A stretch of DNA of 64,000 bases from a virus (lineage: Duplodnaviria; Caudoviricetes), in the IMG/VR virus record IMGVR_UViG_3300006922_000005. The stretch is one strand, 5' to 3'. How positions within the stretch are numbered: position 1 is the stretch's first letter; the number at the start of each line of letters is the position of its first letter. The position numbers were made by a program, and so were the translations under genes. Shown piece by piece: positions 1 to 64,000 of this stretch. The notes under the pieces were generated by a model. That model had not been told where the DNA came from. It saw nothing but the letters and a program-made list of their open reading frames with translations, and searched no databases.

Positions 1-64
1 AAGGCTGTAACACTACTAGCACAGTTACCCGCAGAATAAATACTCAAAACAACAAGGATTAAAC

Positions 65-256
65 ATGAGACATCGACTAGCAGGACTACTATTTTTAGGG
101 TTAGGCCTAATATTTTTATACAAAGACATGCACATGGGACATAGTATGCATTCAACCACACTACTAGGGTTTGGAGAAATGACGTGGATGTGGTTTACAA
201 TGGCTATAGTACACTTTGTCATACGTGATTGCTCATGTAAAAACTGTAGAAAATAG
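65..256 (+). CDS. small putative membrane protein
   Basis: 63-aa ORF with two hydrophobic segments; TAAATA at 37-42 upstream. Confidence 0.5.
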   Translation: MRHRLAGLLFLGLGLIFLYKDMHMGHSMHSTTLLGFGEMTWMWFTMAIVHFVIRDCSCKNCRK

Positions 257-456
257 GTGTCTATAACGCTGTATAAGCGTCATACACGCTAACTAATACT
301 GTAACGAGTACAAATACGTACGAAGTACGCTAGAACACGTTTAAGAGCCATTTAAACACCAAACATCCAAAAAGAACACTTTATAAGCACAGTCAAAAGC
401 ATGTAGGATAAATACTGGGTCATTTAAATACAGTTGCACTCCAAAAGTAACCAGGG

Positions 457-699
457 GTGGTCAAAAGGAACTGTACAATTTTTTTAAAAAAACGCTATCA
501 ATTTTGTGTGTACACACGTCAAACTGAATTCAAAGAAGTGGTTGCATGGTGCTCTACCAACGATCTAGACTATGAAATACACCTAGCAAGAACACGCTTT
601 TGGGTGCCCAGAGGACGATTGTTGACACAGTTTTTACTACGGTGGGGAACAGTGTGCAAGAACGTAGACGGAGAGAAGGACCACAGTTTGGGTAGATAA
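457..699 (+). CDS. hypothetical protein (start uncertain)
   Basis: 80-aa ORF; GTG start lacks an obvious SD; TAAATA at 409-414 and 425-430. Confidence 0.5.
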   Translation: MVKRNCTIFLKKRYQFCVYTRQTEFKEVVAWCSTNDLDYEIHLARTRFWVPRGRLLTQFLLRWGTVCKNVDGEKDHSLGR

Positions 700-798
700 A
701 AATGCTACCGCTTGTCGCTTCGCTCTAGTAAAAAATTTTCCGCAAACGCTTCGCTTGTTGTTGGCCTAGAACCACCCCCGCACACTATGTACACACAC

Positions 799-804
799 TA
801 AATA
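799..804 (+). promoter_or_regulatory. T4-type late promoter core (TAAATA) upstream of the riboswitch
   Basis: TAAATA; T4 late spacing puts +1 at 810, one base before riboswitch P1. Confidence 0.7.
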
Positions 805-809
805 CACAT

Positions 810-853
810 ACGTTCAGACAATAGTCCGGAAGTAGCATAATGCGAAGGAACGC
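810..853 (+). ncRNA. glutamine riboswitch, glnA (glutamine-I) class, cis-regulatory
   Basis: CGTTC(811-815)/GAACG(848-852) P1; GAC-AATA-GTC P2; CGGAAGTA junction; GCA-TAA-TGC P3; GAAG E-loop strand; conserved C after P1; SD GGAGG at 871-875 and ATG at 881. Confidence 0.88.
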
Positions 854-880
854 ACCTAACTTTAACAAAAGGAGGGTGAA

Positions 881-1072
881 ATGAGCAGATTCGATCATCT
901 ACACAAACAGTACAGAGAGGCTCGTGTGAAAGCACGTAAGAATGCCATACTTGCACGTAGTCGACTAAACGTTGACACTAATGCAGGTGGTACTAGTGGA
1001 TACACTGTCAAGCACGGAGCCAACACAGGTCTTGTGCTTAACCATATAACTGTATCCAAACGAACTATATAA
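881..1072 (+). CDS. small basic protein under glutamine riboswitch; possible GS-inactivating-factor-like
   Basis: 63 aa, strong SD (AAAAGGAGG), Arg/Lys-rich N-half with K-x-R-x3-I-L-x-R. Confidence 0.75.
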   Translation: MSRFDHLHKQYREARVKARKNAILARSRLNVDTNAGGTSGYTVKHGANTGLVLNHITVSKRTI

Positions 1073-1132
1073 CGACACTCAGGGGCTTGTTCAAACGATG
1101 AGTCCCTGTGCGTACACTCGTTAAATACACAT

Positions 1133-1813
1133 ATGCGTAAGTACATATGGCGACATCACGAAATACCCTTTGCACAACAGTTCACAGATCTAGCACCTCA
1201 ATTGATGCAAGACTTTTTACAAGTTCATCCTGAAGTACTAGAACAACAAGAACAGCAGAGCAAGGGCGATGAAGAAAAGTATTGGCATGACATCAACGGG
1301 TGGGTGCCTTTGGGCGTACTCTATCAAAAGCAGTGGGCAGACAAAGAACGTGTGATCAAAAAAAACTATCCCACAGCACACAAACTAGTAAAGATGTTTG
1401 GCGATGATGTAAACGTAGCAAGTTATAGTTTGCTCAAACCAGGTGCAAAGATTCCACTGCACAACGGAGATGAAGAAAACCGTTACTGCAAATACATAAG
1501 ATGTCATATACCTTTGATGATACCTGAAGGTGACATGGGTCTTTGGGTTATGGGTCAACGCATAGGTTGGAGAGATGGTGTGTTTGGTTTTGACAACTCA
1601 GGCGTACACATTGCATGGTCAAATGCTACCACAAACAGATTGGTTTTTATTATAGACATACACAGATCAGCATTGGGAATTCCACCCAACAAGTACATGC
1701 GTAGTCGTTGGGACTGGTGGGAATACACCAAGTTATGCACCGCCGCAGTGTTTAGAACTGTGGTAAATACGTTTAACAAGGAGATACTCTATGGCACAAA
1801 AAGAAGTAGATAA
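1133..1813 (+). CDS. aspartyl/asparaginyl beta-hydroxylase domain protein (AspH/LpxO-like 2OG-Fe(II) oxygenase)
   Basis: SLLKPGAKIPLHNGD...RCHIPLMIP...FGFDNSGVHIAWS...RLVFIIDI pattern. Confidence 0.8.
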   Translation: MRKYIWRHHEIPFAQQFTDLAPQLMQDFLQVHPEVLEQQEQQSKGDEEKYWHDINGWVPLGVLYQKQWADKERVIKKNYPTAHKLVKMFGDDVNVASYSLLKPGAKIPLHNGDEENRYCKYIRCHIPLMIPEGDMGLWVMGQRIGWRDGVFGFDNSGVHIAWSNATTNRLVFIIDIHRSALGIPPNKYMRSRWDWWEYTKLCTAAVFRTVVNTFNKEILYGTKRSR

Positions 1814-1973
1814 ACAAGGTATGATCAAGCAAGGCGAATTTACAGGTCAAAAGCCTACAGTAGATTCTGCAACAATCAATAAACCCGCTGAACGTGAAAA
1901 CAGTAAAGCATATCAACGTGCGGCTGATGGAAAAATTAAAACTACAACCCAGCAGTTAAAAAAACTAAGATAG
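1791..1973 (+). CDS. hypothetical protein
   Basis: 60-aa ORF, SD GGAG upstream, operon-like overlap. Confidence 0.55.
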   Translation: MAQKEVDKQGMIKQGEFTGQKPTVDSATINKPAERENSKAYQRAADGKIKTTTQQLKKLR

Positions 1974-1982
1974 GACTCTAAC

Positions 1983-2543
1983 GTGTATTCCGGACCTAAC
2001 AGTTTGCAGGGTAAAGTTCTAATATCTCAACCAACCACAAATAGTCCTTTCTTTAACGAAAGTGTTATACTTGTTTGTGAGCATCATGCCAAAGGTGCTT
2101 GGGGATTAGTAGTCAACAAACCACATCCTAGTTTAGATCTAAAAACAGTTTCACAAGGTATTGATTGCGGAATATATTCCAACGAACATGTGTTCCAAGG
2201 TGGTCCTGTAGCACAAGAAGGCCTGCATTTTATTCATACACCAGACTGTACTGTTAGTGATACGTTTAGTGTAACTCCAGGTTTGTGTGTTACCAGCAGT
2301 GAAGCAATGCTACGTGAAATAGGTGAGAACCGTGGTCCAAGCAATTGGAGATTGTGTGTTGGTGTTAGCACTTGGCAAGCAGGACAACTGGAAGGTGAAA
2401 TGGGAGGAGAACCTCCATGGACGCCACAACACAAATGGTTGTATACAACTTGTCCAATCAATCTATTAGAAATTCCTATACAGACTCTGTGGCAAAGTGC
2501 TACATCAGAAAGTATCAGTGAGAGTGTAAAAAACTTATTTTAA
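1983..2543 (+). CDS. YqgE/AlgH (DUF179) family protein
   Basis: F..SVILVCEH...GAWGLVVNKP, VFQGGPV, CVGVSTWQAGQLEGE motifs; GTG start. Confidence 0.85.
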   Translation: MYSGPNSLQGKVLISQPTTNSPFFNESVILVCEHHAKGAWGLVVNKPHPSLDLKTVSQGIDCGIYSNEHVFQGGPVAQEGLHFIHTPDCTVSDTFSVTPGLCVTSSEAMLREIGENRGPSNWRLCVGVSTWQAGQLEGEMGGEPPWTPQHKWLYTTCPINLLEIPIQTLWQSATSESISESVKNLF

Positions 2544-3973
2544 TCAGAGTCAACATTTAGATTCTTAAGCATGTCACGTAGTTTACTGCTTTGTGCTTTA
2601 CCGCTTATCTTACCTATTGTATCACCATCGCCTGGTTCACGTAGTGCAGTTTCTTCTCCTGCATCATGACTTGATTCTGTTACAGTTGATTGTTTCTTTA
2701 TACCGCTTACAATTGAACTACCTGTGCTTTGATATGATTGTTGTTCATCTTCTGCAAGATCTCTAATACGCAAACTGTCTACATCAAATTCTAAATCTAC
2801 TTTTTGTCCTACACCACTAGATGATCTAGTTTTCATAAACTGTATTTGATATCTTCCACGTTCTTTCATTGCTCTACTTGTAAAGATACCTATCACGTTA
2901 TCAGCAGTTTGTATCTTACTCAACCCTCCACTGATGTGCGAGTGATCAAATTCTATTTCTTCTACTGCCGCTCTGTTTAACTGCGATGCTGTCACAAACA
3001 CACACTGCATTTCCATTGCCAAGTTACGTAGTTCTTCACTTACATATTTGTCTTTAACAAACAAATCACTTGGCGATACTTTAATACTCAACGGCATCAT
3101 CAAATCTAAATAGTCAATCAATAACACATCTGGCTTACACTTGTTTTTAATTGACCATTCTTTAACATAACTTCTTAGATCATTTGCGTTCTTACCACTT
3201 GGCATATACTTAATTTGTATGCGTCCGCTTTTCTTGCCCATCATCTTAACTTTCATTTCTATGTCATCAAGATTCTTAAACACATCTCTAGTAGCAACTC
3301 CTGTAAGCATACTATCAATACGCATTGCCGTTAGTGCTTCTGAAAGTTCTAAACTAATATATAACACGTTCATGCCTTCTAGTGCAAAGTTCACAGCCAT
3401 ATTCTGCAAGAACAAACTCTTACCTGCACCTGATCCACCTGCCCATATATTAAGTTCACCTCTGTTGAATCCACCAAACAGTTTTCTATCAATGCTTGGC
3501 CAACCTGTGCTTACTTGTCCGTTGTTGTCTTTTAGTCCTTCTAGTCTACCTTTAGGATCAGCAAAGTAATCTGTACCCATATCTTTTGCAAGACCAATTT
3601 GTATTGCTTCTTTTACTAGTCCTTCAACTGGACCATACTCACCTTTTTCAAGTAAGTCAGCACTCTTAAGAATTGCACGTTCTAGTGCTTTGTGTCTACT
3701 AAACTGTTCAAATGTATCCAACAACCAATCTGTGTGTTCTTGTCCTATACTACTTGCATCTTTTAATGTTGTACCACAACTAGTGTTAACAATATCAAGT
3801 TCAGGCATAACTTTGTATTCATCAACATACTTGCTAATAAATTCTGCACCATCACGTAGTTGTTGATCAAAGTTTTCACTTTCAAAAATGCCTTGACATC
3901 TAACAAATGCTTCTGCATCTGAAAGAAACATTTCTAAAAACAACTTCTGTATTTCTTGATTAAAATCTTGCAT
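2540..3973 (-). CDS. replicative DnaB-like helicase (T4 gp41-like)
   Basis: Walker A GGSGAGKS, YISLELSE, LLIDYLDLM, TASQLNR, KTRSS. Confidence 0.93.
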   Translation of the reverse strand: MQDFNQEIQKLFLEMFLSDAEAFVRCQGIFESENFDQQLRDGAEFISKYVDEYKVMPELDIVNTSCGTTLKDASSIGQEHTDWLLDTFEQFSRHKALERAILKSADLLEKGEYGPVEGLVKEAIQIGLAKDMGTDYFADPKGRLEGLKDNNGQVSTGWPSIDRKLFGGFNRGELNIWAGGSGAGKSLFLQNMAVNFALEGMNVLYISLELSEALTAMRIDSMLTGVATRDVFKNLDDIEMKVKMMGKKSGRIQIKYMPSGKNANDLRSYVKEWSIKNKCKPDVLLIDYLDLMMPLSIKVSPSDLFVKDKYVSEELRNLAMEMQCVFVTASQLNRAAVEEIEFDHSHISGGLSKIQTADNVIGIFTSRAMKERGRYQIQFMKTRSSSGVGQKVDLEFDVDSLRIRDLAEDEQQSYQSTGSSIVSGIKKQSTVTESSHDAGEETALREPGDGDTIGKISGKAQSSKLRDMLKNLNVDSD

Positions 3974-3997
3974 AGTTATATTATACTACCTTTTTGT

Positions 3998-5014
3998 TTA
4001 TTCTGCAAAGTAAGTTTTCGCCAATAGTTGAATCTTCAAGCCTGTTACTTTAGATGATACTATTTTTTGCATTGTGTATATCTTACCGTATCGTTCAACT
4101 GCTTCTGCGACATCTTTAATATCGTTGTCGGGCCATTCAGGAAACGAAACGCTCCATCCATATTTAACTGCATCGGTTACCAGTTGTTCTCCACTTTGAT
4201 CCTTGTCAGGAACAACTATAACTTCACGTTGTAGACTGTTAATAAGCATACTCTGTTGATCGTTTACTTCATTACGTAGTACTGCTACACCGCCTACACT
4301 AATAGCATCAAACGGACCTTCTACTACAATTACAAACTGTCTATCATATCCTTGACCATCTAAGTTAAACACATAGCCTGGTTGACTATCTGTAATATAC
4401 TTAGGTGAGCCGTCGCCTAGTTTACGAGCAGTGTATCCGACTATGTCCCCTTGATAATAAAATGGAACTATCAGCCTTGACTTGTATGATCCTTCGCAGG
4501 TCCACATAAAGTCGTAGTCCTCAATATCAAGGCCACGATCGTTAACTATATATTCGACGGCTCTAATGAACTCTGGATCTAATCCACTTGGTTCGAGTGC
4601 TTTCCAATCATGCCACTCCATTATAGGTTTGGCACCAACTGGCAGTTCTTTCTTTTCAAATACAGGCAACTGTATAGTAGGTGTTCCACCGTCTATGACG
4701 TGCTCCTCTTTTATACGTAGTGCCTCCAAAGCAATTTTGGTTATCTCTGAGTTTGGCATTCCGAACCATCCAAGTAGTTTCTTCATCTTGTAAGATAAGT
4801 TTCTACCCGGAATGAATGATGCTGTATAGCCACAGTTAAAACAGTGATAACTCACTGTACCGTCACCATTAAACATTATTCCACCACGCTTACGTTTGTC
4901 TGTGCTTTCGCCGTTATGAACACAGCATGGAGCATCAAAAGAAATCCACCCACTAGGAGTTTGCTTTCTTTTTGCAGGCAAGGTAGTCGTAATGCTAGAT
5001 TGTATCGAATTCAT
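3998..5014 (-). CDS. DNA primase (T4 gp61-like)
   Basis: N-terminal Zn finger (PCCVH...YHCFNCG), TOPRIM VEGPFDA and VPDKD; adjacent to helicase. Confidence 0.88.
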   Translation of the reverse strand: MNSIQSSITTTLPAKRKQTPSGWISFDAPCCVHNGESTDKRKRGGIMFNGDGTVSYHCFNCGYTASFIPGRNLSYKMKKLLGWFGMPNSEITKIALEALRIKEEHVIDGGTPTIQLPVFEKKELPVGAKPIMEWHDWKALEPSGLDPEFIRAVEYIVNDRGLDIEDYDFMWTCEGSYKSRLIVPFYYQGDIVGYTARKLGDGSPKYITDSQPGYVFNLDGQGYDRQFVIVVEGPFDAISVGGVAVLRNEVNDQQSMLINSLQREVIVVPDKDQSGEQLVTDAVKYGWSVSFPEWPDNDIKDVAEAVERYGKIYTMQKIVSSKVTGLKIQLLAKTYFAE

Positions 5015-5023
5015 ATTACTAGT

Positions 5024-5851
5024 TTAACTTCTAACTAGTACTTTGTCAAGTGTTCCGGTGTTCGAATTGTCAGGTAAATGCTTTATTTTGAAGTAATTAT
5101 ATACTCCTGTAACATTAGCATAACCAATTGTGTCTTGGTTTGTTAAACTAATAGTAGTTAAATCTACCCAACTAGTATCAGCAGTAACTTGGCTGTCTAA
5201 TGTACCTTGTATTGTAACATCGCCTGTGTACGCATTACTATAGTGTGTAAACGTATGTATAGCATTGTTGCGTTTGTACTCTGCTTGTGCATCTACAATA
5301 CTACTAAAGTATTCTGTAATCTGTCCGCCATATGTATAAAAATGTGACGTAGTAGGACGAGTAAACTCTGTGTTTGGTAATTCAACACTGTTTGTAAATG
5401 CAGGATATACATGATCAACAATTTCTAAAGTACCAGCAACGCCATAGTGTGTGTTTGCATAAGTTGCATGGTTACCTGAACCGCCAATAGTTCTAGTAAC
5501 ACTAAACTTATAAAACTTGCTTACTAAAGACGCCGTATCGCTCTCTGTAAGCGTGATTGTAGCAACACCCTTTGTAGATGTTGTACTGCCGTCATCAAGT
5601 GTTGTACATGCTTTTTGTAGGTGTACAGCACCGGTTTCGTTGTTCACTAAATTAAATGTTAGTGTTTCGCCGTTGATGTCTAACGGTTTCTGGTCTTGGT
5701 TTTTAACGGTAAATTTAATGGTGTTTGTAACACCCTTAACTACCTGAATATCTTTCTGGTACATTGGCGTATATCCTTGTTTTACGGCCCCGTCCAAATC
5801 ACTGAACAAGGTAAATCCGGTTTCATAAATATATATGGGTAACTTATGCAT
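5024..5851 (-). CDS. hypothetical beta-rich protein, possibly virion structural (BppU-like N-terminus)
   Basis: 275 aa, Thr-rich, NTIKFTVKNQDQKPLDI pattern. Confidence 0.5.
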   Translation of the reverse strand: MHKLPIYIYETGFTLFSDLDGAVKQGYTPMYQKDIQVVKGVTNTIKFTVKNQDQKPLDINGETLTFNLVNNETGAVHLQKACTTLDDGSTTSTKGVATITLTESDTASLVSKFYKFSVTRTIGGSGNHATYANTHYGVAGTLEIVDHVYPAFTNSVELPNTEFTRPTTSHFYTYGGQITEYFSSIVDAQAEYKRNNAIHTFTHYSNAYTGDVTIQGTLDSQVTADTSWVDLTTISLTNQDTIGYANVTGVYNYFKIKHLPDNSNTGTLDKVLVRS

Positions 5852-5888
5852 ATTGAGTTCATCCTATAATACTATTTATTGGAAAGAC

Positions 5889-6263
5889 ATGACAACAGTA
5901 CAAGAAGATTTACAAGAAAAGTTTCCGTTTTTAAGTTGTTTAAAACACGGTGATAATGAATACGTTGGTATAATCATTAACCAAGATTCAAGTGTTACAA
6001 GTATATATGATTATTCTACATGTAACAACGATGCACAAAAACTACGTCTACTAGAATGTGGCGATAGTTGGTGGTGGGAGTCTAATAGAAAAATACCAAT
6101 CAACATCTTTATGAAACAAGATATGGCGCCGTTCAGAAGTCTTATTAAGACGTTTGCGACAAAAGATGTAGAATTATTATTCGGACCTATGGTTAGGTTA
6201 AATGATATAACTGAAAAAAGAATTAAAAGAAAGAGTATTCAGTTAGTAAGAAAGATCAAATAG
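5889..6263 (+). CDS. hypothetical protein
   Basis: ORF track 5835-6263; ATG 5889 preferred because it avoids overlap with the divergent gene. Confidence 0.65.
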   Translation: MTTVQEDLQEKFPFLSCLKHGDNEYVGIIINQDSSVTSIYDYSTCNNDAQKLRLLECGDSWWWESNRKIPINIFMKQDMAPFRSLIKTFATKDVELLFGPMVRLNDITEKRIKRKSIQLVRKIK

Positions 6264-6492
6264 TATTTGTATTTTTATACCTTAACCAAGCAAAATAATC
6301 AACAACTAAAAACTGTAACAATATTCCTAAAGGTACTAAAGTCCCTCCGAATAGTATCCATGGAAGAATAAACATCCACAACAAAAGCCTAAACAGATAC
6401 TTCATAACAAGTTCACTAGGTACAGTCCATGTCAACCACGGACCTGGATCTTTAATATTTTTTTGTCTATAATCTTCCCACTCGTAATTCAT
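6256..6492 (-). CDS. small membrane protein
   Basis: 78 aa with a long hydrophobic stretch; in operon. Confidence 0.6.
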   Translation of the reverse strand: MNYEWEDYRQKNIKDPGPWLTWTVPSELVMKYLFRLLLWMFILPWILFGGTLVPLGILLQFLVVDYFAWLRYKNTNTI

Positions 6493-6755
6493 TAGACAAA
6501 CCTTTCTTTTACACTAGCACAATCTACACAAAGTTCTACACCGGGTACTAGTTCTTGTCTTGCTTTAGGTATTTCGTTACCACATTCAATACATTCTTCT
6601 AGACTTGGTTTTAGTTTTTGTTTGGCTAGTTTCTCCCTATGCTTTCTTAATACTGCTTCGTTCTCTAGTAATGCACTTACTTGTGCAATCTCTTGTTCTT
6701 CAAATGTGTCGTTGTTAAAAATAAATTGTTCTTCATTATTCATATATTTCTTCAC
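6492..6755 (-). CDS. TraR/DksA C4-type zinc finger protein
   Basis: CIECGNEIPKARQELVPGVELCVDCAS. Confidence 0.9.
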   Translation of the reverse strand: MKKYMNNEEQFIFNNDTFEEQEIAQVSALLENEAVLRKHREKLAKQKLKPSLEECIECGNEIPKARQELVPGVELCVDCASVKERFV

Positions 6756-7305
6756 AGATTAAATTCATATGTACCACAATCGCATGTGCATAAGCAACTG
6801 CGTGTGCCTTTTTAAAGTAGTATTCATCACCTGTCGGTTTTGTCCACACTTCGTTCATTATCGTTTGCCAGTCCTTGTTCGCTAGATGTCTTTTCGCTGG
6901 ACGAATTATCGCTAGTGTCGCCGCTAATTTTTCTACCGAGTTGGGCTTCAATACTTTCAATAGTTCGCTGTGCCCGTTTAGATGAAAGACTCTTTCGCTG
7001 AAGTCTTCGTGTTCCAATAGTTCCCATAATGGTTCCTTTCCCATAAGTCTTTGTAAATGTTCTTCGTTCTTGACATGCTCATATATGTGAACATTAAGCA
7101 TATCAATTTTAAAGTAACCACGTTCATCTGCAACTTTATGATCTAAAGTACAGCGTCCAGTAAACGGATCAAGCGGAGCATTGTGAAAGTATACACCTGT
7201 GTTATGTTTCTTTAATTGATCTTTTTCATTTCGTGATCCTTTAATATGCTTAAACTTTGTTAGCACATTATCACGATCAAAAAAATCTAAATCAATATCA
7301 GGCAT
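6736..7305 (-). CDS. miniature DNA polymerase III alpha (DnaE) catalytic-domain protein
   Basis: MPDIDLDF, HNTGVYF, FKIDMLN, FKKAHAVAYA match DnaE palm/fingers motifs. Confidence 0.8.
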   Translation of the reverse strand: MPDIDLDFFDRDNVLTKFKHIKGSRNEKDQLKKHNTGVYFHNAPLDPFTGRCTLDHKVADERGYFKIDMLNVHIYEHVKNEEHLQRLMGKEPLWELLEHEDFSERVFHLNGHSELLKVLKPNSVEKLAATLAIIRPAKRHLANKDWQTIMNEVWTKPTGDEYYFKKAHAVAYAHAIVVHMNLICEEIYE

Positions 7306-7535
7306 TATTTTTTACTCTTTGCTTCGTATTCGTCTTTTAGTTTTTGTAAGTGCGGAGGTAAATCCCAACCAAACACTGCCGCAAGTTGGCCGCCACTGTT
7401 TTCCCAGTCTGAACTTTTAATACCTTTTTTCATACCAAATCCTAATCCGCCTTTTGTTTTAGTGTGTATCTCCGGATCGTATTGTGAGTGATCCGAATAT
7501 TTGTTACTTTGTTTTTTCATACATTTGTCTATCAT
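7305..7535 (-). CDS. hypothetical protein
   Basis: 76-aa ORF, abutting operon neighbours. Confidence 0.55.
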   Translation of the reverse strand: MIDKCMKKQSNKYSDHSQYDPEIHTKTKGGLGFGMKKGIKSSDWENSGGQLAAVFGWDLPPHLQKLKDEYEAKSKK

Positions 7536-7707
7536 TTGCGATATCTCTTGCTAGTGCTTGGATATCTTGAACAAGTTCATTTATTAGATGTTCTTGCTCG
7601 TTAGTTCTATCCCCTTTTGGGATATCATATTTAAGTCTACGTAAGTTCATAGACTTGTTATACATTACACTTACTTTATCACATAGTTGACTGATCTTGT
7701 GTAGCAT
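7504..7707 (-). CDS. hypothetical protein
   Basis: 67-aa ORF in operon. Confidence 0.55.
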   Translation of the reverse strand: MLHKISQLCDKVSVMYNKSMNLRRLKYDIPKGDRTNEQEHLINELVQDIQALARDIANDRQMYEKTK

Positions 7708-7993
7708 CAGTAACCTCCTCTGTTACATCTTCCTCAATAATATCTATATTATATACTGGAAATCCACTTCTGTCAAATGTTCTTTTGTCATCTGTGACGT
7801 AAATATGTGATTTAAAATTGCCATCTTTGCCTTCAACAAGTATAGACTTCTTGCTGATTTTACCTTTGTATTCTGTTCCGTCTTTTTGGATCATACGTAG
7901 TCTTAGATGTTCGCCTCCGTATATGCGGTCGATTGGTTCACCATTACGCATATTACTTACTACTCTCCATTCTCCTCTTTCTTCGTCAGTCAA
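7679..7993 (-). CDS. hypothetical protein
   Basis: 104-aa ORF in operon. Confidence 0.6.
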   Translation of the reverse strand: MTDEERGEWRVVSNMRNGEPIDRIYGGEHLRLRMIQKDGTEYKGKISKKSILVEGKDGNFKSHIYVTDDKRTFDRSGFPVYNIDIIEEDVTEEVTDATQDQSTM

Positions 7994-8669
7994 TTTGAGC
8001 CTCCTTGATAATTTCTTTAGTTAATTCTACATCGACAGGTTTTGCTTTAAACTGTCTTGTCCAAAACGGAACATCTAATGCTGGCTCAACTATTGCTAGT
8101 TGTTCGTCATTAAAGTTTTGCAACATTGCTTGTCCTGTTTTTGAATTCAGTAATATCCAAGGACTAATCAGTCCATTTCTAATATCATTTACAGCACGAT
8201 TAATACCACAATATCTAAAGTAGTCGTTGTACTGTGCGTCTTGTTTGTCTGCCCATTCCATCATTGTTTTTACACTACGTTCAAGTGCAGATTCAGTTGG
8301 TTCTATTTTAATCATTTCAAACATATACTTATCATACAGTTCGTCACGACACCAATGATCTAATTTTACATTTGATTTAATAACAAAGTCAATAAACTTT
8401 TCTGGATACAACGGATTAATGTTTGTAACAAAACTACCAAACTTTACAAATGCATTGTAGTAACTACTCTTACAAAACTCTGCATATGTTTTCTCTTTGC
8501 TTCGTTGTACTAATACATAAAACTTATTAAATGCTAAGAATCCTACTTGTACACGCTTCTCGTCTTTTTGTAAGTATCGACGTTTGGGCTCACACATATG
8601 CGCCATCAGAGTTTTTTCTTTTTGAAAACTCTTACCGCAGTGTACACATTTGAATTCTTTATTTTGCAT
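7986..8669 (-). CDS. zinc-finger protein (C-x2-C-x12-H-x-C)
   Basis: FKCVHCGKSFQKEKTLMAHMC at N-terminus; start moved to ATG 8669 to minimise overlap. Confidence 0.7.
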   Translation of the reverse strand: MQNKEFKCVHCGKSFQKEKTLMAHMCEPKRRYLQKDEKRVQVGFLAFNKFYVLVQRSKEKTYAEFCKSSYYNAFVKFGSFVTNINPLYPEKFIDFVIKSNVKLDHWCRDELYDKYMFEMIKIEPTESALERSVKTMMEWADKQDAQYNDYFRYCGINRAVNDIRNGLISPWILLNSKTGQAMLQNFNDEQLAIVEPALDVPFWTRQFKAKPVDVELTKEIIKEAQID

Positions 8670-9111
8670 TTGGATCATGGTCTTTAATGTATTGGCTTTG
8701 TTCCTTCTTTGACATAATACTTGATAATAATTCTGCATCATCTAACTTCATATTTGGATTTTTATCTAACAATGTTTGTGTAAATTTGTTCTTTGCTTGT
8801 TTCTTAGGAGCCGCTTGATATGTATGAAAGAAGTTTTCATATGCTCCACACATTGCCATTAGTTTCCATAACAAGCCTTTATGATTCTTACTTAATGACC
8901 AATGATGTTTATTAACAAATTCATTACACATTTCTAAATAGTGTTCTTGAAAAAATGTATCACCCTTAACACTACTTACATAACGCATAGCAATAAACGG
9001 AGCAAATAACTTTTTATCGTCATCGCTGAGTCTGTTGTACCAATCTTTGTCACGACGGTCAACTGCACCTAACATTGCTTTTAAATCTAAAAACTTTTTC
9101 TTCTGTGCCAT
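8659..9111 (-). CDS. putative clamp-loader small subunit (T4 gp62-like)
   Basis: size, replication context, APFIAMRYVS...NEFVNKHHW pattern. Confidence 0.5.
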   Translation of the reverse strand: MAQKKKFLDLKAMLGAVDRRDKDWYNRLSDDDKKLFAPFIAMRYVSSVKGDTFFQEHYLEMCNEFVNKHHWSLSKNHKGLLWKLMAMCGAYENFFHTYQAAPKKQAKNKFTQTLLDKNPNMKLDDAELLSSIMSKKEQSQYIKDHDPNAK

Positions 9112-9335
9112 TAATTTTCCTCTATGCTTATGTTGTATACTAGTTTAACTTCTTTTAATAAATTTTGCAAGGTTTTATTTCCATCTTCGGCTAATTCTTG
9201 TATTTCATGAAACTCATATTCTGTAATGTGCCATTCTGGAAATACAGGTTTCTCAATACATATACGCTCACCTGAATCTGTATCTCGTTCGTACACAGTT
9301 TTGCCTCCGTCCGGTGATTCGTATATCTTTACCAT
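9111..9335 (-). CDS. hypothetical protein
   Basis: IYESPDGGKTVY motif typical of small phage proteins. Confidence 0.6.
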   Translation of the reverse strand: MVKIYESPDGGKTVYERDTDSGERICIEKPVFPEWHITEYEFHEIQELAEDGNKTLQNLLKEVKLVYNISIEEN

Positions 9336-10043
9336 CTAATCCTTTAATAGTCTCTTCTTCATATCTCTATAAGCATTTACAAATTTACTTTTTATATTAA
9401 GTTCATTCATTCTATAAACTTCTTTTAGTTCATCTGTATTTTCACTTACGTTAAGTTTCCATTCATCTCTTTTAACAGGCATGTACATACACAACGGTGT
9501 TCCTCTTTCTAGTGTGTATCTACCATAACCTTTCATAGCCATTTGTTGATTCATTGCATGATGTATGTCACTGTATATTGCTCCAGGTAATACATCAAAC
9601 GGCTGATCGTAGTGATAAAACATTGGTAGTTGAAGTACATTATATCCCGGAGGAGTCTTTACTTTCCATGGACAAACTGCCTTTAATACAAACTTATAGT
9701 CTGTGTTTACATGTTCTAAAAACTGATTCTTATGATGTCCTTCGAATATAAACTCTGGGTTACTTGCTTTATATCTAAAACCTTGTTCTTGTATTTCAAC
9801 TTCTAAGTCACACCATAAAGGTACAACAAACGCATTAGCAAACATGTCAACTATAGCAGGACATCTTTTAAATGTTCCTTGGTCTTCTACACGAGGATCA
9901 CCAACTCCGCTAAATTGTGGCATCTTCTTAAACCAACTAGGCAAGTATTCGTTAGCACGTTTAATAGGTACTATCTTTTCCACTCCGTCAACTACACTCC
10001 AAAAAGTGATTTCAGTATCATTGTTGGTTTTAAAATTTAACAT
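9336..10043 (-). CDS. hypothetical protein, paralog of 45814-46539
   Basis: shared KRCP/KKCP, PWxxxTPPG(Y/W), PG/SG-I motifs. Confidence 0.7.
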   Translation of the reverse strand: MLNFKTNNDTEITFWSVVDGVEKIVPIKRANEYLPSWFKKMPQFSGVGDPRVEDQGTFKRCPAIVDMFANAFVVPLWCDLEVEIQEQGFRYKASNPEFIFEGHHKNQFLEHVNTDYKFVLKAVCPWKVKTPPGYNVLQLPMFYHYDQPFDVLPGAIYSDIHHAMNQQMAMKGYGRYTLERGTPLCMYMPVKRDEWKLNVSENTDELKEVYRMNELNIKSKFVNAYRDMKKRLLKD

Positions 10044-10402
10044 TACTTAATTTGTGTACCTACTGTTCGTCTTACAATGTCATCGTGATTAAACTCTGCC
10101 CAGTACAATTCAAATGCAACACCATCTTCTAAGCCTTCAAACTGATGTATCTTGCCTGGCTTCACTTGTGTAAATTGTCCTGCTTCAAGAATAGTTTCAT
10201 CAACTAGTCCTTCTTGATCAGCATCTTGCCATACACGTACAATCATCTTTCCTGACTCTACATAGAAGCCATTCCACTTGTAACGATGCTCATGTTCTGA
10301 ACACTTAAAACCTTTTTTGTATTCAATACGGTGAAACTCTAGTACACCGTTTGCGTGAATCAATTCTGTTTGACCCCAAATTTTTCCTGCTTTCATTGTC
10401 AT
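10043..10402 (-). CDS. cupin domain protein
   Basis: KIWG...CSEHEH...FYVESG...PGKIHQF. Confidence 0.8.
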   Translation of the reverse strand: MTMKAGKIWGQTELIHANGVLEFHRIEYKKGFKCSEHEHRYKWNGFYVESGKMIVRVWQDADQEGLVDETILEAGQFTQVKPGKIHQFEGLEDGVAFELYWAEFNHDDIVRRTVGTQIK

Positions 10403-10419
10403 ATCGTCCTTTCTCCTTA

Positions 10420-10923
10420 TTACCAGACTAAACTAAAATCAATTAGTTCACTTTGTCTACTTACTTCCTTTACAAAAAAAGCACAGTTTGGATCTTTCTT
10501 TTTTTGTATTGGTGTTGTTAATAACTGTCCATTTTTAAGTTTTGGAAAATAAAACTTTACATCTTGATAAACGTTAATAACGTCTACTGGAAGAAAATTA
10601 GGACGGTTACTTGTTAGTGGATTAAAGCAAAACGCTTCAAACCCTCTATCATTTAAACTTGTTAACGGAAGTACTTCTAAGTCACCCACTTCTGAGTTAC
10701 CTACCACCATACTCCATTCTAGTGGCATCTGTACTTGATGTTCTCCTACCTGCAAAACTACAGCCGGTGAACTAAAACTTTCTAAATAAATTAAAGGTAC
10801 AAAAAAGTAATCCGGATCTTTAGGATCTGAATTGTCTAATACGCTGTATCTAATGTCTTTGTCTATTTCTTTAGGCAAAGTGTTTAGATCAAAGTATTCG
10901 TTATCTAATGTTAATATTTGCAT
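10420..10923 (-). CDS. hypothetical protein
   Basis: 167-aa ORF with SD (AGGAG). Confidence 0.7.
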   Translation of the reverse strand: MQILTLDNEYFDLNTLPKEIDKDIRYSVLDNSDPKDPDYFFVPLIYLESFSSPAVVLQVGEHQVQMPLEWSMVVGNSEVGDLEVLPLTSLNDRGFEAFCFNPLTSNRPNFLPVDVINVYQDVKFYFPKLKNGQLLTTPIQKKKDPNCAFFVKEVSRQSELIDFSLVW

Positions 10924-10931
10924 TTGTTCTC

Positions 10932-12392
10932 CTAGTCAATGGCTATCTTTTCAATAGTGAAAGGATAGTTTGCTTCTTTATAATATTTTTTTCTTTGTGT
11001 TAGGTGTCGCTTCGCAAATTTACATCTGCTTGTTATATCCCAAATTTGCACGAAATCTTTGTCTTCTGCCTTTCTAACGCCTCTGCCAATAGACTGAATG
11101 ACGCGAACAAAAGACTTACCAGGCTCAATAAGAACCAAGTTAAAAATGCGAGGGATATTAATACCAACCGCGGCAACTCCATAAGTAGCAATAATAATTT
11201 TATTGGTACTATCTTTAATGGAATCATAATGTTCCTTTCTGTCGGCTCCTTTAGTTTCTCCTGATACAAACACGGAACCTTCTAGTCTTTCTTCTAGCAT
11301 TTTACCTGCTGAAATACGGTCAACTAAAATTAATGTATTGCCGGAGTCTTTTACTTTGTTTAATAGTTTTGCCATCCAATCAATTCGATGCTCACTAGTA
11401 ACCAAATATTTTAATTCTTCTTGATAGTTACCAAATACCTGTGTGTCATCTGTTTGTACAATGTTCACATGACACTCTGCTAGTACACCTTTTTGTTGCA
11501 AGTCGTGTGCTGATATATGATTAATAACTTCTCCTAGTCCTGCTTTAATACCTTGAAACTCAAACTGTTCTTTTGGTATTGTACCTGTTAGTCCCCAACG
11601 TATAGGAACATGTGCAAAGTTTTGTGTAAGCAAATTCTTAAGAACATCTGCTTTTGCTTGGTGTACTTCGTCAACAATAACACATCTTACATCTTCTAAA
11701 AATTCTGTTAGTGTAAGTTTTGCTTCATGGTTCTTTGACTTCTTATCTAATACATTAAGACTCTGCCATGTAATAATAGTATGCTTATGTCCTAGTTCTT
11801 TTCTATCACCAAAATATACACCTACATCTAATCCACAGTTAATATAATCTTCTTCTGTTTGTGTTACAAGTGACTTATTAGGAACAATAATAATACTGTT
11901 ACCATACGGCTCACATATTTTACTTAATGTTGCAGTGATAATAGTTTTACCTGCACCTGTTGCAACTTCCTGTAAACTTTGTGGATTGCCAATAAAGTTG
12001 TTGATAACCTCTACTTGATAATCACGTAATACAATTGGTTGCCCTTCTGCTACATGTCCTTCTGGCCATACTGCACCTTGATCTTTCCAATAGTCTTCTG
12101 TGATGTTTGTAAAGTTTAATTGTGTAGGGTCTCGCTGATCTTCAACTTCAACATACCAACCTTTTTGTTCTAATAAAGGTAATGCATCTTCAAGCATACT
12201 AACATATGTAGTTCCGCCTAGTCCAAAGAAACTAACTTTGCCATCCCAGCGTCCTAATTTATATGCTGGCAGATAACGAGCATACGGAATGTCATACTTG
12301 AACTTGTTAGTTAATGTCTTACGCATTTCTAAATCAAGTCCTTCAAACTTAACGTTTACTTCGTCTTTAATTATTAATTTACATGTCGGCAC
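10932..12392 (-). CDS. uvsW: SF2 DNA helicase (UvsW-like)
   Basis: LRDYQ, ATGAGKT, DEVHQ, GLTGT, IQSIGRGVR. Confidence 0.9.
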   Translation of the reverse strand: MPTCKLIIKDEVNVKFEGLDLEMRKTLTNKFKYDIPYARYLPAYKLGRWDGKVSFFGLGGTTYVSMLEDALPLLEQKGWYVEVEDQRDPTQLNFTNITEDYWKDQGAVWPEGHVAEGQPIVLRDYQVEVINNFIGNPQSLQEVATGAGKTIITATLSKICEPYGNSIIIVPNKSLVTQTEEDYINCGLDVGVYFGDRKELGHKHTIITWQSLNVLDKKSKNHEAKLTLTEFLEDVRCVIVDEVHQAKADVLKNLLTQNFAHVPIRWGLTGTIPKEQFEFQGIKAGLGEVINHISAHDLQQKGVLAECHVNIVQTDDTQVFGNYQEELKYLVTSEHRIDWMAKLLNKVKDSGNTLILVDRISAGKMLEERLEGSVFVSGETKGADRKEHYDSIKDSTNKIIIATYGVAAVGINIPRIFNLVLIEPGKSFVRVIQSIGRGVRKAEDKDFVQIWDITSRCKFAKRHLTQRKKYYKEANYPFTIEKIAID

Positions 12393-13572
12393 AGTTGTCT
12401 ACTCCACTTGGTTTGGAACTAGTATAATATATAACGTTAGGTTTACTTTCTAACCAAGCCTGTGTTTTATAATGGCTAGGTTGTGTAGGAAGCAAACTAA
12501 AAATTAGTTGCGGATCAATATCATTACTTAACAACGGCTTAGGAATCTTTTCATTAATAATAAAAATTTTCTTATTAGGAGCAAATGAGTTTACACCCTT
12601 GTTCTTAATAAATTTATTACCTTCAAAATAATCCTTGTTTTTAGTAAACCTAAACATAACACAAACGTCATCGCCTGTATAACCATTATCAAATAAGTTG
12701 TCTACAACAGTTTGTAACTGTTCTATACTATTACTACTACACATAATTATACACTGATCTACGGTATTAAGCAATGAAAATATATCCAAATAGGGTATTA
12801 AGTTTGAATTAATAAACCATTTTTGACTATCCCCTAATAACATTTTATCCAAAGGTTTCTTTGGTTTCATGCTTTCAACAACACTATCATCAAACACATT
12901 ACACCCTAGTAACTTCGATTGCATTACTGCACGTCTTGGGTCGTTTACTTCAATTACATTATTGTTATAAACATATCCATTTGTTTCTTTAGTTAACATA
13001 GGATAATGATCTAATGCATTCTTTTTAAGTTCAATAATACTTTGGTAATCATCTTTTATTTTTTGATCTATATTAAAGTTCATTCCTTTAATTAGATTAA
13101 CCATAAATTCAACATTAGGCTCATTGTAATCAAATGCCCATTCTTTAGATTCTGCTTGATATATTCCTTTATAGTAACTAGGTGTTTTTCTTTTTTTAAC
13201 TTTGTTTACAATGTCAGCAATAAACGGGCTCTTTAGTACAATTTGTTCTCCGTCAATATATAAACTTTTAGTTCTATCAATAGTTCTAAAAGGCCACTTG
13301 AATGTTTGCTTATCAAGTATTGTTTCCGGATCAAACCCAGTACGTGCTAATAACGAACTGTATTTTTTAACAATACGTAATCCAATATAACTTTGCTTTT
13401 GTGTAAATGGACTATTTGAACCTAACTGCTTACCTAAACTTTTTACAATAGCATAATCATATTGATCAATAGATACTTCGTCTCCAAAAATGTAATTACC
13501 TTCTCCAGAAAGATACATAATACATTCTTCGATATTCTGATCGGTGGCTGGTAAAGTTTCACCCATATTCAT
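12379..13572 (-). CDS. hypothetical protein
   Basis: 397-aa ORF downstream of a sigma70-like promoter. Confidence 0.7.
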   Translation of the reverse strand: MNMGETLPATDQNIEECIMYLSGEGNYIFGDEVSIDQYDYAIVKSLGKQLGSNSPFTQKQSYIGLRIVKKYSSLLARTGFDPETILDKQTFKWPFRTIDRTKSLYIDGEQIVLKSPFIADIVNKVKKRKTPSYYKGIYQAESKEWAFDYNEPNVEFMVNLIKGMNFNIDQKIKDDYQSIIELKKNALDHYPMLTKETNGYVYNNNVIEVNDPRRAVMQSKLLGCNVFDDSVVESMKPKKPLDKMLLGDSQKWFINSNLIPYLDIFSLLNTVDQCIIMCSSNSIEQLQTVVDNLFDNGYTGDDVCVMFRFTKNKDYFEGNKFIKNKGVNSFAPNKKIFIINEKIPKPLLSNDIDPQLIFSLLPTQPSHYKTQAWLESKPNVIYYTSSKPSGVDNCADM

Positions 13573-13595
13573 TCTAATCCTTAAGTTATGTAAGT

Positions 13596-13624
13596 ATTAT
13601 AACACGATTATGTGTTTTGAGCAA
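13596..13624 (-). promoter_or_regulatory. sigma70-like promoter
   Basis: TTGCTC-17 bp-TATAAT. Confidence 0.6.
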
Positions 13625-14537
13625 GAACTAATTTCTCTAATCTAGGAAGTAATCTTACCAATGGCAAGCCGTCTGCTATTTCATCAATAAAATATTCAGT
13701 GTATAGTAAGTTATTAAACCAAATTAATCGATCAGGTTTATGTAGATCTTCAATCCTACTATAGTCTTTATTTGACACATCATATGCTAAACTTTCTTTT
13801 CCTACAAACACAGGAACACCTGCTACAACTGCTTGAAGTCCAGGATTGCTACTATGACTAATAACACAATGGGCACCGTCTAAAGCCGCATCAAAATCAA
13901 ATTCATCATATGTTTGTTGATATCGTTTTGGATATTGTAAATCTACATTTTTGTAATTAAAGTTAAGTTGTCGAATAGTACTAGGATCAATTGGACTACG
14001 AGGGTGTGGTCTTATTTTTATATCTCTGTTAGTATGTTTTCTTATCTGTTTGATCTGTTCTTCTAGCCACTGGTCAACTGGAGGCATAGATCGCCATTGA
14101 TGACTTTTGTTGTGCTGTGTACATATCAATATGTATTTGTTGTTTGCTGTTTCTCTCCATGGTTGTAAGTCTAAGTCAAACTTCTTTTGTCTAAACTTAC
14201 TAGCATTCCTCAACCAATTGTTAACACTACTTTTGGATCCTTCACCAAAGTACGCTTCTCTATTAATACCGTCAATAGCAACTTTCCAACTTTGGTTACG
14301 TTGCAGTCCGCCGACTTCTAGTACAATTATAGGTTTATTATTTGCCTTACAATGATCCCATACTTCTTTGTTTCTAGCCATACGACCATTCCACAACACT
14401 GACCATATAACAGCAACATTACACATATTAATATTCTTAGTCCATGGTACACCTGCTTTATCAAGACTAGATTGGAAAGCACCAAACACAGGTCCTGAAT
14501 TCATTGCACCAAACTCGTTAAACATTCCGAAGATCAT
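13608..14537 (-). CDS. capsule-synthesis (KpsS/KpsC-like) GT-B glycosyltransferase-like protein
   Basis: IKIRPHP...VISHSSNPGLQAVVAGVPVF. Confidence 0.7.
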   Translation of the reverse strand: MIFGMFNEFGAMNSGPVFGAFQSSLDKAGVPWTKNINMCNVAVIWSVLWNGRMARNKEVWDHCKANNKPIIVLEVGGLQRNQSWKVAIDGINREAYFGEGSKSSVNNWLRNASKFRQKKFDLDLQPWRETANNKYILICTQHNKSHQWRSMPPVDQWLEEQIKQIRKHTNRDIKIRPHPRSPIDPSTIRQLNFNYKNVDLQYPKRYQQTYDEFDFDAALDGAHCVISHSSNPGLQAVVAGVPVFVGKESLAYDVSNKDYSRIEDLHKPDRLIWFNNLLYTEYFIDEIADGLPLVRLLPRLEKLVLAQNT

Positions 14538-14596
14538 TTGTCACTTATCCTATTAAACTAAATATACGCATATAATGTTATTTATGGAGTTTATAT

Positions 14597-15430
14597 ATGT
14601 CACGCAAATTTGCTGTATTAACAACCTTTAATCAAAAAGGTTTACAACTATACGGTCAACGAATGATCAATAGTTTTGATGATCGAATGCCCCGAGAGAT
14701 TGATTTGTACATCTATGCAGAAAGATGTTTACCAATAAACCGTAAAACAAAAAGAGTTATTAATATATTAGATCACGAGAAAACTTTACCTGCTATGGTA
14801 GAATTTAAAAAGAAGTATATTGGTGATCCTAGAGCAACAGGACAAGGTCCAGATGGTAAAAGACTAGATGCTAAAAAAGCATTTAAGTGGGACGCTATTA
14901 AGTTTTGTAATAAAGTTTATGCAGTGTGCGATGCCGCAAGACGAGCAAAAGAAGATGGTGTAGATGTACTATTATGGATGGATGCAGACAGTTACGTACA
15001 TACTCCAATGCCTTTAAACTTCTTAGAAAAGTTTGTTCCTGAACATGTGTTTACTTGCTTTTTAGGTAGAGGACCAAAATATACTGAATGTGGTTGGTAC
15101 ACACTAAACTTAAATCATGAACACTGTGACAAGTTTATAGATGAATTTCAACGTATGTATGACGATGCTGAAAACGGTATCTTTAAAGAAAAAGAATGGC
15201 ACGACAGTTACATTTATGATGTAGTTAGACGTTGGCATGAAACTACATATAACGTAACAAACAAAGATATATCAAGCGGAATACAAGGTGAAGGACACCC
15301 ACTTATTAATAGTGAACTAGGACAATTTTTTGATCATATGAAAGGCGATGATCGCAAACGCCAAGGTCAAAGCAAACGCAAAGATTTAAAAATACAAAGA
15401 CATGAAGACTACTGGAAGAGTGTAAGATGA
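14597..15430 (+). CDS. GT-A fold glycosyltransferase
   Basis: WMDADS (DxD), EWHDSYIYD, HMKG; paralog of 20665-21525. Confidence 0.75.
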   Translation: MSRKFAVLTTFNQKGLQLYGQRMINSFDDRMPREIDLYIYAERCLPINRKTKRVINILDHEKTLPAMVEFKKKYIGDPRATGQGPDGKRLDAKKAFKWDAIKFCNKVYAVCDAARRAKEDGVDVLLWMDADSYVHTPMPLNFLEKFVPEHVFTCFLGRGPKYTECGWYTLNLNHEHCDKFIDEFQRMYDDAENGIFKEKEWHDSYIYDVVRRWHETTYNVTNKDISSGIQGEGHPLINSELGQFFDHMKGDDRKRQGQSKRKDLKIQRHEDYWKSVR

Positions 15431-16002
15431 AGAGCCCATTAATAGATAATTTTTATAGAATATTTGATGTAGTAAGGCCAGCATCGATATGTGAAATAGG
15501 AACACACGATGGTAAGAGTGCAAAACAGATGTGCGAGTATCTTTTAGAACTAGGCATAGATGTTAACTACACAGGTTACGATTTGTTTGAAGAAGCAAAC
15601 GATGAAACACATAAGATTGGACACAATGGTAAAGGAACTGGTAGATTGAGTATTGCTACTGCAAAGTTACAATCAGTACGTGAAAAATATCCTACAAGAT
15701 TTAATTATATATTACACAAAGGCGATAGTACTAAAATTTTAAACACACCACAAAAATATGACTTTGCTTTTATTGATGGTGGACATAATTACGAAATTGT
15801 AAAGCATGATTATTCTATGTTAAGTGAAACTCCAGTTGTTATTTTTGATGATTATATTATTAAAGGTGTAGCAGAAGCAGTTGACGAAATAGATAATGTA
15901 TGGCAAATAGATACAAAATGTAAACGTAATAAACGCAAACAAGCAGTACGATTTTTAGATAGTAGTATTGTTGATAAACTTGCACAAGGAGTTATAAAAT
16001 GA
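15427..16002 (+). CDS. class I SAM-dependent methyltransferase (Methyltransf_24-like)
   Basis: EIGTHDGKS, FAFIDGGH, VIFDDY. Confidence 0.85.
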   Translation: MKSPLIDNFYRIFDVVRPASICEIGTHDGKSAKQMCEYLLELGIDVNYTGYDLFEEANDETHKIGHNGKGTGRLSIATAKLQSVREKYPTRFNYILHKGDSTKILNTPQKYDFAFIDGGHNYEIVKHDYSMLSETPVVIFDDYIIKGVAEAVDEIDNVWQIDTKCKRNKRKQAVRFLDSSIVDKLAQGVIK

Positions 16003-16562
16003 GTTTACCCGAACACCTAGGTGGACACAAAAATAGAACACACTTGGACAACGGATCATTAGATCATTGTATTAAAACATTTAACATCAAATCAATGTTA
16101 GACATTGGTTGTGGTCCAGGTGGAATGGTAGAACTTGCTAAAAGCAAAGGTTTAAAAGCATACGGAATTGACGGAGACTTTGAAGTTAAGCGTTCTAAAA
16201 AAGTATCTAAGTTTATAACAATACACGATTACGAAACAGGTCCAAGTTCATTAGATGTTGATGTGGACTTAATATGGTCAGTAGAGTTTTTAGAACATGT
16301 TTGGGAAAAGTATCAAGACAACTATATGAAAGACTTTCAACGTGGTAAGTTTGTTATTTGTACATTTAGTGAAAAGAACGGACACCATCATGTTAATCTA
16401 AAACCAGCATCATATTGGATAGACGTTTTTAAAGATTACGGTTTTAGTCACGATGCTGACATGACAAAAACAATTAGAGAAGTTACTACATTAAATATTA
16501 CAGGAAAATTTGCACACAAACCCTTTGTTAAGACTCATGGATTGTGTTTTGTTCGAAACTAG
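15999..16562 (+). CDS. class I SAM-dependent methyltransferase
   Basis: LDIGCGPG, SVEFLEHV. Confidence 0.85.
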   Translation: MSLPEHLGGHKNRTHLDNGSLDHCIKTFNIKSMLDIGCGPGGMVELAKSKGLKAYGIDGDFEVKRSKKVSKFITIHDYETGPSSLDVDVDLIWSVEFLEHVWEKYQDNYMKDFQRGKFVICTFSEKNGHHHVNLKPASYWIDVFKDYGFSHDADMTKTIREVTTLNITGKFAHKPFVKTHGLCFVRN

Positions 16563-17218
16563 TTTGTTACAATAATACTAGTTTGACAATGATTGCTTCT
16601 AGATAAAATATCAAACGATCTGTTATACTTTTTAATCCATTTGCCTAATGCTTTGTATTCATGCTCTTTCCAAGTAGTGAACCATTTTTTATTTGTCCAT
16701 GGATAAAATTCATCAAACACTATTACTGTACCTTTGTTTATTTTTGAATTTAAGCAATCAAATATTGTTTTAGCACTACTATATAAGTCACTGTCTACAT
16801 GTAAAAAACTTATATTGTCAAAGTTATTTGATTCTATAAAAGCAGGTAATGATGTATCAAACCAACCTTGAATTAGTTCAACATTCTTTTTTACTTTTGG
16901 AAACTTCTTAACTCCGTCAGGTCTACTAAAGTGTCCTGCTTTGATTGTTTTCGTTTTATTAAGTTGCCATTCTTCAGGTAGTCCTTCAAAACTATCAAAG
17001 CCGTATATAGTTTGATTAGGTAATGCTTTTGCAATATGATTTATTGTAGTTCCCCTACTAACGCCAAATTCTAACACAAGTCCATTAGTGTTGATGTGTG
17101 CAAGTGCATTATCTAAATTACTTAATCTTGCATCACCTTTCCAATGTAGTTCAGGATACTTTGATTCTACAACCATAGTATTATGAAACTTTTCGATGTT
17201 ATAATCTGTTGAATCCAT
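16559..17218 (-). CDS. TylF/MycF-like O-methyltransferase
   Basis: LEFGV, GFDSFEGLP, LHVDSDLYSS, IVFDEF; start at TAATG overlap 17218. Confidence 0.85.
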   Translation of the reverse strand: MDSTDYNIEKFHNTMVVESKYPELHWKGDARLSNLDNALAHINTNGLVLEFGVSRGTTINHIAKALPNQTIYGFDSFEGLPEEWQLNKTKTIKAGHFSRPDGVKKFPKVKKNVELIQGWFDTSLPAFIESNNFDNISFLHVDSDLYSSAKTIFDCLNSKINKGTVIVFDEFYPWTNKKWFTTWKEHEYKALGKWIKKYNRSFDILSRSNHCQTSIIVTN

Positions 17219-18153
17219 TATACATATTTTCTCATATGTTCCCATGCTTCGCCCGATGTTAGTTCATCAAAGTTCCAATGACACATGCTTAACTTTTGTA
17301 ACCATAATTCTCTATCAAATACGTCTGGCATTTCAATATTTGCAATATCACTATTACAAACATCTTGTGCTTGGCAATCAATAGGATCATCTACAAATAC
17401 AGGTATTCCTTCTATTGCACTTGCAACTGCCGGAGAACTATTATAAACTACTGTACACCAAGCATTGTTTAAGTCCATTTGTAAACTTCTATTAAGACGA
17501 TCACTTATATGTACATTATCAAGACCGTGTAGTTTATATGCTTTTTCTTTTGGATTTAAATACTTTCCTGCTCTACGATCACCTGGATGTCCTCTAATAA
17601 TAATTGGACGATCACTAAACTGTCTAATACGAGTTATAACATCTCTTGCCCAGTCTTGGTTATCTAAACCTTTCATTGACCACCCACCATTACGTTGCAA
17701 ACAAATTAAAATATGATTGCCTTGTGTTCTCCATTCTCTTGTGCGTATGCCTAAGTCTTGACTAACTTTAAGCCAACGTTTTGGATCAGGATTATCTGAA
17801 AAATAATTCCCTGTGGTAGGAAACACACCGTCCATACTATAACGCAAATAACGTTTAGTATTTTGTTTATCTAAGTATAAAAATAAATTACTGTCTACAA
17901 TAATAGTTCTACGATTACGTTTTGCTTGTTCGTCTAATACTTGTTTGCGTAATTGTAAGTGCGGAGTATGTGGACTATCTTCGTGTACGTATCCTTGTAA
18001 TACTGCAACATCACTAGGTGTGTAAAGACCGTCGTGTGCTATGCCTACATCACCGTGTACTTGTACACCTTGTACAAAACGTTTAAGAACTTCTGGCTTT
18101 TCTGGATTCTTATTACTACCAGGTATACCTTTTAGGTAACTTACAACTTTCAT
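17218..18153 (-). CDS. KpsS/KpsC-like GT-B glycosyltransferase-like protein
   Basis: IIIRGHP...VVYNSSPAVASAIEGIPVF. Confidence 0.7.
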   Translation of the reverse strand: MKVVSYLKGIPGSNKNPEKPEVLKRFVQGVQVHGDVGIAHDGLYTPSDVAVLQGYVHEDSPHTPHLQLRKQVLDEQAKRNRRTIIVDSNLFLYLDKQNTKRYLRYSMDGVFPTTGNYFSDNPDPKRWLKVSQDLGIRTREWRTQGNHILICLQRNGGWSMKGLDNQDWARDVITRIRQFSDRPIIIRGHPGDRRAGKYLNPKEKAYKLHGLDNVHISDRLNRSLQMDLNNAWCTVVYNSSPAVASAIEGIPVFVDDPIDCQAQDVCNSDIANIEMPDVFDRELWLQKLSMCHWNFDELTSGEAWEHMRKYV

Positions 18154-19184
18154 TCTGTTGGCTCAGGCTTGCCACACAGGTCAACAACTTTTGGCCATAT
18201 GTGTGTCCATGCTCTGCCTTGTGCCATTTCTGCTCGGTCCCATTGACAATATGAAAGATCATTAAACCATTGTTGAATTTCTTCACTACTTGCAAGTGCA
18301 GGAGTTTCAACTGCTTCTAATTGTTTGCTAGATACATGATATGCAAAGTTTCCTTCATCTACTGCAATAGTAGGAATACCATATGCAATAGCATCAATAG
18401 CACTACCACTACTATAAGTAATACAAGTTTTTGCTTCTTTTAAATCTTCTTGTAATGTTCTTGCAATTCCGTCACTCCATACTATGTTAGGATAATTTTT
18501 AAATACTATTTTTCCTATGTCACCAAAAAAGTTTTCATGTCCTTTTTCACTCATTGCAGGGTGAAATCTAATTCTTATTTCACGTTTTGTAATACTTCTA
18601 AGTTCTTCTATTGTGTCTAATAACCATTCGCCATGATCGGATCCACGTAGACTAGCATCGCCGGGTAACTGTGTAAGTATTAAAATGTTACCGTCTTTGT
18701 TATTAATCCAACCTTTCCATCTAACATATAAGTCACCAAATTTACTAAGTCTATCACCGTTTGAATTTTCGTTATTAAATTCTCCAGCACCACTTAGAAA
18801 GCCATTAAGTCCAATTCTATACATATCATGGTTACTTTGTTTTACAATACTCCTAGCAAGTAACGGAGTTTCAAGTACAATATAATTTTTACATTTTTCA
18901 ATTACACTATTTCTTACACGATGATGTAAATTTTCTCTTTCTTTTGCACTACCAAATATGATACCGACGTCTGCTGTTTCGTCTGCAACTTCGCCGTAAT
19001 CTAAACTAATCTCTACACCAATTTTACGGATTTCTTTAATATACTTTTGCATATTGAATTCTGTTAGTTCTTCTTTTACTTTTACACTTTGCGAAAAGTG
19101 TGTAACAAGGCCGCGATAGTATGCACGTAATACATCTTTTTCGCCGTTGTTTTGTCCTGTTAACATGTAGACTTTAATTTTCAT
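18150..19184 (-). CDS. KpsS/KpsC-like GT-B glycosyltransferase-like protein
   Basis: IRIRFHP...ITYSSGSAIDAIAYGIPTI. Confidence 0.7.
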   Translation of the reverse strand: MKIKVYMLTGQNNGEKDVLRAYYRGLVTHFSQSVKVKEELTEFNMQKYIKEIRKIGVEISLDYGEVADETADVGIIFGSAKERENLHHRVRNSVIEKCKNYIVLETPLLARSIVKQSNHDMYRIGLNGFLSGAGEFNNENSNGDRLSKFGDLYVRWKGWINNKDGNILILTQLPGDASLRGSDHGEWLLDTIEELRSITKREIRIRFHPAMSEKGHENFFGDIGKIVFKNYPNIVWSDGIARTLQEDLKEAKTCITYSSGSAIDAIAYGIPTIAVDEGNFAYHVSSKQLEAVETPALASSEEIQQWFNDLSYCQWDRAEMAQGRAWTHIWPKVVDLCGKPEPTE

Positions 19185-19959
19185 TCAATACTCTCCTTGC
19201 TGTTCCGTCGTATAGTTCTTGTATATGATACTGTCCGTATGCTAGGTGACATGCCCATTTGTGAACCAAGTCACTGTCCGGATAGTATGGTGTTTCAATT
19301 TTAGTTATATCATTAGATGCTACTGGGGTACTAGCATTGGGTGCAAGTCCAAAAGCAGGTATTCCGTATAATACTGCTTCAGTTGCCGCAATACTTTGTA
19401 GTGTAACAACAGCATGTGCATTATCTAATTCGTCATATATAGTTTTAACAATACGTTCTGGACGACTTGCCTTTTCACGTACAACTATAGGACGATCAGT
19501 ATATTCTTTTATCTTACTAATTGTTTGTTCACGCCATTCGTTCATATCAATATCATAAAATTTTGCAGGTTTCTCACTTGGCATAACAACAAGAATATTA
19601 CGTCCGTCTTTTTTCCATTTTGGAATTTTGTATTGTAATTTTTCCCATCTATCACTAGGTCTATCAATTATAGTGTTGTGTTGTAGATCATTTTTTACTA
19701 TTCTATGAAACCATTTCCAGCCATTAGGATTGATAGGAGATTTGTAATTACCTAAGTATCCACTATCCATATAGTAAAAATCTCTTTTATCTTCCCAACA
19801 CTTTTTCATAATCTTATGTTTTAGTATACCACGTAGCACTATTGGTTGTGGTGCAGTTGTATCATAATCAAATGTTTTATCCGATGTAGGCTTAGCATTA
19901 CACCCGTCTGCAAACATATTAACGTATTCGTCTGTGCCGTTTTTACTTAAAAATATCAT
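19174..19959 (-). CDS. KpsS/KpsC-like GT-B glycosyltransferase-like protein
   Basis: IVVREK...VVTLQSIAATEAVLYGIPAF; start moved to ATG 19959. Confidence 0.65.
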   Translation of the reverse strand: MIFLSKNGTDEYVNMFADGCNAKPTSDKTFDYDTTAPQPIVLRGILKHKIMKKCWEDKRDFYYMDSGYLGNYKSPINPNGWKWFHRIVKNDLQHNTIIDRPSDRWEKLQYKIPKWKKDGRNILVVMPSEKPAKFYDIDMNEWREQTISKIKEYTDRPIVVREKASRPERIVKTIYDELDNAHAVVTLQSIAATEAVLYGIPAFGLAPNASTPVASNDITKIETPYYPDSDLVHKWACHLAYGQYHIQELYDGTARRVLNEN

Positions 19960-20668
19960 GTTGATAATCTTTCCAATATACATGTTCTGACATACGTTGT
20001 TTAAATTCATCTAACAAGTCTGCATAACTGTTGTTCTTTTCTAATCGTTCTGTTGATAGTAAACTTTCGTTAACTCTATTAGGATCATAAAAAAATATGT
20101 TTACACTATTACTACTAATACTAAAAAATTTATATCCTATACTTTCAAAATAGTTTCTGTATTTTTTATAACTTACCCCGTGCCATATTGTTTTACTATA
20201 TTGATTACAATCTTCAATAAAAGGAAATGATCCTACAGCATCGTAACTAAACTTTCTATTAATCTCTGCACAAATAATACTAGGACGAAAGTTTAAATTA
20301 ATTAAGTTAGTCATAACTTCATAATCGTAACTGTCAATATCTAAACTAAACACATCTACATTTTTGTCAAATAATTGTATAATTTCTTTGCATTTATTAG
20401 GAGTAATACGTCCTCTATGAAAAGTAACATTCTTATGCAGATTGATTTGTCGTTTCATATCAAATGCTGTGCAATGATACTTGTGATTCTGTACTAAATT
20501 CTGTGTACAATTTATTGATATACCTGTAGGACTTTTTACATCACTGCCCCAACCAATTTCAACACATTTTTTTGTAGGTTCTTTAAGTGCTTTTACTAAA
20601 TGTAAAATTATTCCATCTTCGTCTGATTGGCAATGATGCCTTTCACTGTAAGGTAATCTAAACTTCAT
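19943..20668 (-). CDS. FkbM-like methyltransferase
   Basis: VEIGWG, FSLDIDSYDY, RPSIICAEIN. Confidence 0.7.
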   Translation of the reverse strand: MKFRLPYSERHHCQSDEDGIILHLVKALKEPTKKCVEIGWGSDVKSPTGISINCTQNLVQNHKYHCTAFDMKRQINLHKNVTFHRGRITPNKCKEIIQLFDKNVDVFSLDIDSYDYEVMTNLINLNFRPSIICAEINRKFSYDAVGSFPFIEDCNQYSKTIWHGVSYKKYRNYFESIGYKFFSISSNSVNIFFYDPNRVNESLLSTERLEKNNSYADLLDEFKQRMSEHVYWKDYQHDIFK

Positions 20669-21525
20669 TTCTTCCATGTCCTAAAGTTATTCTCTAACTC
20701 TTTAAGTTTGCCGTGTTTTTTATTTTTCTTTTCTTGCTTATCAAGATCCTTACGTTCTGCACCTGTAGTAATTTTTTCAATATACTTGTCCATTTTGGGA
20801 TCTTTCTTTCTTGCACCTTTAAAGTGTCTAAAATATTTGCCTAGTACAGTTTCTTTAAGTGGACTGTGTGCAGTACGTTGTGGATGGAAGTCAATTACCT
20901 TCACTCCGTTACTTATTGCATCAACTACACAATCAGCAAACACATATGCATCATTTGGTTTAGGAAATCTACTTCTATCATTAACACTACGTGATAGATA
21001 TATGTCTTCATATCTGTTTACAAATGTTTCAGCATAGTTGTGTTTTGTGTTAAACCAATATATACCTGTATCTGCATGTTGTATATTAGTACCAGCATAC
21101 TTACCTTTATTCATTGTTACACCCATGTACGCCGCAATATTATCTATAGGACACTGTTGCTCTAACCACTCTTGTGTTATATCTCTGTAAGTAACACTGT
21201 CTGCATCTAAGTATATAATTGTGTCTGCATCAATATTTCTACAAGCATGTACCCAACTAAATGCTTTGTAAGCAAAGCCTCTACTAAAGTGTTTTCCGAT
21301 ATAATCTAAATATTCTTTTAAAGGTTCGCCACATGCTTCGTATACATCTAGTTCTTTAAGTTTAGATGAACTTAAAGGTAGTTTCATATCTTCAGTGTAG
21401 CAATACAATGGAATATCACTAGGCCAAAACTGTAGATAGGTTTCTACCATTTTGTTTGCCATTGAGTCGTAGTAGTCTTTATTAAATGTTGTTATACACG
21501 CAAATTTACGCATTGTTATCTCCAA
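20665..21525 (-). CDS. GT-A fold glycosyltransferase
   Basis: IYLDADSV, DAYVF, HFKG; paralog of 14597-15430. Confidence 0.75.
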   Translation of the reverse strand: MEITMRKFACITTFNKDYYDSMANKMVETYLQFWPSDIPLYCYTEDMKLPLSSSKLKELDVYEACGEPLKEYLDYIGKHFSRGFAYKAFSWVHACRNIDADTIIYLDADSVTYRDITQEWLEQQCPIDNIAAYMGVTMNKGKYAGTNIQHADTGIYWFNTKHNYAETFVNRYEDIYLSRSVNDRSRFPKPNDAYVFADCVVDAISNGVKVIDFHPQRTAHSPLKETVLGKYFRHFKGARKKDPKMDKYIEKITTGAERKDLDKQEKKNKKHGKLKELENNFRTWKK

Positions 21526-22468
21526 ATACTAACGGTTTTAGATGTGCCCAACTTTCGCCTTTTGCATGTTCTCTTTGTGTCCATTGAGTGTATGCAATAT
21601 CATTACACCATTGTGTTCTATCTATATCGTAGTTTAAATTTTCTATAGTTTCTAAACCTTGTTGTCTTATAGGCCAAATCATACTACCATCTTCAAATGC
21701 AAAAGTTGGAACACCTTCACATATTGATTCTATTGAACTTAAACTATTATATGTAATTACGCAATGTGCATCTTCAAGGTCTCGATATAGGCCGTCTGCT
21801 GTACAGTTATTATTCTCGTCTGGCAAGTAACTATGCAATGAATCTACATTTTCACTTACACTTATATCTAATCCTGGATATCTTTTTTTAAGTCTAAGCG
21901 ACATCTTTGTTCCTCGACTTAAATTTCTAGGATGAGGTCTTAAAAGTATTGGACGATCTGTATGCTTTTTAATCTCTAATATAATGTGTTCTACCCAATC
22001 GTAAAAACTATTATAATCTTTGTACAAATTTAAAAGGCTACTATCACCTTCTTTTTGTCCCATAATAATAATTTTATCACCACGACTTTTCCAATCTTTT
22101 AATTTTACACCACTTTCTTTTTCAAATTTATTCCAACGATCTGGTGGACTATTTTCATTACCAAAGTTTCCTTCAGTCCATTTATAACTTGTCCAACCTA
22201 GCCTAGTCCAACCTAAGTGTCTTCTAAAACAAGAACTTTCATTAACTAGAAATGGCTTACCACTGTCACGTATAAAACGGTACATAGGTCCTTGCCAGCC
22301 ATTGTTAATTTTTGGTTTTAATAAATTTGTTTGTATGTAAGCATCAGCATTGTGCGGTACGTCAATGTTATCAACTATCTGAAAACTATCACCGTGACGT
22401 ACTAATCCTTTTGTTAGACAAACTTGTAATGATTTTACTGAGCCTTTAATTCCTACAAGGGAGACCAT
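21506..22468 (-). CDS. KpsS/KpsC-like GT-B glycosyltransferase-like protein
   Basis: ILLRPHP...ITYNSLSSIESICEGVPTF. Confidence 0.7.
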   Translation of the reverse strand: MVSLVGIKGSVKSLQVCLTKGLVRHGDSFQIVDNIDVPHNADAYIQTNLLKPKINNGWQGPMYRFIRDSGKPFLVNESSCFRRHLGWTRLGWTSYKWTEGNFGNENSPPDRWNKFEKESGVKLKDWKSRGDKIIIMGQKEGDSSLLNLYKDYNSFYDWVEHIILEIKKHTDRPILLRPHPRNLSRGTKMSLRLKKRYPGLDISVSENVDSLHSYLPDENNNCTADGLYRDLEDAHCVITYNSLSSIESICEGVPTFAFEDGSMIWPIRQQGLETIENLNYDIDRTQWCNDIAYTQWTQREHAKGESWAHLKPLVFGDNNA

Positions 22469-23148
22469 TCTGTACCTGTTTTGTTTGCAGTTTCAATCCA
22501 TAAGTTAGCATAGTCTACATCTTGTTTTCCTTTAAACCAAGGTCCACCTTCTGTAAAATGAATTGCTTTTGGTTTACCATCTTTTGGTTCTTTATACCAA
22601 CCTTCTAACCAATTCCATTCATGACTAATTTCGCCGATCTCTTCATCTTTTAACCAACTAAAACGGTGCATAAATTTTCCTGTTTCTTTGTTTACCATAC
22701 TAGGTATAACTTGCTGATTGCTTGGATGTCCGCAGTTCCATAATACCATTGAACTCCAATTCTTACGTGGATATAAATGCTGTGTTTTACCGTCCATCTT
22801 ATCTGAACCATCTGTAGGAGTATAGTCATGATGAACACACATAACAGCATACTTGTCATCTCTTTGTTGTAGTAGTTTATCTACATCATCTAACCAAAGA
22901 AAGTCGCAATCACAAAATAATGCCCAACCTTTATAACCTTGTAGATGTGGAATTAAAAATCTACTAAATGTAAATTCAGTAGACCCTAATGCGTCTGTTT
23001 CTCTAGTATAAACTCCACTGCGTTTAAGTTCAGGTAATTTAAGATATTTAATATCAATGGGTTCTTCTGTAGTGTGACGTAAACTATGCTCACAAACATC
23101 ACTAGCAATTTTTTCTCTGCTGTCATAGCCAATGTATATGGTATTCAT
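22453..23148 (-). CDS. GT-A glycosyltransferase (GT8-like)
   Basis: IGYDSRE, STEFTFSRF, FCDCDF, YPRKNWSS, HFTEGGPWF. Confidence 0.8.
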   Translation of the reverse strand: MNTIYIGYDSREKIASDVCEHSLRHTTEEPIDIKYLKLPELKRSGVYTRETDALGSTEFTFSRFLIPHLQGYKGWALFCDCDFLWLDDVDKLLQQRDDKYAVMCVHHDYTPTDGSDKMDGKTQHLYPRKNWSSMVLWNCGHPSNQQVIPSMVNKETGKFMHRFSWLKDEEIGEISHEWNWLEGWYKEPKDGKPKAIHFTEGGPWFKGKQDVDYANLWIETANKTGTEWSPL

Positions 23149-23150
23149 TA

Positions 23151-23933
23151 TTATTCCTCTCTGCGTTCAATATCTTCTTCAACGCATAATTCTCCGTGTT
23201 GAACTTCTAGTACATGACACGGTTCTTGGAAAGGATTGTACCCTTGGTGCCAAACTTCCTTGTCAATATCATAACCTTTTGTTAAGTGTGGTAATGTAAC
23301 ATCACTTACATGGCCGTTATATTCTGTTTTAACTTTACAACACCCTTTAAGTACATACCACATCTCAGCACGTTTAAAATGCTTTTGCATTGATAGTTTT
23401 TGTCCTGGTGCAATAACAAGTTCTTTAACTTTTACACCTTTGCCGATTGTATACAAATCTCTATACCAACCCCATGTGCGTTCAACTTTAGGATGTTTCC
23501 ATTCTTCTAATATCCAACTACTTGAATTCTTTTTATTTTCTCCACCTATGCCAAACTTAAACTCAACATCAGGATCATCTCCATATGTAAGCATTTCGGG
23601 AATGTTTGTCCATGTTCGATCTCCGCCGTTAGCGAATATAATTTTATCACCTAAATCATTTAAGTTTTTTGTTTTGAAAATTGCACCACATGCACTATCG
23701 TCACTATCATCAAAGTCGATAACAACGTCTACCATATAGAATCTTTTTGTAATTTCAACACGTTCTTTAAGTGGCATAAAAGGTTGCCCTTTCTTGCGTG
23801 TTAGCCAATCATCTGAGTTAAGTCCTACCCAAAGTTCGTCGCCTAACTTCTTTGCTTCTTCTAAGTATGCTAAATGTCCACTGTGTATAGGATCAAAGCC
23901 GCCTGTTACTAGTACTATTGTTTTCTGTTTCAT
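23151..23933 (-). CDS. cytidylyltransferase-like (HxGH) domain fused to mannose-6-phosphate-isomerase-type cupin
   Basis: TGGFDPIHSGH, FANGGDR; C-terminal ERTWGWY...LSMQKHFKRAEMW. Confidence 0.88.
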   Translation of the reverse strand: MKQKTIVLVTGGFDPIHSGHLAYLEEAKKLGDELWVGLNSDDWLTRKKGQPFMPLKERVEITKRFYMVDVVIDFDDSDDSACGAIFKTKNLNDLGDKIIFANGGDRTWTNIPEMLTYGDDPDVEFKFGIGGENKKNSSSWILEEWKHPKVERTWGWYRDLYTIGKGVKVKELVIAPGQKLSMQKHFKRAEMWYVLKGCCKVKTEYNGHVSDVTLPHLTKGYDIDKEVWHQGYNPFQEPCHVLEVQHGELCVEEDIERREE

Positions 23934-23980
23934 AGTACTATTTATGTGCGTATATTATTGTGTAATTTTATTTGAAAGTC

Positions 23981-24006
23981 AAAAAAAAAGACTCCGAAGA
24001 GCCTTT
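23981..24006 (-). terminator. intrinsic terminator
   Basis: AAGGCTC-TTCG-GAGTCTT followed by a T run. Confidence 0.85.
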
Positions 24007-24013
24007 TAAAAAT

Positions 24014-24230
24014 ATAAGCAAAATAGGTAGGACTTGGGTACACCTACAAGCACGGACCGAAATACCATTTCTAAACCGTACAACCTGTCCCCGCGGGTTA
24101 GTGCGATGTGACTCAGCGTATTTCTACTACCAAGCCTGGGTACCACCCCTGGACAGTCAAGTTCGACTCTTTTGGTAGGAGCCTCTTCCTTGCACTATAA
24201 ACAAAAAGTAATTAATTTTTTGTTGCTTAT
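24014..24230 (-). ncRNA. candidate structured non-coding RNA of unrecognised family
   Basis: own promoter and terminator, no credible sense ORF, several stems with G-U pairs favouring the minus strand, terminal ATAAGCAA/TTGCTTAT complementarity. Confidence 0.6.
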
Positions 24231-24236
24231 GTAACT

Positions 24237-24265
24237 AATATAGCAAATAATACTATAAAAGTCAA
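24237..24265 (-). promoter_or_regulatory. sigma70-like promoter
   Basis: TTGACT-17 bp-TATATT. Confidence 0.75.
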
Positions 24266-24300
24266 CCTTATTTTAAATAAAAGTTTTCCAAAATGATATA

Positions 24301-24756
24301 TTATACGGAAGCGTCTTCCATACCTGCTACACGTAGTTTAACAATATTAGTAATTTGCCATTGTTTCATGTCAATACCTTTCATTACTCCTAACCACTTG
24401 TTACGTAGTAGAGCAAACTCGTTAATGATCTTTTCAAAGTCTACTACATCTGCTTCACCATCAACGTATTTTTCAACGTCACGACTGCTTAATGCTCTTT
24501 GATAGTTTTCTAAATATTGTTTAAAAAACTTTGATCTAGTTCTACGTAGTTCTATATTTAAATATTCTAGTACTGCCTCAATCTCTTGTAATTGTCCAAA
24601 ACGTTCTTCAACAACTCCTGGTAGGTTTGCGGCCTGCTTTTCTAAGTTGCCAAATAATCTTGTCTGCTTACGTGCTTCTTCAAGTTCGCCTTCATACCAC
24701 AGAATAGCCGGGGGTATGTTTGCAATATCTTGAGTAATTCTAGAATACCAATTCAT
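24301..24756 (-). CDS. uvsY: recombination mediator (UvsY-like)
   Basis: YVDGEADV...KQWQITNIVKLRVAG C-terminus; downstream of uvsX. Confidence 0.7.
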   Translation of the reverse strand: MNWYSRITQDIANIPPAILWYEGELEEARKQTRLFGNLEKQAANLPGVVEERFGQLQEIEAVLEYLNIELRRTRSKFFKQYLENYQRALSSRDVEKYVDGEADVVDFEKIINEFALLRNKWLGVMKGIDMKQWQITNIVKLRVAGMEDASV

Positions 24757-25026
24757 TTAGTTCCACTCATCATCATCACTGCTATACGGGTCTTCGTCCC
24801 AATTATCGCTATCTTCGTCCTTATACTTTTCACCTTGTAGGTCATTTACTGCTTCTCCTAAGTATGGATCTTCAGCACCTACGGCATAAAGTGTATCTTC
24901 GTCGATACCGTTATCTTGACACCATTTAACGTATTGCATTGCTAATTGTTCTTTGTTAGTCTTTGGGACATACTCCGAAAAGATATCCCAAAGATCAATC
25001 AGTTGGTCTTCACTCATTTCCGTCAC
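24757..25026 (-). CDS. hypothetical acidic protein
   Basis: 89-aa ORF in operon. Confidence 0.65.
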   Translation of the reverse strand: MTEMSEDQLIDLWDIFSEYVPKTNKEQLAMQYVKWCQDNGIDEDTLYAVGAEDPYLGEAVNDLQGEKYKDEDSDNWDEDPYSSDDDEWN

Positions 25027-26128
25027 TTATTTTTTCCTCAATTTTAACATTTTCTGATTCTACAACTTCATCTTCTATAGATGTTTCTGCTTCTTCGTAC
25101 TTATGTCTAATTTTAGAAAAGTCGTCCATCACGAGTTGTAATTTTTCACCAGTCCAGTCTTTACGGTAGTGTAAAATTTCCTCGTTCTTACTGTTAACGA
25201 ATTTAAGTCTGTTACCCTGTTGTGTAAGAAGTCCTTGTTTTTCAAACAAGTCTACTAATCCACTGTAAGGATCCATTCCTGTTTCATAAGGGATCTTTAC
25301 TTGTACGCCTTCAAAAGGTTTTGCATAACGTGTTTTCATTACCTTACATGCGGCTCTAATACCACGTACATCTGTTACCTTTTTGCCATCAGCATCTTCT
25401 TTTAGTTTTAGTTTTTTCATTGCTACAACAATTGAAGATGCATACACAAATCCTTGTCCTCCACTGATTTTATCATCAGGATCAAACATATCTTGTGATG
25501 CATACGTATGGTTAGTACATACCATACCTACATTATACGCACCAAACATGTTAACTGTATTACGTACAAGTGCTGTCAGTGCCTTAGGTTTTCTACCCAT
25601 ATCACCTTTCAAATCACCTTTACCAAACTGGTCAACATCTGTTGGTGTTAATAACATACCCAGTGAGTCAACAACAAACAATACCTTAGGTCTGTCTTCT
25701 GCGTCTACAGAATCATAGTCGTTTCTGTAGTCTTTCATAAACTCACTTATAGTTTTAGCAACATCATCAATCATTGACATTGACAGTCTAAGCAATTTGC
25801 CTTCGTCTGTATCAACGCCTAATGCTTGTAGCCACTTTTCATCAAGTGCATTCTCTGAGTCAATTAAAACTACAAAGATACCTTGATCTTGTGCCGCCTT
25901 TACAATGTTACCACTTGCAAAGTATGATTTACCTGCGCCGGATTCACCTGCAAACACTGTCACCTTACCTAGAGGAATTCCTTTATAGAAGTCCCCTGAG
26001 ATAAGATGATTAAGTGCGTAATTGCCGGTTGAAACCCAGTCAGTTGGATCGTTAAAACCTGTACCTAATCCTGTAATAGACTTGGTGAGGTTCTTACGAA
26101 ATTTACTAACGTCGAATGGTTTCGCCAT
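25010..26128 (-). CDS. uvsX: RecA-like recombinase (UvsX)
   Basis: AGESGAGKS, IDSENA, VVDSLG, SGGQG. Confidence 0.93.
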   Translation of the reverse strand: MAKPFDVSKFRKNLTKSITGLGTGFNDPTDWVSTGNYALNHLISGDFYKGIPLGKVTVFAGESGAGKSYFASGNIVKAAQDQGIFVVLIDSENALDEKWLQALGVDTDEGKLLRLSMSMIDDVAKTISEFMKDYRNDYDSVDAEDRPKVLFVVDSLGMLLTPTDVDQFGKGDLKGDMGRKPKALTALVRNTVNMFGAYNVGMVCTNHTYASQDMFDPDDKISGGQGFVYASSIVVAMKKLKLKEDADGKKVTDVRGIRAACKVMKTRYAKPFEGVQVKIPYETGMDPYSGLVDLFEKQGLLTQQGNRLKFVNSKNEEILHYRKDWTGEKLQLVMDDFSKIRHKYEEAETSIEDEVVESENVKIEEKISDGNE

Positions 26129-26137
26129 AATTACTCC

Positions 26138-27133
26138 TTACGATTGACGGTTGCGAATCATTGCTAAAATATCATTAGCACGTTCACTACTTGGTTTTTC
26201 TTCTGTTGCACTTGCAGTAGGTGCCACCGCTTCAGCAGTTGGTGCTGGAGCCGCAGGTGCTACTGTTTCTGCTACTGGAGTAGGAGTCGCTGTCGGTGCC
26301 GCCACAGGCGCTGTTGCCTTGTTCGGATCACCAGTTGGAGCACTCATGCCTGGAGCACGAAAGTACTGCCCAAAACGCTCTGGATCATATGCTTCACCAT
26401 CAACAGATGCTTCAAACATTTCTTGGATAACTTTAACTTCAACGTCTGTTGGCTTTTTAGGTAAAAAGTCTGACAAGTTATGCAATCCATGTGTATCAAT
26501 TGCTGTTTTTTCTTCTTCAGTTATTGCACGTTCTCTACGTGACCAAGTTGAAGTTGAATAATCAGCATATCCACCTTTAGATGTTTTCTTAACTCTAAAG
26601 TCCACACCACGTACATAATCTGTAGGTAGTTCTTCCATCTCAGGATCCATTAATGCACCCTTAATGATTTGGAAAATTTGTGGTCCAATAATAAAACGTC
26701 TAATTGGATTCTCTGGAGTAGTATCTTCACTGATTGGATTTTCTGCTACAAAGCCTTGGAAAATATAAGAACGTTTCTTCCAATATTTTCTACCTTGTTG
26801 CTCCAATGCAGGATCTTTGAACCAGCCACGTACTTCTTGTAGTACTGGACATGCTTCACCATACATTTCCATACATGGAACGTTAACTGTCACTGGACGT
26901 GAATCAGTTTGTCCTTTAATACCTGCAAAAGGAAGTTTGATCATTAAGCGTTCTTTCCAAAAGAAAGTTGCTTCAGGATCAGAGTCAGGAAGAAAACGAA
27001 GTACTGCTTCGCTACCTTCTGCCATATTCCAATGTGGGTAAATTGCGTTGTCGCCGCCGCTTTGTTTGTTGTTGCCACTTGTGCGTGACTCTTGTTCGCG
27101 TAATTTTGCACGAATTTCTGCTAATGTTGCCAT
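26138..27133 (-). CDS. single-stranded DNA-binding protein (gp32-like)
   Basis: AVLRFLP, CPVLQE, YWKKRSY, GYADYSTS, Ala/Pro/acidic tail. Confidence 0.88.
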   Translation of the reverse strand: MATLAEIRAKLREQESRTSGNNKQSGGDNAIYPHWNMAEGSEAVLRFLPDSDPEATFFWKERLMIKLPFAGIKGQTDSRPVTVNVPCMEMYGEACPVLQEVRGWFKDPALEQQGRKYWKKRSYIFQGFVAENPISEDTTPENPIRRFIIGPQIFQIIKGALMDPEMEELPTDYVRGVDFRVKKTSKGGYADYSTSTWSRRERAITEEEKTAIDTHGLHNLSDFLPKKPTDVEVKVIQEMFEASVDGEAYDPERFGQYFRAPGMSAPTGDPNKATAPVAAPTATPTPVAETVAPAAPAPTAEAVAPTASATEEKPSSERANDILAMIRNRQS

Positions 27134-27220
27134 AATTTAAGCCTCCTATATGTTTTGCCTTTATGTGCCTGTTGTTCGATTATCGAACGTTTCGATATGT
27201 TTCTCTAACAACATATCTAT

Positions 27221-27249
27221 ATTATAGTTACCTTTTGTTATAAAGTCAA
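27221..27249 (-). promoter_or_regulatory. sigma70 promoter of the ssb-uvsX-uvsY operon
   Basis: TTGACT-17 bp-TATAAT. Confidence 0.85.
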
Positions 27250-27264
27250 CTAATAATTCTGAAT

Positions 27265-29265
27265 TTATCTAATTAATTTAGCCAATTTGTCTTTAATGTA
27301 TTCTAGGTCTTCGTTCGTCTTTGCCATTGCCTTACGGACTTCGTCTGGACTCATGTCCAACTCTTTTGCTATTTCCTCATCGCTGTGGCCTTTGGCTTTA
27401 AGACTGTGCATATACTTAATGCTACCTTCTTCTACATCTTGATCATCTTCAACTTGTACCTCGTTACCTGAAAGTTTAGATACAAACTTTTCGACTAGAT
27501 CCCCTACGGAATCACCAAAACGCTTACGAGCGGAAATAACCACGCCAGTTTCACCTTTTGGAAACGCTCCAGTTTCTGTGTCATAGAATGAGCGAACAAA
27601 CTCAATGATATCTTCGGTAGATGCTTTTTCATCTTTTGGCTCTTTGTCGTCGCCTGCTAATTTCATAGCACCGTCTTTATCAATAGTTACATCTGTAGTA
27701 TCGTTATCATCTTCCATGGTCATATCACCAAAGTCTAGATCATCTAGTGCTTCAGGATCGTTTTGTTTAAGATAACGATAGATAGCGGGTCTAGCACAGG
27801 ACTCTGGGTCGCTTTCTGCTAAACTTTTTAGTTCGTTCATTAGTCCTTCGTCTTCAATAATACCTTTGAGACTGTTTATTGCATTTGTTGCATCAGGACC
27901 TACTGGTAGTGATTTGCCAATCATTTTGTTTAACATATCAATACGTTGTTTGTCTAAGGCTTCATCAATTACAGAGTCTGCCCATTCTTCAAATTCGTTT
28001 TCAGGTGTGTTACTAGATTCAAACCCTGCATCACGTTGCATATCTCTATAATTATCTGCTTGGTCGGCCATATTATCCATATAGTCCATATATACCCAGT
28101 CATTTAATTCTGGAAGTTGATATAAATCATCAATTTCTTCTTCCGGAACTTCTGAACCGTCTGTGTAATACACAGGAGCATTTAATTGATATATGCCATC
28201 ACTAACATCTTCCATGTCGTAATCTAGTTTGCCAGTATCAATTTCTTTTCCTTTAAAGATAACTTTTTCACTTTCATCTAACACATCATCTAAACTAACT
28301 GTAGTTTCAGCAACACGCTTTTGATGAATACTGTGTAGTAACGGGAACATATCTTTTAGTTCTTCATTAAATTGCGGAATTGTAAATGCATTGGTAAGAT
28401 CATTTATAATGTCTTCTCCCAATTCTTCGCCTGTACTTTCAACAGGAATAAAATTTTCTTTTGATTGTACGTAGTATCCTTGACCTTGTAATTTTTTAAG
28501 ATGTGATCTTAAGTTATCAAGTTCTAAATTACTTCCTTCAATAATATCATTTGAAGTTGTATTCATAAAATCTTTTTTACCTACGAATCTTTTAAATGCA
28601 GTAAGTTTAGCAATGTTTTCAGAAGTTGCAATAATATGTTTGCCAAAGTTGTCATGAGGGACGCCACTATTAGCAACATGTCTAGCCATTGCTCTAGCAC
28701 CTGCTAGATGAGCAAAAGGATATTTAAAACGTTCTCCTGATTCATTTTCAATAAACAAAGAACTAATATGTCTAGTTCTAGCACCTGACTGTTCTGGTGT
28801 AATTTCTTTTTTATGTCTGATAATGAGTTTTGTTTTGTCTAGTTCCTCATAACTAGATTTAGTTGTTCCGTACATTGTTGACTCCTGAACTTGTTTGTTT
28901 GCCAAGTATTGATAATCTCGTTTGTCTAAATTTGATTTTGCTATGTCTCTAGTATCAAAACCCATCATGTGCTTTTTAGCAAAGAAACGCATTTCTTTTA
29001 AAAAGTTATACCATTCGTTTTCAATAGGCTCTGGTAAGTTTTCTAACATGTTTTGACTGTAATAAACCTTTAATGATTCCGCTTCACTAATGCTAATACT
29101 AACGGCGCCTTGGTTCTCGCCATTTACAACCCAATCAAAGTCATAAAATCGTGCTTGGCCTTCATCTGATGTAGGTGCGCCATTTTCGTCTCCCATTACA
29201 ATTTTTGGAAAACGACTACGAATTTTTTCAAATAACTGTTTTGCTATGCTGTCTAATCCTGTCAT
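27265..29265 (-). CDS. large acidic hypothetical protein, probably head-associated
   Basis: 666 aa, late promoter, follows terminase. Confidence 0.7.
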   Translation of the reverse strand: MTGLDSIAKQLFEKIRSRFPKIVMGDENGAPTSDEGQARFYDFDWVVNGENQGAVSISISEAESLKVYYSQNMLENLPEPIENEWYNFLKEMRFFAKKHMMGFDTRDIAKSNLDKRDYQYLANKQVQESTMYGTTKSSYEELDKTKLIIRHKKEITPEQSGARTRHISSLFIENESGERFKYPFAHLAGARAMARHVANSGVPHDNFGKHIIATSENIAKLTAFKRFVGKKDFMNTTSNDIIEGSNLELDNLRSHLKKLQGQGYYVQSKENFIPVESTGEELGEDIINDLTNAFTIPQFNEELKDMFPLLHSIHQKRVAETTVSLDDVLDESEKVIFKGKEIDTGKLDYDMEDVSDGIYQLNAPVYYTDGSEVPEEEIDDLYQLPELNDWVYMDYMDNMADQADNYRDMQRDAGFESSNTPENEFEEWADSVIDEALDKQRIDMLNKMIGKSLPVGPDATNAINSLKGIIEDEGLMNELKSLAESDPESCARPAIYRYLKQNDPEALDDLDFGDMTMEDDNDTTDVTIDKDGAMKLAGDDKEPKDEKASTEDIIEFVRSFYDTETGAFPKGETGVVISARKRFGDSVGDLVEKFVSKLSGNEVQVEDDQDVEEGSIKYMHSLKAKGHSDEEIAKELDMSPDEVRKAMAKTNEDLEYIKDKLAKLIR

Positions 29266-29281
29266 ACTGTTATTTATGCTA

Positions 29282-30874
29282 CTAGAATGAAATAAACACA
29301 GGCATGGGCATTACGCTAGATTCAGAATCTGCATCACGCATCTTCTCATATATAGCAGGATCCCATTCTGCAAGTATCTTTTGCATACGAACATTAAGCA
29401 TAGTACTCATTACTAGATCGTCATGTTCGCCTGTTTTAGCACCAAATGTAGTGCCGTGTGCAACAAATGCTTTTAGTTCTGATATTAGTGGTTTAGATTT
29501 GATTTTAAGTTGGCCGCTTTCAAGCAGTTGTTTGAATTTAGCACATGCTGATATCTTTGTTTTATGTGTAGTATTAAATCCTTTTCTAAACTTACGAACA
29601 TGCCCTTTACGTGCAGGCTCACTTAAAAACATTCCATATATGTTTTCTTCGCCGTAGTCAGCAATTGACACTAATACTGCTTCTCCTATAGAATTATTTT
29701 CTACACTGTAATATACTTGTGGAAGTTTTTGCCCTCGGCGTTGCCCTTCTTCCATAATAGTTTTGTTAATGTCTGCAAGTATTCTTACTTGTGCTTGTAT
29801 TGGTGTAGTATTATGTTGCCATTCTGCTACTTGTTCAAAACTTGGAAGTTCAAATACCTGTATTGCGGCATAGTCACCTCCTGTACCTAAACTAGGATCT
29901 AAACTTACAACATATGTAAAGTTAGGATTAATATCTTTATACCAACGTGTTTGTCCAAATTTTCTTAAAGGATCTGCACCTTCTAGTTCTGCAAGTTTAA
30001 CACTATTAATTAATGTTTCGTCAAAGATTAAGAATTCACACTCGTGTTCACGTCTAAAACGTTCTTCACCAATACGTGATTTTTCTTCTGCGGCCCATGC
30101 TTCATCTCTATCAGGATGTTCACTCCAATGTGCAGAAAAAGCGTAGAAGCCGTTTATACCAACTTCAGTATCATTACCGTGTTCGTCAAAACGCTTCATT
30201 GCTTCTGTCCAAATAAGTGCAAACTGATCTTCATCACTGTTAGGTGTTGAAGTAATAATTGCTTTACCGCCTGTTGCTAGTGTTGGAGAAATAGCAGTCC
30301 AGAATTCTTTGGCAATAGTAGGATTAACAAACGCAAACTCATCACAATATAATAATGATATGGACATACCACGTCCAGTATTGTCTGTTGTGGTTTGTGA
30401 AACTATTCGCGAGCCGTTATCAAATTCCATTGACCCTTTGTTGTATGAAGTTACACCGCATCTAATATGATCTGGACAGTCTTCGTAAGCATAGCGAATA
30501 CGATGCATAATTTCTTGAGCACCTGCATATTTGTGAGCGGCAATAAGAACAGTTACGTCTGGATTAAACATTGCATACCATAACAAGTAACCAGCCGCTG
30601 TAGTTGACTTACCTGTTTGTCGAGGTAGCATGTTAATATTAAATCTATAACTGTGATACGAGTCTACAAGTCTTTCTTGAAACTCAAAAGGTTCAAACAA
30701 CAACTTACCTTTTGTAGGATGTTGTATGTAAAAGAAATTATCCATAAAGAATTTAGCACCAGTGTCAGGGTTTGCACATGCTCTTAGTTCTTGAACTTCT
30801 TTTTCTGTATATCTAGTCCTTGTGTGTGCTTTTTTGACAAGTACACCGTCAAGGCTTTTTGCGTTTTGTGCCAT
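29282..30874 (-). CDS. terminase large subunit (gp17-like)
   Basis: PRQTGKST, LLYCDEFAF, ITSTPN, FRREHECEF, LDPSLG, HDDLVM. Confidence 0.95.
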   Translation of the reverse strand: MAQNAKSLDGVLVKKAHTRTRYTEKEVQELRACANPDTGAKFFMDNFFYIQHPTKGKLLFEPFEFQERLVDSYHSYRFNINMLPRQTGKSTTAAGYLLWYAMFNPDVTVLIAAHKYAGAQEIMHRIRYAYEDCPDHIRCGVTSYNKGSMEFDNGSRIVSQTTTDNTGRGMSISLLYCDEFAFVNPTIAKEFWTAISPTLATGGKAIITSTPNSDEDQFALIWTEAMKRFDEHGNDTEVGINGFYAFSAHWSEHPDRDEAWAAEEKSRIGEERFRREHECEFLIFDETLINSVKLAELEGADPLRKFGQTRWYKDINPNFTYVVSLDPSLGTGGDYAAIQVFELPSFEQVAEWQHNTTPIQAQVRILADINKTIMEEGQRRGQKLPQVYYSVENNSIGEAVLVSIADYGEENIYGMFLSEPARKGHVRKFRKGFNTTHKTKISACAKFKQLLESGQLKIKSKPLISELKAFVAHGTTFGAKTGEHDDLVMSTMLNVRMQKILAEWDPAIYEKMRDADSESSVMPMPVFISF

Positions 30875-30882
30875 AATAGTAT

Positions 30883-31311
30883 TTACTTTAAAATTGAGGC
30901 GGTTTTACGTTTATTGATACTAGCATCTATTACAGTACGTAACAAATCAAAATGTGTGCTTAAACTGTCAAATAAATCAATGTTTAAGTATTCACTAGCC
31001 ATGCTATAACTACTTTTTCCTATGTTACTATAGTAAGTTATGTCTAAACCTTTATTGCGTCCGTATGAAGGGAATACGCCTGTTACAAACAAGCATGTAT
31101 CACCTAGTTGCTTTGCATTTTGTGTATATGGGCGTTGTAATTTTAAATATGATTGAGCAAATGTTTGTTGTGGCAAAAAGTCTGGCTTTTCAATGTGGCT
31201 TGCCAAAAGAAAAACAACGTACGACTCTAGTTCAACTGGAAGTTCGTAACCGTATGTTTCTTTTGCCTCACATACAACCTCGTAGAAGGCGTTGGTGTAC
31301 TCCGTCTTCAT
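30883..31311 (-). CDS. conserved hypothetical protein
   Basis: LESYVVFLLA...LGDTCLFVTGVFP...YYSNIG pattern. Confidence 0.7.
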   Translation of the reverse strand: MKTEYTNAFYEVVCEAKETYGYELPVELESYVVFLLASHIEKPDFLPQQTFAQSYLKLQRPYTQNAKQLGDTCLFVTGVFPSYGRNKGLDITYYSNIGKSSYSMASEYLNIDLFDSLSTHFDLLRTVIDASINKRKTASILK

Positions 31312-31331
31312 ACAAATATTTATTGTATTTT

Positions 31332-31664
31332 TTATAAATCGTTGTAGTAACCTTGATCATAGCGTAAATCAAATAGTTTACGTCTATCTTGTTGTATTAG
31401 TACAGGTACAGGACTAGCGAATTTTCCATAATTAGGTTCACTCCATAACCATTCGTATTCATAACTTACATTTAATTTTTTACAAAGTTTTTTAAGTCGT
31501 CTACGATTAATATCTTTAAATGTATATACTATTGCTTGATTGTTTTCTAAAGGTTCCCATGTTCCTGACCATTCGACTATTTTAATTTCGTTCTTCTTCC
31601 ATGCCACTAAACTCCACGGACATACAGGTTTTATTTTTTGGAAATATTCTGCCCAATCAATCAT
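31332..31664 (-). CDS. hypothetical protein
   Basis: 110 aa, VCPWS motif, own late promoter. Confidence 0.65.
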   Translation of the reverse strand: MIDWAEYFQKIKPVCPWSLVAWKKNEIKIVEWSGTWEPLENNQAIVYTFKDINRRRLKKLCKKLNVSYEYEWLWSEPNYGKFASPVPVLIQQDRRKLFDLRYDQGYYNDL

Positions 31665-31678
31665 ATGAATATTTAATG

Positions 31679-31705
31679 AAAAAAATAGGCGCCGTAGCGC
31701 CTATT
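31679..31705 (-). terminator. intrinsic terminator
   Basis: ATAGGCGC-TACG-GCGCCTAT plus T run. Confidence 0.85.
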
Positions 31706-31726
31706 GAATCTGTTATTATTTTTGAA

Positions 31727-31906
31727 TTATTTCTTTTTACCTTTGCCGCGTCCACGTCCTTCTGATGTTTTAACATCTTCTGATTTGCCACGTCCACGTC
31801 CAGCCATTAATTTATCTTTACCACGTCCACGTCCAGCCATAACTTTACCACGTCCAGCCATAACTTTACCACGTCCACGTCCGGCCATTACTTTGCCTCT
31901 GCCTTC
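31727..31906 (-). repeat. imperfect coding tandem repeat (GRG/GRGRG-K-x-M-A)
   Basis: repeated ccacgtccacgtccagccat(aacttta) units on the plus strand. Confidence 0.9.
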
Positions 31907-32869
31907 GCTTGTATGTTCTTTACCATCTGATAGTTCGTTCCAAAGTTCTTCTTTGAATGTATCATAAGCAGATCTTAAATTATTTTCAATTGACTCTAAA
32001 GGATTATCTCCACTCTTTGCTGGTACTTGTTTAGTTTTTCTTGTTGCCGCACCTGCATCTTTTGCATAGTCTGGATCATAACCTTTGTATGTAGGTTCTT
32101 CTTTTTCGTCACCCATTGAGTTAGCAAAACCTTCTGCAGTATCTTCGTCTTCGTTTTCAATACCTGCTAAATGTGCTAAACGTTCTTGTTCGCTATAACT
32201 CATGTCTGGCTCGCCGTCTTGGTCTAAATCAAAATCTATACCTGTATCTGTTTTTGTAACAACTGCATTATCGTCATCTTCGCAACCACAATCGTCATCG
32301 TTGTTAGCGTTAATGTCATCATCTGATTTCATCATTGGAACATTATCTGCATCTGGCATCATATCAGGTGTTACAGTTTTCATTCCTGCAAGTTTCATAA
32401 TCTGTGCAATCATCGGTAAGTCTGATTCGCTGTCAGCACTAATAGTAATTGACTCATTAACAGATTCTGCAACATCTGGAATACCATTACCATTTTCGTC
32501 TTTCCAATATGATCCTAATTCATCATGTGAATCATTTTTGCAATCACAATCTTTATCGCACTTGTGCATTTCACAACCACAATCTTCGCAAGTATAAGTT
32601 TTACCTGCCATTAATTTTTTTACTGCTGGTGGAGCAGTTCTTGATTCTTTAACATCTTCTTTTTTAAGATCGTCTTTGCCTTTACCGTCTATAGCATAAT
32701 CCGGAACCATTTTACCTGTCTTAGGATCTTTTACCATCTTCTTTTTTGCCTCTTCGACTGGAGGATTTAATTTCTCTGTATTTTCTAATGCATCTGAATG
32801 TACATTAGGATTAACTTTATCTAGATCTCTTAAACGGTCTAGTACGTCGATCATTTCACGTGATGCCAT
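31727..32869 (-). CDS. acidic modular protein with Cys-rich segment and C-terminal GRG repeats; putative internal head protein
   Basis: CEDCGCEMHKCDKDCDC segment, D/E-rich middle, (AGRGRGKVM)-like tail. Confidence 0.7.
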   Translation of the reverse strand: MASREMIDVLDRLRDLDKVNPNVHSDALENTEKLNPPVEEAKKKMVKDPKTGKMVPDYAIDGKGKDDLKKEDVKESRTAPPAVKKLMAGKTYTCEDCGCEMHKCDKDCDCKNDSHDELGSYWKDENGNGIPDVAESVNESITISADSESDLPMIAQIMKLAGMKTVTPDMMPDADNVPMMKSDDDINANNDDDCGCEDDDNAVVTKTDTGIDFDLDQDGEPDMSYSEQERLAHLAGIENEDEDTAEGFANSMGDEKEEPTYKGYDPDYAKDAGAATRKTKQVPAKSGDNPLESIENNLRSAYDTFKEELWNELSDGKEHTSEGRGKVMAGRGRGKVMAGRGKVMAGRGRGKDKLMAGRGRGKSEDVKTSEGRGRGKGKKK

Positions 32870-33378
32870 TATTCTGCTCCCTTGTGACGCTCTTTTTGTT
32901 CTTTTGCTAACTGTTGTAAAAACGTCTCTTTACCTTTTTCAGTTGCAACTAATTCATCTTTATCCACTTTAGGTGCATCTTTATATTCACCATCTAAAAG
33001 TTTATCTTCATACGGCTTATCTTCATCTCGTTCTGCTTGATATTCTTCTGTTGGTTCACCTGGTTTACGTACACGGATCATATCATCTTGCATATTAAGT
33101 ACGCTTGATAGATACGCTCTAAGTTCGTGCTGTGTAGTTGGATAGTTTACTGTTGTTTCGTATACTGTAACTTCTGTATTAGTTAATTCAGGGAAGTCTA
33201 ATGGAACACTTTGTATTGGTGTTTTCTTACCTGCAGTTAAATTTGCAACATCAAATTTCTTTAATGCTACCTCTAAACTATCTTCAAAATTTTCATCTAA
33301 AACGCCTGCAATTTTAATAACAAAGTCGTATTGCTTTGATGCTTCTGCTAGGTGTTTTTTAAATGTGCCTGCCATCAT
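32869..33378 (-). CDS. hypothetical protein (late, head region)
   Basis: 169 aa, SD GGAG, TAAATA upstream. Confidence 0.7.
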   Translation of the reverse strand: MMAGTFKKHLAEASKQYDFVIKIAGVLDENFEDSLEVALKKFDVANLTAGKKTPIQSVPLDFPELTNTEVTVYETTVNYPTTQHELRAYLSSVLNMQDDMIRVRKPGEPTEEYQAERDEDKPYEDKLLDGEYKDAPKVDKDELVATEKGKETFLQQLAKEQKERHKGAE

Positions 33379-33396
33379 ATTCTCCTTTAACTACGT

Positions 33397-33891
33397 TTAT
33401 TTATCTTGATCATTGTTTAAAATCTTATCTAAGATGGCGTTGCGATCCATAACTACATAGCCCTCAGCATCAACTGTGTCTGCATTATCACCTTGTTTTT
33501 GATCAATATTTGCTTTTTTAAGTTGTAATTCAACCATTTTAAGTTTTTTATCAAGTTTTTGACTTTTAGCATCAATAGCATTTTTAAGCATATTACTTGC
33601 TGTTTCAAAAACTCTACCCGCATAACGGGACTCAACATTCATGCCCAAATCCATTAGATCTTCATAACTTTGTTTGGCTTTCTCTGCTAGATCATCTAGT
33701 TCTTTATCTGCTAATTCTCCAAGTCCTTTTACCATGGGTAAAGCGGCAGATATTTTATCAAATTCTGCTATACTCCGCTCAAGGTTGTCAGTTTCTTTTT
33801 TGACCTCAACGACGGCTTTTGGTTCTTCAACCTGCTCCATAGTTTGTTTAACTTCTGGTAGATCTAACAATTCTTCTAATTTCTTTGTCAT
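33397..33891 (-). CDS. putative terminase small subunit (gp16-like)
   Basis: helical, YEDLMDLG...RVFETASNMLKNAIDA pattern; near gp4 and gp17. Confidence 0.5.
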   Translation of the reverse strand: MTKKLEELLDLPEVKQTMEQVEEPKAVVEVKKETDNLERSIAEFDKISAALPMVKGLGELADKELDDLAEKAKQSYEDLMDLGMNVESRYAGRVFETASNMLKNAIDAKSQKLDKKLKMVELQLKKANIDQKQGDNADTVDAEGYVVMDRNAILDKILNNDQDK

Positions 33892-33899
33892 ATTAATAC

Positions 33900-34346
33900 T
33901 TATCTTCTTTTGCCAGTGTGGAATAAATCTTTTTCAGTAACTACTCTAAATTGGATGCCTTTTTGTTTACAATACTTTGCGGCCGCTTCCCACTTTGCTT
34001 TATTTTTAATATATTGTGCTTGGTTGTAAACACTCTTTCCAACACTTTCTTTTACAGTATGATTTTCTGGTTTAATTTCAATCACTTCTGCTTTAGTTTT
34101 ACCTTTACTGTTTGCATATACAATAAAGAAGTCTGGAACATATATAGTATACTTACCGTCTAAGGGATTTCTATAAGGAATCTTGATACTTTCACTTGCC
34201 CATTTTGCAATAGCAGGATGATCATCGCACATCTTCATAAAGTGCCATTCCCAACTTGATCTATAAGTTGGAGTTTTAGTTCCTATGTATTTTTCTGGGT
34301 TCTTGAGTTCGTACCTACCACGGGCAAAGTTTCCTAATCGTGCCAT
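33900..34346 (-). CDS. head completion nuclease (gp4-like, TnsA-type fold)
   Basis: YRSSWE, WASE, YVPDF, EIKP, KAKWEAA, TEKDL. Confidence 0.9.
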   Translation of the reverse strand: MARLGNFARGRYELKNPEKYIGTKTPTYRSSWEWHFMKMCDDHPAIAKWASESIKIPYRNPLDGKYTIYVPDFFIVYANSKGKTKAEVIEIKPENHTVKESVGKSVYNQAQYIKNKAKWEAAAKYCKQKGIQFRVVTEKDLFHTGKRR

Positions 34347-34732
34347 TATGCAATGATATTCCTCTTAGCCGGGTTATCGCCTGTATCAAGTTTTGCAGTA
34401 CCTAATGCTGAAACATTTATTCTATTGATATTTAAAATTTCACCTAGTACATTATCCAATTGAGTTACTTCTAAACTTCTTAATTGGTCAAGTAATTCAA
34501 ACGGACTAACTTCGTCAAGTTTGCATTGTTTTAAAAAAATAAATGCAACACTTTTTGCCGCTGGTTCTTCCATTCCTCTTTTTAAAAAGAATGCAATGGC
34601 CGCATCACTTTCACTGGCTTTAAATTGTAGTTCTGCCTTGTTGAGTGCATCAAAATATAAAATAGAATCTTCGTTACTATCTTTCTTTTTAATTTGTACA
34701 TCCAATGGTAAGTTTGAAAAAGTTTCTTTCAT
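34346..34732 (-). CDS. hypothetical protein
   Basis: 128-aa ORF in operon. Confidence 0.65.
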   Translation of the reverse strand: MKETFSNLPLDVQIKKKDSNEDSILYFDALNKAELQFKASESDAAIAFFLKRGMEEPAAKSVAFIFLKQCKLDEVSPFELLDQLRSLEVTQLDNVLGEILNINRINVSALGTAKLDTGDNPAKRNIIA

Positions 34733-34743
34733 TATTTTTCCTA

Positions 34744-36126
34744 TTAGTTTTCTAGTGGAATAACAGTAATGATCAATTGTTCAGCACCACCACCTGGTTC
34801 CCACTCTGCAGGTTTACCGGAATTGATCCAAGCATAATAATCTGTAGTATTTAGGAACTCTGTTTTCCGTCCAGTGTTAGGATCTATAGGATCAACTATT
34901 TTTCCACCAGTAGTTGTGGTACCTTCTCCTGTGTTATTACCTGCGTTTACGCTTTTTTGAATAGTCGTAGTATCTGCAACTTCTTCTTCACCGTCTTGTT
35001 TTGTTAATGCTACTTGTGTTGCTTTAGTATCATTTACTTTATTAAGTCCAAATATTTGAACACTGTCTTCTATAGTATTTGTTATAGCACCTGTTGCAAT
35101 ACTTGATACTTCGTTTTTAATTCCTGCTTTAGTAAGTTGTTTAGCATTGTCTATTGTGTTTTTTGCTTTGATTGCAGTTCCTAGTAATGCTAGTGGATTG
35201 CTTGTTACATTTGGATCTAACAAATCACCAAACACATCAAGTCCACCTGCAACTACACCATTTTGTCCAAATAGTGTGCTACTACCTCCGCCCATGATAC
35301 TTAATGGACTTGGAGATTTATCATAATGTAATTGTGCAAAGCCATCTGGATTATCATTTCCTACTCTACCTTGAGCGTACTTGATACCTTCGTATATTAA
35401 TACCATTTGGTTTTCAGCAGGCTGACTACTTGAAGAATTTAATTGTGGTCCTTGCCAACTTTGAATTATTGGATTAATTAATGTGTACTCAAAAAAGTTA
35501 TGTCTACTTAATTGATATATACTAATTTTGTTAAAGAAGTGTCCTGGAAAATCACTGTTAATACCAAACCCTACTTTTTGACTTTGTATAGGAGATGTTC
35601 TATAAGGACCTGCACCTGATGTATTTCCGGTTGGATCATCGCCTTGTGCGTCTGCACCACCTGGTCTGCTGTAAGTTGGTTGTACTTTCAACTCTTCTGG
35701 AAATACAGAATCAGCATAATAATTTTTAAAATATTGTTGCCACATACCACTAATTAAATTTACATTATCATCATGGAATGTTATATTAATCGGAGTGTAT
35801 TGTACTTGGGTTTGAATATTAGTCTTCTTACCGTATTGATTTTTAGTTTCAGTGTTAAGTGTTACTCCTGGAACTTGACATGCTTTAACTAGCATACCTA
35901 CTTCGATGTTTGGTTCAGATTTTGACCAACCTACAGGGCCACCTGGACTACGTGCCGCGGCCTTATTAATATCAAAATGTACATGATATAAAAATTCAAC
36001 CTTGGGTGCAAGACGCATGTAATCGTCTGTAAACAATCTTGCGGCATGTTTATAATCTTTCATGTCGCCTTCAGAACCAAATATTCCTCCGACTACACTT
36101 CCTAAAAATTTAGTTACTTTGCTCAT
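34744..36126 (-). CDS. baseplate/tail-tube junction protein (tube-like fold, gp48/gp54-like)
   Basis: follows tail tube; YTPINITFHDD and YTLINPIIQSW tube-like motifs. Confidence 0.6.
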   Translation of the reverse strand: MSKVTKFLGSVVGGIFGSEGDMKDYKHAARLFTDDYMRLAPKVEFLYHVHFDINKAAARSPGGPVGWSKSEPNIEVGMLVKACQVPGVTLNTETKNQYGKKTNIQTQVQYTPINITFHDDNVNLISGMWQQYFKNYYADSVFPEELKVQPTYSRPGGADAQGDDPTGNTSGAGPYRTSPIQSQKVGFGINSDFPGHFFNKISIYQLSRHNFFEYTLINPIIQSWQGPQLNSSSSQPAENQMVLIYEGIKYAQGRVGNDNPDGFAQLHYDKSPSPLSIMGGGSSTLFGQNGVVAGGLDVFGDLLDPNVTSNPLALLGTAIKAKNTIDNAKQLTKAGIKNEVSSIATGAITNTIEDSVQIFGLNKVNDTKATQVALTKQDGEEEVADTTTIQKSVNAGNNTGEGTTTTGGKIVDPIDPNTGRKTEFLNTTDYYAWINSGKPAEWEPGGGAEQLIITVIPLEN

Positions 36127-36142
36127 ACTATTATTTAGCCAT

Positions 36143-36174
36143 AAAAAAAAGGCCGAGTTTTACCCCGGCCCTTT
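36143..36174 (-). terminator. intrinsic terminator after tail tube gene
   Basis: GGCCGGG-GTAAAA-CTCGGCC plus T8. Confidence 0.85.
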
Positions 36175-36200
36175 GTAAACAGATGACTACTAATTAGGTA

Positions 36201-36827
36201 TTAGCCTGTTGCTAAAGTTCTAATTGTTCTTCCGATAGCACTACCAATACCGTTTGGCTGACCAGCACCATTAGTTTGGATTGCGTTATCGTATTGCAGT
36301 GACATAGTAATGTCAACTGGATTTGAATCTGAGTATGTTAACTGATTGTAGTTAATGTCTTGTACAAAACAACCAACTAATTCAAATGTCTCAAGTACGC
36401 TTGGTGTGTTAGCACCGTTACCACCGTCTAAGATTTCAATTCTAGTTTTGAATTTGTAATCTATTCCGGAAGCCGCACTCGATTGTTCGAAGAAATCGAA
36501 TTGTTTCTGTAATTGTTGACCTGCACTCTTACTCACAGCGTTGTTTACATCATCACGTAATGTGATTGTAATCGGTTGCCATGTGTGTTTACCAGCATAG
36601 TAAACTTTTGAGTTGTAAACATCAATCGCAATTGATTCGAAGTTTACATTTGGTCTTGTAACATCAATTACCTGTTTTGTTAGTTCAATGTTAGGAGCCC
36701 CAGCACCAAAATTTTCAAGGCTCACTCTAAAGCGATACTTGAGTTTTGGCATCAACAAGCCTTGTGAACTTGCTGATTGGTCACTCGCCAACGGAACTGT
36801 AAATTTGCTTAAACTTGAAATAGCCAT
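36201..36827 (-). CDS. tail tube protein (gp19-like)
   Basis: PKLKYRFRV, YYAGKHTWQPITITLRDD, follows sheath. Confidence 0.88.
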   Translation of the reverse strand: MAISSLSKFTVPLASDQSASSQGLLMPKLKYRFRVSLENFGAGAPNIELTKQVIDVTRPNVNFESIAIDVYNSKVYYAGKHTWQPITITLRDDVNNAVSKSAGQQLQKQFDFFEQSSAASGIDYKFKTRIEILDGGNGANTPSVLETFELVGCFVQDINYNQLTYSDSNPVDITMSLQYDNAIQTNGAGQPNGIGSAIGRTIRTLATG

Positions 36828-36862
36828 CTAATTTGCTCCTTGTATAGTTTTATTTATCCACA

Positions 36863-39800
36863 TTATTGATTGCCCAAAGTTGCAATTTCACCTGTGTTCT
36901 TTAAGCGTAATGGAATGTATATAAACTCCACACTCTTCACTGGTTCAATTGCTACGTCAACGTATAACTCGTTGCGATCAATTCTTGCAGATGTGTTGTT
37001 AGTGTCATCACATACAACTAGGAAGTCATAAAGTGCTCTTTGACCTACAAGTTCAAGTAATAAACTTTCAGTTGCTTGTTTGATTTCATCACGTGTAATC
37101 TTATCGTTTGGTTCAAACATGAACGGTTTAGCAAGTAGCGTCATTTGACGTCTTAAGTATGCAACTAATCTTGCAACGTTAATTCTATCTAATGAACTTG
37201 CGTTCTTTGCTCTAGTGTGTTGACCAAAGTTAACTAATCCGCTACCAGTAATAAATGTTAGTGGGTTAATTTTAACTCCTGCCATTGTTTCACGTACACC
37301 GTCATTTAATGCAACTGCGTTAAATTCGCCTTCGTTATCAATGTAACCTACACTTGATGCATTACTAATGCCACCACGTCTTGTTCCTGCTGGAGCAAAC
37401 CATGGAAACGATACTGCATCACTTACTGCAATAGTACGTAGCATCATGTGACTTGGTGGAACAACAATGTTCTTACCTGACACATCAGTTGTTAAACCTG
37501 CTGGATAAAACGCCGCCATATACTCATCATATGATACTAAGCCATCTTCTCCGTCTGCACTTGCGCCTGCTGTATTATTACCGTAGTTTTGTAGTGATGT
37601 TGCATTTGGTGCTAATCTAAACGGAGTATCAGCAACAACAAATCCTGTTAAGCCTCTGTCTACGTTTAGTCCAATTAAGTTACTTGCAAGTTCTGGATAT
37701 CCAGGAGCACTTAACAATGTAAAGTTACGTGTTTCTTCATCACGTAGTAACTCATTTGCATCTACTGCACTTTTAAGTCCTGCAACAATAGTTTGACGTT
37801 GTGAATGTCTACCAAACAATCCTGAACCGTCTGCATTAACTGTGTTCCAGCCAATCCAACGTGCAGTTTTATAGTTTGCCATTGCTTCATCGCCAAAGCG
37901 TTTGTTTAGTCCACTGTTTGCTGTTATATCAATTTGATTTGCTACAAATTTCTTAACATTAAAACCTGAACGTCTTGTATTCCATAATAACATACCTCTT
38001 GGGTATAAGTCTGGATCTGGAGCATCTGGATCAACATAGTTTGAACTTAACAACGTTTCAATTGTTGCCGCTGTGTCACCTGTTGCACCACTTGAACCGT
38101 AACGTGCATCTGCAAAAAGAATTCCATCTTCTGTAGTTTGATCTGTTACGTCAATTAATACCCATTCAGTTGCTGAATTATCCCAACGGTAAACTTTTGC
38201 ACCGTATTGGTCAACGTCAGCAGTTGAAATCCAAATATCGCCTTCAACTAAATCACTAGCATCTGACTGTCCACCTGTTTTTAATGGAGCAGTTGCTGAT
38301 ACAATAGGTCCTTTAGGATCAGTTGCACCTGCTAATGGTGTGTAGTTTAAATAACCTACCCACTTGCTTCCATCATGTACCATAATGTCTGCTTCGTCTA
38401 ATGTAGTGTTATACCATAACGTACCATCTGCTGGAGTTGCTGTTGGAGCATTATCACTTGCTTCATATACAAGTGGTTTCCAGTTACTAATGATATGTGA
38501 ATGATTGTCATCTGCGCCTGCTGTGTAATAATTTGCTGTACCTGTTTCAACACCTGCACTTGAACGTGCCCATGCTGTGTAACCTGCACTTGCTAAAATA
38601 CTTGACGCATCTGTAATTTTAATTTCGCCACCTAATGCATGACTAATTGAAAGGTAACCATTACTTACTGTTGCAGTAATGTGTTCAAAGCCTGCCGCAC
38701 TAATTGCTGACGCAACTCCTTCAACTGTCGCTGTTGATACTGTTACAGTTTTAGCAGTTTGATAAACGTTACTACCGTTATCTGTTTCTGCCATTGTAAG
38801 TGTTCCTGTTGCAACAACTGGATTTGCACCTTGTTCAATACCTGTTACGCTAGTTGGTGAACTTGTTACTCTTCTGTATAATTTAAAGTTTACAAGTTTT
38901 TCAACACCTGTTGTACTATCTTCTGATGTTCCTCTACCTGTAATGTTTGCAAGAGCAAATACTGTACCTGCAGGTATAAGTGTTCCACCAGTAGCATCAA
39001 TTGTGTTTACTGCTTCTTCTCTAGTGTTGTAAAGTGGAGCAACTGTTGTTGACCATACACCTAAACTGTCATTCCAAACTTGAACTTTAAGATTAGCACC
39101 TAAGTTTGGTGAAGTAGTTTTCATCCAAACACTTCCGCTTGGTTTAATTCCGCTTCTAGAAGTTCCTGCTACTGTTACAGTATCAGTTGACTTCCATGTT
39201 GGAACATTTGAGTGTTTTGAAATTTGTACAGCCGCACCTGAATAATAAGTTGCTGTAATTCCAGTGTCTGCTTTTAATGTACTTCCTACTAAATCTTCAA
39301 TAACAATAGCACCATCATCTGTAGTACCATCTGAAGTTGAAGTTCCGTCACTGTATATTTCTAAAATGCCTGTGCTTGTAACTTTTGCACCAACACCTGT
39401 TATACTTGCACCGTTAATTGCGTTTGCAAGTGCAGTAACAGTTGTACCTGAAAGTGTAACACTTGTTCCGTTAATTACAAGTCCTTGACCATTTCCTAAT
39501 GTTGGACTTGCTACTGTGCCTTGTATTGTTGGCCAACTTGATGCCCAACTATCTGAAGTAAAAGTTGAATCACCACTTGTTAAAGCGGCAATGTTTGCAC
39601 TAGTTGTTGAACCTACTTTAACCCATGCATTATCTGCATTTTTATAGTAAGCATCGTTTGATGTTCTAGCAGTTACGATTGCGTAATCACCTTTTGCACC
39701 TACGCTTGGTTTTGGATCACCGGAAGATAAATTACTAACAAGTTGTGTAGCGGAGTTAAGAACTAAAGGAATCTTGTTTGTAAATTTTTGTGTTGCTCGG

Positions 39801-40249
39801 TTCCATTCAAATATACCAAATAATGAATCGTTTGTATCTAACCAATATGTGCCATCTGCTGGCGTACCTGCTGGTGCTGATGCAGAACCTTTAAGTTCTC
39901 CTAAGTCAGCATCTGCTCTTACAATGTATGCTCTATTTGCTACACCTAAGAATGAATATGCAGATTGTAGTCCGTATTCATTTAGTTCATTGCCGTGTAA
40001 TGGATTGTTAGATGAATCTGTATAAAACGTTGGATTACCAAACGTTTCTGTTAATTCTCTTTGTGATGTAATTAGGTATGGTGTACCAGCATTAGATTTA
40101 ATTGTTCCTTGTGCTGTTCCTGTACCTGCGCCGTTTGGCTTATTAGCGGCAGTTGCTACGATAATTAGTGGTACCGTTGCGGCCGCGGCTGGCGTATAAA
40201 AACTTTCGTCTATTACGCTAACTTCAACTCCTGGTGATGTAAGTGCCAT
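36863..40249 (-). CDS. tail sheath protein (gp18-like), enlarged
   Basis: SPGVEVSVIDES N-terminus; WFAPAG.RRG, RINVARL, FEPND C-terminus. Confidence 0.93.
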   Translation of the reverse strand: MALTSPGVEVSVIDESFYTPAAAATVPLIIVATAANKPNGAGTGTAQGTIKSNAGTPYLITSQRELTETFGNPTFYTDSSNNPLHGNELNEYGLQSAYSFLGVANRAYIVRADADLGELKGSASAPAGTPADGTYWLDTNDSLFGIFEWNRATQKFTNKIPLVLNSATQLVSNLSSGDPKPSVGAKGDYAIVTARTSNDAYYKNADNAWVKVGSTTSANIAALTSGDSTFTSDSWASSWPTIQGTVASPTLGNGQGLVINGTSVTLSGTTVTALANAINGASITGVGAKVTSTGILEIYSDGTSTSDGTTDDGAIVIEDLVGSTLKADTGITATYYSGAAVQISKHSNVPTWKSTDTVTVAGTSRSGIKPSGSVWMKTTSPNLGANLKVQVWNDSLGVWSTTVAPLYNTREEAVNTIDATGGTLIPAGTVFALANITGRGTSEDSTTGVEKLVNFKLYRRVTSSPTSVTGIEQGANPVVATGTLTMAETDNGSNVYQTAKTVTVSTATVEGVASAISAAGFEHITATVSNGYLSISHALGGEIKITDASSILASAGYTAWARSSAGVETGTANYYTAGADDNHSHIISNWKPLVYEASDNAPTATPADGTLWYNTTLDEADIMVHDGSKWVGYLNYTPLAGATDPKGPIVSATAPLKTGGQSDASDLVEGDIWISTADVDQYGAKVYRWDNSATEWVLIDVTDQTTEDGILFADARYGSSGATGDTAATIETLLSSNYVDPDAPDPDLYPRGMLLWNTRRSGFNVKKFVANQIDITANSGLNKRFGDEAMANYKTARWIGWNTVNADGSGLFGRHSQRQTIVAGLKSAVDANELLRDEETRNFTLLSAPGYPELASNLIGLNVDRGLTGFVVADTPFRLAPNATSLQNYGNNTAGASADGEDGLVSYDEYMAAFYPAGLTTDVSGKNIVVPPSHMMLRTIAVSDAVSFPWFAPAGTRRGGISNASSVGYIDNEGEFNAVALNDGVRETMAGVKINPLTFITGSGLVNFGQHTRAKNASSLDRINVARLVAYLRRQMTLLAKPFMFEPNDKITRDEIKQATESLLLELVGQRALYDFLVVCDDTNNTSARIDRNELYVDVAIEPVKSVEFIYIPLRLKNTGEIATLGNQ

Positions 40250-40357
40250 CTTGTTACTCCTTTAAATTAAGTTCTTAAACATATTTAGCCATGTTAGGCA
40301 AATTTGCGGTATTACATATGGCGAAAAAGGTAAGGAAAAGGGCTGGTAAATATGTAT

Positions 40358-40696
40358 ATGACTAGACCTTTATGTAAAACATGCAACCGTAGGCCCTGTG
40401 CAGTCAATTATAAGAAGGCTCGCAAGACCTATTATAGAAGTAAATGCGAACAATGTGCAAGGGGTAGAACACCTACAGTTCCACTATGGCATCAACTTGG
40501 TTATAGACAAAAGGATAAATGCGATAAGTGTGGATTTACAAGTAAGCATGAAGAACAGTTTGCAGTATATCATATTGATGGTAATCTAACAAACTGTCGA
40601 CATAATAATCTTAAAACAGTATGTGCTAATTGTCAACGTGTATTACACAAGGAAGGATTTACTTGGAAGCAAGGTGATTTAACACCCGATTTCTAA
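40358..40696 (+). CDS. HNH endonuclease-like protein with Zn-binding CxxC pairs
   Basis: HIDGNLTNCRHNNLKTVCANCQR. Confidence 0.75.
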   Translation: MTRPLCKTCNRRPCAVNYKKARKTYYRSKCEQCARGRTPTVPLWHQLGYRQKDKCDKCGFTSKHEEQFAVYHIDGNLTNCRHNNLKTVCANCQRVLHKEGFTWKQGDLTPDF

Positions 40697-41309
40697 GGAA
40701 TTCAACAGTACCATTATTTTCAATAGTAGCATCAAAATCAACATTACACCATGCCCATTCTGATATGTGTACTTCAGGATGATTTTCTTCCATCTTATGT
40801 GCAACTACAATATTCTTAGCACCTTTGTTACTATTAACTTGACGCATTTGATGTTGTGCAGTACTCCACCATTCAGGGTCATCTCCACGTTTTACACGCC
40901 AAAGATATCCGCCTATTGAACGTAGCATATTTGCTTCGTTTTCAAAACGCACATCTGGAATTACAAATTTTCCTTGTGGATTATCTAATAGTTGTTTTTT
41001 AACTAAACTAACCCATATGCCATCGTAGAATCCGTTACGCATACAATCAGTTCCAAATAGTTGTAATACTAGTCTTGGTGTAACAGGACTTCCTGTTTCA
41101 GTACTCCAATAAGGATCAACTTTTTCACGCCATGCACGAGAGTCTGGGTTATTGCCTTCAAGCATTTCTCTGTCCCAGCCAAATACACTAGCAACGCCGT
41201 CTTTGAGTTTGTCTGCAAAAGATAGTTTTGTAAATCCCTGTTGTTCAACTAAAAAGTCTGCAACAGTTCCTTTACCTGAACCTATAAGTCCACAAATACC
41301 AATTATCAT
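40659..41309 (-). CDS. deoxynucleoside monophosphate kinase (gp1-like)
   Basis: IIGICGLIGSGKG, SFADKLK, PRLVLQLFGT, IPDVRFENE. Confidence 0.92.
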   Translation of the reverse strand: MIIGICGLIGSGKGTVADFLVEQQGFTKLSFADKLKDGVASVFGWDREMLEGNNPDSRAWREKVDPYWSTETGSPVTPRLVLQLFGTDCMRNGFYDGIWVSLVKKQLLDNPQGKFVIPDVRFENEANMLRSIGGYLWRVKRGDDPEWWSTAQHQMRQVNSNKGAKNIVVAHKMEENHPEVHISEWAWCNVDFDATIENNGTVEFLRNRVLNHLASK

Positions 41310-41338
41310 AAAAGATTCCTTATTAAAAGTATCTCTAA

Positions 41339-41367
41339 ATTGTATAGTCATTGTGTAGGAAAGTCAA
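41339..41367 (-). promoter_or_regulatory. sigma70-like promoter for dNMP kinase
   Basis: TTGACT-17 bp-TACAAT. Confidence 0.7.
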
Positions 41368-41374
41368 GTGTTTT

Positions 41375-42136
41375 TTAGCCAATTACGAATGATAATGGTT
41401 TAGAACCATCTACGTAATTTGCCAAGTCCATTTCCAATTTCTCCATTTCGGCCATTGCATCTGCTTTGAGAGCATCACCGTTGAGTGAAGTTCCGCCTTG
41501 CGGTGTTGATATGGTTGCAAATTTGCTTCTTGCTTCACCTAGCATATATTTACATACTGCTAGTGTGTAGTCTTTAAGCCATTGTCCAGCATAAGGATCA
41601 CTTAATAGATTAAAGTCTGGACGATAATTGTATAGTTGCATTAATACTTGTTCGTCTGATCTAGGACGTTGCATAATTGTAAGTTTCTTACTTACAGGAT
41701 CAAACTTAAAGTTAATAAAACTACCAAACATTTTACCAACTAATTCTTGATATCCTGCAAAAGCATAATACGTACCAAGTCCACCCATTTGTGATGAACT
41801 TAAAAGATATGAATTTGAATAAGCCAAGTTAAACGGTTCGAATAATGTTCCACCATCTCCGCCACCTGAACGTGAACCAATTGAACGTCTAAAAAGTTCT
41901 CGTACTTCTATTACTTCATTAGGTAAAATATAATCGTTTGTGTCTTCTTGAAACTCTAGTATAGCATATGATTCTTCTACAGCGTTTTCACTACGTTGTC
42001 TAAGTTTGCCAAGTGCTTTTTCTAATGCTACATCATAGTGGTTAGGATCAAGTTCAACGTCGATCATACCATCGCCGAGCATTGTTCTAACGTAATTAAA
42101 GACTGCCTGTTTCTTATTTTCTAAATCATTGCTCAT
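41375..42136 (-). CDS. neck protein (gp13-like)
   Basis: LGDGMIDVEL, WLKDYTLAVCKYMLGEARSKF, LNGDALK. Confidence 0.85.
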   Translation of the reverse strand: MSNDLENKKQAVFNYVRTMLGDGMIDVELDPNHYDVALEKALGKLRQRSENAVEESYAILEFQEDTNDYILPNEVIEVRELFRRSIGSRSGGGDGGTLFEPFNLAYSNSYLLSSSQMGGLGTYYAFAGYQELVGKMFGSFINFKFDPVSKKLTIMQRPRSDEQVLMQLYNYRPDFNLLSDPYAGQWLKDYTLAVCKYMLGEARSKFATISTPQGGTSLNGDALKADAMAEMEKLEMDLANYVDGSKPLSFVIG

Positions 42137-42167
42137 ATAAAGTTTCCTCTGTTAAACATATTTATTC

Positions 42168-42175
42168 TATAAATA
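42168..42175 (+). promoter_or_regulatory. T4-type late promoter (TATAAATA), back-to-back with a minus-strand TAAATA at 42159-42164
   Basis: perfect T4 late consensus upstream of the gp14-like gene. Confidence 0.75.
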
Positions 42176-42183
42176 CAATTACT

Positions 42184-43332
42184 ATGCCCAGACTCAGTTT
42201 ATATAAACCGGAGAAATCCGCAGATTATCGCTTTATAGACAGGAATGTTAACGAATCCTTTCAAGTAGGCGGTACAGACATATTCATACACAAGTACGAA
42301 GGTCCTGTCGATCCTGGTGCTGATAAAAGCACCCCAAGTCAACCTTATGGAACAAACGATATACCTGAGACAAAAATACAAGATTTATTGTTTTTAGAAA
42401 ACAGAGATAGAAAATATTCAGATGATGTGTATGTTATCCGCGGCATTTACAACGTACAAGATTTAGACTTTGATCTTTCACAATTTGGAATGTTCTTACA
42501 GAATGATACTATTTTTATAACATTTCATATGAATTCAAGTGTTGAAAATTTAGGGCGTAAATTAATGAGTGGTGATGTATTAGAACTACCACACTTAAAA
42601 GATGAATATGCACTTAATGATTATGGTGTTTCACTTAAACGTTTTTACGTAATAGAAGATGTAAGTCGTCCAAGTGAAGGATTCAGTCAAACATGGTATC
42701 CACATTTATTAAGAGCAAAATGTAAACCAATACTTGATAGTCAAGAATTTAAAGAAATATTTGATAAAGATAGTGGCGAAGGAACAGGATCAACAATACG
42801 TGATGTACTATCAACATATGAAAAAGAAATGCAAATTAACGAAGCAGTTCTTAACCAAGCAAATGAAGATATTACAGGCGATCCTGAACAACCAGTAATT
42901 AGTGGTTATGATACAAAGCAATACTTTGTAGTACCAACTGATGATAAAGGTAACATTGATATTAATGATGACGGGTCAAGTACTCCAACATTAAAAACTG
43001 CAAAAGGAAACTTTTATGTTGGTTATCTTACTGAACAAGGAGTTCCACCAAACGGTGCTTTATACAGTTTTGGATCTCAGTTTCCACAAGCGGCCAGTGA
43101 TGGTGAATTCTTTTTAAGAACTGATTACTTTCCAAATAGACTTTTCCGTTACAACGGTAATAGATGGGTTAAATATGAAGATGCTGTAAGAGTTGAAACA
43201 CCTAGCAGTGATACTGCTAAAAATCAAATTGGTACATTTGTTAATAACAAAAGTAAAAATACTATTAACGATAAAGAAGTTGATGAACGTCAAGCATTAT
43301 CACAAGTACTTAAACCAAAGGCAGATAATTAA
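42184..43332 (+). CDS. neck/head-closure protein (gp14-like) with C-terminal extension
   Basis: DLLFLENRDRKY, FDLSQFGMFL, GDVLELPHL. Confidence 0.75.
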   Translation: MPRLSLYKPEKSADYRFIDRNVNESFQVGGTDIFIHKYEGPVDPGADKSTPSQPYGTNDIPETKIQDLLFLENRDRKYSDDVYVIRGIYNVQDLDFDLSQFGMFLQNDTIFITFHMNSSVENLGRKLMSGDVLELPHLKDEYALNDYGVSLKRFYVIEDVSRPSEGFSQTWYPHLLRAKCKPILDSQEFKEIFDKDSGEGTGSTIRDVLSTYEKEMQINEAVLNQANEDITGDPEQPVISGYDTKQYFVVPTDDKGNIDINDDGSSTPTLKTAKGNFYVGYLTEQGVPPNGALYSFGSQFPQAASDGEFFLRTDYFPNRLFRYNGNRWVKYEDAVRVETPSSDTAKNQIGTFVNNKSKNTINDKEVDERQALSQVLKPKADN

Positions 43333-44759
43333 TGCAACATTTTTATGATGGACAAATAAGACGCTTTGTAACACAGTTTGTTCGTGTTATGAGTAACTTT
43401 AGTTACAAAGATAGTGCAGGCACTTTACGTAAAATACCAACAAGTTACGGAAATCTTACTAGACAAGTAGCACATATTATTAGAGATAATAGTGAAAATA
43501 AAGTTGTTAGTGCGCCTCGTGTAAGTTGTTACATTACAGGTTTAGAATATGCACGTGATAGAGTACAAAATCCAACACATGTTAGTAAAGTACATTTACG
43601 TGAAAGAGATTACGATTCAGCAACAGGTGAATATTTAGATACCCAAGGACCTGGTTATACTGTTGAGCGTGTTATGCCAGTACCATTTAACTTACAAATG
43701 AAATGTGATGTATGGTCAACTAACACTGATCAAAAATTACAAATTATGGAACAAATGCTAGTATTGTTTAATCCTAGTTTAGAAATACAAAGTACAGCAA
43801 ACTATGTTGATTGGACAAGTTTAAGTTTAATTGAACTTCAAAGTGTAAACTTTAGTACTAGATCTATTCCACAAGGAACAGAAACAGAAATTGATATTGG
43901 AGAACTTACATTTACAATGCCTATATGGATTACACCTCCAGCAAAAGTAAAACAGTTAGGTGTAATTGAAAAAATTGTAATGAGTGTATTCGACGAAACA
44001 GGAAGTATTTCAGACGGTATTATTGACGCCGCTGATCCAATGGCAACAGTAAATGTTACACCAGGAAACTTTGGCTTGTTAGTATTAAACAATACTGCTA
44101 AATTATTAGCACCTGCTGAAGGAGTATCAGAACCAACACCAGGTAACTTTGATAGAACCGGAGAGGCTGTTAGTTGGTTTAAACTATTAGATCAATATCC
44201 AGGCAAATTTAGAGCAGGATTAAGTACAATAAGATTAGCAAAAGCAGACGGCAATGAAATAGTTGCAACAGCAAGTGTAAATCCAACTGATGACACACAA
44301 ATAGTTTTAAACTTTGATAGTGATACAGTACCTGGAAATACAATTCTTACAGACAGTGTTGCTAGTAGAGGAACTATTGATGCTATAATTGATCCATTAA
44401 CATTTAATCCAGACTTAGACAACCTAGCACAAGGTACACGTTATCTAATTCTAAATGACATACATCAACACTTAAAGAATGACAGTTCAGATTCTAACAT
44501 GAATGCTTGGCAAAATGCAGATGGTACAGTTGTACAAGCAAGTACAAATGATATCATTACATGGAATGGAAGCAACTGGGAAATTACTTTTGATGCAGGC
44601 TCTAATGATGAGCGTGCCGATTCTAGCGTAGCACAGACCCCTGTCTACATAACTAATACATATACAGGAGTACAGTACAAGTTCACAAATGATGCTGGCG
44701 CCTGGTTAAAAAGTTATGAAGGTGAGTATTTAAAAGGGTCATGGCGACTAGTACTATAA
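43332..44759 (+). CDS. tail terminator/sheath stabiliser (gp15-like) with C-terminal extension
   Basis: FYDGQIRRFVTQF, MPVPFNL, QIMEQMLVLFNPSLEIQ. Confidence 0.8.
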   Translation: MQHFYDGQIRRFVTQFVRVMSNFSYKDSAGTLRKIPTSYGNLTRQVAHIIRDNSENKVVSAPRVSCYITGLEYARDRVQNPTHVSKVHLRERDYDSATGEYLDTQGPGYTVERVMPVPFNLQMKCDVWSTNTDQKLQIMEQMLVLFNPSLEIQSTANYVDWTSLSLIELQSVNFSTRSIPQGTETEIDIGELTFTMPIWITPPAKVKQLGVIEKIVMSVFDETGSISDGIIDAADPMATVNVTPGNFGLLVLNNTAKLLAPAEGVSEPTPGNFDRTGEAVSWFKLLDQYPGKFRAGLSTIRLAKADGNEIVATASVNPTDDTQIVLNFDSDTVPGNTILTDSVASRGTIDAIIDPLTFNPDLDNLAQGTRYLILNDIHQHLKNDSSDSNMNAWQNADGTVVQASTNDIITWNGSNWEITFDAGSNDERADSSVAQTPVYITNTYTGVQYKFTNDAGAWLKSYEGEYLKGSWRLVL

Positions 44760-45187
44760 AAGATAAAAACATTGTTTGCAGTGGAGCATTATTTTATGCT
44801 CGTAATACCAAACGATTTCTATTCTTAGAACGCACTAAAACAAAAACTGCTGGACAGTGGGGACTTGTTGGCGGAATGGCTGAAGGAAATGAAACTCCTT
44901 GGACAGCACTTGAACGTGAAATAAGTGAAGAAGTTGGAAAAACTCCAACAATTAAAAAAGTTATTCCTTTAGAAATGTTTACATCAAACGATAGTAAATT
45001 TCATTTTCATACATATCTTGCTATTATTGATAATGAATTTATTCCTATATTAAATGACGAACATAGTGGTTATGCTTGGACTAATGTTAACTGTTGGCCT
45101 AAACCATTACACATAGGATTGCGTAATACATTACAAAATCGTGTAATAAAAGATAAGTTACAAACAGTTTTAGATTTAATTGTTTAA
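44741..45187 (+). CDS. NUDIX hydrolase
   Basis: GGMAEGNETPWTALEREISEEVG Nudix box. Confidence 0.9.
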   Translation: MATSTIKDKNIVCSGALFYARNTKRFLFLERTKTKTAGQWGLVGGMAEGNETPWTALEREISEEVGKTPTIKKVIPLEMFTSNDSKFHFHTYLAIIDNEFIPILNDEHSGYAWTNVNCWPKPLHIGLRNTLQNRVIKDKLQTVLDLIV

Positions 45188-45783
45188 GTTACGTTTGATA
45201 AATCAAGATAGTTATAATCCATCTTAATACCTAAACTTTTTGGAAGTATGTTGAACGCAATAGTTACACGTTCTTTATCGCTTGGCTGACTATCATGTAC
45301 TAGATAACTTGGAAATAATAATAATCTTCCAGGCATAGCATTAATAGTAAATATTTCACTTGTAAATGCAGTATTTTCTGCACTGCTAGTTTTTATAATT
45401 TGTCTTGTTTTATCGTGATTGTAAATTCTAGTTGGAGTATTTTCTTCAAAATATAATACACCACTTATTAAACTGTTTGAGTGAAAGTGTGAATAGATAT
45501 TTCCACCTGCTTTTTCGTCAGTGTTTGGTGCATACTTATTACCCCACATCTGAGTAATAAAATATTCTTCTTTCCTCCAACCTACTGTTTCACTAAATGC
45601 ACATGCACTATCTAAAATACTTTTTACAGTATCTTTCATATAATCTTTTTTATGTAAGTCATCTTCACTTTGTAAGAAACTATCACCTTGTACCCAATTT
45701 ATTTTGGATATATCTGGAAGATCAATAGTTGTAGTTGCAATTGGTATTGGAAAGATACCGCTAATGTTCAGTTCATTCTTCAT
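45184..45783 (-). CDS. 2OG-Fe(II) oxygenase-like (TIGR02466 type)
   Basis: HFHSNSLISGVLY, FPSYLVH, RVTIAFN. Confidence 0.85.
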   Translation of the reverse strand: MKNELNISGIFPIPIATTTIDLPDISKINWVQGDSFLQSEDDLHKKDYMKDTVKSILDSACAFSETVGWRKEEYFITQMWGNKYAPNTDEKAGGNIYSHFHSNSLISGVLYFEENTPTRIYNHDKTRQIIKTSSAENTAFTSEIFTINAMPGRLLLFPSYLVHDSQPSDKERVTIAFNILPKSLGIKMDYNYLDLSNVT

Positions 45784-45813
45784 ACAAATAGTTATATAAT
45801 AAGTACTATTACA

Positions 45814-46539
45814 ATGGACAAACTGAAGATTAAATTTACTAAACCCCCCGGAGCAATTAATAGTTTAACAGCACAACAAGTAGTTGTTGATAAATTTGAA
45901 GATTGGGAAGAAATTCCTGATCCTATGCCTGCTACAAAGATGGTACCTGATTGGTTTAAACAAACTAAACCATTAGGAGGTCCTATTGATACTATGCCTA
46001 CTATTAAGAAATGTCCACCATTTTTAGATGCAATAACATCAGGATATATAATTAATTTTTGTTCTACACTTAATGTTAAACACATTACAGATTCACAAGT
46101 TTCTAAAACAGGTAAAGGGTCAATGTTTATGAGTTCACATGCTATTGGACAGTTTGAAAATGCTCCGTGGTATGGCAAACCTGTATTAAAATTTGCTAGT
46201 CCGTGGATTATTGAAACTCCGCCAGGTTGGAGTTGCTTTTTTACTCACCCATTAAATGTTCCAAATGATCAATATCATATGTTGAGTGGTATAGTTGATA
46301 CAGATACGTACAGAGTTCCTGTTAATTTTCCTTTTGTAATGAACACGCCGTTAGGAGGAGAATTTAATTTTGATACTAAAACTCCAATGGTACAAGTTAT
46401 TCCTTTTAAAAGACAAGATTGGGAAATGGAAGTTGGTACAACAGATTGGGACGAATGGAAGACTCACCAAGGAGTATTAGGAAACTCTGGTGACGAGGCT
46501 TATAAAAAGAACTTTCATATAAAGAAAAAATTTACTTAG
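45814..46539 (+). CDS. hypothetical protein, paralog of 9336-10043
   Basis: [30 protein letters not shown]; start moved to ATG 45814. Confidence 0.75.
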
Positions 46540-46840
46540 GAGTAACTGTAACAGTGCCCATGCCCTGTTTTACTTCAAACTTAACACCTTTATCATCGCC
46601 TACAATTTGAATGTCAGGACCACTAATACGCACAAGGTTAATCATTATATCGTAACGACTGCGTTTATCAGGGTTACTTAATATATCATATGCTTCTTTA
46701 ACTTTTTGAAAAACTTTTGGATCACCTTTTCTATCAGGGTGAGTTTTCATAGACAATTTTCTGTATGCTTCTTTAATTTCACTTTGAGAAGCACTAGCGT
46801 TAACGCCTAAAACTTTATATAAATTATCTTCTTGCGTCAT
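46532..46840 (-). CDS. J-domain (DnaJ-type) protein
   Basis: YKVLGV...IKEAYRKL...THPDR...[15 protein letters not shown]. Confidence 0.92.
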
Positions 46841-47168
46841 AGAGCAAATCGATTTCAGTAATTGAAATTTTAGCGTCTACAAACGTACTATCTTCGCCGT
46901 ATTTAATTGGCTTAACTGCAATAAACCCACCGCGAACGTTTGGCATTATTTCAACACAGTTAGGTGGAATAATAAGATCATAATTTTCAGCAGTAATCAA
47001 TTCGTTTTGTGAATTTTCATCTGTTGTAAATCTTAAATGAAATGCCGAATTACTTGTTGCTACTCTTACTTGTTCAGTAAAGAATGGCCCCATTCTAAAA
47101 CTTGCATCACCTGTGACGTCTGTTACTTCATATACGTTGGTTGTATAAAATCTTTTAATCATGCTCAT
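46824..47168 (-). CDS. hypothetical protein
   Basis: 114-aa ORF in operon. Confidence 0.6.
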
Positions 47169-47176
47169 ACAACTAT

Positions 47177-48673
47177 TTATATGTTCTTATACCATTTTGT
47201 GAGATAGTCATAATGGTTGTCTAAGTCACGCATTGTACGATCTATACGATAGTTTTCACTATCAACATAACTTTCTGAATATTTCAAATAATCATCGCTC
47301 ATAAAAGAAATACTTTTGTCATAAAAGTCACTGCCGTATAACATTTCAAACCATTGTCCTGTATGAAACATACTAGTGATTCCAGGTAGGAACATACTAT
47401 CTTTTGGACCGGGTACAAACATTTCTAACCTTTTCTTACATGTATCTGGAAGTTCTTTGCTTGTAACATCTCTCCAAAATTGTGTGTCTTTTCTAGAAGC
47501 AAATTTATAGTGTGTAAAAATAAAATCTCTAATTTCATAGTACATTGATAACCATTGATTATTAATATAATGTAAATTATCCTTACCCCATGCACCGTCA
47601 CTAAATCTTAAACTTTCTACTAAAAATTCAACTGACTTTGTAGTAAATGTTATTCCTGTTGCTTCTAATGGTTCTACAAATCCTGCACTTAATCCTATTG
47701 CTACTACATTATCGTGTGCAATACCTTCGTGTGTACCAATACGCATTTCTAAATGATTTGCAGGAGCATCAAACTCACCAATTGCTTCACGTAATTCTGC
47801 TTCTGCATTTTCTTTTGAACAGTATGCATCACTGTAAACATAGCCATTACCAATACGATCATAAGTTGGAATAGTCCAACGCCAACCGTTTTTCATAGTA
47901 GTTGCTTTTGTATAAGGATGACATTCTTCTTGTGGATTTTTATATTGTGTAGGAATAGCAACTGCTCTATTACATGGTAAATTTTCACTTTCGTCTATAT
48001 ATCTAACACCTAATGTTTTTCCTAATAATAAACTTTTAAATCCACTACAGTCTATGTATAAATCTGCGTGGTATTCAGCACCAGAAGCATCACGTAAACA
48101 TTTTATACCTTGTTCAAATGTATCTACTTCAGTAATTTCTGTGTCAACAATATCAATTTTATCTTTAATATTTTCTTTTACTGTTTCGCCAATTTTATGT
48201 GCATCAAAGTGTACAGCGTCCCATGATGGTGTAAGGAACCCGTGTGTAAAATCCATAACATGACTTAGTTTTGGAGATTTATTTGCTTTAGCAAGTTTAT
48301 AACTTTGTACAAAGTTGAAAAATTCTTTTTTACTTTTACCTAACCAATAATTAAATGTTGGAATTTCAGGACCTAATACAAAACTGCCATAATCGTCATT
48401 GTCTACAAAATAAGGTTCATCGCTCCAGCCGTTAAATTCTACACCTAACTTATATGTTGCTCTTGCAGATTTCATCCAATCAACTGGCTGTAATCCACAC
48501 TTACGTAAAAACTCTGTAGTGTAAGGTTGTGTACCTTCTCCTACTCCAACAATACCAATCTTACTACTTTCAATTAGTTGTATCTTTACTGCACCTGGTA
48601 TCGTGTTTCTTAAATATGCGGCTGTTAAGTATCCACTTGTTCCGCCACCTAATATACAAATATTTTTAATCAT
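47177..48673 (-). CDS. flavin-dependent tryptophan-halogenase family protein (PrnA-like)
   Basis: GGGTSG, GVGEGT, ATYKLG (catalytic Lys position), IDCSGF, GWRWTIP, FVEPLEATG. Confidence 0.92.
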   Translation of the reverse strand: MIKNICILGGGTSGYLTAAYLRNTIPGAVKIQLIESSKIGIVGVGEGTQPYTTEFLRKCGLQPVDWMKSARATYKLGVEFNGWSDEPYFVDNDDYGSFVLGPEIPTFNYWLGKSKKEFFNFVQSYKLAKANKSPKLSHVMDFTHGFLTPSWDAVHFDAHKIGETVKENIKDKIDIVDTEITEVDTFEQGIKCLRDASGAEYHADLYIDCSGFKSLLLGKTLGVRYIDESENLPCNRAVAIPTQYKNPQEECHPYTKATTMKNGWRWTIPTYDRIGNGYVYSDAYCSKENAEAELREAIGEFDAPANHLEMRIGTHEGIAHDNVVAIGLSAGFVEPLEATGITFTTKSVEFLVESLRFSDGAWGKDNLHYINNQWLSMYYEIRDFIFTHYKFASRKDTQFWRDVTSKELPDTCKKRLEMFVPGPKDSMFLPGITSMFHTGQWFEMLYGSDFYDKSISFMSDDYLKYSESYVDSENYRIDRTMRDLDNHYDYLTKWYKNI

Positions 48674-49293
48674 TTTATCTCCGCATAGTTAAAGTGTTCT
48701 TGATTTCCTAATTTAGTCGGTAACATATTAAAACTAAGAGTATAGCGAGGCTTAGGTGTTATATTTTTTTCACTTCTGTGTTCAATATAACTAGGCCATA
48801 ATATTAATTTATTAGGCTCTGCTTTACTGCTTATTCTGTCTGTTAAAAACGGACTATTTCCATCTCTAGTAACACTAATTGTATTTCTCATTTTACTTAT
48901 CGGATTATAAAACTCTGTACCACCTTGATCAGGCGTACTATTCAAATAATATACTCCACTTAATAAACTGTTAGTATGTGTATGTGGTCCAATACTTTGA
49001 CTATTGCTAAATTTATTCATCCACATACTAGTAATGTATAAATTTTCAGGTTGATAACCTATTTTATTACAATATTCTAATCCACACTTAATAATTGTTT
49101 TAGTAAAGGATTCAAATGCTACATCTTCTTGTAGATTTTGTTTAGAAATCTGATACATAGGAAATTCTTCAAATCCTTGCTTATGATTTGTCCACTCTAC
49201 AGCATCAATCATATTATGAATATCCTGATCTGTAATATCAAGTTTAAATTCTACAAATCCTGTTGGAAATAATCCAATAGTATTAGATTCCAT
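48670..49293 (-). CDS. 2OG-Fe(II) oxygenase-like (TIGR02466 type)
   Basis: HTHTNSLLSGVYY, WPSYIEH, RYTLSFN. Confidence 0.85.
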   Translation of the reverse strand: MESNTIGLFPTGFVEFKLDITDQDIHNMIDAVEWTNHKQGFEEFPMYQISKQNLQEDVAFESFTKTIIKCGLEYCNKIGYQPENLYITSMWMNKFSNSQSIGPHTHTNSLLSGVYYLNSTPDQGGTEFYNPISKMRNTISVTRDGNSPFLTDRISSKAEPNKLILWPSYIEHRSEKNITPKPRYTLSFNMLPTKLGNQEHFNYAEIK

Positions 49294-49924
49294 AATGTCT
49301 ACCTCTAGAGTTTTTACCTAAATTCTTTAGATTAAAAGTATATGGTATAACAATACGTTCTTGTAACTCTATTCTATTTGTAAAATTGTTTTGTCCTGTC
49401 ATATGCGGGATATCACTTCTAAAAATTACGCACTGTCCTGTTTTAGCAGGAACATAAAATTCGCCTTCAGTATCTACAGTTCGTTGTTTAAAGTCAGGTT
49501 GCCATGGTTGCCACTTTATATCAGGTTGAAGTAATCCTAGTGGAGCAGAACCTTCAGGTGCATGTAAATAATAGACTGTACTTAATAGTGTATTTGCATG
49601 TATGTGCGGTTTATGTGTACTTGCTCCTTGTTTACTTAACACTGCCCAACTGTTTGCAACAAATATATCGTCAACATCGATATCCCAACCTATACTGTCA
49701 GAAAATTTATGTACTTGTTCTATAAGCCAAGTATTCAGATGTTGCATTTCATCATGTTGATGAATACTTTCGTCAGTTACGTAACCTAAACCTTCACCGT
49801 TATCAATACTATTGTCTTTTTCAAGACGTTTTATTAAATTGTAAATATCTTTATGGTCATTACATTGATCAACAGAGCGTTGTGCAATACCAACATTAGT
49901 AGGCCATATAGAATTTACTTGCAT
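49283..49924 (-). CDS. 2OG-Fe(II) oxygenase-like (TIGR02466 type)
   Basis: HIHANTLLSTVYY, FRSDIPH, RIVIPY. Confidence 0.8.
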   Translation of the reverse strand: MQVNSIWPTNVGIAQRSVDQCNDHKDIYNLIKRLEKDNSIDNGEGLGYVTDESIHQHDEMQHLNTWLIEQVHKFSDSIGWDIDVDDIFVANSWAVLSKQGASTHKPHIHANTLLSTVYYLHAPEGSAPLGLLQPDIKWQPWQPDFKQRTVDTEGEFYVPAKTGQCVIFRSDIPHMTGQNNFTNRIELQERIVIPYTFNLKNLGKNSRGRHYGI

Positions 49925-50505
49925 TATAGAAACTCCTTGATATCTTTTTCAAAAAAGATTCCTTTATCATAGTATCCGTCATATCGTTGATCAGCATAAG
50001 GACCATTTGCGTCTACATAATGTAAAAATACTTGACCTAATTTATAATCCTCAATTTCGCATTTATTACGCCAATGCATTACTTCACAACCTTTGTATAA
50101 AACAGCATCTCCATCTTCTAAAAACACTTCTTTATCTTCAATAACAATAGGCCAGTTGCCTTTTCCGTTATCACGTAATTTTACAGTTAAACTATATTCA
50201 CATGCAGGTCTATCCCTATGCTTAGGCATAGCATTTCCAGTAGTATACAAACGTGCATATGTATATGTTGGAAATAATGATAAACCTGTAAGACCTTCTA
50301 CTTTTTTATGCATAAAATTTAGAAAAGCATCAAATGTTAAGTCTCCACTTCTTGGACCTAAACACCCAGGAACCATTTCGTCTCCTGTTTTTGCTTGTGG
50401 ATCTCCTTCTTTAATATAAACCTTAGTACTAAACTCTAAGTATTCATATAAGAAATGTGCTGTTTCAAGTTCAACAAAGTTTTTTATAAGTTTATACTGC
50501 TCCAT
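49924..50505 (-). CDS. 2OG-Fe(II) oxygenase (prolyl-hydroxylase-like)
   Basis: TYARLY, HRDRPACEYSLT, HWR, QVFLHY; start at TAATG overlap 50505. Confidence 0.85.
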   Translation of the reverse strand: MEQYKLIKNFVELETAHFLYEYLEFSTKVYIKEGDPQAKTGDEMVPGCLGPRSGDLTFDAFLNFMHKKVEGLTGLSLFPTYTYARLYTTGNAMPKHRDRPACEYSLTVKLRDNGKGNWPIVIEDKEVFLEDGDAVLYKGCEVMHWRNKCEIEDYKLGQVFLHYVDANGPYADQRYDGYYDKGIFFEKDIKEFL

Positions 50506-52211
50506 TAAGTAATATTTTCCCTTTTCTTTCTTAAAACAAAGATACCTAATCCATTCCAATAATCATCTGGATCTTCTCCAGTAGTTTGTAATTGTTTTTG
50601 AAATAATATTTTGTAATCTTTCTCTTTTATATGCTCATTGGTAGCATTTTGTATTTGTATCCAGTTCCAGTCATCCATAATCAATACAAAGGTCTCTTCA
50701 AACTTATCATAGTACCTTGATAAAAAGTTTTTTGTTTGTTCATATGTGTGATCTCCATCATAAAATACTATATTACTAGTATGTGGAATATTTGTCAAGT
50801 CTAAACTTTCAACAGGCTCATTAAAACCTAATACTCTATTTGGTCCTTTTACTTTGGACATATTATGTTGGAAGATCTTTAATGGATTACCATCTTTTCC
50901 TTGCCAACCATCTACTTCACGCATTGGTTCTATATCATTAGTGTGCCAACTATCAATACACACTGCTTGTATATTGTTTCCTTCTAATGCACTACAAAAT
51001 GTTGCACCATGCCATGTACCAATTTCTAAATATCTTACATCTTTTGTTTCACACAAGTTGTTTAAGAAATGCTTAATCTTATGACTAGTTAATCCTTCAA
51101 TTTGTAAGGTATTTTCAGACAACTTACTTGTATGGTCCATGCTTTTTTCAATAGCATTGTTAATTGAACTTATAAACTTATTTTTTGTTTTAGCACTTAC
51201 TACATCTTCGCAATAATGACATTTCCAGCAGTCAAATTTGCAATTTTTAATTTTATCACGCCATACTTTAATTGGTTTATTATCTAAATCACCAACATCA
51301 ATAAATTCATTAAAATTATCGAACAATATGTCTTGCTTACTTGCAAACCGTTCAACTAAATCCACTGTTTCCCATAATCTTTCAATTGACTCTCTGCCAT
51401 GCATCTTAAAAACATCAATTCCAGCGTCCATTAGTTCTACCCAGTCTTCTCTCCACGGAGTAAAGTTTGCTACTTTTAGTTGAGCGGCTGGATCCATAGC
51501 GTCCCATCTAGGACATGTAGGTTTAGATATTGGATCCATAAAGAAAGTAGGCGACATTGCTTCTTGTCTACTAAAATTAAACTCAAAATGTTCATCTTGT
51601 ACAGGACAATTACCCCAACACCCTTCATTGGCTAGTAAACTTATTTTAAAGTCAGGACAAATGTTCTTTCTTACGTATTCTTTGGCTTCTTTTATTTCTA
51701 AAAGTTTGTCTTTATCACGCATTAAGTCTCTATCTAAGTTTACGTAATAAAATCCTGCTTCTGCAAGTTTTACAACTTCGTTTGCACGTTGTACATTACG
51801 TAAAATTGTGTTTTTTACACGTAACTCAGGATATGCTTTTTGAATTGCTCCTTGTAACATCCACATAGTATGAGGAAGTGTTGCTATACGTACACCTGCT
51901 TCGTATAACGGTGCAAAGTTTTTAATCCATGTTTGTAAATTCTGCATAGTTGGTGGCACATTAATATTATTAAATGTTGCACTAACAGGTATGCCGATTA
52001 TTTCTTGTATTTGAACTGCGTTATCACTAATTGCTCCCCAATCGCCTTGATGGAAAACATCACCCATAGCGTCTTGGCCAAAAGGAGGTATACGACTAGT
52101 AAAGTATACATCATATATATACTTTTTATTTTTTTCTAAAAACGGAATAAATCGTTTTGTAAAACTATCGTAATCTAGTTTTGGATTCAGGGGAATCGAG
52201 AAGTTTTGCAT
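50505..52211 (-). CDS. U32-family (Fe-S hydroxylase-like) domain fused to class I SAM methyltransferase
   Basis: LLANEGCWGNCP, VFKMHGRE, CKFDCWKCHYC; then YLEIGTWHG, FYDGDH, MDDWNW. Confidence 0.7.
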   Translation of the reverse strand: MQNFSIPLNPKLDYDSFTKRFIPFLEKNKKYIYDVYFTSRIPPFGQDAMGDVFHQGDWGAISDNAVQIQEIIGIPVSATFNNINVPPTMQNLQTWIKNFAPLYEAGVRIATLPHTMWMLQGAIQKAYPELRVKNTILRNVQRANEVVKLAEAGFYYVNLDRDLMRDKDKLLEIKEAKEYVRKNICPDFKISLLANEGCWGNCPVQDEHFEFNFSRQEAMSPTFFMDPISKPTCPRWDAMDPAAQLKVANFTPWREDWVELMDAGIDVFKMHGRESIERLWETVDLVERFASKQDILFDNFNEFIDVGDLDNKPIKVWRDKIKNCKFDCWKCHYCEDVVSAKTKNKFISSINNAIEKSMDHTSKLSENTLQIEGLTSHKIKHFLNNLCETKDVRYLEIGTWHGATFCSALEGNNIQAVCIDSWHTNDIEPMREVDGWQGKDGNPLKIFQHNMSKVKGPNRVLGFNEPVESLDLTNIPHTSNIVFYDGDHTYEQTKNFLSRYYDKFEETFVLIMDDWNWIQIQNATNEHIKEKDYKILFQKQLQTTGEDPDDYWNGLGIFVLRKKRENIT

Positions 52212-52902
52212 TTTCTTGTACTGTGTCCTCAAGTTTTGGAACAATATCTACATTGTCCTTTTCTTTTAGCATGTTAATTAATTTCTGTTCAACATCTTTT
52301 TCAATAGCAACAATACCAGTTTCAAATTGTTTAGTATATTCTAATGCTCCGCGAATAATTTTATCTTGATCTGCATGAGGCATATGCATAATACTTTCAA
52401 GATTACCTGTACCAATTTTACCATATGAAAGCATTTCCATTGCCGCTTGTTTTCCCATACGTGAAATCCAATATTCTCGTTCTTTGGCTTCTTTATCATT
52501 TGACATGTCTAACATAGCATCTTTGTTAGGCATTAATGTTTTAAATTTCTTTAAAAATCGATCACGTTCTAAACGTACACCAGCAATCCTACGCTTGTTA
52601 CGTTCTAAATGATTTTCAAATTCTTCAATTTCAATCTCTAATAATTTTGATTTAGCAGGAGAAGTTTCTTGTTCAAGTTCTTCTTTTTTAATGTCAATTT
52701 CTGCTTGTTTTTTTCTGTCATCGAATGTACGATCTTCGATGGTTTGTGTTCTATGTTCAATCTCAACTAAACACTGTTTTGCTTTACGCCAATCAGTAAT
52801 GTTAGTATCTACAACATAACTATCCATTTGGTACTTACTGTACGCATAGTCAAAACCTAGCGAAAAGTCTATAATTTCATCGTTTGATAGTTCGTCAGAC
52901 AT
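52165..52902 (-). CDS. coiled-coil hypothetical protein (tail-fibre region)
   Basis: 245 aa, charged heptads, SD GGAG and TAAATA. Confidence 0.7.
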   Translation of the reverse strand: MSDELSNDEIIDFSLGFDYAYSKYQMDSYVVDTNITDWRKAKQCLVEIEHRTQTIEDRTFDDRKKQAEIDIKKEELEQETSPAKSKLLEIEIEEFENHLERNKRRIAGVRLERDRFLKKFKTLMPNKDAMLDMSNDKEAKEREYWISRMGKQAAMEMLSYGKIGTGNLESIMHMPHADQDKIIRGALEYTKQFETGIVAIEKDVEQKLINMLKEKDNVDIVPKLEDTVQENAKLLDSPESKTRLR

Positions 52903-52948
52903 GTTAACTCCTTATTAATAACATTAGTTATCAGAGTATTTAATGTGA

Positions 52949-53704
52949 CTAGATGTTCTTGAATAGTGTACGCATTGGAGTTACTTCTGCAACATCTTTA
53001 CCAAAATCAACTTCTAAGTATTTTTCAACAAATGCTTGTACTTGTGCTATTGTTGTACAGTTGTTTAATTCTTTGCGTAATTTTGTAGATACTGCTAACA
53101 CTTTGGCTACTTTTGTTTGATATTCTTCATTGTTTTTAATGATACTATCAGCAAAATTAGACGGTGTTACACCTTTTGCGTCAGCAAGTAATTTAAGTAA
53201 TGTACCTGTACTTCCGGATTCTTTGTATGCTAGTGCTTGTTGATATTGTAAATCCCATGTTTCTTTTTCAATAGGACCTCTATCTACATCAATTGCAGTG
53301 TATGCCATGTATGCAAATGTTGCAATTTTTCCTGTAATCCATGATTTATCATAATCTATAATCCAAGCCGCTTCAGAATTTGTCCATGGTAGTTTAGTTT
53401 TTTCCCATGTGTTACCTTCAGGGTCTCTGTCAGGCATTCCTGGTGCTGGTGTTTTAGTTGGTTTCCATGTATCAGAAATTTCACCAGTTTGATCACAAGT
53501 CCAATATTCGTTATAGGACTTCATAGAATTCGTTACACCTTTCTCATATGCTTCATCAGTAAACTTTTTAGCATATATAAAACTTGACCAGTCGATGTAT
53601 TCTAATGTTGCATCATTAATCTCTGCAACAATTCCACCAAACTCAGTTTTAATTGTTCTTATGTAACCGTTTTCTTGTTCTCTTCCAAAATATAATAATT
53701 TCAT
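52949..53704 (-). CDS. putative tail fibre assembly/chaperone protein
   Basis: directly after tail fibre; ETWDLQYQQALAY...LADAKG C-terminal pattern. Confidence 0.55.
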   Translation of the reverse strand: MKLLYFGREQENGYIRTIKTEFGGIVAEINDATLEYIDWSSFIYAKKFTDEAYEKGVTNSMKSYNEYWTCDQTGEISDTWKPTKTPAPGMPDRDPEGNTWEKTKLPWTNSEAAWIIDYDKSWITGKIATFAYMAYTAIDVDRGPIEKETWDLQYQQALAYKESGSTGTLLKLLADAKGVTPSNFADSIIKNNEEYQTKVAKVLAVSTKLRKELNNCTTIAQVQAFVEKYLEVDFGKDVAEVTPMRTLFKNI

Positions 53705-53706
53705 TT

Positions 53707-56700
53707 TTAAATCCCTGTACTAAAGCACGCCCCTGATGAACATCCAGGCTGGCCTTTTGGTTGTAATGCACTTTGTCCACTTGATCCGTTACTCATACTA
53801 TCATTTGAATATGTAAGTTTCCAACTGTCGTTAGCCTGACCATTTGAACCCTGCCACATACCAACTGAATATCCTGCATCTTGACCCATTTGCATGTTAT
53901 GCTCACCCTGTGTGTTCTGACCATTCGGGAAGTTACCAATTGTACCTTGCGAACTGTCATTACTTGAGTTGACTTTTTCTAAGTTACGTGAGTTGTTTGG
54001 TGGCCCAATGTAGTAGTAACCATACTTACTTGTTAAGCCTTTTGAGTGAGTACCTTGTGTACCAAACATACCACTCCATGATTCTGTACTAAACGAAATC
54101 TTTCTGTGTGTACCATTCCAGTGATAACCAGCAGTACTACTCCATGCCGCTCCAACATAGTCAGAACTTAAACCTGAGTTGTTAACGTTTGTACGCATTG
54201 TTTCTGTAGAGTGATTCATAATGTCTGTATTAGCACTACCACCACCTGTGATTACACTAAACTGTGTATCATAGTTTGAAACACCGTGGTCATTACGTCC
54301 AGTACTCATGTTCAACGAACTATTATTGTAACCCTTACTACTATCGTTAGTCATATTAAATGCCCAACCTCTGTTAGAGTTTGTAGGATAACTTGGATCG
54401 TTACCCCATGACCAACCTGTTACATCACTATGTCCACCGTCCATATATGTACCTGGTTGACTCATTATGTTACCTAAGTTATTTGAAGTATCATTTGAGT
54501 GACTTGTTCTGTTAACGTTTGACCATGGAACTGAACTCTTATATCCACCTGCCATATAACCTCTGTTAATAACAGTTCTATATCTCCAAGTAGTTCTACC
54601 TTTAATATTAAACGTTACATCATCACTTGCTGGGAACGCCGCATCGTCTGTAACTCTAATAGTTACTGAACCTGTTCTGTCGTATGCTCTGTTCAACCAA
54701 CTGTGATTAATTGTACCACTAATCAAACCTGTTCCTGCATTTAAACTTAGACCGTTACTGAATAATCCTTCAGGGTCTGCTTGTACACTGTAACTAACTG
54801 TTTGTCCTGGATCTGGTTCATTTGCTGTAAGTTGGATACTTGTTGTACCGTATGTACTATCACTTGTTGTACCATCGTCACCACCCGGTGTTGTACCTGC
54901 TGTTGGTGATGTAAATGTTGGTGCAGTATTCTGTAAAATCTCTATTGAGTAAATTACATCAGTGTTTGTTGTACCATTTGTACCTTGTGAAGCAAATCTA
55001 ACTGTAAATGTTTTAGTTGTTGTACTTGGAACACTTGGTAATGTACCTGTAATTGCACCAGTTGCACTGTTCATTGTTAACGGACCGCCTTGGTCTGCAA
55101 ATAAACTTCCTGCATCAAGTATAACAGTGTAAGTAATTGTATCACCATCTGCATCTGTTGCTGTACAACTTGTAATATTAACTGTTGTAGTTTCTGAGAA
55201 ACTACCTAAACTACCTGCTGGTGTATTAGCAGTAGGAGCATTATCAATTTCAATACCTCTTGGTAATGTTGATTTAGATCCGTTTGTAGTTGTAAGTTCT
55301 ACATTGTATCTACCTGCCGCTAGTCCACTAAACACGCCTGCGCCTGTTTGTACTGTAATTTCCTGTTCACTTACATATGTAACTGAACTCAATGGAACTG
55401 TAATAGTACCAAATTTAACACCTGTTGGATCACTAAATTTATCACCTAAGATTTCAATTGTAGTGTCTACATCTGGATCAAATATGTTTGGTGTAATACT
55501 AACAATACTTAGACCAGCACCGCCTGATGTTGCCCATTCTGTACCGTTATAGAATTCAATTGTTTTTAAAGTAGTGTTATAACGTAACATACCTTCAATT
55601 GTTTCTGTTGGACGTTGGTTAGTTGCACCACGTGCAAGTACCAAAGCGTCTGTACCCATAAATCCTGATTTAACAAATTTGTATACAGCACCTTCTGTTG
55701 GCACACTGTTATCTGAAATATCTGTTAAGTTTGGATCTGTACTAAATTCGTTAATAGTAGCACCAGTTTTACCTGCTGTAATACTACCAAGTTGTAGTTC
55801 GTTCAAACCTGTTAAGTCAAATTCTTCTGACGATAGTGTTGCTCTACCAGTGGCCTGTTCAACCTTAAAGTAGTCACCAACTCTAAAGTTACCATCTTGG
55901 TCAGTGGTTACGTAGAATACTCTACCACCGTTTTGTGAAACAGTTTCTGCTTCTTGGTTTGGTGTTTGTCCGTAGTCTGCTTTAATAATAACTGGATAGT
56001 TAGTATCAGCAAATCCACCTGTACCAATGTCTAAGAAGTCATGTCCTGTCATACGTACCTGACTAAATGCTTCACGTATTGTTACTCTTGCACCTTCGTC
56101 TGGTGTTTTGTTACTTGGAACTTTTGGATCAACAGCAATGTTTGATGTACCATAATTTATTTTTGCTGGAGCCGCCGCTTTACCAATATTAATAATATCA
56201 ATTACTACTTGTACAAGTGCCTGTGCTCTAGCATCTGATCCTGCTTCTCTAACAAGTCCTGCGTCTGTAACCTGTGAAACTGCACCACGTACTGTTGTTG
56301 GTACTGTTTCGTTAATAACGTTACCAATAATAGTTTTCAAGTATGTGTTTGCCGCAACTGTTTCTGCTTTTTGTGTTGTAATTGCATATCTTGCTGATGG
56401 ACTTGAATAATATGAATAACCAGCATCAACTGATTGACCATTTGATGCTGTGTCTAAATCAAATAGTACTGCATCAATAATTAATCCTGTATCACGTCTA
56501 CATAATGCTGTGTCATACACCAATGATGGATATGTTGCATCAATATATTGAATAACTTCTTCTTGTAAGAATTCTTTGTTAGCATTAAGCAATGCATAAG
56601 CATTTGGATCATTTCCAGTTACAAATGTAGGTTGTTGGTAACCACTTGTAGAAATAATAAAGTAAGTTTCACTATCTCCATCAATAAATGCTACCGAACC

Positions 56701-59700
56701 ATCTTTAATTGGTCTTGTTAAACCGTCAACTGTGAAACTAATACCTGTACCAATACTAGCAAAACCTTGTCTAGTTGCTTGGATCGATAATACTTTTTCT
56801 GGTGAGTTATCAACAACACCGTTTGTATCTGTAAGTGCAAGTGTTGCATCACTAAAGTCCATATCATGGAATTTGTAATCTAAAATAGTTGCATCTTCAA
56901 TAGTAGGTGTAACTGTAATATAATTGTATGCTCCACTTGAATCATCTAGTGTACCAAAGCCACCACCTGTTCTTGTAAAGTTAAAGTAACCTGCATTATT
57001 ACCGTTAGTCATACCTGCCATAATCAAGTTTACACCATCAATGGAGATACTGTTTAATTCTACACCTGAATCGTTATCTGATAATTCTCTACTAAATGCA
57101 TGTATACCTGTTGAATCAAAACTTGAAATCAAACCATTGTATACATTAGATCCTGCAACTGTTTCAATAGAACCAACTGCATAAAGTTCATCACCTAATG
57201 GAGTAACTGCTTTATAACGTCCTGTTTTTAATGAAGCATATTGTTTTTGCCACGCAACTTCACCATCTAATCTAATTCTTGCAAGAATTGGGTTATCATA
57301 TGTGTTAACTGTTGGAGGTGATCTCATCTCTGCATTTTCACCATTTACAAATGTTCCACTTGTAATGTTAACATCAATAATGTGCTGGTTACCTGTAACA
57401 CCTTGGTTAGCAACTATTGTTGCAACTCCAGTACCACTACTGAATAAACTATAACCTACTGTAATATTAGCATCTTGATCTAGTGTTGCTCCACCTGTAT
57501 CAAAAGCAATTCTAACAGATCCACCTTGACCACCGCCAATGTTTACGTTAGCAACTGTAGTTGCTGTTGATCCTGAATATGTTAACTGTGTTTGTGGGTA
57601 AGCATATGAAGTAACACTTCTTACATACTGTCCACCAACTGCAAAGTATAAACCATCTTCACCAGTATTGTCAAATTTCATATCAAACATACTATAGTCG
57701 CCTAAGTGGAAACTCTTAACGTAGTTTCCGTTTGAATCATATGCTACAATACCTGTTTCGTTTGCAGTAGTATCGTTAAATCCTAAAAATACTTTTCCTT
57801 CTAAGTCTGCCGCACCTTCTGTTACGTATGTTACGGTACTTGATAAACTTTCTCTACCAAATGCTAGACTTACAACGTCAATTGAGTTAGTTGTACTACC
57901 ATCATAGTTGATAGTTTCACTCCATTGTATTACACCACCATTTGATAATTTAGCAAGTGTTGCACCTGCTGTTGAGTGATTACCTGCTATGTATAATGCT
58001 TGACCTTCGTCATGTACCATACCTGTAATATTATCTGTAGCAGAAATAACTTTCTGCCATTGTATTTCACCTAGTCTTGTAAACTTAACAATAAAACCTT
58101 TGTATACACTGTTTTGATAAATTCTACCTGCCGCATAATATCCGCCTGCAGTATCTTCACATACACAATTAAGTTCTCCTGGGAAACCAACGTTATCACT
58201 TGTTGGAGCACCTAGTGTTTGTTGCCAATCTAATGTGTTACCTGTCCATCTTGCAAAATACATGTAAGATGATGACTGTTGGAAAGTTGCATAGTTTGTA
58301 CCTGAGTACCCTGGTGCTGTATGACCAACTGCAAAAATATCACCTGTTGAATCTTTAAACGAAGTATTAAATGTTACATCATGTTGTACTTCTTGAATAG
58401 CGTTTAGTTCTTGTGTTGCTAATCTAATATGTCCTGTTAATGGTGTTTCTGCTTGTGAAAAACCATCTGCTCTAACAGCAAATTCTCCATATGCACTTGA
58501 ACCGTTAACTGAACGAATCTTACCACCGCTTTCTGCTAGGTAACCTACATCACAATAATATGTAAACACTGACACAAGTTCTGAACGTCCGTCATTTAGT
58601 GCGTGTACACCAATACCATCGGAGTTAATTTGTGTCCAGTCATTTGCAACCATACTCTTATAACCACCATTGTGTAGAGCACCGTCAATTTTCATTCCAG
58701 TACCACCTGGTGTAAAGTTTGTACAGTTTTGTACGTATGGCGACTGTGAAGTAATCCATACGCTAGTATCGTTTGGTCCAGTACCTGGATCTAACTGTGC
58801 TTGTACACTACCAGTACTAAAGTTTCTAAATACAATGTTACGTAATCTTGCACCATTGTTCATTTGGAATACTGCGGAGTTAGCATTTGGAGTAGATCCG
58901 TCATCGGATATACCAACACCAAAACCATTGTCATTTGTTGTATCAGGTTGTACATCAACAGCACCTAAGCCGCCGCCTTCTACAACAATACCTTTACCAA
59001 CTCTAATTGGACATTGTTCTGTATATGATCCAGAAGCAATAGCAATAATACTTTGGCCTCTGTTGAATACTGTATCACAAGCATGTCTAATTGTTTTCCA
59101 TGCTGTTGCTGGTGTTCTACCATCGTTTGAATCATCACCTTGTGGCGATACAAAATAATCTTGTTGTGGAGTTTGAGCACCCCATTTTACATCAGTTCCA
59201 TCACTGTATAAGTATGAACCTGCTGGTCCAATTGCTAGTGGAACGTTTCCAACTGTACCTCTAACAACCATGTCACCACGTGTTGTAGTAATAGTACTTG
59301 CATCACCTTGTGCAACTAGACTCCAATCACTTGCTGAAACATTAGGAGTATCACCAATTGTTTCTCTTAGTGCGATATAAGAACTTAAATTATATTCTAC
59401 AACATCATCTGTATAGTATGTTGTTGTTGCATTATATTGTCCATTCCATTTCATACCTGGAAGGAATGTTGACCATATACCGCCACCACTTGCTGGATCA
59501 CTTGGGTTATTAGAAAGTGTAGAAGTGTGTACTACTTGTGCTTCCCATAATCTACCACCTTCTAATACAATATCACCTGGATAGTATTCTGTAGTATCTT
59601 GCCAAATTCCTTTATATTCAAAGGCTTCAACAAACACATCATAATATTGTGTAGTTGTTGGTGTTGTACCTACTGGTGGAGTTTGTCCTTGTTTAACAAT

Positions 59701-60843
59701 ATATCTTTTTGCTCCATACTTAATAACGTCACCAGCGGAGTAAACTGTAGTATTATCCCATGTACCTCTTTCATTATAAGAAGTTGCAAAGATATCCCAG
59801 TTGTTTGTTTCTGTTGGTGCTACGCCTGCAGAGTCATTTTTAGCAATGTAAAGATAACCACCGTATGTAACAATGTCTTGGAAGAAATAACTTTCTGAAG
59901 AATTATAAGCACCTCTCCAACCTGCGCCTGCGGCAACTAATGCCCAGTAAACTGAACTTTCACTAACAGTAATTGTTGACCAATCATCGTTAGTTGCTTG
60001 TTCAGTCATGTCAGGATGGTTATGACAGTACCAATATAAAGTATCTGGTGAACTTTGTGGTACAGTAATTCTTACTTGTCTTGTTGTTGCGGCATCAAAG
60101 CCTGCTAGGTATTGTGTTCTACCTAATTGTAATTGTCCGTCTAAATAATATTCAACACCTTCTTCGTATACTGCTCCACCTGCGTGTGAACCATTTCCTG
60201 TTCTTGAAAATAGTATTGGGTGTCCGTTGTTAGTACCACTATCTTGATTAAAGATATAAGTGTTACCTTCAGTAAACGCTAAGTCTGGTGCTTGTGTTCC
60301 GTCTACAAAATATCTGTTACCACCTGTGCCACCTAAAGTATCAACATTAACAGTAATAGTGTATGTAGTAGCGGATGGGGCGCCACCTGGTTTATTACTA
60401 CCTGTTGTGTGTTGAAGATTTAAGTAAAGTGAATTTCCGTAAGTTACTAGGTTACCAATATTATATTCTGATGCGTTATTATATTCGCCATCATATTGTA
60501 AACCTGAAATATATAAGTTTGAATTTGTACTAGTAGAACTTTCAAAGTTTGCTCCCGCAGTGTGTCCTGTAAGTACAATATAAACGTTTGATTTATATTT
60601 TACAATATCACCTGGTTTGTAAACTGTTGCTGTTACCCAATCACCTTTCCAGTCAGTACCGCCTGCCATTTTTTCAAGTTTATCACTTGATAAATCTGCT
60701 TCGACATTTGAAGAAGTGTGATTTTCTTTTACTACATATGATATACCACCATGTAGTACTACATCGTCTTTAATGTATGAGTAGCCTGTTACCCAAGCGC
60801 CTCTCCATTTAAACTTAATTCTACCTAGATTAAAATCTGCCAT
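53707..60843 (-). CDS. giant multi-domain tail fibre / virion structural protein
   Basis: 2378 aa; N-terminal W/Y-x-G-x-W/Y...D-V-V repeats, cupredoxin-like insert, beta-helix-like region, propeller-like repeats, Ig-like domains, Kelch-like C-terminus. Confidence 0.85.
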   Translation of the reverse strand: MADFNLGRIKFKWRGAWVTGYSYIKDDVVLHGGISYVVKENHTSSNVEADLSSDKLEKMAGGTDWKGDWVTATVYKPGDIVKYKSNVYIVLTGHTAGANFESSTSTNSNLYISGLQYDGEYNNASEYNIGNLVTYGNSLYLNLQHTTGSNKPGGAPSATTYTITVNVDTLGGTGGNRYFVDGTQAPDLAFTEGNTYIFNQDSGTNNGHPILFSRTGNGSHAGGAVYEEGVEYYLDGQLQLGRTQYLAGFDAATTRQVRITVPQSSPDTLYWYCHNHPDMTEQATNDDWSTITVSESSVYWALVAAGAGWRGAYNSSESYFFQDIVTYGGYLYIAKNDSAGVAPTETNNWDIFATSYNERGTWDNTTVYSAGDVIKYGAKRYIVKQGQTPPVGTTPTTTQYYDVFVEAFEYKGIWQDTTEYYPGDIVLEGGRLWEAQVVHTSTLSNNPSDPASGGGIWSTFLPGMKWNGQYNATTTYYTDDVVEYNLSSYIALRETIGDTPNVSASDWSLVAQGDASTITTTRGDMVVRGTVGNVPLAIGPAGSYLYSDGTDVKWGAQTPQQDYFVSPQGDDSNDGRTPATAWKTIRHACDTVFNRGQSIIAIASGSYTEQCPIRVGKGIVVEGGGLGAVDVQPDTTNDNGFGVGISDDGSTPNANSAVFQMNNGARLRNIVFRNFSTGSVQAQLDPGTGPNDTSVWITSQSPYVQNCTNFTPGGTGMKIDGALHNGGYKSMVANDWTQINSDGIGVHALNDGRSELVSVFTYYCDVGYLAESGGKIRSVNGSSAYGEFAVRADGFSQAETPLTGHIRLATQELNAIQEVQHDVTFNTSFKDSTGDIFAVGHTAPGYSGTNYATFQQSSSYMYFARWTGNTLDWQQTLGAPTSDNVGFPGELNCVCEDTAGGYYAAGRIYQNSVYKGFIVKFTRLGEIQWQKVISATDNITGMVHDEGQALYIAGNHSTAGATLAKLSNGGVIQWSETINYDGSTTNSIDVVSLAFGRESLSSTVTYVTEGAADLEGKVFLGFNDTTANETGIVAYDSNGNYVKSFHLGDYSMFDMKFDNTGEDGLYFAVGGQYVRSVTSYAYPQTQLTYSGSTATTVANVNIGGGQGGSVRIAFDTGGATLDQDANITVGYSLFSSGTGVATIVANQGVTGNQHIIDVNITSGTFVNGENAEMRSPPTVNTYDNPILARIRLDGEVAWQKQYASLKTGRYKAVTPLGDELYAVGSIETVAGSNVYNGLISSFDSTGIHAFSRELSDNDSGVELNSISIDGVNLIMAGMTNGNNAGYFNFTRTGGGFGTLDDSSGAYNYITVTPTIEDATILDYKFHDMDFSDATLALTDTNGVVDNSPEKVLSIQATRQGFASIGTGISFTVDGLTRPIKDGSVAFIDGDSETYFIISTSGYQQPTFVTGNDPNAYALLNANKEFLQEEVIQYIDATYPSLVYDTALCRRDTGLIIDAVLFDLDTASNGQSVDAGYSYYSSPSARYAITTQKAETVAANTYLKTIIGNVINETVPTTVRGAVSQVTDAGLVREAGSDARAQALVQVVIDIINIGKAAAPAKINYGTSNIAVDPKVPSNKTPDEGARVTIREAFSQVRMTGHDFLDIGTGGFADTNYPVIIKADYGQTPNQEAETVSQNGGRVFYVTTDQDGNFRVGDYFKVEQATGRATLSSEEFDLTGLNELQLGSITAGKTGATINEFSTDPNLTDISDNSVPTEGAVYKFVKSGFMGTDALVLARGATNQRPTETIEGMLRYNTTLKTIEFYNGTEWATSGGAGLSIVSITPNIFDPDVDTTIEILGDKFSDPTGVKFGTITVPLSSVTYVSEQEITVQTGAGVFSGLAAGRYNVELTTTNGSKSTLPRGIEIDNAPTANTPAGSLGSFSETTTVNITSCTATDADGDTITYTVILDAGSLFADQGGPLTMNSATGAITGTLPSVPSTTTKTFTVRFASQGTNGTTNTDVIYSIEILQNTAPTFTSPTAGTTPGGDDGTTSDSTYGTTSIQLTANEPDPGQTVSYSVQADPEGLFSNGLSLNAGTGLISGTINHSWLNRAYDRTGSVTIRVTDDAAFPASDDVTFNIKGRTTWRYRTVINRGYMAGGYKSSVPWSNVNRTSHSNDTSNNLGNIMSQPGTYMDGGHSDVTGWSWGNDPSYPTNSNRGWAFNMTNDSSKGYNNSSLNMSTGRNDHGVSNYDTQFSVITGGGSANTDIMNHSTETMRTNVNNSGLSSDYVGAAWSSTAGYHWNGTHRKISFSTESWSGMFGTQGTHSKGLTSKYGYYYIGPPNNSRNLEKVNSSNDSSQGTIGNFPNGQNTQGEHNMQMGQDAGYSVGMWQGSNGQANDSWKLTYSNDSMSNGSSGQSALQPKGQPGCSSGACFSTGI

Positions 60844-60867
60844 GTTCTATTACCCATCCTTATTTAT

Positions 60868-61242
60868 TTATTTTGGCTCGGTGTATGTATAATTCTCATT
60901 GAATCTAACAATAAGATTACCATCATCGTCGATAAAATAAAATTGATCCCTTCCACTAAACTTATATTGATCATATAACGTATTACTATTTGGTTTTCCT
61001 GTTGTATGATTGTAGTTATCAAAACTATAGGTAATACCTTCCCAACTAGAATTTCCAGCATCAGTTGAAACAGTAAGAGTGGTATTTTTATCAATCATAT
61101 CAAATTTTGTATACGTTAGCATTCCGTCGTTGTCGACTGATAACCCGTGAAAACTGTCTTCTCTTGTACCAGCATATTCACCGCCACCGCCGCCGCCTCC
61201 GCCGCCGCCTCCGTCTGCTATAATTCTTGCATTACTTGCCAA
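60868..61242 (-). CDS. small structural-region protein with poly-Gly tract
   Basis: TTG start with SD GGAG and TAAATA; 11 consecutive Gly. Confidence 0.7.
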   Translation of the reverse strand: MASNARIIADGGGGGGGGGGGEYAGTREDSFHGLSVDNDGMLTYTKFDMIDKNTTLTVSTDAGNSSWEGITYSFDNYNHTTGKPNSNTLYDQYKFSGRDQFYFIDDDGNLIVRFNENYTYTEPK

Positions 61243-61279
61243 AATAGTATCTCCGTTGTAAACTTAAAAGTATTTATGC

Positions 61280-62821
61280 TTATCTGGAAAAACTAATTCC
61301 ACCTGTAAAGTTATACTTTAAACCACTTACAAAGGGTGTTTGTAAATATTTGTTGTTAGCACCATTTAATGCTCTAAAATTTTGATAATCTGTACTAGGT
61401 GTACCAACAGTTGGGTCATTTAGTCTATTATCTACTGCTTGATCTTGTAGCCACGCAAGACAATCTGCTTGTGTATAATAAGGTCTTGCTTGTAATAATT
61501 GAGTTAAAATACCACAAACTTGTGGTGATGCCATTGATGTTCCTTGTAACTTTCTAATTTTGTAACTTGCATTATCAGGGTGTGTTGTACTATTAGCATC
61601 TAAATCTGATCCATTTGGAATTGCCGCTTGGATTGCATATCCAGGAGCAAAAATATCAACTCTTGGTCCTTTTTCGCTAAAGTCTGTAGATTTTTCTTGA
61701 CCTAGTGTATACTCATAATCAATTGCTCCAGTACATATCACATTAGAACTTGCTTGAGGTGTTCCGCCTCGATGATAATATCTATTACCTAGCGTTGAAC
61801 TTGTCCAAAAATTATTATAATCTAATCCAGTTGGTAAGTCCATTTTATGAGCCGCATTACCTGCCGCAGATACTAATATCATTCCTGCTTCAATACAATC
61901 TTCTATATCACTATCAACTGATGTTACTCTTATAGGGTGTGTATAAAGGCCGCCATTTAAGTTTCTTTCTACCATTCCGTATTGTGCTTCAGTCGATGTG
62001 CCTGTCCAAGTTGTACCTCTCCATTGTCCGCCTACAATGTTTGTATATGTTCCGAAATATCCCCAACTCATATTAACTATTGTTGGTCTGTCATTTTTCT
62101 TTAAATTGTGCCATGCTCTCATTAAATTAAAACTTGCACTTACACCATATAAATCTGTATCAAAAATCTTAATAGCATAAATGTCAGCGTTGTTTGCCCA
62201 GCCATATAGTTTTCCTGCTGTTGTACTTGCACAATGAGTACCATGACCATATTGATCAGTATAGTGTTGAGCACCTTGGGTGTAAATACCACTCAATCCA
62301 CTTTCAACTGGCCAATCAATTTGTTTTAATCTTGTAGTTACACCGTCTCTGGTAAGCCATTCAGGATGGCCAACTTCTATTCCACTATCTTGTATTATAA
62401 CATCAACACCTGTACCATCTAAATTATAAGCATGTGTGTAGTCTGATGTTGTTCCTCCAGAATATCTACTTGTGCGTGAAGTACATTCAGCAAATGCCCA
62501 CGGGTAATCAGTATTATCAACTGTGTTATCTCTGTTGTGGTTTCTTACAGGCTCAGTAACATTGTGCATAGGCATTATGCCGTTTTCTGTTTTTGTTCCC
62601 CAACGTACATCTCGTACTCGTGAATCATTTTTTAATGTTTCTGCTTCTTCTTTTGTAAGAACAAAATCAAAGTTACTAATAGAATCTAATTTTTCATTGT
62701 GTAAAGTAATTGAACGTGCAGGTATAGAGTCACTACCAAATGCAGTTGTCATGTTGTTTAAAAATTCGTCAGCGTTTACACCTTTGTGTAGTGTAACTAC
62801 TGCTTTGTTTTCTTCACTCAT
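61280..62821 (-). CDS. subtilisin-like S8 serine protease
   Basis: VIIQDSG (Asp), HGTHCAST (His), AAGN (oxyanion hole), GTSMASP (Ser). Confidence 0.93.
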   Translation of the reverse strand: MSEENKAVVTLHKGVNADEFLNNMTTAFGSDSIPARSITLHNEKLDSISNFDFVLTKEEAETLKNDSRVRDVRWGTKTENGIMPMHNVTEPVRNHNRDNTVDNTDYPWAFAECTSRTSRYSGGTTSDYTHAYNLDGTGVDVIIQDSGIEVGHPEWLTRDGVTTRLKQIDWPVESGLSGIYTQGAQHYTDQYGHGTHCASTTAGKLYGWANNADIYAIKIFDTDLYGVSASFNLMRAWHNLKKNDRPTIVNMSWGYFGTYTNIVGGQWRGTTWTGTSTEAQYGMVERNLNGGLYTHPIRVTSVDSDIEDCIEAGMILVSAAGNAAHKMDLPTGLDYNNFWTSSTLGNRYYHRGGTPQASSNVICTGAIDYEYTLGQEKSTDFSEKGPRVDIFAPGYAIQAAIPNGSDLDANSTTHPDNASYKIRKLQGTSMASPQVCGILTQLLQARPYYTQADCLAWLQDQAVDNRLNDPTVGTPSTDYQNFRALNGANNKYLQTPFVSGLKYNFTGGISFSR

Positions 62822-62830
62822 TTACACACC

Positions 62831-64000
62831 TTATGAAATGTTAATTTGACCAACCATGTTGCCATGGAATTGACATTGATAATATAATGTTGATGGTGCA
62901 CCAAATGGAACTTCAAAAATTATTACGCCGTTTGCACTACCTGAAACTCCAGTTGTGTATTGATTTCCTGTACCTGTACCTGCTGTTGTTTTTATTAACA
63001 ACGGATGTGCGCCACCGGTTCCTGTGTTATCAAGGTAATATGTATTACCTCTTCTAAAATATAAATCTGGATCGTTTGGTGTTCCTGTTAAACCAGGTCC
63101 TCCTACTTGATAGTTACTTGCATCAACAGCATTAAATTCATAACGATAACTTGGACCGTTTGCATTAACCCAGTTAGTTCCGTTGTAAACTAACATTTGT
63201 CCTGTTTCAACTGAACTTAGGCTAACATCAGTAAGTTGTGTTAAGTTACTTGCACCGCCACTAGCAGTACTATTAATTGTAACTGTGTCAGTACTATTGT
63301 TAGTAGTAATTGTAATATCTGTTCCAGCAACAAGTGTTAATGTATCTGTTGAAGAGTCTGCTACAACATCATTTTGTCCTGATACTACTATAGTTTCAAA
63401 AGAATTAGAACTACCACCAGAGGCATTAATTGTAATGTTACCTTCAGCATCACTTGCTGTAGTTACATTTGTACCACCTATGATTTTTATACTTTCTCCA
63501 GGACCTACATCTCTAATTGTAGAATCGTCTGCGCCAATACCAAAACTTGTAAGTGTGTTTTCGTCAACGTATTTTTTAGTGGCCGCATCTTGTGCATTTG
63601 TTGGATCTAATAATCTTACAATTTTAGTACCTTGTAAATTAATTTCACCAACAACATCAAATAACAAATCATTTCCAGATTGTAGTGTAGGAGTTCCTGC
63701 ACCGCTACTTTGTATACTAGGTGCATCGATAACTGCCGCTGTAATAGTACCTGTGCTTGTAATAGAGCCCGTTGTGCCGGTGATAGCAACATTTTGTACA
63801 CTTAGAGTGTTTGTACCGTTATTCCACGATAAACCGCTTGATGTGTTTACTAGAGTTGTTCCTGTTGCTGAGTAATAAGCAATTCTACCTGCTAGACCAC
63901 TTGTTACTGTTCCTGAGCCTCCTGATCCTGCACTTGCATTAATTGTAATTTGATCAGTAGTTGGATCAGTTGTAAGTGTAATATTTGATCCTGCTACAAG
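62831..64000 (-). CDS. virion structural/fibre protein, 5'-truncated by the window edge
   Basis: frame is open from 64000; repeats like DTLTLVAGTDITITT, PTNAQDAATKKYVD; C-terminal cupredoxin-like motif. Confidence 0.8.
   Translation of the reverse strand, partial: LVAGSNITLTTDPTTDQITINASAGSGGSGTVTSGLAGRIAYYSATGTTLVNTSSGLSWNNGTNTLSVQNVAITGTTGSITSTGTITAAVIDAPSIQSSGAGTPTLQSGNDLLFDVVGEINLQGTKIVRLLDPTNAQDAATKKYVDENTLTSFGIGADDSTIRDVGPGESIKIIGGTNVTTASDAEGNITINASGGSSNSFETIVVSGQNDVVADSSTDTLTLVAGTDITITTNNSTDTVTINSTASGGASNLTQLTDVSLSSVETGQMLVYNGTNWVNANGPSYRYEFNAVDASNYQVGGPGLTGTPNDPDLYFRRGNTYYLDNTGTGGAHPLLIKTTAGTGTGNQYTTGVSGSANGVIIFEVPFGAPSTLYYQCQFHGNMVGQINIS

Follow-up and report, generated by a model that had tools for sequence, protein, structure and literature searches.

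The window, by which we mean the whole 64,000-nucleotide stretch of viral DNA that was analysed, carries a type-1 glutamine riboswitch aptamer placed directly behind a late-promoter-like box and shortly upstream of an ORF of 63 codons. The riboswitch most likely controls translation of this 63-aa protein. The proposed mechanism is a composite, in which a late promoter starts the RNA at the aptamer and a hairpin after the aptamer covers the Shine-Dalgarno sequence (SD). We consider this composite probable, and the assignment of the aptamer to Rfam family RF01739 is held with far higher confidence. For the remaining parts, we infer the start site, the binding of the ligand, the ON direction and the protein target. 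The features are collected in Table 1.

Table 1. Positions of the riboswitch, its predicted control elements and neighbouring features in the window.
Feature	Position	Strand	Basis
CTAAATA, T4-type late-promoter core (TAAATA 799-804)	798-804	+	Box before late genes, conserved spacing
Predicted +1 (A), one base upstream of P1	810	+	Inferred from TAAATA-N5-ATG
Glutamine aptamer core	811-852	+	RF01739
P1, CGUUC/GAACG	811-815 / 848-852	+	Sequence
P2, GAC/GUC, loop AAUA	817-819 / 824-826	+	Sequence
Junction CGGAAGUA	827-834	+	Sequence
P3, GCA/UGC	835-837 / 841-843	+	Sequence
GAAG	844-847	+	Sequence
C directly 3' of P1	853	+	Sequence
Outer helix of the SD hairpin (CACC/GGUG within)	853-857 / 874-878	+	Fold, covariation
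Inner helix of the SD hairpin, CUUU/AAAG	860-863 / 868-871	+	Fold, this window only
Shine-Dalgarno GGAGG, 5 nt before ATG 881	871-875	+	Sequence
63-aa ORF	881-1072	+	Basic N-terminal helix and motif N-x-G-G-T-S-G-Y-x-V-K-x-G-x-N
12-bp hairpin without U tract, between ORF stop and next TAAATA box	1080-1108	+	Fold of 1068-1135
Second exact copy of the riboswitch's 12-mer TAAATACACATA, abutting ATG 1133	1122-1135	+	Exact repeat
2OG/Asp-Asn beta-hydroxylase-like gene	1133-1813	+	PF05118, E 3.5e-18
TAAATA 5 nt before ATG	1133, 40358	+	Exact spacing
TAAATA 5 nt before ATG	23933, 29265, 30874, 31311, 31664, 36126, 47168	-	Exact spacing

The aptamer was identified by cmscan with Rfam 15, which matched RF01739 (type-1 glutamine riboswitch) at 809-856 on the plus strand with 46.9 bits (gathering score 35; E 4.1e-07). 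The match is full-length (model 1-53) and is the sole Rfam match in the 64 kb. The first-pass annotation had placed a phage-borne type-1 glutamine aptamer at 811-853 and had suggested checking it with the Rfam glnA model and looking for covarying copies in related phage contigs. This score and the same match in relatives bear the assignment out. In 14/14 related loci the aptamer precedes a homologue of the 63-aa ORF by about 25 nt, with RF01739 scores of 45-60 bits; these are the loci with a full-length standalone ORF and enough upstream DNA, which leaves out L009 (ending at a contig edge) and L017 (encoding a fusion protein). Run on 22 distinct leaders of the 63-aa protein family, RNAalifold gave the three aptamer stems (P1, P2 and P3) and one further hairpin de novo. 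Compensatory changes were seen in each of the three pairs of P2 and of P3 and almost no pair was broken, while P1 was invariant, so the covarying copies do exist. The equivalent of C853 was also invariant among the matches listed (50/50 aligned TAAATA-linked copies). C853 is the probable partner of G829 in the ligand-bound state, and it would correspond to the residue numbered C60 in the crystal structure and C68 in Synechocystis, as described in PMC6212724 and PMC11477058. The window aptamer is predicted to bind glutamine.

The bases after P1 form the second part of the mechanism. RNA 848-885 folds to a hairpin of -10 kcal/mol (z -4.68; 0/200 shuffles fold as well), and folding of the whole leader gave the identical hairpin. 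Bases 874-875 of the SD are inside the outer helix and base 871 is inside the inner helix. The outer helix was recovered de novo by RNAalifold in the 22 copies. It was also followed in 50 copies among the matches listed, picked solely by having a TAAATA box, where 88.9% of its cells were paired, versus 14-69% in slid controls. The fourth pair is CG in 31, UA in 14 and UG in 3 of these copies, and the covariation score was 0.235 versus 0.137 ± 0.015 for shuffles, a signal that comes mostly from one pair in copies related to each other. A permutation test was then applied to 114 viral copies among the matches listed, in which tails (the seven bases that follow GAACG) were paired with targets (the segment from the SD to the start), the longest helix was taken, and tails and targets were permuted. 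The mean pairing was 4.82 bp versus 4.33 ± 0.05 bp after permutation (z ~9), a value reached in 0/1000 permutations. The matched partner types in this set were CACCU/GGGUG, CACUU/GAGUG, CACUUU/GAAGUG and CAUCUUU/GGAGAUG. The inner CUUU/AAAG helix is absent from the RNAalifold consensus structure of the related copies and therefore counts as a prediction for this window only. The SD-covering hairpin claimed in the first-pass annotation thus stands in part. Its outer helix is supported by the fold and by covariation of the fourth pair, whereas its inner helix gained no comparative support. All four strands are found in the sequence where they had been placed (CACC 853-856, GGUG 875-878, CUUU 860-863 and AAAG 868-871).

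CTAAATA occurs 14 times in the window, and its intergenic copies precede the tail sheath gene, the tail tube gene, ORF 14597 and the riboswitch. TAAATA was found exactly five nucleotides before an ATG at 11 sites, compared with 1.17 expected per offset and 0-4 at the other offsets, and 8/11 of these sites start ORFs of at least 110 aa, terminase and tail tube included. This spacing suggests that many late mRNAs of the phage are leaderless, and its simplest reading is that late RNAs would start at the sixth base past the box. The TAAATA-N5-ATG sites leave no room for a Shine-Dalgarno sequence. Applied to the box at 799-804, the N5 rule puts +1 at A810, so the transcript is predicted to begin one base before P1. 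The same box and start had been proposed earlier from T4 late spacing, and both are now favoured by the excess at offset five and by the boxes before structural genes. TAAATA-N5-A is kept in all 15 related loci, followed by 0-10 nt to P1. In IMG/VR, a scan with an exact pattern located aptamers on at least 120 contigs; among the matches listed, TAAATA is located 5-15 nt upstream of P1 in 71/125 non-redundant viral aptamers (mode 6 nt), compared with a background of ~1% per 22-nt window. The late promoter probably transcribes the riboswitch. Scans of 400-2000 for sigma-70 promoters and intrinsic terminators stayed at background level, and no terminator was called in the leader.

Relatives of the 63-aa ORF were found in 16 IMG/VR contigs with 53-98% identity, and a profile search of 1.84 billion representative proteins gave 72 small-protein representative clusters at E<=0.001. 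The protein matches no Pfam or NCBIfam family and has one weak PHROG match of unknown function. In the AlphaFold2 model (mean pLDDT 68), the basic helix 3-27 is the sole confident part. Searches of PDB-sequence profiles and the ESM Atlas with the family returned nothing meaningful, and matches to the designed propeller 'Cake' and to FG-GAP were discarded as they are due to the short N-G-x-G-T-x-G-Y loop motif alone. Homology to IF7 or IF17 was rejected as well. The hhalign probability was 0.2% against an IF7-like profile and 0.1% against a YRG/DUF4278 profile, built from 11 and 34 proteins of cyanobacterial loci, respectively, while the positive control, IF7 versus IF17, reached 93.9%. The small-protein domain also occurs as an in-frame extension at the C-terminus of S-adenosylmethionine decarboxylase (L017:3-347 and proteins P0035, P0056 and P0046). 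These fusions make up 2 of the 72 clusters plus L017, with a Pfam AdoMet_dc match shown for P0035 and P0056, and they come from AT-rich phage contigs in which no riboswitch was found at gathering score. A functional link of the family to polyamine synthesis is possible on this basis. Downstream of the ORF, the region 1068-1135 folds with -20.5 kcal/mol (z -3.6). The hairpin at 1080-1108 is not called by the terminator scan, and it may be a 3'-end or stability element.

The source of the window is a large uncultured T4-core marine myovirus, as shown by its T4-core proteins and by best matches to PA5oct-like phages. Family searches identified a DnaB-type helicase, a UvsX-like recombinase and a gp32-like protein of the T4 core, and also a large terminase, a 1128-aa tail sheath, a tail tube and a gp15-like protein. 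ORF 3998-5014 matched no family and looks primase-like by reading of its sequence. The best tblastn matches of the helicase and the terminase are the PA5oct group (Pseudomonas jumbo phages) and Atu_ph07 / Phosso at 48-55% identity, and cyanophages were not among them. The GC content of the window is ~35%. Nucleotide and protein BLAST of the region and of the 63-aa ORF against 50,697 GenBank phage records, a set that may lack near relatives, gave no match. The first-pass annotation had implicitly set the riboswitch in a cyanophage and gifB frame. That frame has to be given up, as the closest cultured relatives are PA5oct-like jumbo phages and the small protein shows no detectable IF7/IF17 homology. 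The host of the phage is probably not a cyanobacterium.

The family profile matched 140 of 201 genomes that were sampled from one order, that of a Pelagibacteraceae (SAR11) genome, so the family of the phage gene is widespread among SAR11-type genomes. These 140 genomes have one copy each, mostly on large chromosomal contigs. Because the family is single-copy and chromosomal in most of the sampled genomes, the phage cassette is best read as a captured host-type small regulator together with a riboswitch. The weaker profile matches form a 56-aa subfamily that is clearly related; by the translated upstream sequence, this subfamily seems to lie just downstream of an IscA/ErpA-like gene. A cellular locus with the same arrangement as the window was found on a 263-kb contig of a Pelagibacteraceae MAG (L227), which carries the aptamer, the CACCU/GGGUG platform and a member of the 63-aa family. 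The possibility that this contig is a mis-binned jumbo phage was rejected, since its genome has no match to the window terminase and its neighbouring genes are cellular, a DEAD-box helicase and a LysE-type transporter as read from their translations.

Upstream of the 12 best cellular homologues (12 of the 13 cellular copies checked), RF01739 is absent at gathering score, and six cellular leaders scanned against Rfam 15 matched no family at E<=1. Thirteen distinct copies (L258-L269 and L278) share another leader of ~70 nt, located ~75 nt upstream of the small-protein gene. It contains two tandem hairpins, and each loop pairs with 3-4 bases past an A-rich linker, giving two H-type pseudoknots. 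In alignment A5, a small sample of related sequences, 95.1% of cells were paired (slid controls 18-37%), 7 of the 16 pairs were compensatory and both pseudoknot helices were 100% paired. This leader is not among the Pelagibacter motifs listed in the consulted portion of Meyer et al. 2009. The double-pseudoknot leader is a candidate cis-regulatory RNA and possibly a riboswitch, to be taken as a lead and not as a result. By the logic of 'same gene, different aptamer', it might even represent a riboswitch class of its own, which is a doubtful reading. A third, different hairpin-rich leader is found in other subclades of the small-protein family in this order (L272, L273, L276 and L280-L289).

The aptamer is also found outside this family. 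The pattern is frequent in genomes of marine SAR11, SAR116, SAR86 and other proteobacteria, often in tandem, and the genes that follow read from their translations as an ammonium transporter, glutamine synthetase and glutamate synthase. Eight viral loci (L018, L020, L022, L032, L043, L092, L118 and L122) have a GTA-N8-TAC box upstream of the glutamine riboswitch, which looks like an NtcA site; they control a 26-33-aa peptide, MKTKNNWQL... in most of them, via a different anti-SD register. In six others (L036, L052, L088, L112, L132 and L134), tandem aptamers precede a 49-53-aa peptide ending in ...NPFYP, and two SAR86 genome contigs (L146 and L167) have the same CAUCUUU/GGAGAUG platform as these viral loci. 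Three relatives of the window contain the freshwater-2 RNA motif (RF02980) above gathering score (L006:3535-3604, L007:3535-3604 and L012:3535-3607), ~340 nt downstream of the small ORF. RF01739-type aptamers in twelve cyanobacterial loci (L138, L149, L158, L184, L186, L188, L198, L202, L203, L214, L239 and L245) directly precede IF7-like (gifA-type) proteins of 49-56 aa and have a CGCCUC/GAGGCG platform. In cyanobacteria, aptamers of this type therefore precede IF7-like genes and not DUF4278/gifB genes alone.

Taken together, the mechanism would work as follows. The late machinery would read CTAAATA and start at A810, one base before P1. Without ligand, C853 and the next four bases would pair with 874-878, and this hairpin would bury the 3' half of the SD, so that the 63-aa ORF would be poorly translated. 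When glutamine is abundant, the junction base G829 would pair with C853. The first pair of the hairpin would then open and the hairpin would no longer stack on P1, so that the SD would be freed and the 63-aa protein would be made. As glutamine would free the SD, synthesis of a single late protein would follow the nitrogen status of the infected cell. The control may be kinetic and act during transcription, with a weakly binding ligand facing a hairpin of -10 kcal/mol.

Other explanations of the locus were weighed against this SD-release mechanism. The aptamer could be real and yet act mainly on RNA stability or as an OFF switch, altering decay but not SD access. A 5' end buried in P1 would change the access of 5'-end-dependent RNases, and this would agree with a predicted start one base from P1, with a leader that has no terminator and with the mention of the glutamine riboswitch in two cyanobacterial RNase E papers (PMC8682795, PMC10939160). 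For an OFF switch, the aptamer of marine proteobacteria precedes amt, glnA and gltB, genes for which repression by glutamine would be more sensible, and this placement indicates that the aptamer class is not tied to one direction. However, the helix between the tail and the SD is conserved and covaries as the SD-access mechanism predicts, and the design matches the proven gifB ON switch (PMC6212724). We regard an effect through stability as unlikely, and give an OFF switch the same low standing.

It is quite improbable that TAAATA 799-804 is not a functional start and that the riboswitch lies inside a longer transcript, for example one from before ORF 457-699. Among the assembled metatranscriptome contigs, a 638-nt contig of a related variant spans 404-1045, as such a transcript would, and no gp55-like late sigma factor was found by Pfam and PHROGs among the 25 window ORFs scanned. 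This contig, however, differs by 40 mismatches and 21 gaps and may be library DNA; it is upstream read-through or DNA carry-over. Another RNA-library contig of 229 nt is confined to 824-1052. The TAAATA-N5-A spacing is conserved among the relatives whereas the sequence upstream of the box is not, and several relatives have a terminator-like hairpin directly before the box. A further metatranscriptome contig ends at 1132, adjoining the predicted leaderless start at 1133, and the contigs are weakly compatible with the late-promoter model. That the window aptamer is decaying and non-functional is hardly credible. P2 is shortened to 3 bp, below the consensus length, and the score is below that of the relatives (59.5 bits) and the lowest of the family except L004. 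The score is nevertheless 12 bits above gathering, and the invariant junction bases are all intact. Two independent contigs with a protein of 97-98% identity have retained this short P2, and GAC/GUC in the window versus GCC/GGC in L015 is a compensatory change.

With SD release from a late promoter as the preferred reading, the 63-aa family is a concrete candidate for a protein-level response to glutamine level in phages and perhaps in SAR11. The uncatalogued structured leader of the SAR11 order is a candidate for ligand-binding tests. SAR11 lacks PII and NtrBC (PMC3870248). A broader and doubtful idea is that the 63-aa protein is a SAR11-type nitrogen-status effector that the phage captured with a glutamine switch, and that the cellular leader is maybe a third glutamine sensor. 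If this were true, SAR11 and its relatives would own a small-protein nitrogen regulator that is analogous, but unrelated, to cyanobacterial IF7/IF17.

The closest known system is the gifB leader of Synechocystis sp. PCC 6803, a type-1 glutamine riboswitch that works as an ON switch (Klahn et al. 2018, PMC6212724). In the gifB model, an invariant C (C68; C60 in the crystal) directly after P1 leaves the helix at the ribosome-binding site and pairs with a junction G upon glutamine binding, by which the site becomes accessible (PMC6212724, PMC11477058). The switch mechanism claimed in the first-pass annotation is the one published for this leader (PMC6212724), so the SD-release step is an established proposal that was rightly applied. 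The window has the same covariance-model family, with the three-stem core, CGGAAGUA and GAAG. Its invariant C after P1 likewise opens a short strand paired with the ribosome-binding site, and its aptamer likewise belongs to the 5' UTR of a gene for a very small, basic protein. The two differ in the promoter, which is of an NtcA-repressed host type for gifB and a phage late-type TAAATA box in the window, and in the anti-SD strand, which is CGCCUC/GAGGCG in gifB and CACCU/GGGUG in the window. The gifB product is IF17 (DUF4278), whereas the window protein has no detectable homology to IF17 or IF7. The window platform shares its design with cyanobacterial leaders of the gifA and gifB type, in which C-GCCUC is paired with GAGGCG.

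T4 late promoters consist of a TATA box of 8 bp, placed roughly one helical turn ahead of the start, and are read by gp55 together with gp33 and gp45 (PMC2988020). The window box resembles them in being AT-rich with a TAAATA core, in having no -35 element, in preceding structural genes and in a predicted start ~6 nt on. It differs in its form, (C)TAAATA and not TATAAATA, and in that many late genes of the window are apparently leaderless (box-N5-ATG).

Phage glutamine riboswitches are already known, and the window adds one more example; the novelty claimed earlier for a phage-borne switch does not hold, since such switches have been published in cyanophages, pelagimyophages and Melnitz-like phages. 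The consulted portions of these papers report them in T4-like cyanophages such as S-CREM1 (PMC9964418, PMC9602691) and in the genomes of Melnitz (a methylophage), Mosig and pelagimyophages, with the Melnitz switch assigned to tmRNA control (PMC9004378). As in those portions, the window has RF01739 in a large T4-related marine myovirus, for which nitrogen sensing during infection is proposed. The late-promoter junction, the SD hairpin and this small-protein target are not described in the same portions of PMC9964418, PMC9602691 and PMC9004378. Judged against them, the generality of the junction between late promoter and aptamer, the covariation of the SD hairpin, and the identity of the protein family with its SAR11 distribution are apparently new. 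The aptamers of uncultured marine phages typically follow a late-promoter box directly, and they appear to gate one of several unrelated tiny basic proteins via an SD hairpin. This comparative picture is more useful than the riboswitch example itself.

Follow-up and report, generated by a model that had tools for sequence, protein, structure and literature searches.

What does a glutamine riboswitch regulate when it stands in a phage genome directly before a gene of 63 codons, and what might the product of such a gene do? The question is raised by a 64,000-nucleotide stretch of viral DNA (hereafter designated the window); this genome fragment of a T4-related myovirus has a G+C content of 35.5%, and its encoded proteins include a terminase and sheath, gp15-like, UvsX/RecA-like, DnaB and primase proteins. 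An earlier note, made from the sequence alone, had likened the small product to IF7 (GifA), a glutamine synthetase (GS) inactivating factor of cyanobacteria, had pointed to IF17 (GifB) as the known target of this riboswitch class and had suggested that the product is made when glutamine is high.

The riboswitch and its transcription unit

As listed in Table 1, the ORF and the aptamer lie where the earlier note had placed them, with the aptamer directly upstream. The latter matches RF01739 of Rfam over the full model (positions 1–53 of 53) with a score of 46.9 bits (gathering threshold 35; E = 4e-7), and its end is 24 nt from the ATG. The CACCU segment of the following hairpin starts at the C immediately after P1, the linchpin C of the aptamer, and its pairing partner GGGUG spans the Shine-Dalgarno (SD) region; the hairpin is present in both the MFE and the centroid folds. 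The SD sequence is conserved in all aptamer-bearing leaders, and the 5-bp outer helix is retained in 24 of 24 distinct leaders (39 loci), as counted with the pairing partner picked by best complementarity. One leader carries a double compensatory change (CACUC:GAGUG) and two carry single-sided changes that preserve the pairing; support from covariation is thin because most leaders are nearly identical.

Table 1 Features of the riboswitch unit and its downstream neighbour (window coordinates)
Feature	Position	Strand	Remarks
Promoter-like 12-mer TAAATACACATA	799-810	+	Exact copy; adjoins the aptamer at its 5' end
Glutamine-I riboswitch aptamer (glnA RNA motif)	809-856	+	Single copy; full-length match to RF01739
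Expression platform hairpin	853-878	+	CACCU (853-857) : GGGUG (874-878), with inner CUUU/AAAG helix
Shine-Dalgarno AAGGAGG	869-875	+	Direct sequence reading; 5 nt before the ATG
63-aa basic micro-protein ORF	881-1072	+	ATG start; helix 5-27; Gly-rich core 31-55
8-bp hairpin, CAGGGGCU / AGUCCCUG	1080-1108	+	13-nt loop, no U-tract; sequence reading; lies 8 nt beyond the stop codon
Second exact copy of the TAAATACACATA 12-mer	1122-1133	+	Ahead of the next gene
Asp/Arg beta-hydroxylase-like 2OG oxygenase gene	1133-1813		Downstream neighbour of the small ORF

The ribosome-binding site of Synechocystis gifB is paired with the C that follows P1 and the bases next to it, and the binding of glutamine frees the site (PMC6212724). 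By analogy, the conserved anti-SD:SD helix beginning at the linchpin C points to translation of the micro-protein gene being turned ON at high glutamine, and the leader architecture would in this respect imply what the earlier note had supposed. In the mechanism that we propose, the CACCU segment would pair with GGGUG over the ribosome-binding site in the absence of glutamine; when glutamine is bound, the linchpin C would be drawn into the aptamer core, the hairpin weakened and the gene translated, the unit behaving as an ON switch like that experimentally shown for gifB.

The association of aptamer and ORF recurs outside the window. One or two RF01739 aptamers, often in tandem, stand directly upstream of a homologous ORF in every related metagenomic locus examined, and the genes 3' of the pair vary (a RimK-type ATP-grasp gene, a pair of DsbA and Asp/Arg hydroxylase genes, or a convergent 2OG oxygenase gene). 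Moreover, among 436 viral contigs of IMG/VR with a relative, of which 80 were fetched, 76 extended far enough upstream, and the aptamer is present in at least 33 of them; a decayed aptamer copy was found in at least one further IMG/VR locus (L190). Collectively, these results support the view that a glutamine riboswitch of the gifB class acts directly on the 63-codon ORF.

The TAAATACACATA 12-mer, of which the window holds two exact copies, each just 5' of a plus-strand gene, resembles the T4-type late promoter (TATAAATA), and relatives of the locus carry TATAAATA or CTAAATA 6–10 nt 5' of their aptamers. This suggests T4-type late transcription of the riboswitch unit, with the 12-mer, as we infer, acting as its promoter. 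When enrichment of YTAAATAC was sought across the window, 10 occurrences were found against 11.6 expected, and since the short motif is not enriched, late timing likewise stays at the level of what we infer. On the 3' side, the predicted hairpin after the stop codon, which a simple terminator scan did not call, may form the 3' boundary of a monocistronic unit. Because this hairpin and the second promoter-like box separate the small ORF from the next gene, the switch apparently governs the ORF alone; as far as can be judged from the sequence, the arrangement suggests that the neighbouring oxygenase gene has a start of its own. RNA-library contigs from four studies cover positions 790–1350, which is compatible with transcription but neither proves it nor gives a start site; stretches left uncovered carry no evidential weight. 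The region from 799 to 1108, with its box, aptamer, SD hairpin, 63-codon gene and closing hairpin, would thus form a self-contained and probably late-transcribed unit.

A micro-protein family of SAR11 and its phages

The product is small and basic, as the earlier note had described it (pI 11.4; 12 Lys and Arg against 3 Asp and Glu). Its relatives, 59–97% identical and 57–64 residues long, maintain the frame, and an exhaustive profile search retrieved 58 representative clusters at E ≤ 1e-3. Because the frame is kept, 58 clusters match and RNA-library contigs cover it, the ORF is a real gene. Behind the basic helix lies a conserved C-terminal core, N-x2-G-T-S-G-Y-x2-K-x-G-x-N-x-G-K-V-L-x-H, or more fully V-(D/E)-x-N-A-x-G-T-S-G-Y-x-(V/I)-K-x-G-x-N-x-G-K-V-L-x-H. 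Among 105 non-identical members, G37 is conserved in 100%, Y41 and K44 in 99% each and H55 in 93%, as is R3 near the N-terminus in 94%; V31, D/E32, N34, T38, G40, G46, N48, G50, K51 and L53 are further conserved positions of the core. All invariant core residues are present in the window protein save K51, which is replaced by Leu.

AlphaFold2 runs with two different alignments predicted a helix at residues 5–27 (pLDDT 80–94), followed by a C-terminal half of lower confidence (pLDDT 52–79) with only a small beta bridge. The supposition that the protein is probably disordered may thus hold for the C-terminal half of the model, but not for the N-terminal helix. The pattern of a conserved core modelled at low confidence is what segments that become folded on binding a partner typically show, and since the invariant core is not predicted to fold alone, the micro-protein most likely acts by docking onto a host macromolecule.

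No informative family for the micro-protein was found in Pfam, NCBIfam or PHROGs, the sole library match being a weak one (E = 0.0014) to the function-unknown phrog_32989. Profile searches of the PDB gave nothing below E = 0.3 and Foldseek against the PDB nothing below E = 8, the models being too much helix plus coil for fold searching; the ESM Atlas returned only the protein's own unnamed cluster (score 0.78), and the annotations in the source records are all 'hypothetical protein'. A likeness of the core to KOW/L24-like and bL33-like proteins, seen by eye, was rejected, as the spacing differs and Pfam gave no match. In some phage contigs the domain is naturally fused to AdoMet decarboxylase, which hints at polyamine or nucleic-acid chemistry.

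The family was found in 310 of 401 Pelagibacterales (SAR11) genomes, nearly always with one match each. Among 301 genomes sampled from the class, only the query genome carried it, the 300 other alphaproteobacteria being without a member, and none was detected in 10 other aptamer-bearing genomes, including those of SAR116, SAR86, Rhodobacterales, Porticoccaceae and Crocosphaera. The host copies lie on chromosome-size contigs with conserved neighbours: one group has rlmN and a flavodoxin-like gene beside the copy, the largest group an IscA/ErpA-like gene. The protein of this largest group is a divergent 56-residue form that resembles the versions of cultured phages.

On the viral side, tblastn with a typical family member against 50,697 phage records retrieved 17 records, of which 16 are cultured Pelagibacter (SAR11) phages and none is a cyanophage; the same search with the 63-residue window protein gave chance matches only, the more typical members being needed as queries. 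The cultured carriers include the podoviruses HTVC011P, HTVC019P and Gjalp, the siphovirus Kolga and the myovirus HTVC008M, and the family HMM confirmed five of the pelagiphage copies with E values of 1e-15 to 1e-17. Across hundreds of phage and host loci, protein identity extends from 97% down to about 25%. Judged from these sequence searches, the family represents a near-core host gene specific to SAR11, which phages of SAR11 have taken up on repeated occasions.

Because the micro-protein family is SAR11-specific and near-core, the host of this large marine myovirus is most probably SAR11, an assignment based on this one gene family. The closest relatives of the terminase and the helicase, at about 50–55% identity, are those of jumbo phages such as Pseudomonas phage PA5oct and Agrobacterium phage Atu_ph07, which counts against the assignment. 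Megablast of window positions 1–4000 against the 50,697 phage records gave no match, and the neighbouring AlgH-like gene, sought as a host signal, was uninformative (matches in 2 of 61 SAR11 genomes, at 30% identity). The identical 63-residue protein is also encoded on a 266-kb contig, and the family argues for a jumbo-phage lineage that infects SAR11. The earlier note had allowed for a host outside the cyanobacteria, and this is most likely the case, the family being found in SAR11 and SAR11 phages. A cyanobacterial host is most likely not that of the window phage; marine picocyanobacteria use the glutamine-II aptamer (PMC6212724), in contrast to the glutamine-I aptamer here.

The leaders of other family members differ from that of the window. 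Neither an Rfam scan of the 20 best-scoring host loci nor inspection by eye of 12 further ones revealed a glutamine aptamer, and the cultured pelagiphage copies have none; a copy in a Pelagibacteraceae MAG (SAR11-IIIa) stands behind RF01739, and its 90%-identity protein cluster includes the protein of IMCC9063. Because most SAR11 and cultured pelagiphage copies are without the aptamer, glutamine control is frequent in the family but not intrinsic to it. Many host copies and some viral ones are instead preceded by two abutting H-type mini-pseudoknots of about 24 nt, whose loops and tails covary (UCAC/GUGA, CCAC/GUGG and CUAC/GUAG). This host-type leader was rejected as a variant of the glutamine aptamer, since at E ≤ 10 Rfam gave no match, and the leader is without the CGUUCA/GGAACG core found in both glutamine aptamer classes. 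Its sequence occurs once per genome, and a search of the window for mini-pseudoknot arrays, as candidate targets, gave 17 hits, against 15–32 in shuffled sequences, none in tandem. In cultured pelagiphages the gene belongs to late or structural modules: podoviruses have it immediately ahead of the terminase genes, and HTVC008M has it between the genes for the DNA end-protector and baseplate.

SAR11, the most abundant bacterial lineage of the surface ocean, is devoid of the classical nitrogen regulators GlnB and GlnK (PII), GlnD and NtrBC (PMC3870248). GlnE was also not found in 61 SAR11 genomes, control genomes being positive. As the PII system and GlnE are absent, a post-translational brake on GS in SAR11 is unaccounted for. 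In SAR11, the RF01739 aptamer precedes amt and glnA, and, over SAR11, SAR86 and SAR116 genomes together, it is found before amt, glnA, type-II-like GS and glutamate-synthase-like ORFs, names that were assigned by eye from N-terminal sequence with no family search. No linkage of the family gene to glnA or amt was seen among the host loci examined.

Resemblance to IF7 and IF17 and the possible roles of the micro-protein

The resemblance that the earlier note had drawn rests on the string K17-x-R19-x3-I-L-x-R26, which is present in the window protein, and on the IF7 motif given there, which proved about right: cyanobacterial riboswitch-linked IF7-like ORFs read NRQQSMLxR in this region. For comparison, an aptamer pattern scan with one genome per species yielded cyanobacterial loci whose downstream small ORFs fall into two classes. 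One consists of YRG-repeat proteins matching DUF4278 of Pfam (PF14105; E = 6e-14, the positive control), and the other of IF7-like proteins of about 50 residues with invariant R21, R34 and R41, spaced by 13 and 7 residues. When two family alignments (A2 and A6) were compared with 11 IF7-like ORFs by hhalign, the probability was 1.3–1.4% (P about 0.04); column-shuffled IF7 profiles reached the real score in 2 of 200 trials, and the reversed IF7 profile, at 17.5, outscored the real one, at 14.1. The resemblance does not stand as homology, and the caution that it could be chance was well placed, the likeness to IF7 being no more than composition would give. What the two have in common is a basic helix, in its periodicity and its charge.

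IF7 no longer binds GS once any one of its three arginines is lost (PMC6316151), and homologues without conserved R19 and R26 had been named beforehand as evidence against the IF7 reading. Among the 105 non-identical members, Arg occupies the R19 position in 24% and the R26 position in 16%, and Lys or Arg is found at R19 in 64%; the position of the third IF7 arginine, 13 residues before R19, is His6 in the window protein. PF14105 matched neither the window protein nor any of 54 family members, and hhalign against the DUF4278 set gave a probability of 0.15%, so that the profile comparison with GifA, GifB and DUF4278 that the earlier note had proposed showed neither homology nor a DUF4278 match. 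Moreover, neither IF7 nor IF17 has anything that corresponds to the Gly-rich C-terminal core. Identity with Gif, IF7, IF17 or DUF4278 proteins is thus ruled out by the profile scores, the unconserved arginines and the lack of a DUF4278 signal.

The explanation of the whole that we prefer, and consider probable, is a glutamine-ON, late phage unit that encodes a phage copy of a SAR11 micro-protein acting by docking onto a partner. The docking targets would rank as RNA or the ribosome, then GS or Amt, then DNA, an RNA- or ribosome-binding role being placed slightly above that of a GS/Amt inhibitor. We tentatively entertain the possibility that the micro-protein is an RNA-binding or ribosome-associated factor that folds on RNA, possibly autoregulates through its leader and is used by phages to tune translation: it is a tiny and very basic protein, encoded by a near-core, single-copy gene of a streamlined lineage, its conserved core is not predicted to fold alone, and many host and some viral copies stand behind the tandem, covarying mini-pseudoknots. 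Structured leaders of this kind are typical of autoregulated ribosomal-protein genes. The host neighbours in different lineages, including rlmN, a partial tmRNA match and tRNA-Met, point the same way, but these synteny hints are weak and inconsistent, the specific leader sequence is found once per genome, the arrays in the window are not above chance, and no ribosomal or RNA-binding family was matched in Pfam, NCBIfam or the PDB. That the protein is instead a GS or Amt inactivating factor, an analogue and not a homologue of IF7/IF17, which could substitute for PII and GlnE and be deployed by phages at high glutamine, we regard as rather unlikely. The sensor class and the apparent ON logic are in common with gifB, the protein is small and basic like the inactivating factors (pI 11.4, with a family median of 10.4 against 11.0 for the IF7-like ORFs), its core is predicted to be disordered unless bound, GlnB, GlnD, GlnK and NtrBC are absent from SAR11 (PMC3870248), with GlnE in 0 of 61 genomes, and the same aptamer lies upstream of amt and glnA in SAR11. 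However, there is no homology to IF7, IF17 or DUF4278, the arginines of the IF type are unconserved, the copies of most SAR11 genomes are under leaders without a glutamine aptamer, those of cultured pelagiphages lie in late or structural modules with no riboswitch, and the host loci examined showed no linkage to glnA or amt. Extended to the whole family, the proposal would make it a nitrogen-assimilation brake of SAR11 on GS/Amt that is independent of PII and GlnE, with phage copies throttling or redirecting nitrogen flux late in infection, and in this form we think it unlikely.

DNA is the remaining candidate partner. The late-promoter-like context, the strong positive charge, the position of the podovirus copies before terminase and of the HTVC008M copy between the end-protector and baseplate genes, and the fusions to AdoMet decarboxylase in phages, whose polyamine pathway also supplies counter-ions of DNA, would suit a DNA-binding or DNA-condensing late protein, either a packaging aid or an internal virion protein, that the riboswitch times or scales to the nitrogen supply. 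A near-universal, single-copy host orthologue with a regulated leader would be unexpected for a virion component, though, and no known DNA-binding fold was matched, and we hold this role to be improbable. Hardly credible is the idea that the ORF is a mere leader or spacer and that the oxygenase gene 3' of it is what the riboswitch regulates. In favour of this idea are the shortness of the ORF and the lack of an annotation in some cultured phage records, for example that of HTVC008M, but its protein-level conservation over hundreds of loci (97% to about 25% identity), with an invariant core, the varying downstream genes and the hairpin and second box before the next gene all speak against it.

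Novelty and comparison with known systems

Publications already describe the aptamer class, with its tandem forms, and its occurrence in pelagimyophage-like phages (PMC2864571, PMC6212724, PMC9004378). In the literature searched, we found no description of the protein family, of how widely it is distributed in SAR11, of its capture by phages or of its frequent gating by glutamine. What is new is the protein family and the host lineage for a riboswitch-gated micro-protein, the aptamer class being already known. In one subclade of SAR11 and in many phages of the SAR11 type, this order-specific, near-universal micro-protein would be controlled directly by glutamine. SAR11 viruses of the podo-, sipho- and myovirus types have captured it, and the libraries searched contain no annotation of it. 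With 50–70 residues, it is an easily synthesised candidate for the coupling of SAR11 and phage physiology to nitrogen status, and a small, glutamine-induced inhibitor of GS or Amt, if that is what it is, would fill a real gap in the regulation of SAR11.

Among known systems, the gifB gene of Synechocystis sp. PCC 6803 (type-1 glutamine riboswitch, IF17; Klahn et al. 2018, PMC6212724) has RF01739 in the 5' UTR of a gene for a small basic protein, as here, and in both leaders the nucleotides just after P1 pair with the ribosome-binding site, so that an ON response is expected. The window protein differs from IF17 in being without DUF4278, the IF7-type C-terminal region and the invariant arginine triad, and its gene belongs to a phage, probably one that infects SAR11, instead of a cyanobacterial chromosome. 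IF7 (GifA) and the IF7-like ORFs (alignment A3) are alike in length (about 50–65 residues), pI (about 11), the basic helix and the R-x3-(I/M)-L-x-R spacing, and both proteins are likely structured only on binding; in IF7, however, the arginines are invariant, and the family core G-T-S-G-Y...K-x-G-x-N-x-G...H is missing. The DUF4278/IF17-like micro-proteins of picocyanobacteria, such as PMM1846, are also riboswitch-gated in a streamlined marine host, theirs being expressed at nitrogen excess, but they have YRG repeats, a match to PF14105, a glutamine-II aptamer and a host of another phylum. The nearest phage counterparts are the glutamine riboswitches of Melnitz-like phages and pelagimyophages (Buchholz et al. 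2022, PMC9004378), whose aptamers are of the same class and whose carriers are T4-like marine phages with streamlined heterotrophs as hosts. There the switch was assigned to the tmRNA gene ssrA, with no protein target named (PMC9004378). In the loci that we examined, the aptamers precede tiny basic ORFs, which corrects this assignment: in Melnitz the aptamer is followed by an unannotated basic ORF of 32 codons that belongs to another family, whereas in the window it is followed by a member of a defined 63-residue family with host orthologues.

Leaders of the family members

Many SAR11 host copies of the micro-protein gene, and some viral copies, carry two abutting H-type mini-pseudoknots of ~24 nt each in place of the glutamine aptamer, located immediately 5' of the SD (positions are listed in the table). 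Each mini-pseudoknot is built from a stem of 4–5 bp, a loop of 4–5 nt, a linker rich in A, and a tail whose sequence complements that of the loop, and covariation was observed between loop and tail (UCAC/GUGA, CCAC/GUGG, CUAC/GUAG, and GUC/GAC). The exact sequence of the second knot occurred about once per genome, with one extra loose match, in five genomes. The mini-pseudoknot leaders gave no match in Rfam at E ≤ 10. In the largest SAR11 group (loci L249–L258), the host form that occurs most often is a divergent protein of 56 aa with the core GANGTQDY..KKGVNKD. Its gene follows an IscA/ErpA-like gene at a distance of ~100 nt and contains repeated GCATATCT elements within its leader.

At the phage locus L190 (1290–1410), the aptamer is decayed (CGTTGG..., GAAGCAACG), with the CACCU/GGGUG platform (the anti-SD/SD helix) being intact, which suggests that ligand sensing has been lost in some phage copies with retention of the SD hairpin.

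Coordinates of features in the window and in related loci
Feature	Position	Remarks
Asp/Arg beta-hydroxylase-type 2OG oxygenase gene	window 1133-1813	Pfam E 3.5e-18
AlgH-like DUF179 protein gene	window 1983-2543	E 5e-32
Mini-pseudoknot pairs	L145:1456-1504; L153:1468-1516; L217:1331-1379; L219:355-402	in leaders of family genes from host and viral loci
Melnitz aptamer-ORF region	L248:880-1050 = MZ577097.1 about 46396-46566	ORF on + strand
Pelagibacter phage HTVC008M family member, ~52 aa	L132:1429-1584 = KC465899.1 about 18223-18378	unannotated in record

Phage contexts and gene fusions

In the window, one RNA-library contig covers 531–1232, and the ~550 nt 5' of the riboswitch unit (257–808) contain no convincing ORF, the sole mechanical frame being one of 80 aa at 457–699. 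The genes neighbouring the micro-protein gene in the window encode the 2OG oxygenase and the AlgH-like DUF179 protein listed in the table, and 2OG-oxygenase genes also occur near the micro-protein gene in two further phage contexts (L006 and L010). The HTVC008M member is situated between the genes for a DNA end-protector and a baseplate tail-tube initiator.

The glutamine aptamer of the Methylophilales phage Melnitz falls inside a feature annotated as 'SsrA', and is followed on its 3' side by an anti-SD/SD leader of the same kind as in the window unit and then by an unannotated basic ORF of 32 codons (MTLYQQ...), at the site of which the record has instead a hypothetical CDS on the minus strand. 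RNA-library contigs aligned to the window branch into the start of this same ORF. The Melnitz switch probably controls the 32-codon micro-ORF, not the tmRNA.

Phage contigs (L158:3001–3585; L183, L195, and L171) contain natural fusions in which a complete AdoMet decarboxylase (SpeD/AdoMet_dc) is joined to the micro-protein; the micro-protein part comprises the helix and core or the core alone, with varying junctions. Other cluster representatives, in which the micro-protein is fused to an N-terminal fragment of an HPPK-like protein (P0053; Pfam match) or of an LpxD-like protein (P0045; read by eye), may be chimeras.

Glutamine aptamers in bacterial genomes

An aptamer pattern scan, whose output comprises the genome loci L012–L131, revealed a wide distribution of glnA-type aptamers, frequently as tandem copies, among the genomes of SAR11, SAR116, SAR86, and other marine proteobacteria. 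The genes behind them include amt, glnA (GS-I), a short GS-II-like gene, a 468-aa ORF, and ORFs resembling, by eye, gltB/gltD. Downstream of the cyanobacterial aptamers are ORFs that stand alone and are of either the DUF4278 (YRG) or the IF7-like type, and one locus (L096) has three aptamer-YRG units in succession.

What the first reader, a model, noticed from the sequence alone, without database searches (positions are those of the whole stretch)
23981..24265. ORF-less, self-contained structured RNA unit upstream of the glycan island
Seen on the minus strand: TTGACT-17-TATATT promoter, ~220 nt that are GC-richer than the flanks, and a UUCG-loop intrinsic terminator. The ends are complementary (ATAAGCAA/TTGCTTAT). 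Internal stems include AACAAAAA/TTTTTGTT, CTACCAA/TTGGTAG, CTGTCC/GGACAG, GTACGG/CCGTGC and GTAGG/CCTAC. GTACCCARG occurs twice, and the terminator arms GGCTC/GAGTC are duplicated near the 5' end. I recognise no family. Inference: either a trans-acting phage ncRNA, or an attenuator controlling early read-through into the glycosylation operon.
Basis: partly seen in the sequence, partly recalled or inferred. Interest (0 to 1): 0.8.

Follow-up and report, generated by a model that had tools for sequence, protein, structure and literature searches.

The report
Stand-alone manA-family phage RNA gene
The flagged stretch is a real folded, non-coding RNA with its own promoter and terminator, but it belongs to the already catalogued "manA" RNA family of marine phages, and here it looks like a free-standing RNA gene, not a switch for the sugar gene next to it.

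Summary
Window 24265-23978 (minus strand) carries a sigma70-type promoter, a 217-nt GC-richer folded core (24230-24014) and an intrinsic terminator.

It scores 46.8-50.0 bits, below the curated 55.2, so a default scan misses it. Homologues with the same architecture pass the cut-off: Pelagibacter phage Mosig 64 bits, and the nearest held record 56.3.

In 74 distinct viral-contig homologues, 42 of 68 base pairs show compensatory changes (0 of 500 shuffles reach this).
- The promoter is conserved at a fixed place in 62 of 73 variants.
- A terminator follows in 46 of 70, using 33 different hairpins, and is usually followed by a fresh promoter.
- Neighbouring genes vary: UvsY lies upstream in only 5 of 71, and the sugar gene downstream in 4.
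- No co-evolving antiterminator was found.

I therefore favour a free-standing early RNA over an attenuator. A 2026 preprint reports that manA RNAs form RNA-only cages in vitro. This RNA keeps complementary loops, a GNRA loop and a palindromic loop that would suit such assembly, which is untested here.

This scan has reached similar readings for manA-like RNAs in at least 15 other genomes.

The parts
24237..24265 (-). Sigma70-type promoter: -35 TTGACT (24265-24260), 17-nt spacer, TG at 24245-24244, -10 TATATT (24242-24237). The inferred start is near 24230-24232.
   Evidence: 10 of 12 matches, TG present. Conserved at a fixed distance in 62 of 73 distinct relatives, against 2.7% of random 100-nt pieces of the same loci. 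The start site is inferred, not measured.
24014..24230 (-). Folded core of the manA-family RNA (217 nt), running from the outer stem's 5' arm to its 3' arm.
   Evidence: Rfam RF01745 full-length match 24222-24017: 50.0 bits locally and 46.8 bits in the whole window. Covariation in 74 distinct homologues. The consensus-derived fold is -58.0 kcal/mol against an MFE of -61.2.
24223..24230 (-). Outer stem P0, 5' arm ATAAGCAA. It pairs with 24021-24014 (TTGCTTAT). This stem is not part of the Rfam model.
   Evidence: 87% of cells paired, and 4 of 8 pairs show double changes.
24202..24222 (-). Hairpin P1 (CAAAAA/TTTTTG). Its loop holds the palindrome AATTAATT.
   Evidence: Covarying stem (covariation score 0.59). 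A 6-nt palindrome (TAATTA or TAGCTA) sits in this loop in 58 of 74 relatives.
24195..24199 (-). Closing stem P2, 5' arm TATAG. It pairs with CTATT at 24026-24022. This is an AU-rich replacement of the family consensus GGGAG/CUCCC.
   Evidence: Rfam alignment; pair counts.
24158..24192 (-). Hairpin P3 (CAAG/CTTG plus GGCTC/GAGTC) with loop CTACCAAAA, which holds the UACCA motif.
   Evidence: the inner stem is 100% paired and all 5 pairs show double changes. Loop.
24085..24156 (-). Three-hairpin subdomain closed by CTGTCC/GGACAG. Loops are GTGGTA, the GNRA tetraloop GAAA, and ACTAACCC.
   Evidence: the closing stem is 99.5% paired and all 6 pairs show double changes. GAAA or GAGA occurs in 62 of 74.
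24050..24081 (-). Hairpin GTACGG/CCGTGC with an inner stem and the conserved loop ATGGTAT.
   Evidence: This loop covaries with the last hairpin's loop in one clade (TGGAAT with ATTCCA).
24027..24047 (-). Hairpin GTAGG/CCTAC with loop TGTACCCAAGT.
   Evidence: 100% paired.
23978..24007 (-). Intrinsic terminator: stem AAAAGGCTC/GAGTCTTTT, loop TTCG, and a T-run to about 23978. The predicted RNA is therefore about 250 nt.
   Evidence: 46 of 70 distinct relatives have a strict hairpin plus T-run starting 12-18 nt after the closing stem's 3' arm, using 33 different hairpin sequences.
23954..23982 (-). Second promoter-like site, TTGACT-17-AATAAT, whose -35 box overlaps the terminator's T-tail. It is a composite terminator/promoter junction ahead of the next gene.
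   Evidence: 10 of 12 matches. 42 of 46 relatives with a terminator have a -35-like box within 16 nt and/or TAAATA within 70 nt after it.
23151..23933 (-). Downstream neighbour, not part of the RNA: a 260-aa fusion of a cytidylyltransferase-like domain and a mannose-6-phosphate isomerase C-terminal cupin.
   Evidence: Pfam PF01467 and PF01050.
24301..24756 (-). Upstream neighbour, not part of the RNA: a UvsY-like recombination mediator.
   Evidence: PHROG 231.

Best explanation
This is a free-standing gene for a structured non-coding RNA of the manA family (Rfam RF01745), carried by an uncultured marine T4-type phage.

Inferred from sequence:
- Host sigma70 RNA polymerase starts at the extended -10 promoter near 24230.
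- It transcribes the 217-nt core and stops at the intrinsic terminator, giving an RNA of about 250 nt.

Shown by covariation:
- The RNA folds into the manA core: the P1 hairpin, a closing stem, the P3 hairpin, a three-hairpin subdomain and two further hairpins.
- It also forms an extra outer stem that joins its two ends.

Inferred function: the RNA works through its own tertiary or quaternary structure, not by controlling the neighbouring nucleotidyltransferase-isomerase gene. That gene has its own promoter-like sites. The most likely mode of action, taken from a 2026 cryo-EM preprint on other manA RNAs, is self-association through loop-loop contacts into closed oligomers. The cellular role of such particles is unknown.
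For: Family:
- Full-length RF01745 match, E 7e-12 locally and 7e-9 in the whole window.
- Homologues of the same build score above the curated cut-off: Mosig 64 bits, the nearest held record 56.3, and 6 of 13 sampled relatives.

Structure:
- 34 of 48 RNAalifold pairs are compensatory.
- In my own count, 68 pairs are 92% paired, 42 show double changes, and 0 of 500 shuffles reach this. Slid partners give only 33-48% paired.

Own transcription unit:
- The promoter is conserved at a fixed place in 62 of 73 variants, against 2.7% of controls.
- A terminator follows in 46 of 70, using 33 different hairpins.
- A fresh promoter-like element follows in 42 of 46.

Not tied to a gene:
- There are 21 downstream ORF clusters, 9 of them with two or more members. 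Those annotated include gp32, rubrerythrin, peroxiredoxin, radical SAM, DNA ligase and a TonB receptor.
- There are at least 8 upstream contexts. The capsid gene gp23 lies upstream in 20, and UvsY in only 5 of 71.
- Contigs of relatives in RNA libraries diverge from the window at 23977 and at 24227/24242, which are the borders of the unit.

No expression platform: terminator arms pair with their own RNA no better than with foreign ones (-7.77 against -7.71 kcal/mol, p = 0.74).

Assembly:
- The preprint 10.64898/2026.07.01.735769 reports 60-mer, decamer and octamer manA assemblies. They are held by L5-L7', L8-L9' and L3-L8' kissing loops and a GNRA L6 contact.
- By my own numbering of the hairpins, the window RNA has UACCA (L3), GUGGUA (L5), GAAA (L6), ACUAACCC (L7), AUGGUAU (L8) and UACCCAAG (L9), with 3-5 complementary base pairs between these loops.
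- L8 and L9 covary in one clade.
- The P1 loop holds a palindrome in 58 of 74 variants.
Against: - No transcript ends were measured. The metatranscriptome data are contigs only, and cannot show starts, ends, strand or level.
- The window's own Rfam score is below the curated cut-off.
- The window shows the classical manA context, a mannose-type gene just downstream.
- Some relatives, and the canonical P-SSM2 copy, have no terminator and lie 16-30 nt before a start codon, as a leader would.
- The oligomer evidence is in vitro, from a preprint, and on other family members.
- My matching of loop numbers to the preprint's is an inference, since its figures are not held.
- L3 and L5 are invariant, L5 by my search pattern, so they cannot covary.
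- AU-rich palindromes arise fairly easily by chance.
- The relatives were gathered with a sequence pattern, which biases the set towards this subtype.
Confidence: 0.55

Rival explanations
1. Cis-acting riboswitch or attenuator. This is the catalogued reading of manA and the reader's second option. The RNA would bind a metabolite, perhaps a sugar or nucleotide-sugar, and set how much early transcription reads through the terminator into the nucleotidyltransferase-isomerase gene and the glycan genes behind it.
For: - Weinberg et al. 2010 rated manA as certainly cis-regulatory and probably a riboswitch, and listed mannose/fructose genes among its neighbours (PMC2864571).
- The window has exactly such a neighbour, with a terminator between RNA and gene.
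- Mosig-type relatives and P-SSM2 place the RNA 16-30 nt before a start codon.
- The window's P3 arms repeat the terminator arms, so an alternative pairing is possible in this one sequence.
Against: - The arm repeat is not shared by relatives, and there is no co-evolving antiterminator.
- Most relatives have a fresh promoter-like element after the terminator, and so does the window.
- Neighbouring genes are functionally unrelated.
- No ligand has been reported since 2010 in the library I searched.
Confidence: 0.22
2. Transcript-end or cassette element. The structured RNA plus terminator would mainly serve as a protective 3' end for the upstream uvsX-uvsY message. Alternatively it is part of a mobile terminator/promoter cassette of the PeSL type that shuffles genes in T4-like phages, with no function as an RNA product.
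For: - No terminator lies between uvsY (which ends at 24301) and 24007.
- RNA-library contigs bridge uvsY and the 5' part of the RNA.
- The terminator's T-tail overlaps a -35 box, as in the composite terminator/promoter motifs of T4-like phages (PMC4122927).
- The unit sits in many different contexts.
Against: - A 217-nt fold with 42 covarying pairs, conserved loops and its own strong promoter is far more than a 3' end or a recombination site needs.
- PeSLs are described as small motifs.
- UvsY is the upstream gene in only 5 of 71 variants.
Confidence: 0.1
3. It encodes a small protein: the 46-aa GTG frame at 24146-24006 or another short frame.
For: An open 46-codon frame exists.
Against: - The frame is 7 to 64 codons long in relatives.
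- Substitutions follow base-pairing, not codon, constraints.
Confidence: 0.02

Closest known systems
manA RNA motif (Rfam RF01745; Weinberg et al. 2010, PMC2864571; Rfam update in PMC7779021)
   Same: - It aligns over all 192 model positions with every helix of the model.
- It shares the GUG after the closing stem, the GGUGGU-type loop and ACC-containing loops.
- It is found in marine T4-type phages.
- A sigma70-like promoter lies directly upstream, as in the canonical copies of P-SSM4 (184 bits) and P-SSM2 (182 bits).
- A mannose-type gene lies downstream in the window.
   Different: - Score is 46.8-50.0 bits, below the curated 55.2.
- The closing stem is AU-rich (UAUAG/CUAUU) where the consensus is GGGAG/CUCCC.
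- An extra outer stem P0 joins the 5' and 3' ends. I saw no such pairing by eye in the two canonical copies.
- The P1 loop carries a 6-nt palindrome.
- The GNRA hairpin is longer.
- It is usually closed by its own terminator and followed by a new promoter, so it behaves as a gene and not as the 5' leader it is catalogued as.
Cage- and ring-forming manA RNAs (Ren et al. 2026, bioRxiv 10.64898/2026.07.01.735769)
   Same: It is the same Rfam family. The window RNA has loops that could make the reported contacts (L5-L7', L8-L9', L3-L8') and a GNRA tetraloop at the place I equate with L6.
   Different: None of the studied constructs is this RNA or, as far as the text tells, this subtype. Assembly of this RNA is untested. 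The work is in vitro, and no in vivo role is given in the parts I searched.
Unannotated manA RNA of Pelagibacter phage Mosig (MT647606, 108164-108371)
   Same: It is the nearest named homologue: 75% identity over 225 nt, with fully compensatory changes in the CTGTCC/GGACAG stem and a swap in the outer stem. It scores 64 bits, above the cut-off.
   Different: Mosig has no terminator. Its RNA ends about 20 nt before a rubrerythrin gene. The -35 region is not alignable.
PeSL composite terminator/promoter motifs of T4-like phages (PMC2839356, PMC4122927)
   Same: A stem-loop terminator whose T-tail overlaps an early-type -35 box follows the RNA (23978-24007 and 23954-23982). The unit sits in many genomic contexts.
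   Different: PeSLs are described as small motifs that flank protein genes. Here the 'cargo' between promoter and terminator is a 217-nt structured RNA. Recombination at these sites was not tested.

Membership tests
manA RNA (Rfam RF01745) | Covariance-model score at or above the curated gathering score (55.2 bits) | tested here: not met
   The window scores 50.0 bits locally and 46.8 bits in the whole window, and a default gathering scan misses it. E-values are still 7e-12 and 7e-9. Homologues of the same subtype score 45.3-64 bits: Mosig, the nearest record and 6 of 13 sampled relatives are above the cut-off. The cut-off therefore runs through this subtype.
manA RNA (Rfam RF01745) | Complete helix architecture of the model, supported by covariation | tested here: met
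   The match covers 1-192 of 192 positions. All model helices are present. 92% of cells are paired, 42 of 68 pairs show double changes, and 0 of 500 shuffles reach this.
manA RNA (Rfam RF01745) | Conserved unpaired nucleotides of the consensus | tested here: inconclusive
   Shared: GUG after the closing stem, GGUGGU in the first loop of the subdomain, and ACC in later loops. Different: the junction reads CAAGGAAGA where the consensus has ACUGAAUAA, and the closing stem differs. Some positions in my alignment are invariant only because the search pattern demanded them.
manA RNA (Rfam RF01745) | Occurrence in marine T4-type phages and marine metagenomes | tested here: met
   At least 120 IMG/VR contigs hold it, as does Mosig. 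UvsX, UvsY and gp32 lie next to it in the window. Among 185,579 cellular species genomes, only one MAG holds it, on two contigs.
Riboswitch / transcription attenuator | Expression platform: terminator or ribosome-binding site in alternative pairing with the aptamer | tested here: not met
   Swap test on 44 terminators: own RNA -7.77 against foreign RNAs -7.71 kcal/mol, Wilcoxon p = 0.74, and none falls in the best 5%. An AU-only alternative pairing common to all members would escape this test.
Riboswitch / transcription attenuator | Consistent association with genes of one pathway | tested here: not met
   Downstream ORFs fall into 21 clusters. Annotated ones include gp32, rubrerythrin, peroxiredoxin, radical SAM, DNA ligase, a TonB receptor and the nucleotidyltransferase-isomerase fusion.
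Riboswitch / transcription attenuator | Specific ligand binding | not testable with these tools
   This needs in-line probing or ITC. No ligand was found in the literature I searched.
Self-assembling RNA (manA cages, Ren et al. 2026) | Complementary loops for intermolecular kissing, plus a GNRA loop | tested here: met
   In the window, L3-L8 gives 5 bp (UACCA/UGGUA), L8-L9 gives 4 bp, L5-L7 gives 3 bp, and the GNRA loop is GAAA. L8-L9 covary in one clade, and own pairs beat all 200 permutations. The loop numbering is my inference.
Self-assembling RNA (manA cages, Ren et al. 2026) | Formation of discrete homo-oligomers | not testable with these tools
   This needs a native gel, SEC-MALS or cryo-EM of the transcript.

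The most novel reading that the evidence does not exclude
In marine T4-type phages, manA RNA is not a gene leader but an early-expressed, free-standing RNA that assembles into RNA-only closed particles inside infected cells. In this subtype, the palindromic P1 loop (UAAUUA or UAGCUA) would supply the two-fold contact that joins pentamers. A T=1 shell of 60 subunits has 30 two-fold axes, which is one self-complementary loop per subunit. That would make it a natural, phage-encoded RNA cage with a cellular role such as sequestering a host factor or a small molecule.
Probability: 0.2. Interest if true: 0.85.

Novelty: new member of a known kind. Interest (0 to 1): 0.42.

Why it matters
manA has been catalogued since 2010 as a probable riboswitch, with no ligand reported in the literature I searched. 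This locus and about 80 relatives show three things for a large marine-phage subtype:
- The RNA carries its own conserved promoter and, in two thirds of variants, its own terminator.
- It moves between unrelated gene neighbourhoods.
- It shows no expression platform.

That points to a free-standing RNA gene. It also gives in vivo-style, comparative backing to the recent in vitro finding that manA RNAs build cages.

There is a practical point as well. About half of this subtype scores below Rfam's cut-off, and it is unannotated in Pelagibacter phage Mosig. A pelagimyophage survey reported no riboswitches (PMC7029224). Phage annotations are therefore missing this RNA.

The core 24230-24014 is a concrete construct for assembly tests.

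Tried and rejected
- Default Rfam scan: it listed only the glutamine riboswitch. The manA match appeared only with E-value thresholds.
- tRNA/tmRNA scan: none found.
- Single-sequence folding: not significant on the minus strand (z = -1.5), and z = -2.4 on the plus strand. This is uninformative on its own.
- Other weak Rfam hits (STnc130, UPD-PK, PhotoRC-I; E 0.6-9) were rejected as chance.
- The window's own assembly is not held.
One search was spoiled by one empty sequence and was redone.
- Small-ORF reading: rejected.
- CTACCAA/TTGGTAG helix: not supported by relatives.
- Metatranscriptome contigs:
  - RNA-library contigs cover 24022-24233. Their word depths are 10-88, against 2-5 for the downstream gene.
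  - These are contigs that pool related phages and may include DNA. I do not use them as evidence of level, ends or strand. A bin without cover means nothing.
- Host assignment is unresolved:
  - The RNA's best DNA match is Pelagibacter phage Mosig.
  - UvsX is closest (62-66%) to jumbo phages of Sinorhizobium, Agrobacterium, Vibrio and Xanthomonas.
  - The sugar gene's N-terminal half is closest to cyanophages.
- Not run: the count of structure pairs and build_rna_model. I computed the same measures in scripts to avoid typing long structure strings.
- Pattern matches L018 and L048 look like a different architecture and were left out of the alignment.

Full report
**What is there.** All coordinates are on the minus strand.
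- The intergenic space lies between a UvsY-like gene (24756-24301; PHROG 231) and a 260-aa cytidylyltransferase / mannose-6-phosphate-isomerase-cupin fusion (23933-23151; Pfam).
- It holds a sigma70-type promoter, TTGACT-17-TATATT, with an extended -10 TG (24265-24237).
- Next comes a stretch with G+C of 0.44-0.54, against 0.18-0.36 in the flanks.
- It ends with a 9-bp terminator hairpin, loop TTCG, and a T-run (24007-23986).
- A second promoter-like site, TTGACT-17-AATAAT (23982-23954), overlaps the terminator's T-tail.

**Which family.**
- A default Rfam scan reports only a glutamine riboswitch elsewhere in the window.
- With E-value thresholds, the stretch 24222-24017 aligns to all 192 positions of manA RNA (RF01745). 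It scores 50.0 bits (E 7e-12) in a local search and 46.8 bits (E 7e-9) over the whole window. The curated cut-off is 55.2.
- The only named phage with similar DNA is Pelagibacter phage Mosig, at 75% identity over 225 nt. The region is unannotated there. Its copy scores 64 bits.
- The nearest held virus record scores 56.3 bits.
- Thirteen sampled relatives score 45.3-61.9 bits, all full length, and six are above the cut-off.
- The window RNA is therefore a member of a manA subtype that straddles Rfam's threshold.
- Canonical copies in P-SSM4 and P-SSM2 score 184 and 182 bits.

**Relatives and structure.**
- A pattern taken from two conserved blocks found at least 120 IMG/VR contigs. This gave 80 distinct 295-nt extracts, which I aligned with the window (A2).
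- RNAalifold finds compensatory changes in 34 of 48 pairs.
Over 74 distinct rows, the 68 pairs are 92% paired, and 42 show changes on both sides.
- None of 500 column shuffles reaches any of the five measures. Sliding the partners by 1-3 columns drops pairing to 33-48%.
- The outer stem ATAAGCAA/TTGCTTAT (24230-24223 with 24021-24014) is not in the Rfam model. It has a few independent swaps (AU to UA in the Mosig clade, CG to UA in another). I saw no such pairing by eye in the two canonical cyanophage copies.
- The consensus-derived fold of 24230-24014 costs -58.0 kcal/mol, against an MFE of -61.2.
- The internal 46-codon frame is not conserved.
- Caveat: the two pattern blocks are invariant by construction.

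**Is it a leader or a gene?** Five results bear on this.
1. *Promoter.* 62 of 73 distinct variants have at least 10 of 12 matches to the sigma70 consensus, with the -10 box ending 38-41 nt before the TAGTG block, and TG is present in 52. Only 2.7% of random 100-nt pieces of the same loci do as well. The two canonical cyanophage copies have TTGACA-16/17-TATAAT at the same place. The inferred start falls at the first base or two of the outer stem.
2. *Terminator.* 46 of 70 variants with enough flank have a strict hairpin plus T-run starting 12-18 nt after the closing stem, built from 33 different hairpin sequences. In 42 of the 46, a -35-like box follows within 16 nt and/or TAAATA within 70 nt.
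3. *Neighbours.*
   - Downstream ORFs fall into 21 clusters. They include an unknown 130-190-aa protein (21 variants), gp32 (6), the nucleotidyltransferase-isomerase fusion (4) and rubrerythrin (3).
   - The rest include peroxiredoxin (3), radical SAM, DNA ligase and a TonB-dependent receptor.
   - Upstream, the major capsid gene gp23 is commonest (20). UvsY occurs in only 5 of 71.
4. *Antiterminator.* Terminator 5' arms pair with their own RNA no better than with foreign RNAs (-7.77 against -7.71 kcal/mol, p = 0.74).
5. *Borders.* In marine RNA-library contigs, relatives' contigs part from the window at 23977 and at 24227/24242, which are the borders of the unit. This is weak evidence, because contigs cannot show transcript ends.

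Together these favour a self-contained RNA gene that is moved around as a unit. The composite terminator/promoter junction after it resembles the PeSL motifs that shuffle modules in T4-like phages (PMC4122927).

Against this reading:
- Mosig-type variants and P-SSM2 lack a terminator and sit 16-30 nt before a start codon.
- The window itself has the classical mannose-type neighbour that gave the family its name (PMC2864571).

**How it may work.**
- No ligand or regulatory test for manA turned up in the literature I searched. A 2023 cyanophage paper still calls its role unverified (PMC9964418).
- A 2026 preprint (10.64898/2026.07.01.735769) reports by cryo-EM that manA RNAs form closed homo-oligomers in vitro: a 60-subunit T=1 cage, decamers and octamers.
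- These are built from pentamers held by L5-L7', L8-L9' or L3-L8' kissing loops and a GNRA L6 contact.
- I numbered the window's hairpins in order. That gives L3 UACCA, L5 GUGGUA, L6 GAAA, L7 ACUAACCC, L8 AUGGUAU and L9 UACCCAAG.
- These loops give L3-L8 5 bp, L8-L9 4 bp and L5-L7 3 bp. GAAA or GAGA occurs in 62 of 74 relatives.
- L8 and L9 change together in one clade (UGGAAU with AUUCCA, 6-7 bp). Own L8-L9 pairs beat all 200 permutations.
- The P1 loop carries a 6-nt palindrome in 58 of 74 variants, either UAAUUA or UAGCUA. These differ by a double change that keeps self-complementarity.
- These features fit self-assembly but do not prove it. The loop numbering is my inference, AU-rich palindromes are not rare, and the same pairs could be intramolecular.

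**Distribution.** The same pattern found the RNA in only one of 185,579 cellular species genomes. That is a Neomarinimicrobiota MAG, on two long contigs that also carry a freshwater-2 RNA, and they are probably mis-binned phage DNA. The host of the window's phage is unresolved.

**Verdict.**
- It is a new member of a known family, manA, in a subtype that default annotation misses.
- The most likely reading is a free-standing early RNA acting through its own fold, possibly by self-assembly (0.55). A riboswitch or attenuator is less likely (0.22).
- Earlier notes of this scan reached similar readings for manA-like RNAs in at least 15 other genomes. I found the family and the preprint independently before reading those notes.

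Noticed in passing
window 809-856 (+): Glutamine riboswitch aptamer (RF01739), 46.9 bits against a cut-off of 35. It is the only Rfam match above its gathering score in the window.
   Followed up: no
L003 1882-2861 (-); L036 3043-3685 (+); L074 156-814 (-); L027 114-791 (-); also L015, L042: In several relatives the manA-type RNA is the middle member of a same-strand RNA island. A glutamine riboswitch lies about 250-300 nt upstream. A freshwater-2 RNA (RF02980, 48-77 bits) lies 70-500 nt downstream, in some cases right after the terminator and a GATAAATAC late-type motif. The window has no freshwater-2 match.
   Followed up: partly
L001 4021-4228 (MT647606 108164-108371): Pelagibacter phage Mosig carries a manA RNA that scores above Rfam's cut-off (64 bits) just before its rubrerythrin gene, but the record has no feature there. 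A pelagimyophage survey reported finding no riboswitch-type RNAs with Riboswitch Scanner (PMC7029224).
   Followed up: partly
L132 1085-1258 (AY940168 164884-165057): In P-SSM4 the annotated hypothetical protein PSSM4_169.1 lies almost wholly inside the canonical manA RNA (164829-165014, 184 bits). It is probably a spurious ORF call.
   Followed up: no
L139 5503-5850 (-); L142 6890-7237 (+): Two long contigs (153 kb and 335 kb) of a 'Candidatus Neomarinimicrobiota' MAG from the Red Sea each carry the manA-type RNA plus a freshwater-2 RNA, with identical scores. They are likely phage DNA binned into the MAG, or a duplicated region.
   Followed up: no
window 25010-26128 (-): The UvsX/RecA-like recombinase is most similar (62-66% identity) to those of jumbo phages of Sinorhizobium, Agrobacterium, Vibrio and Xanthomonas, not to cyanophage or pelagiphage isolates. 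The host of this phage is therefore open.
   Followed up: no
window 23939-23945 (-): A late-promoter-like heptamer, ATAAATA, sits only 5 nt before the ATG of the nucleotidyltransferase-isomerase gene. If used, the message would be nearly leaderless. No Shine-Dalgarno-like sequence is visible.
   Followed up: no
L018 5147-5207 (+); L048 2976-3036 (+): Two contigs match the search pattern with a longer spacer and a different sequence between the blocks. This may be another manA-like subtype or a chance match.
   Followed up: no
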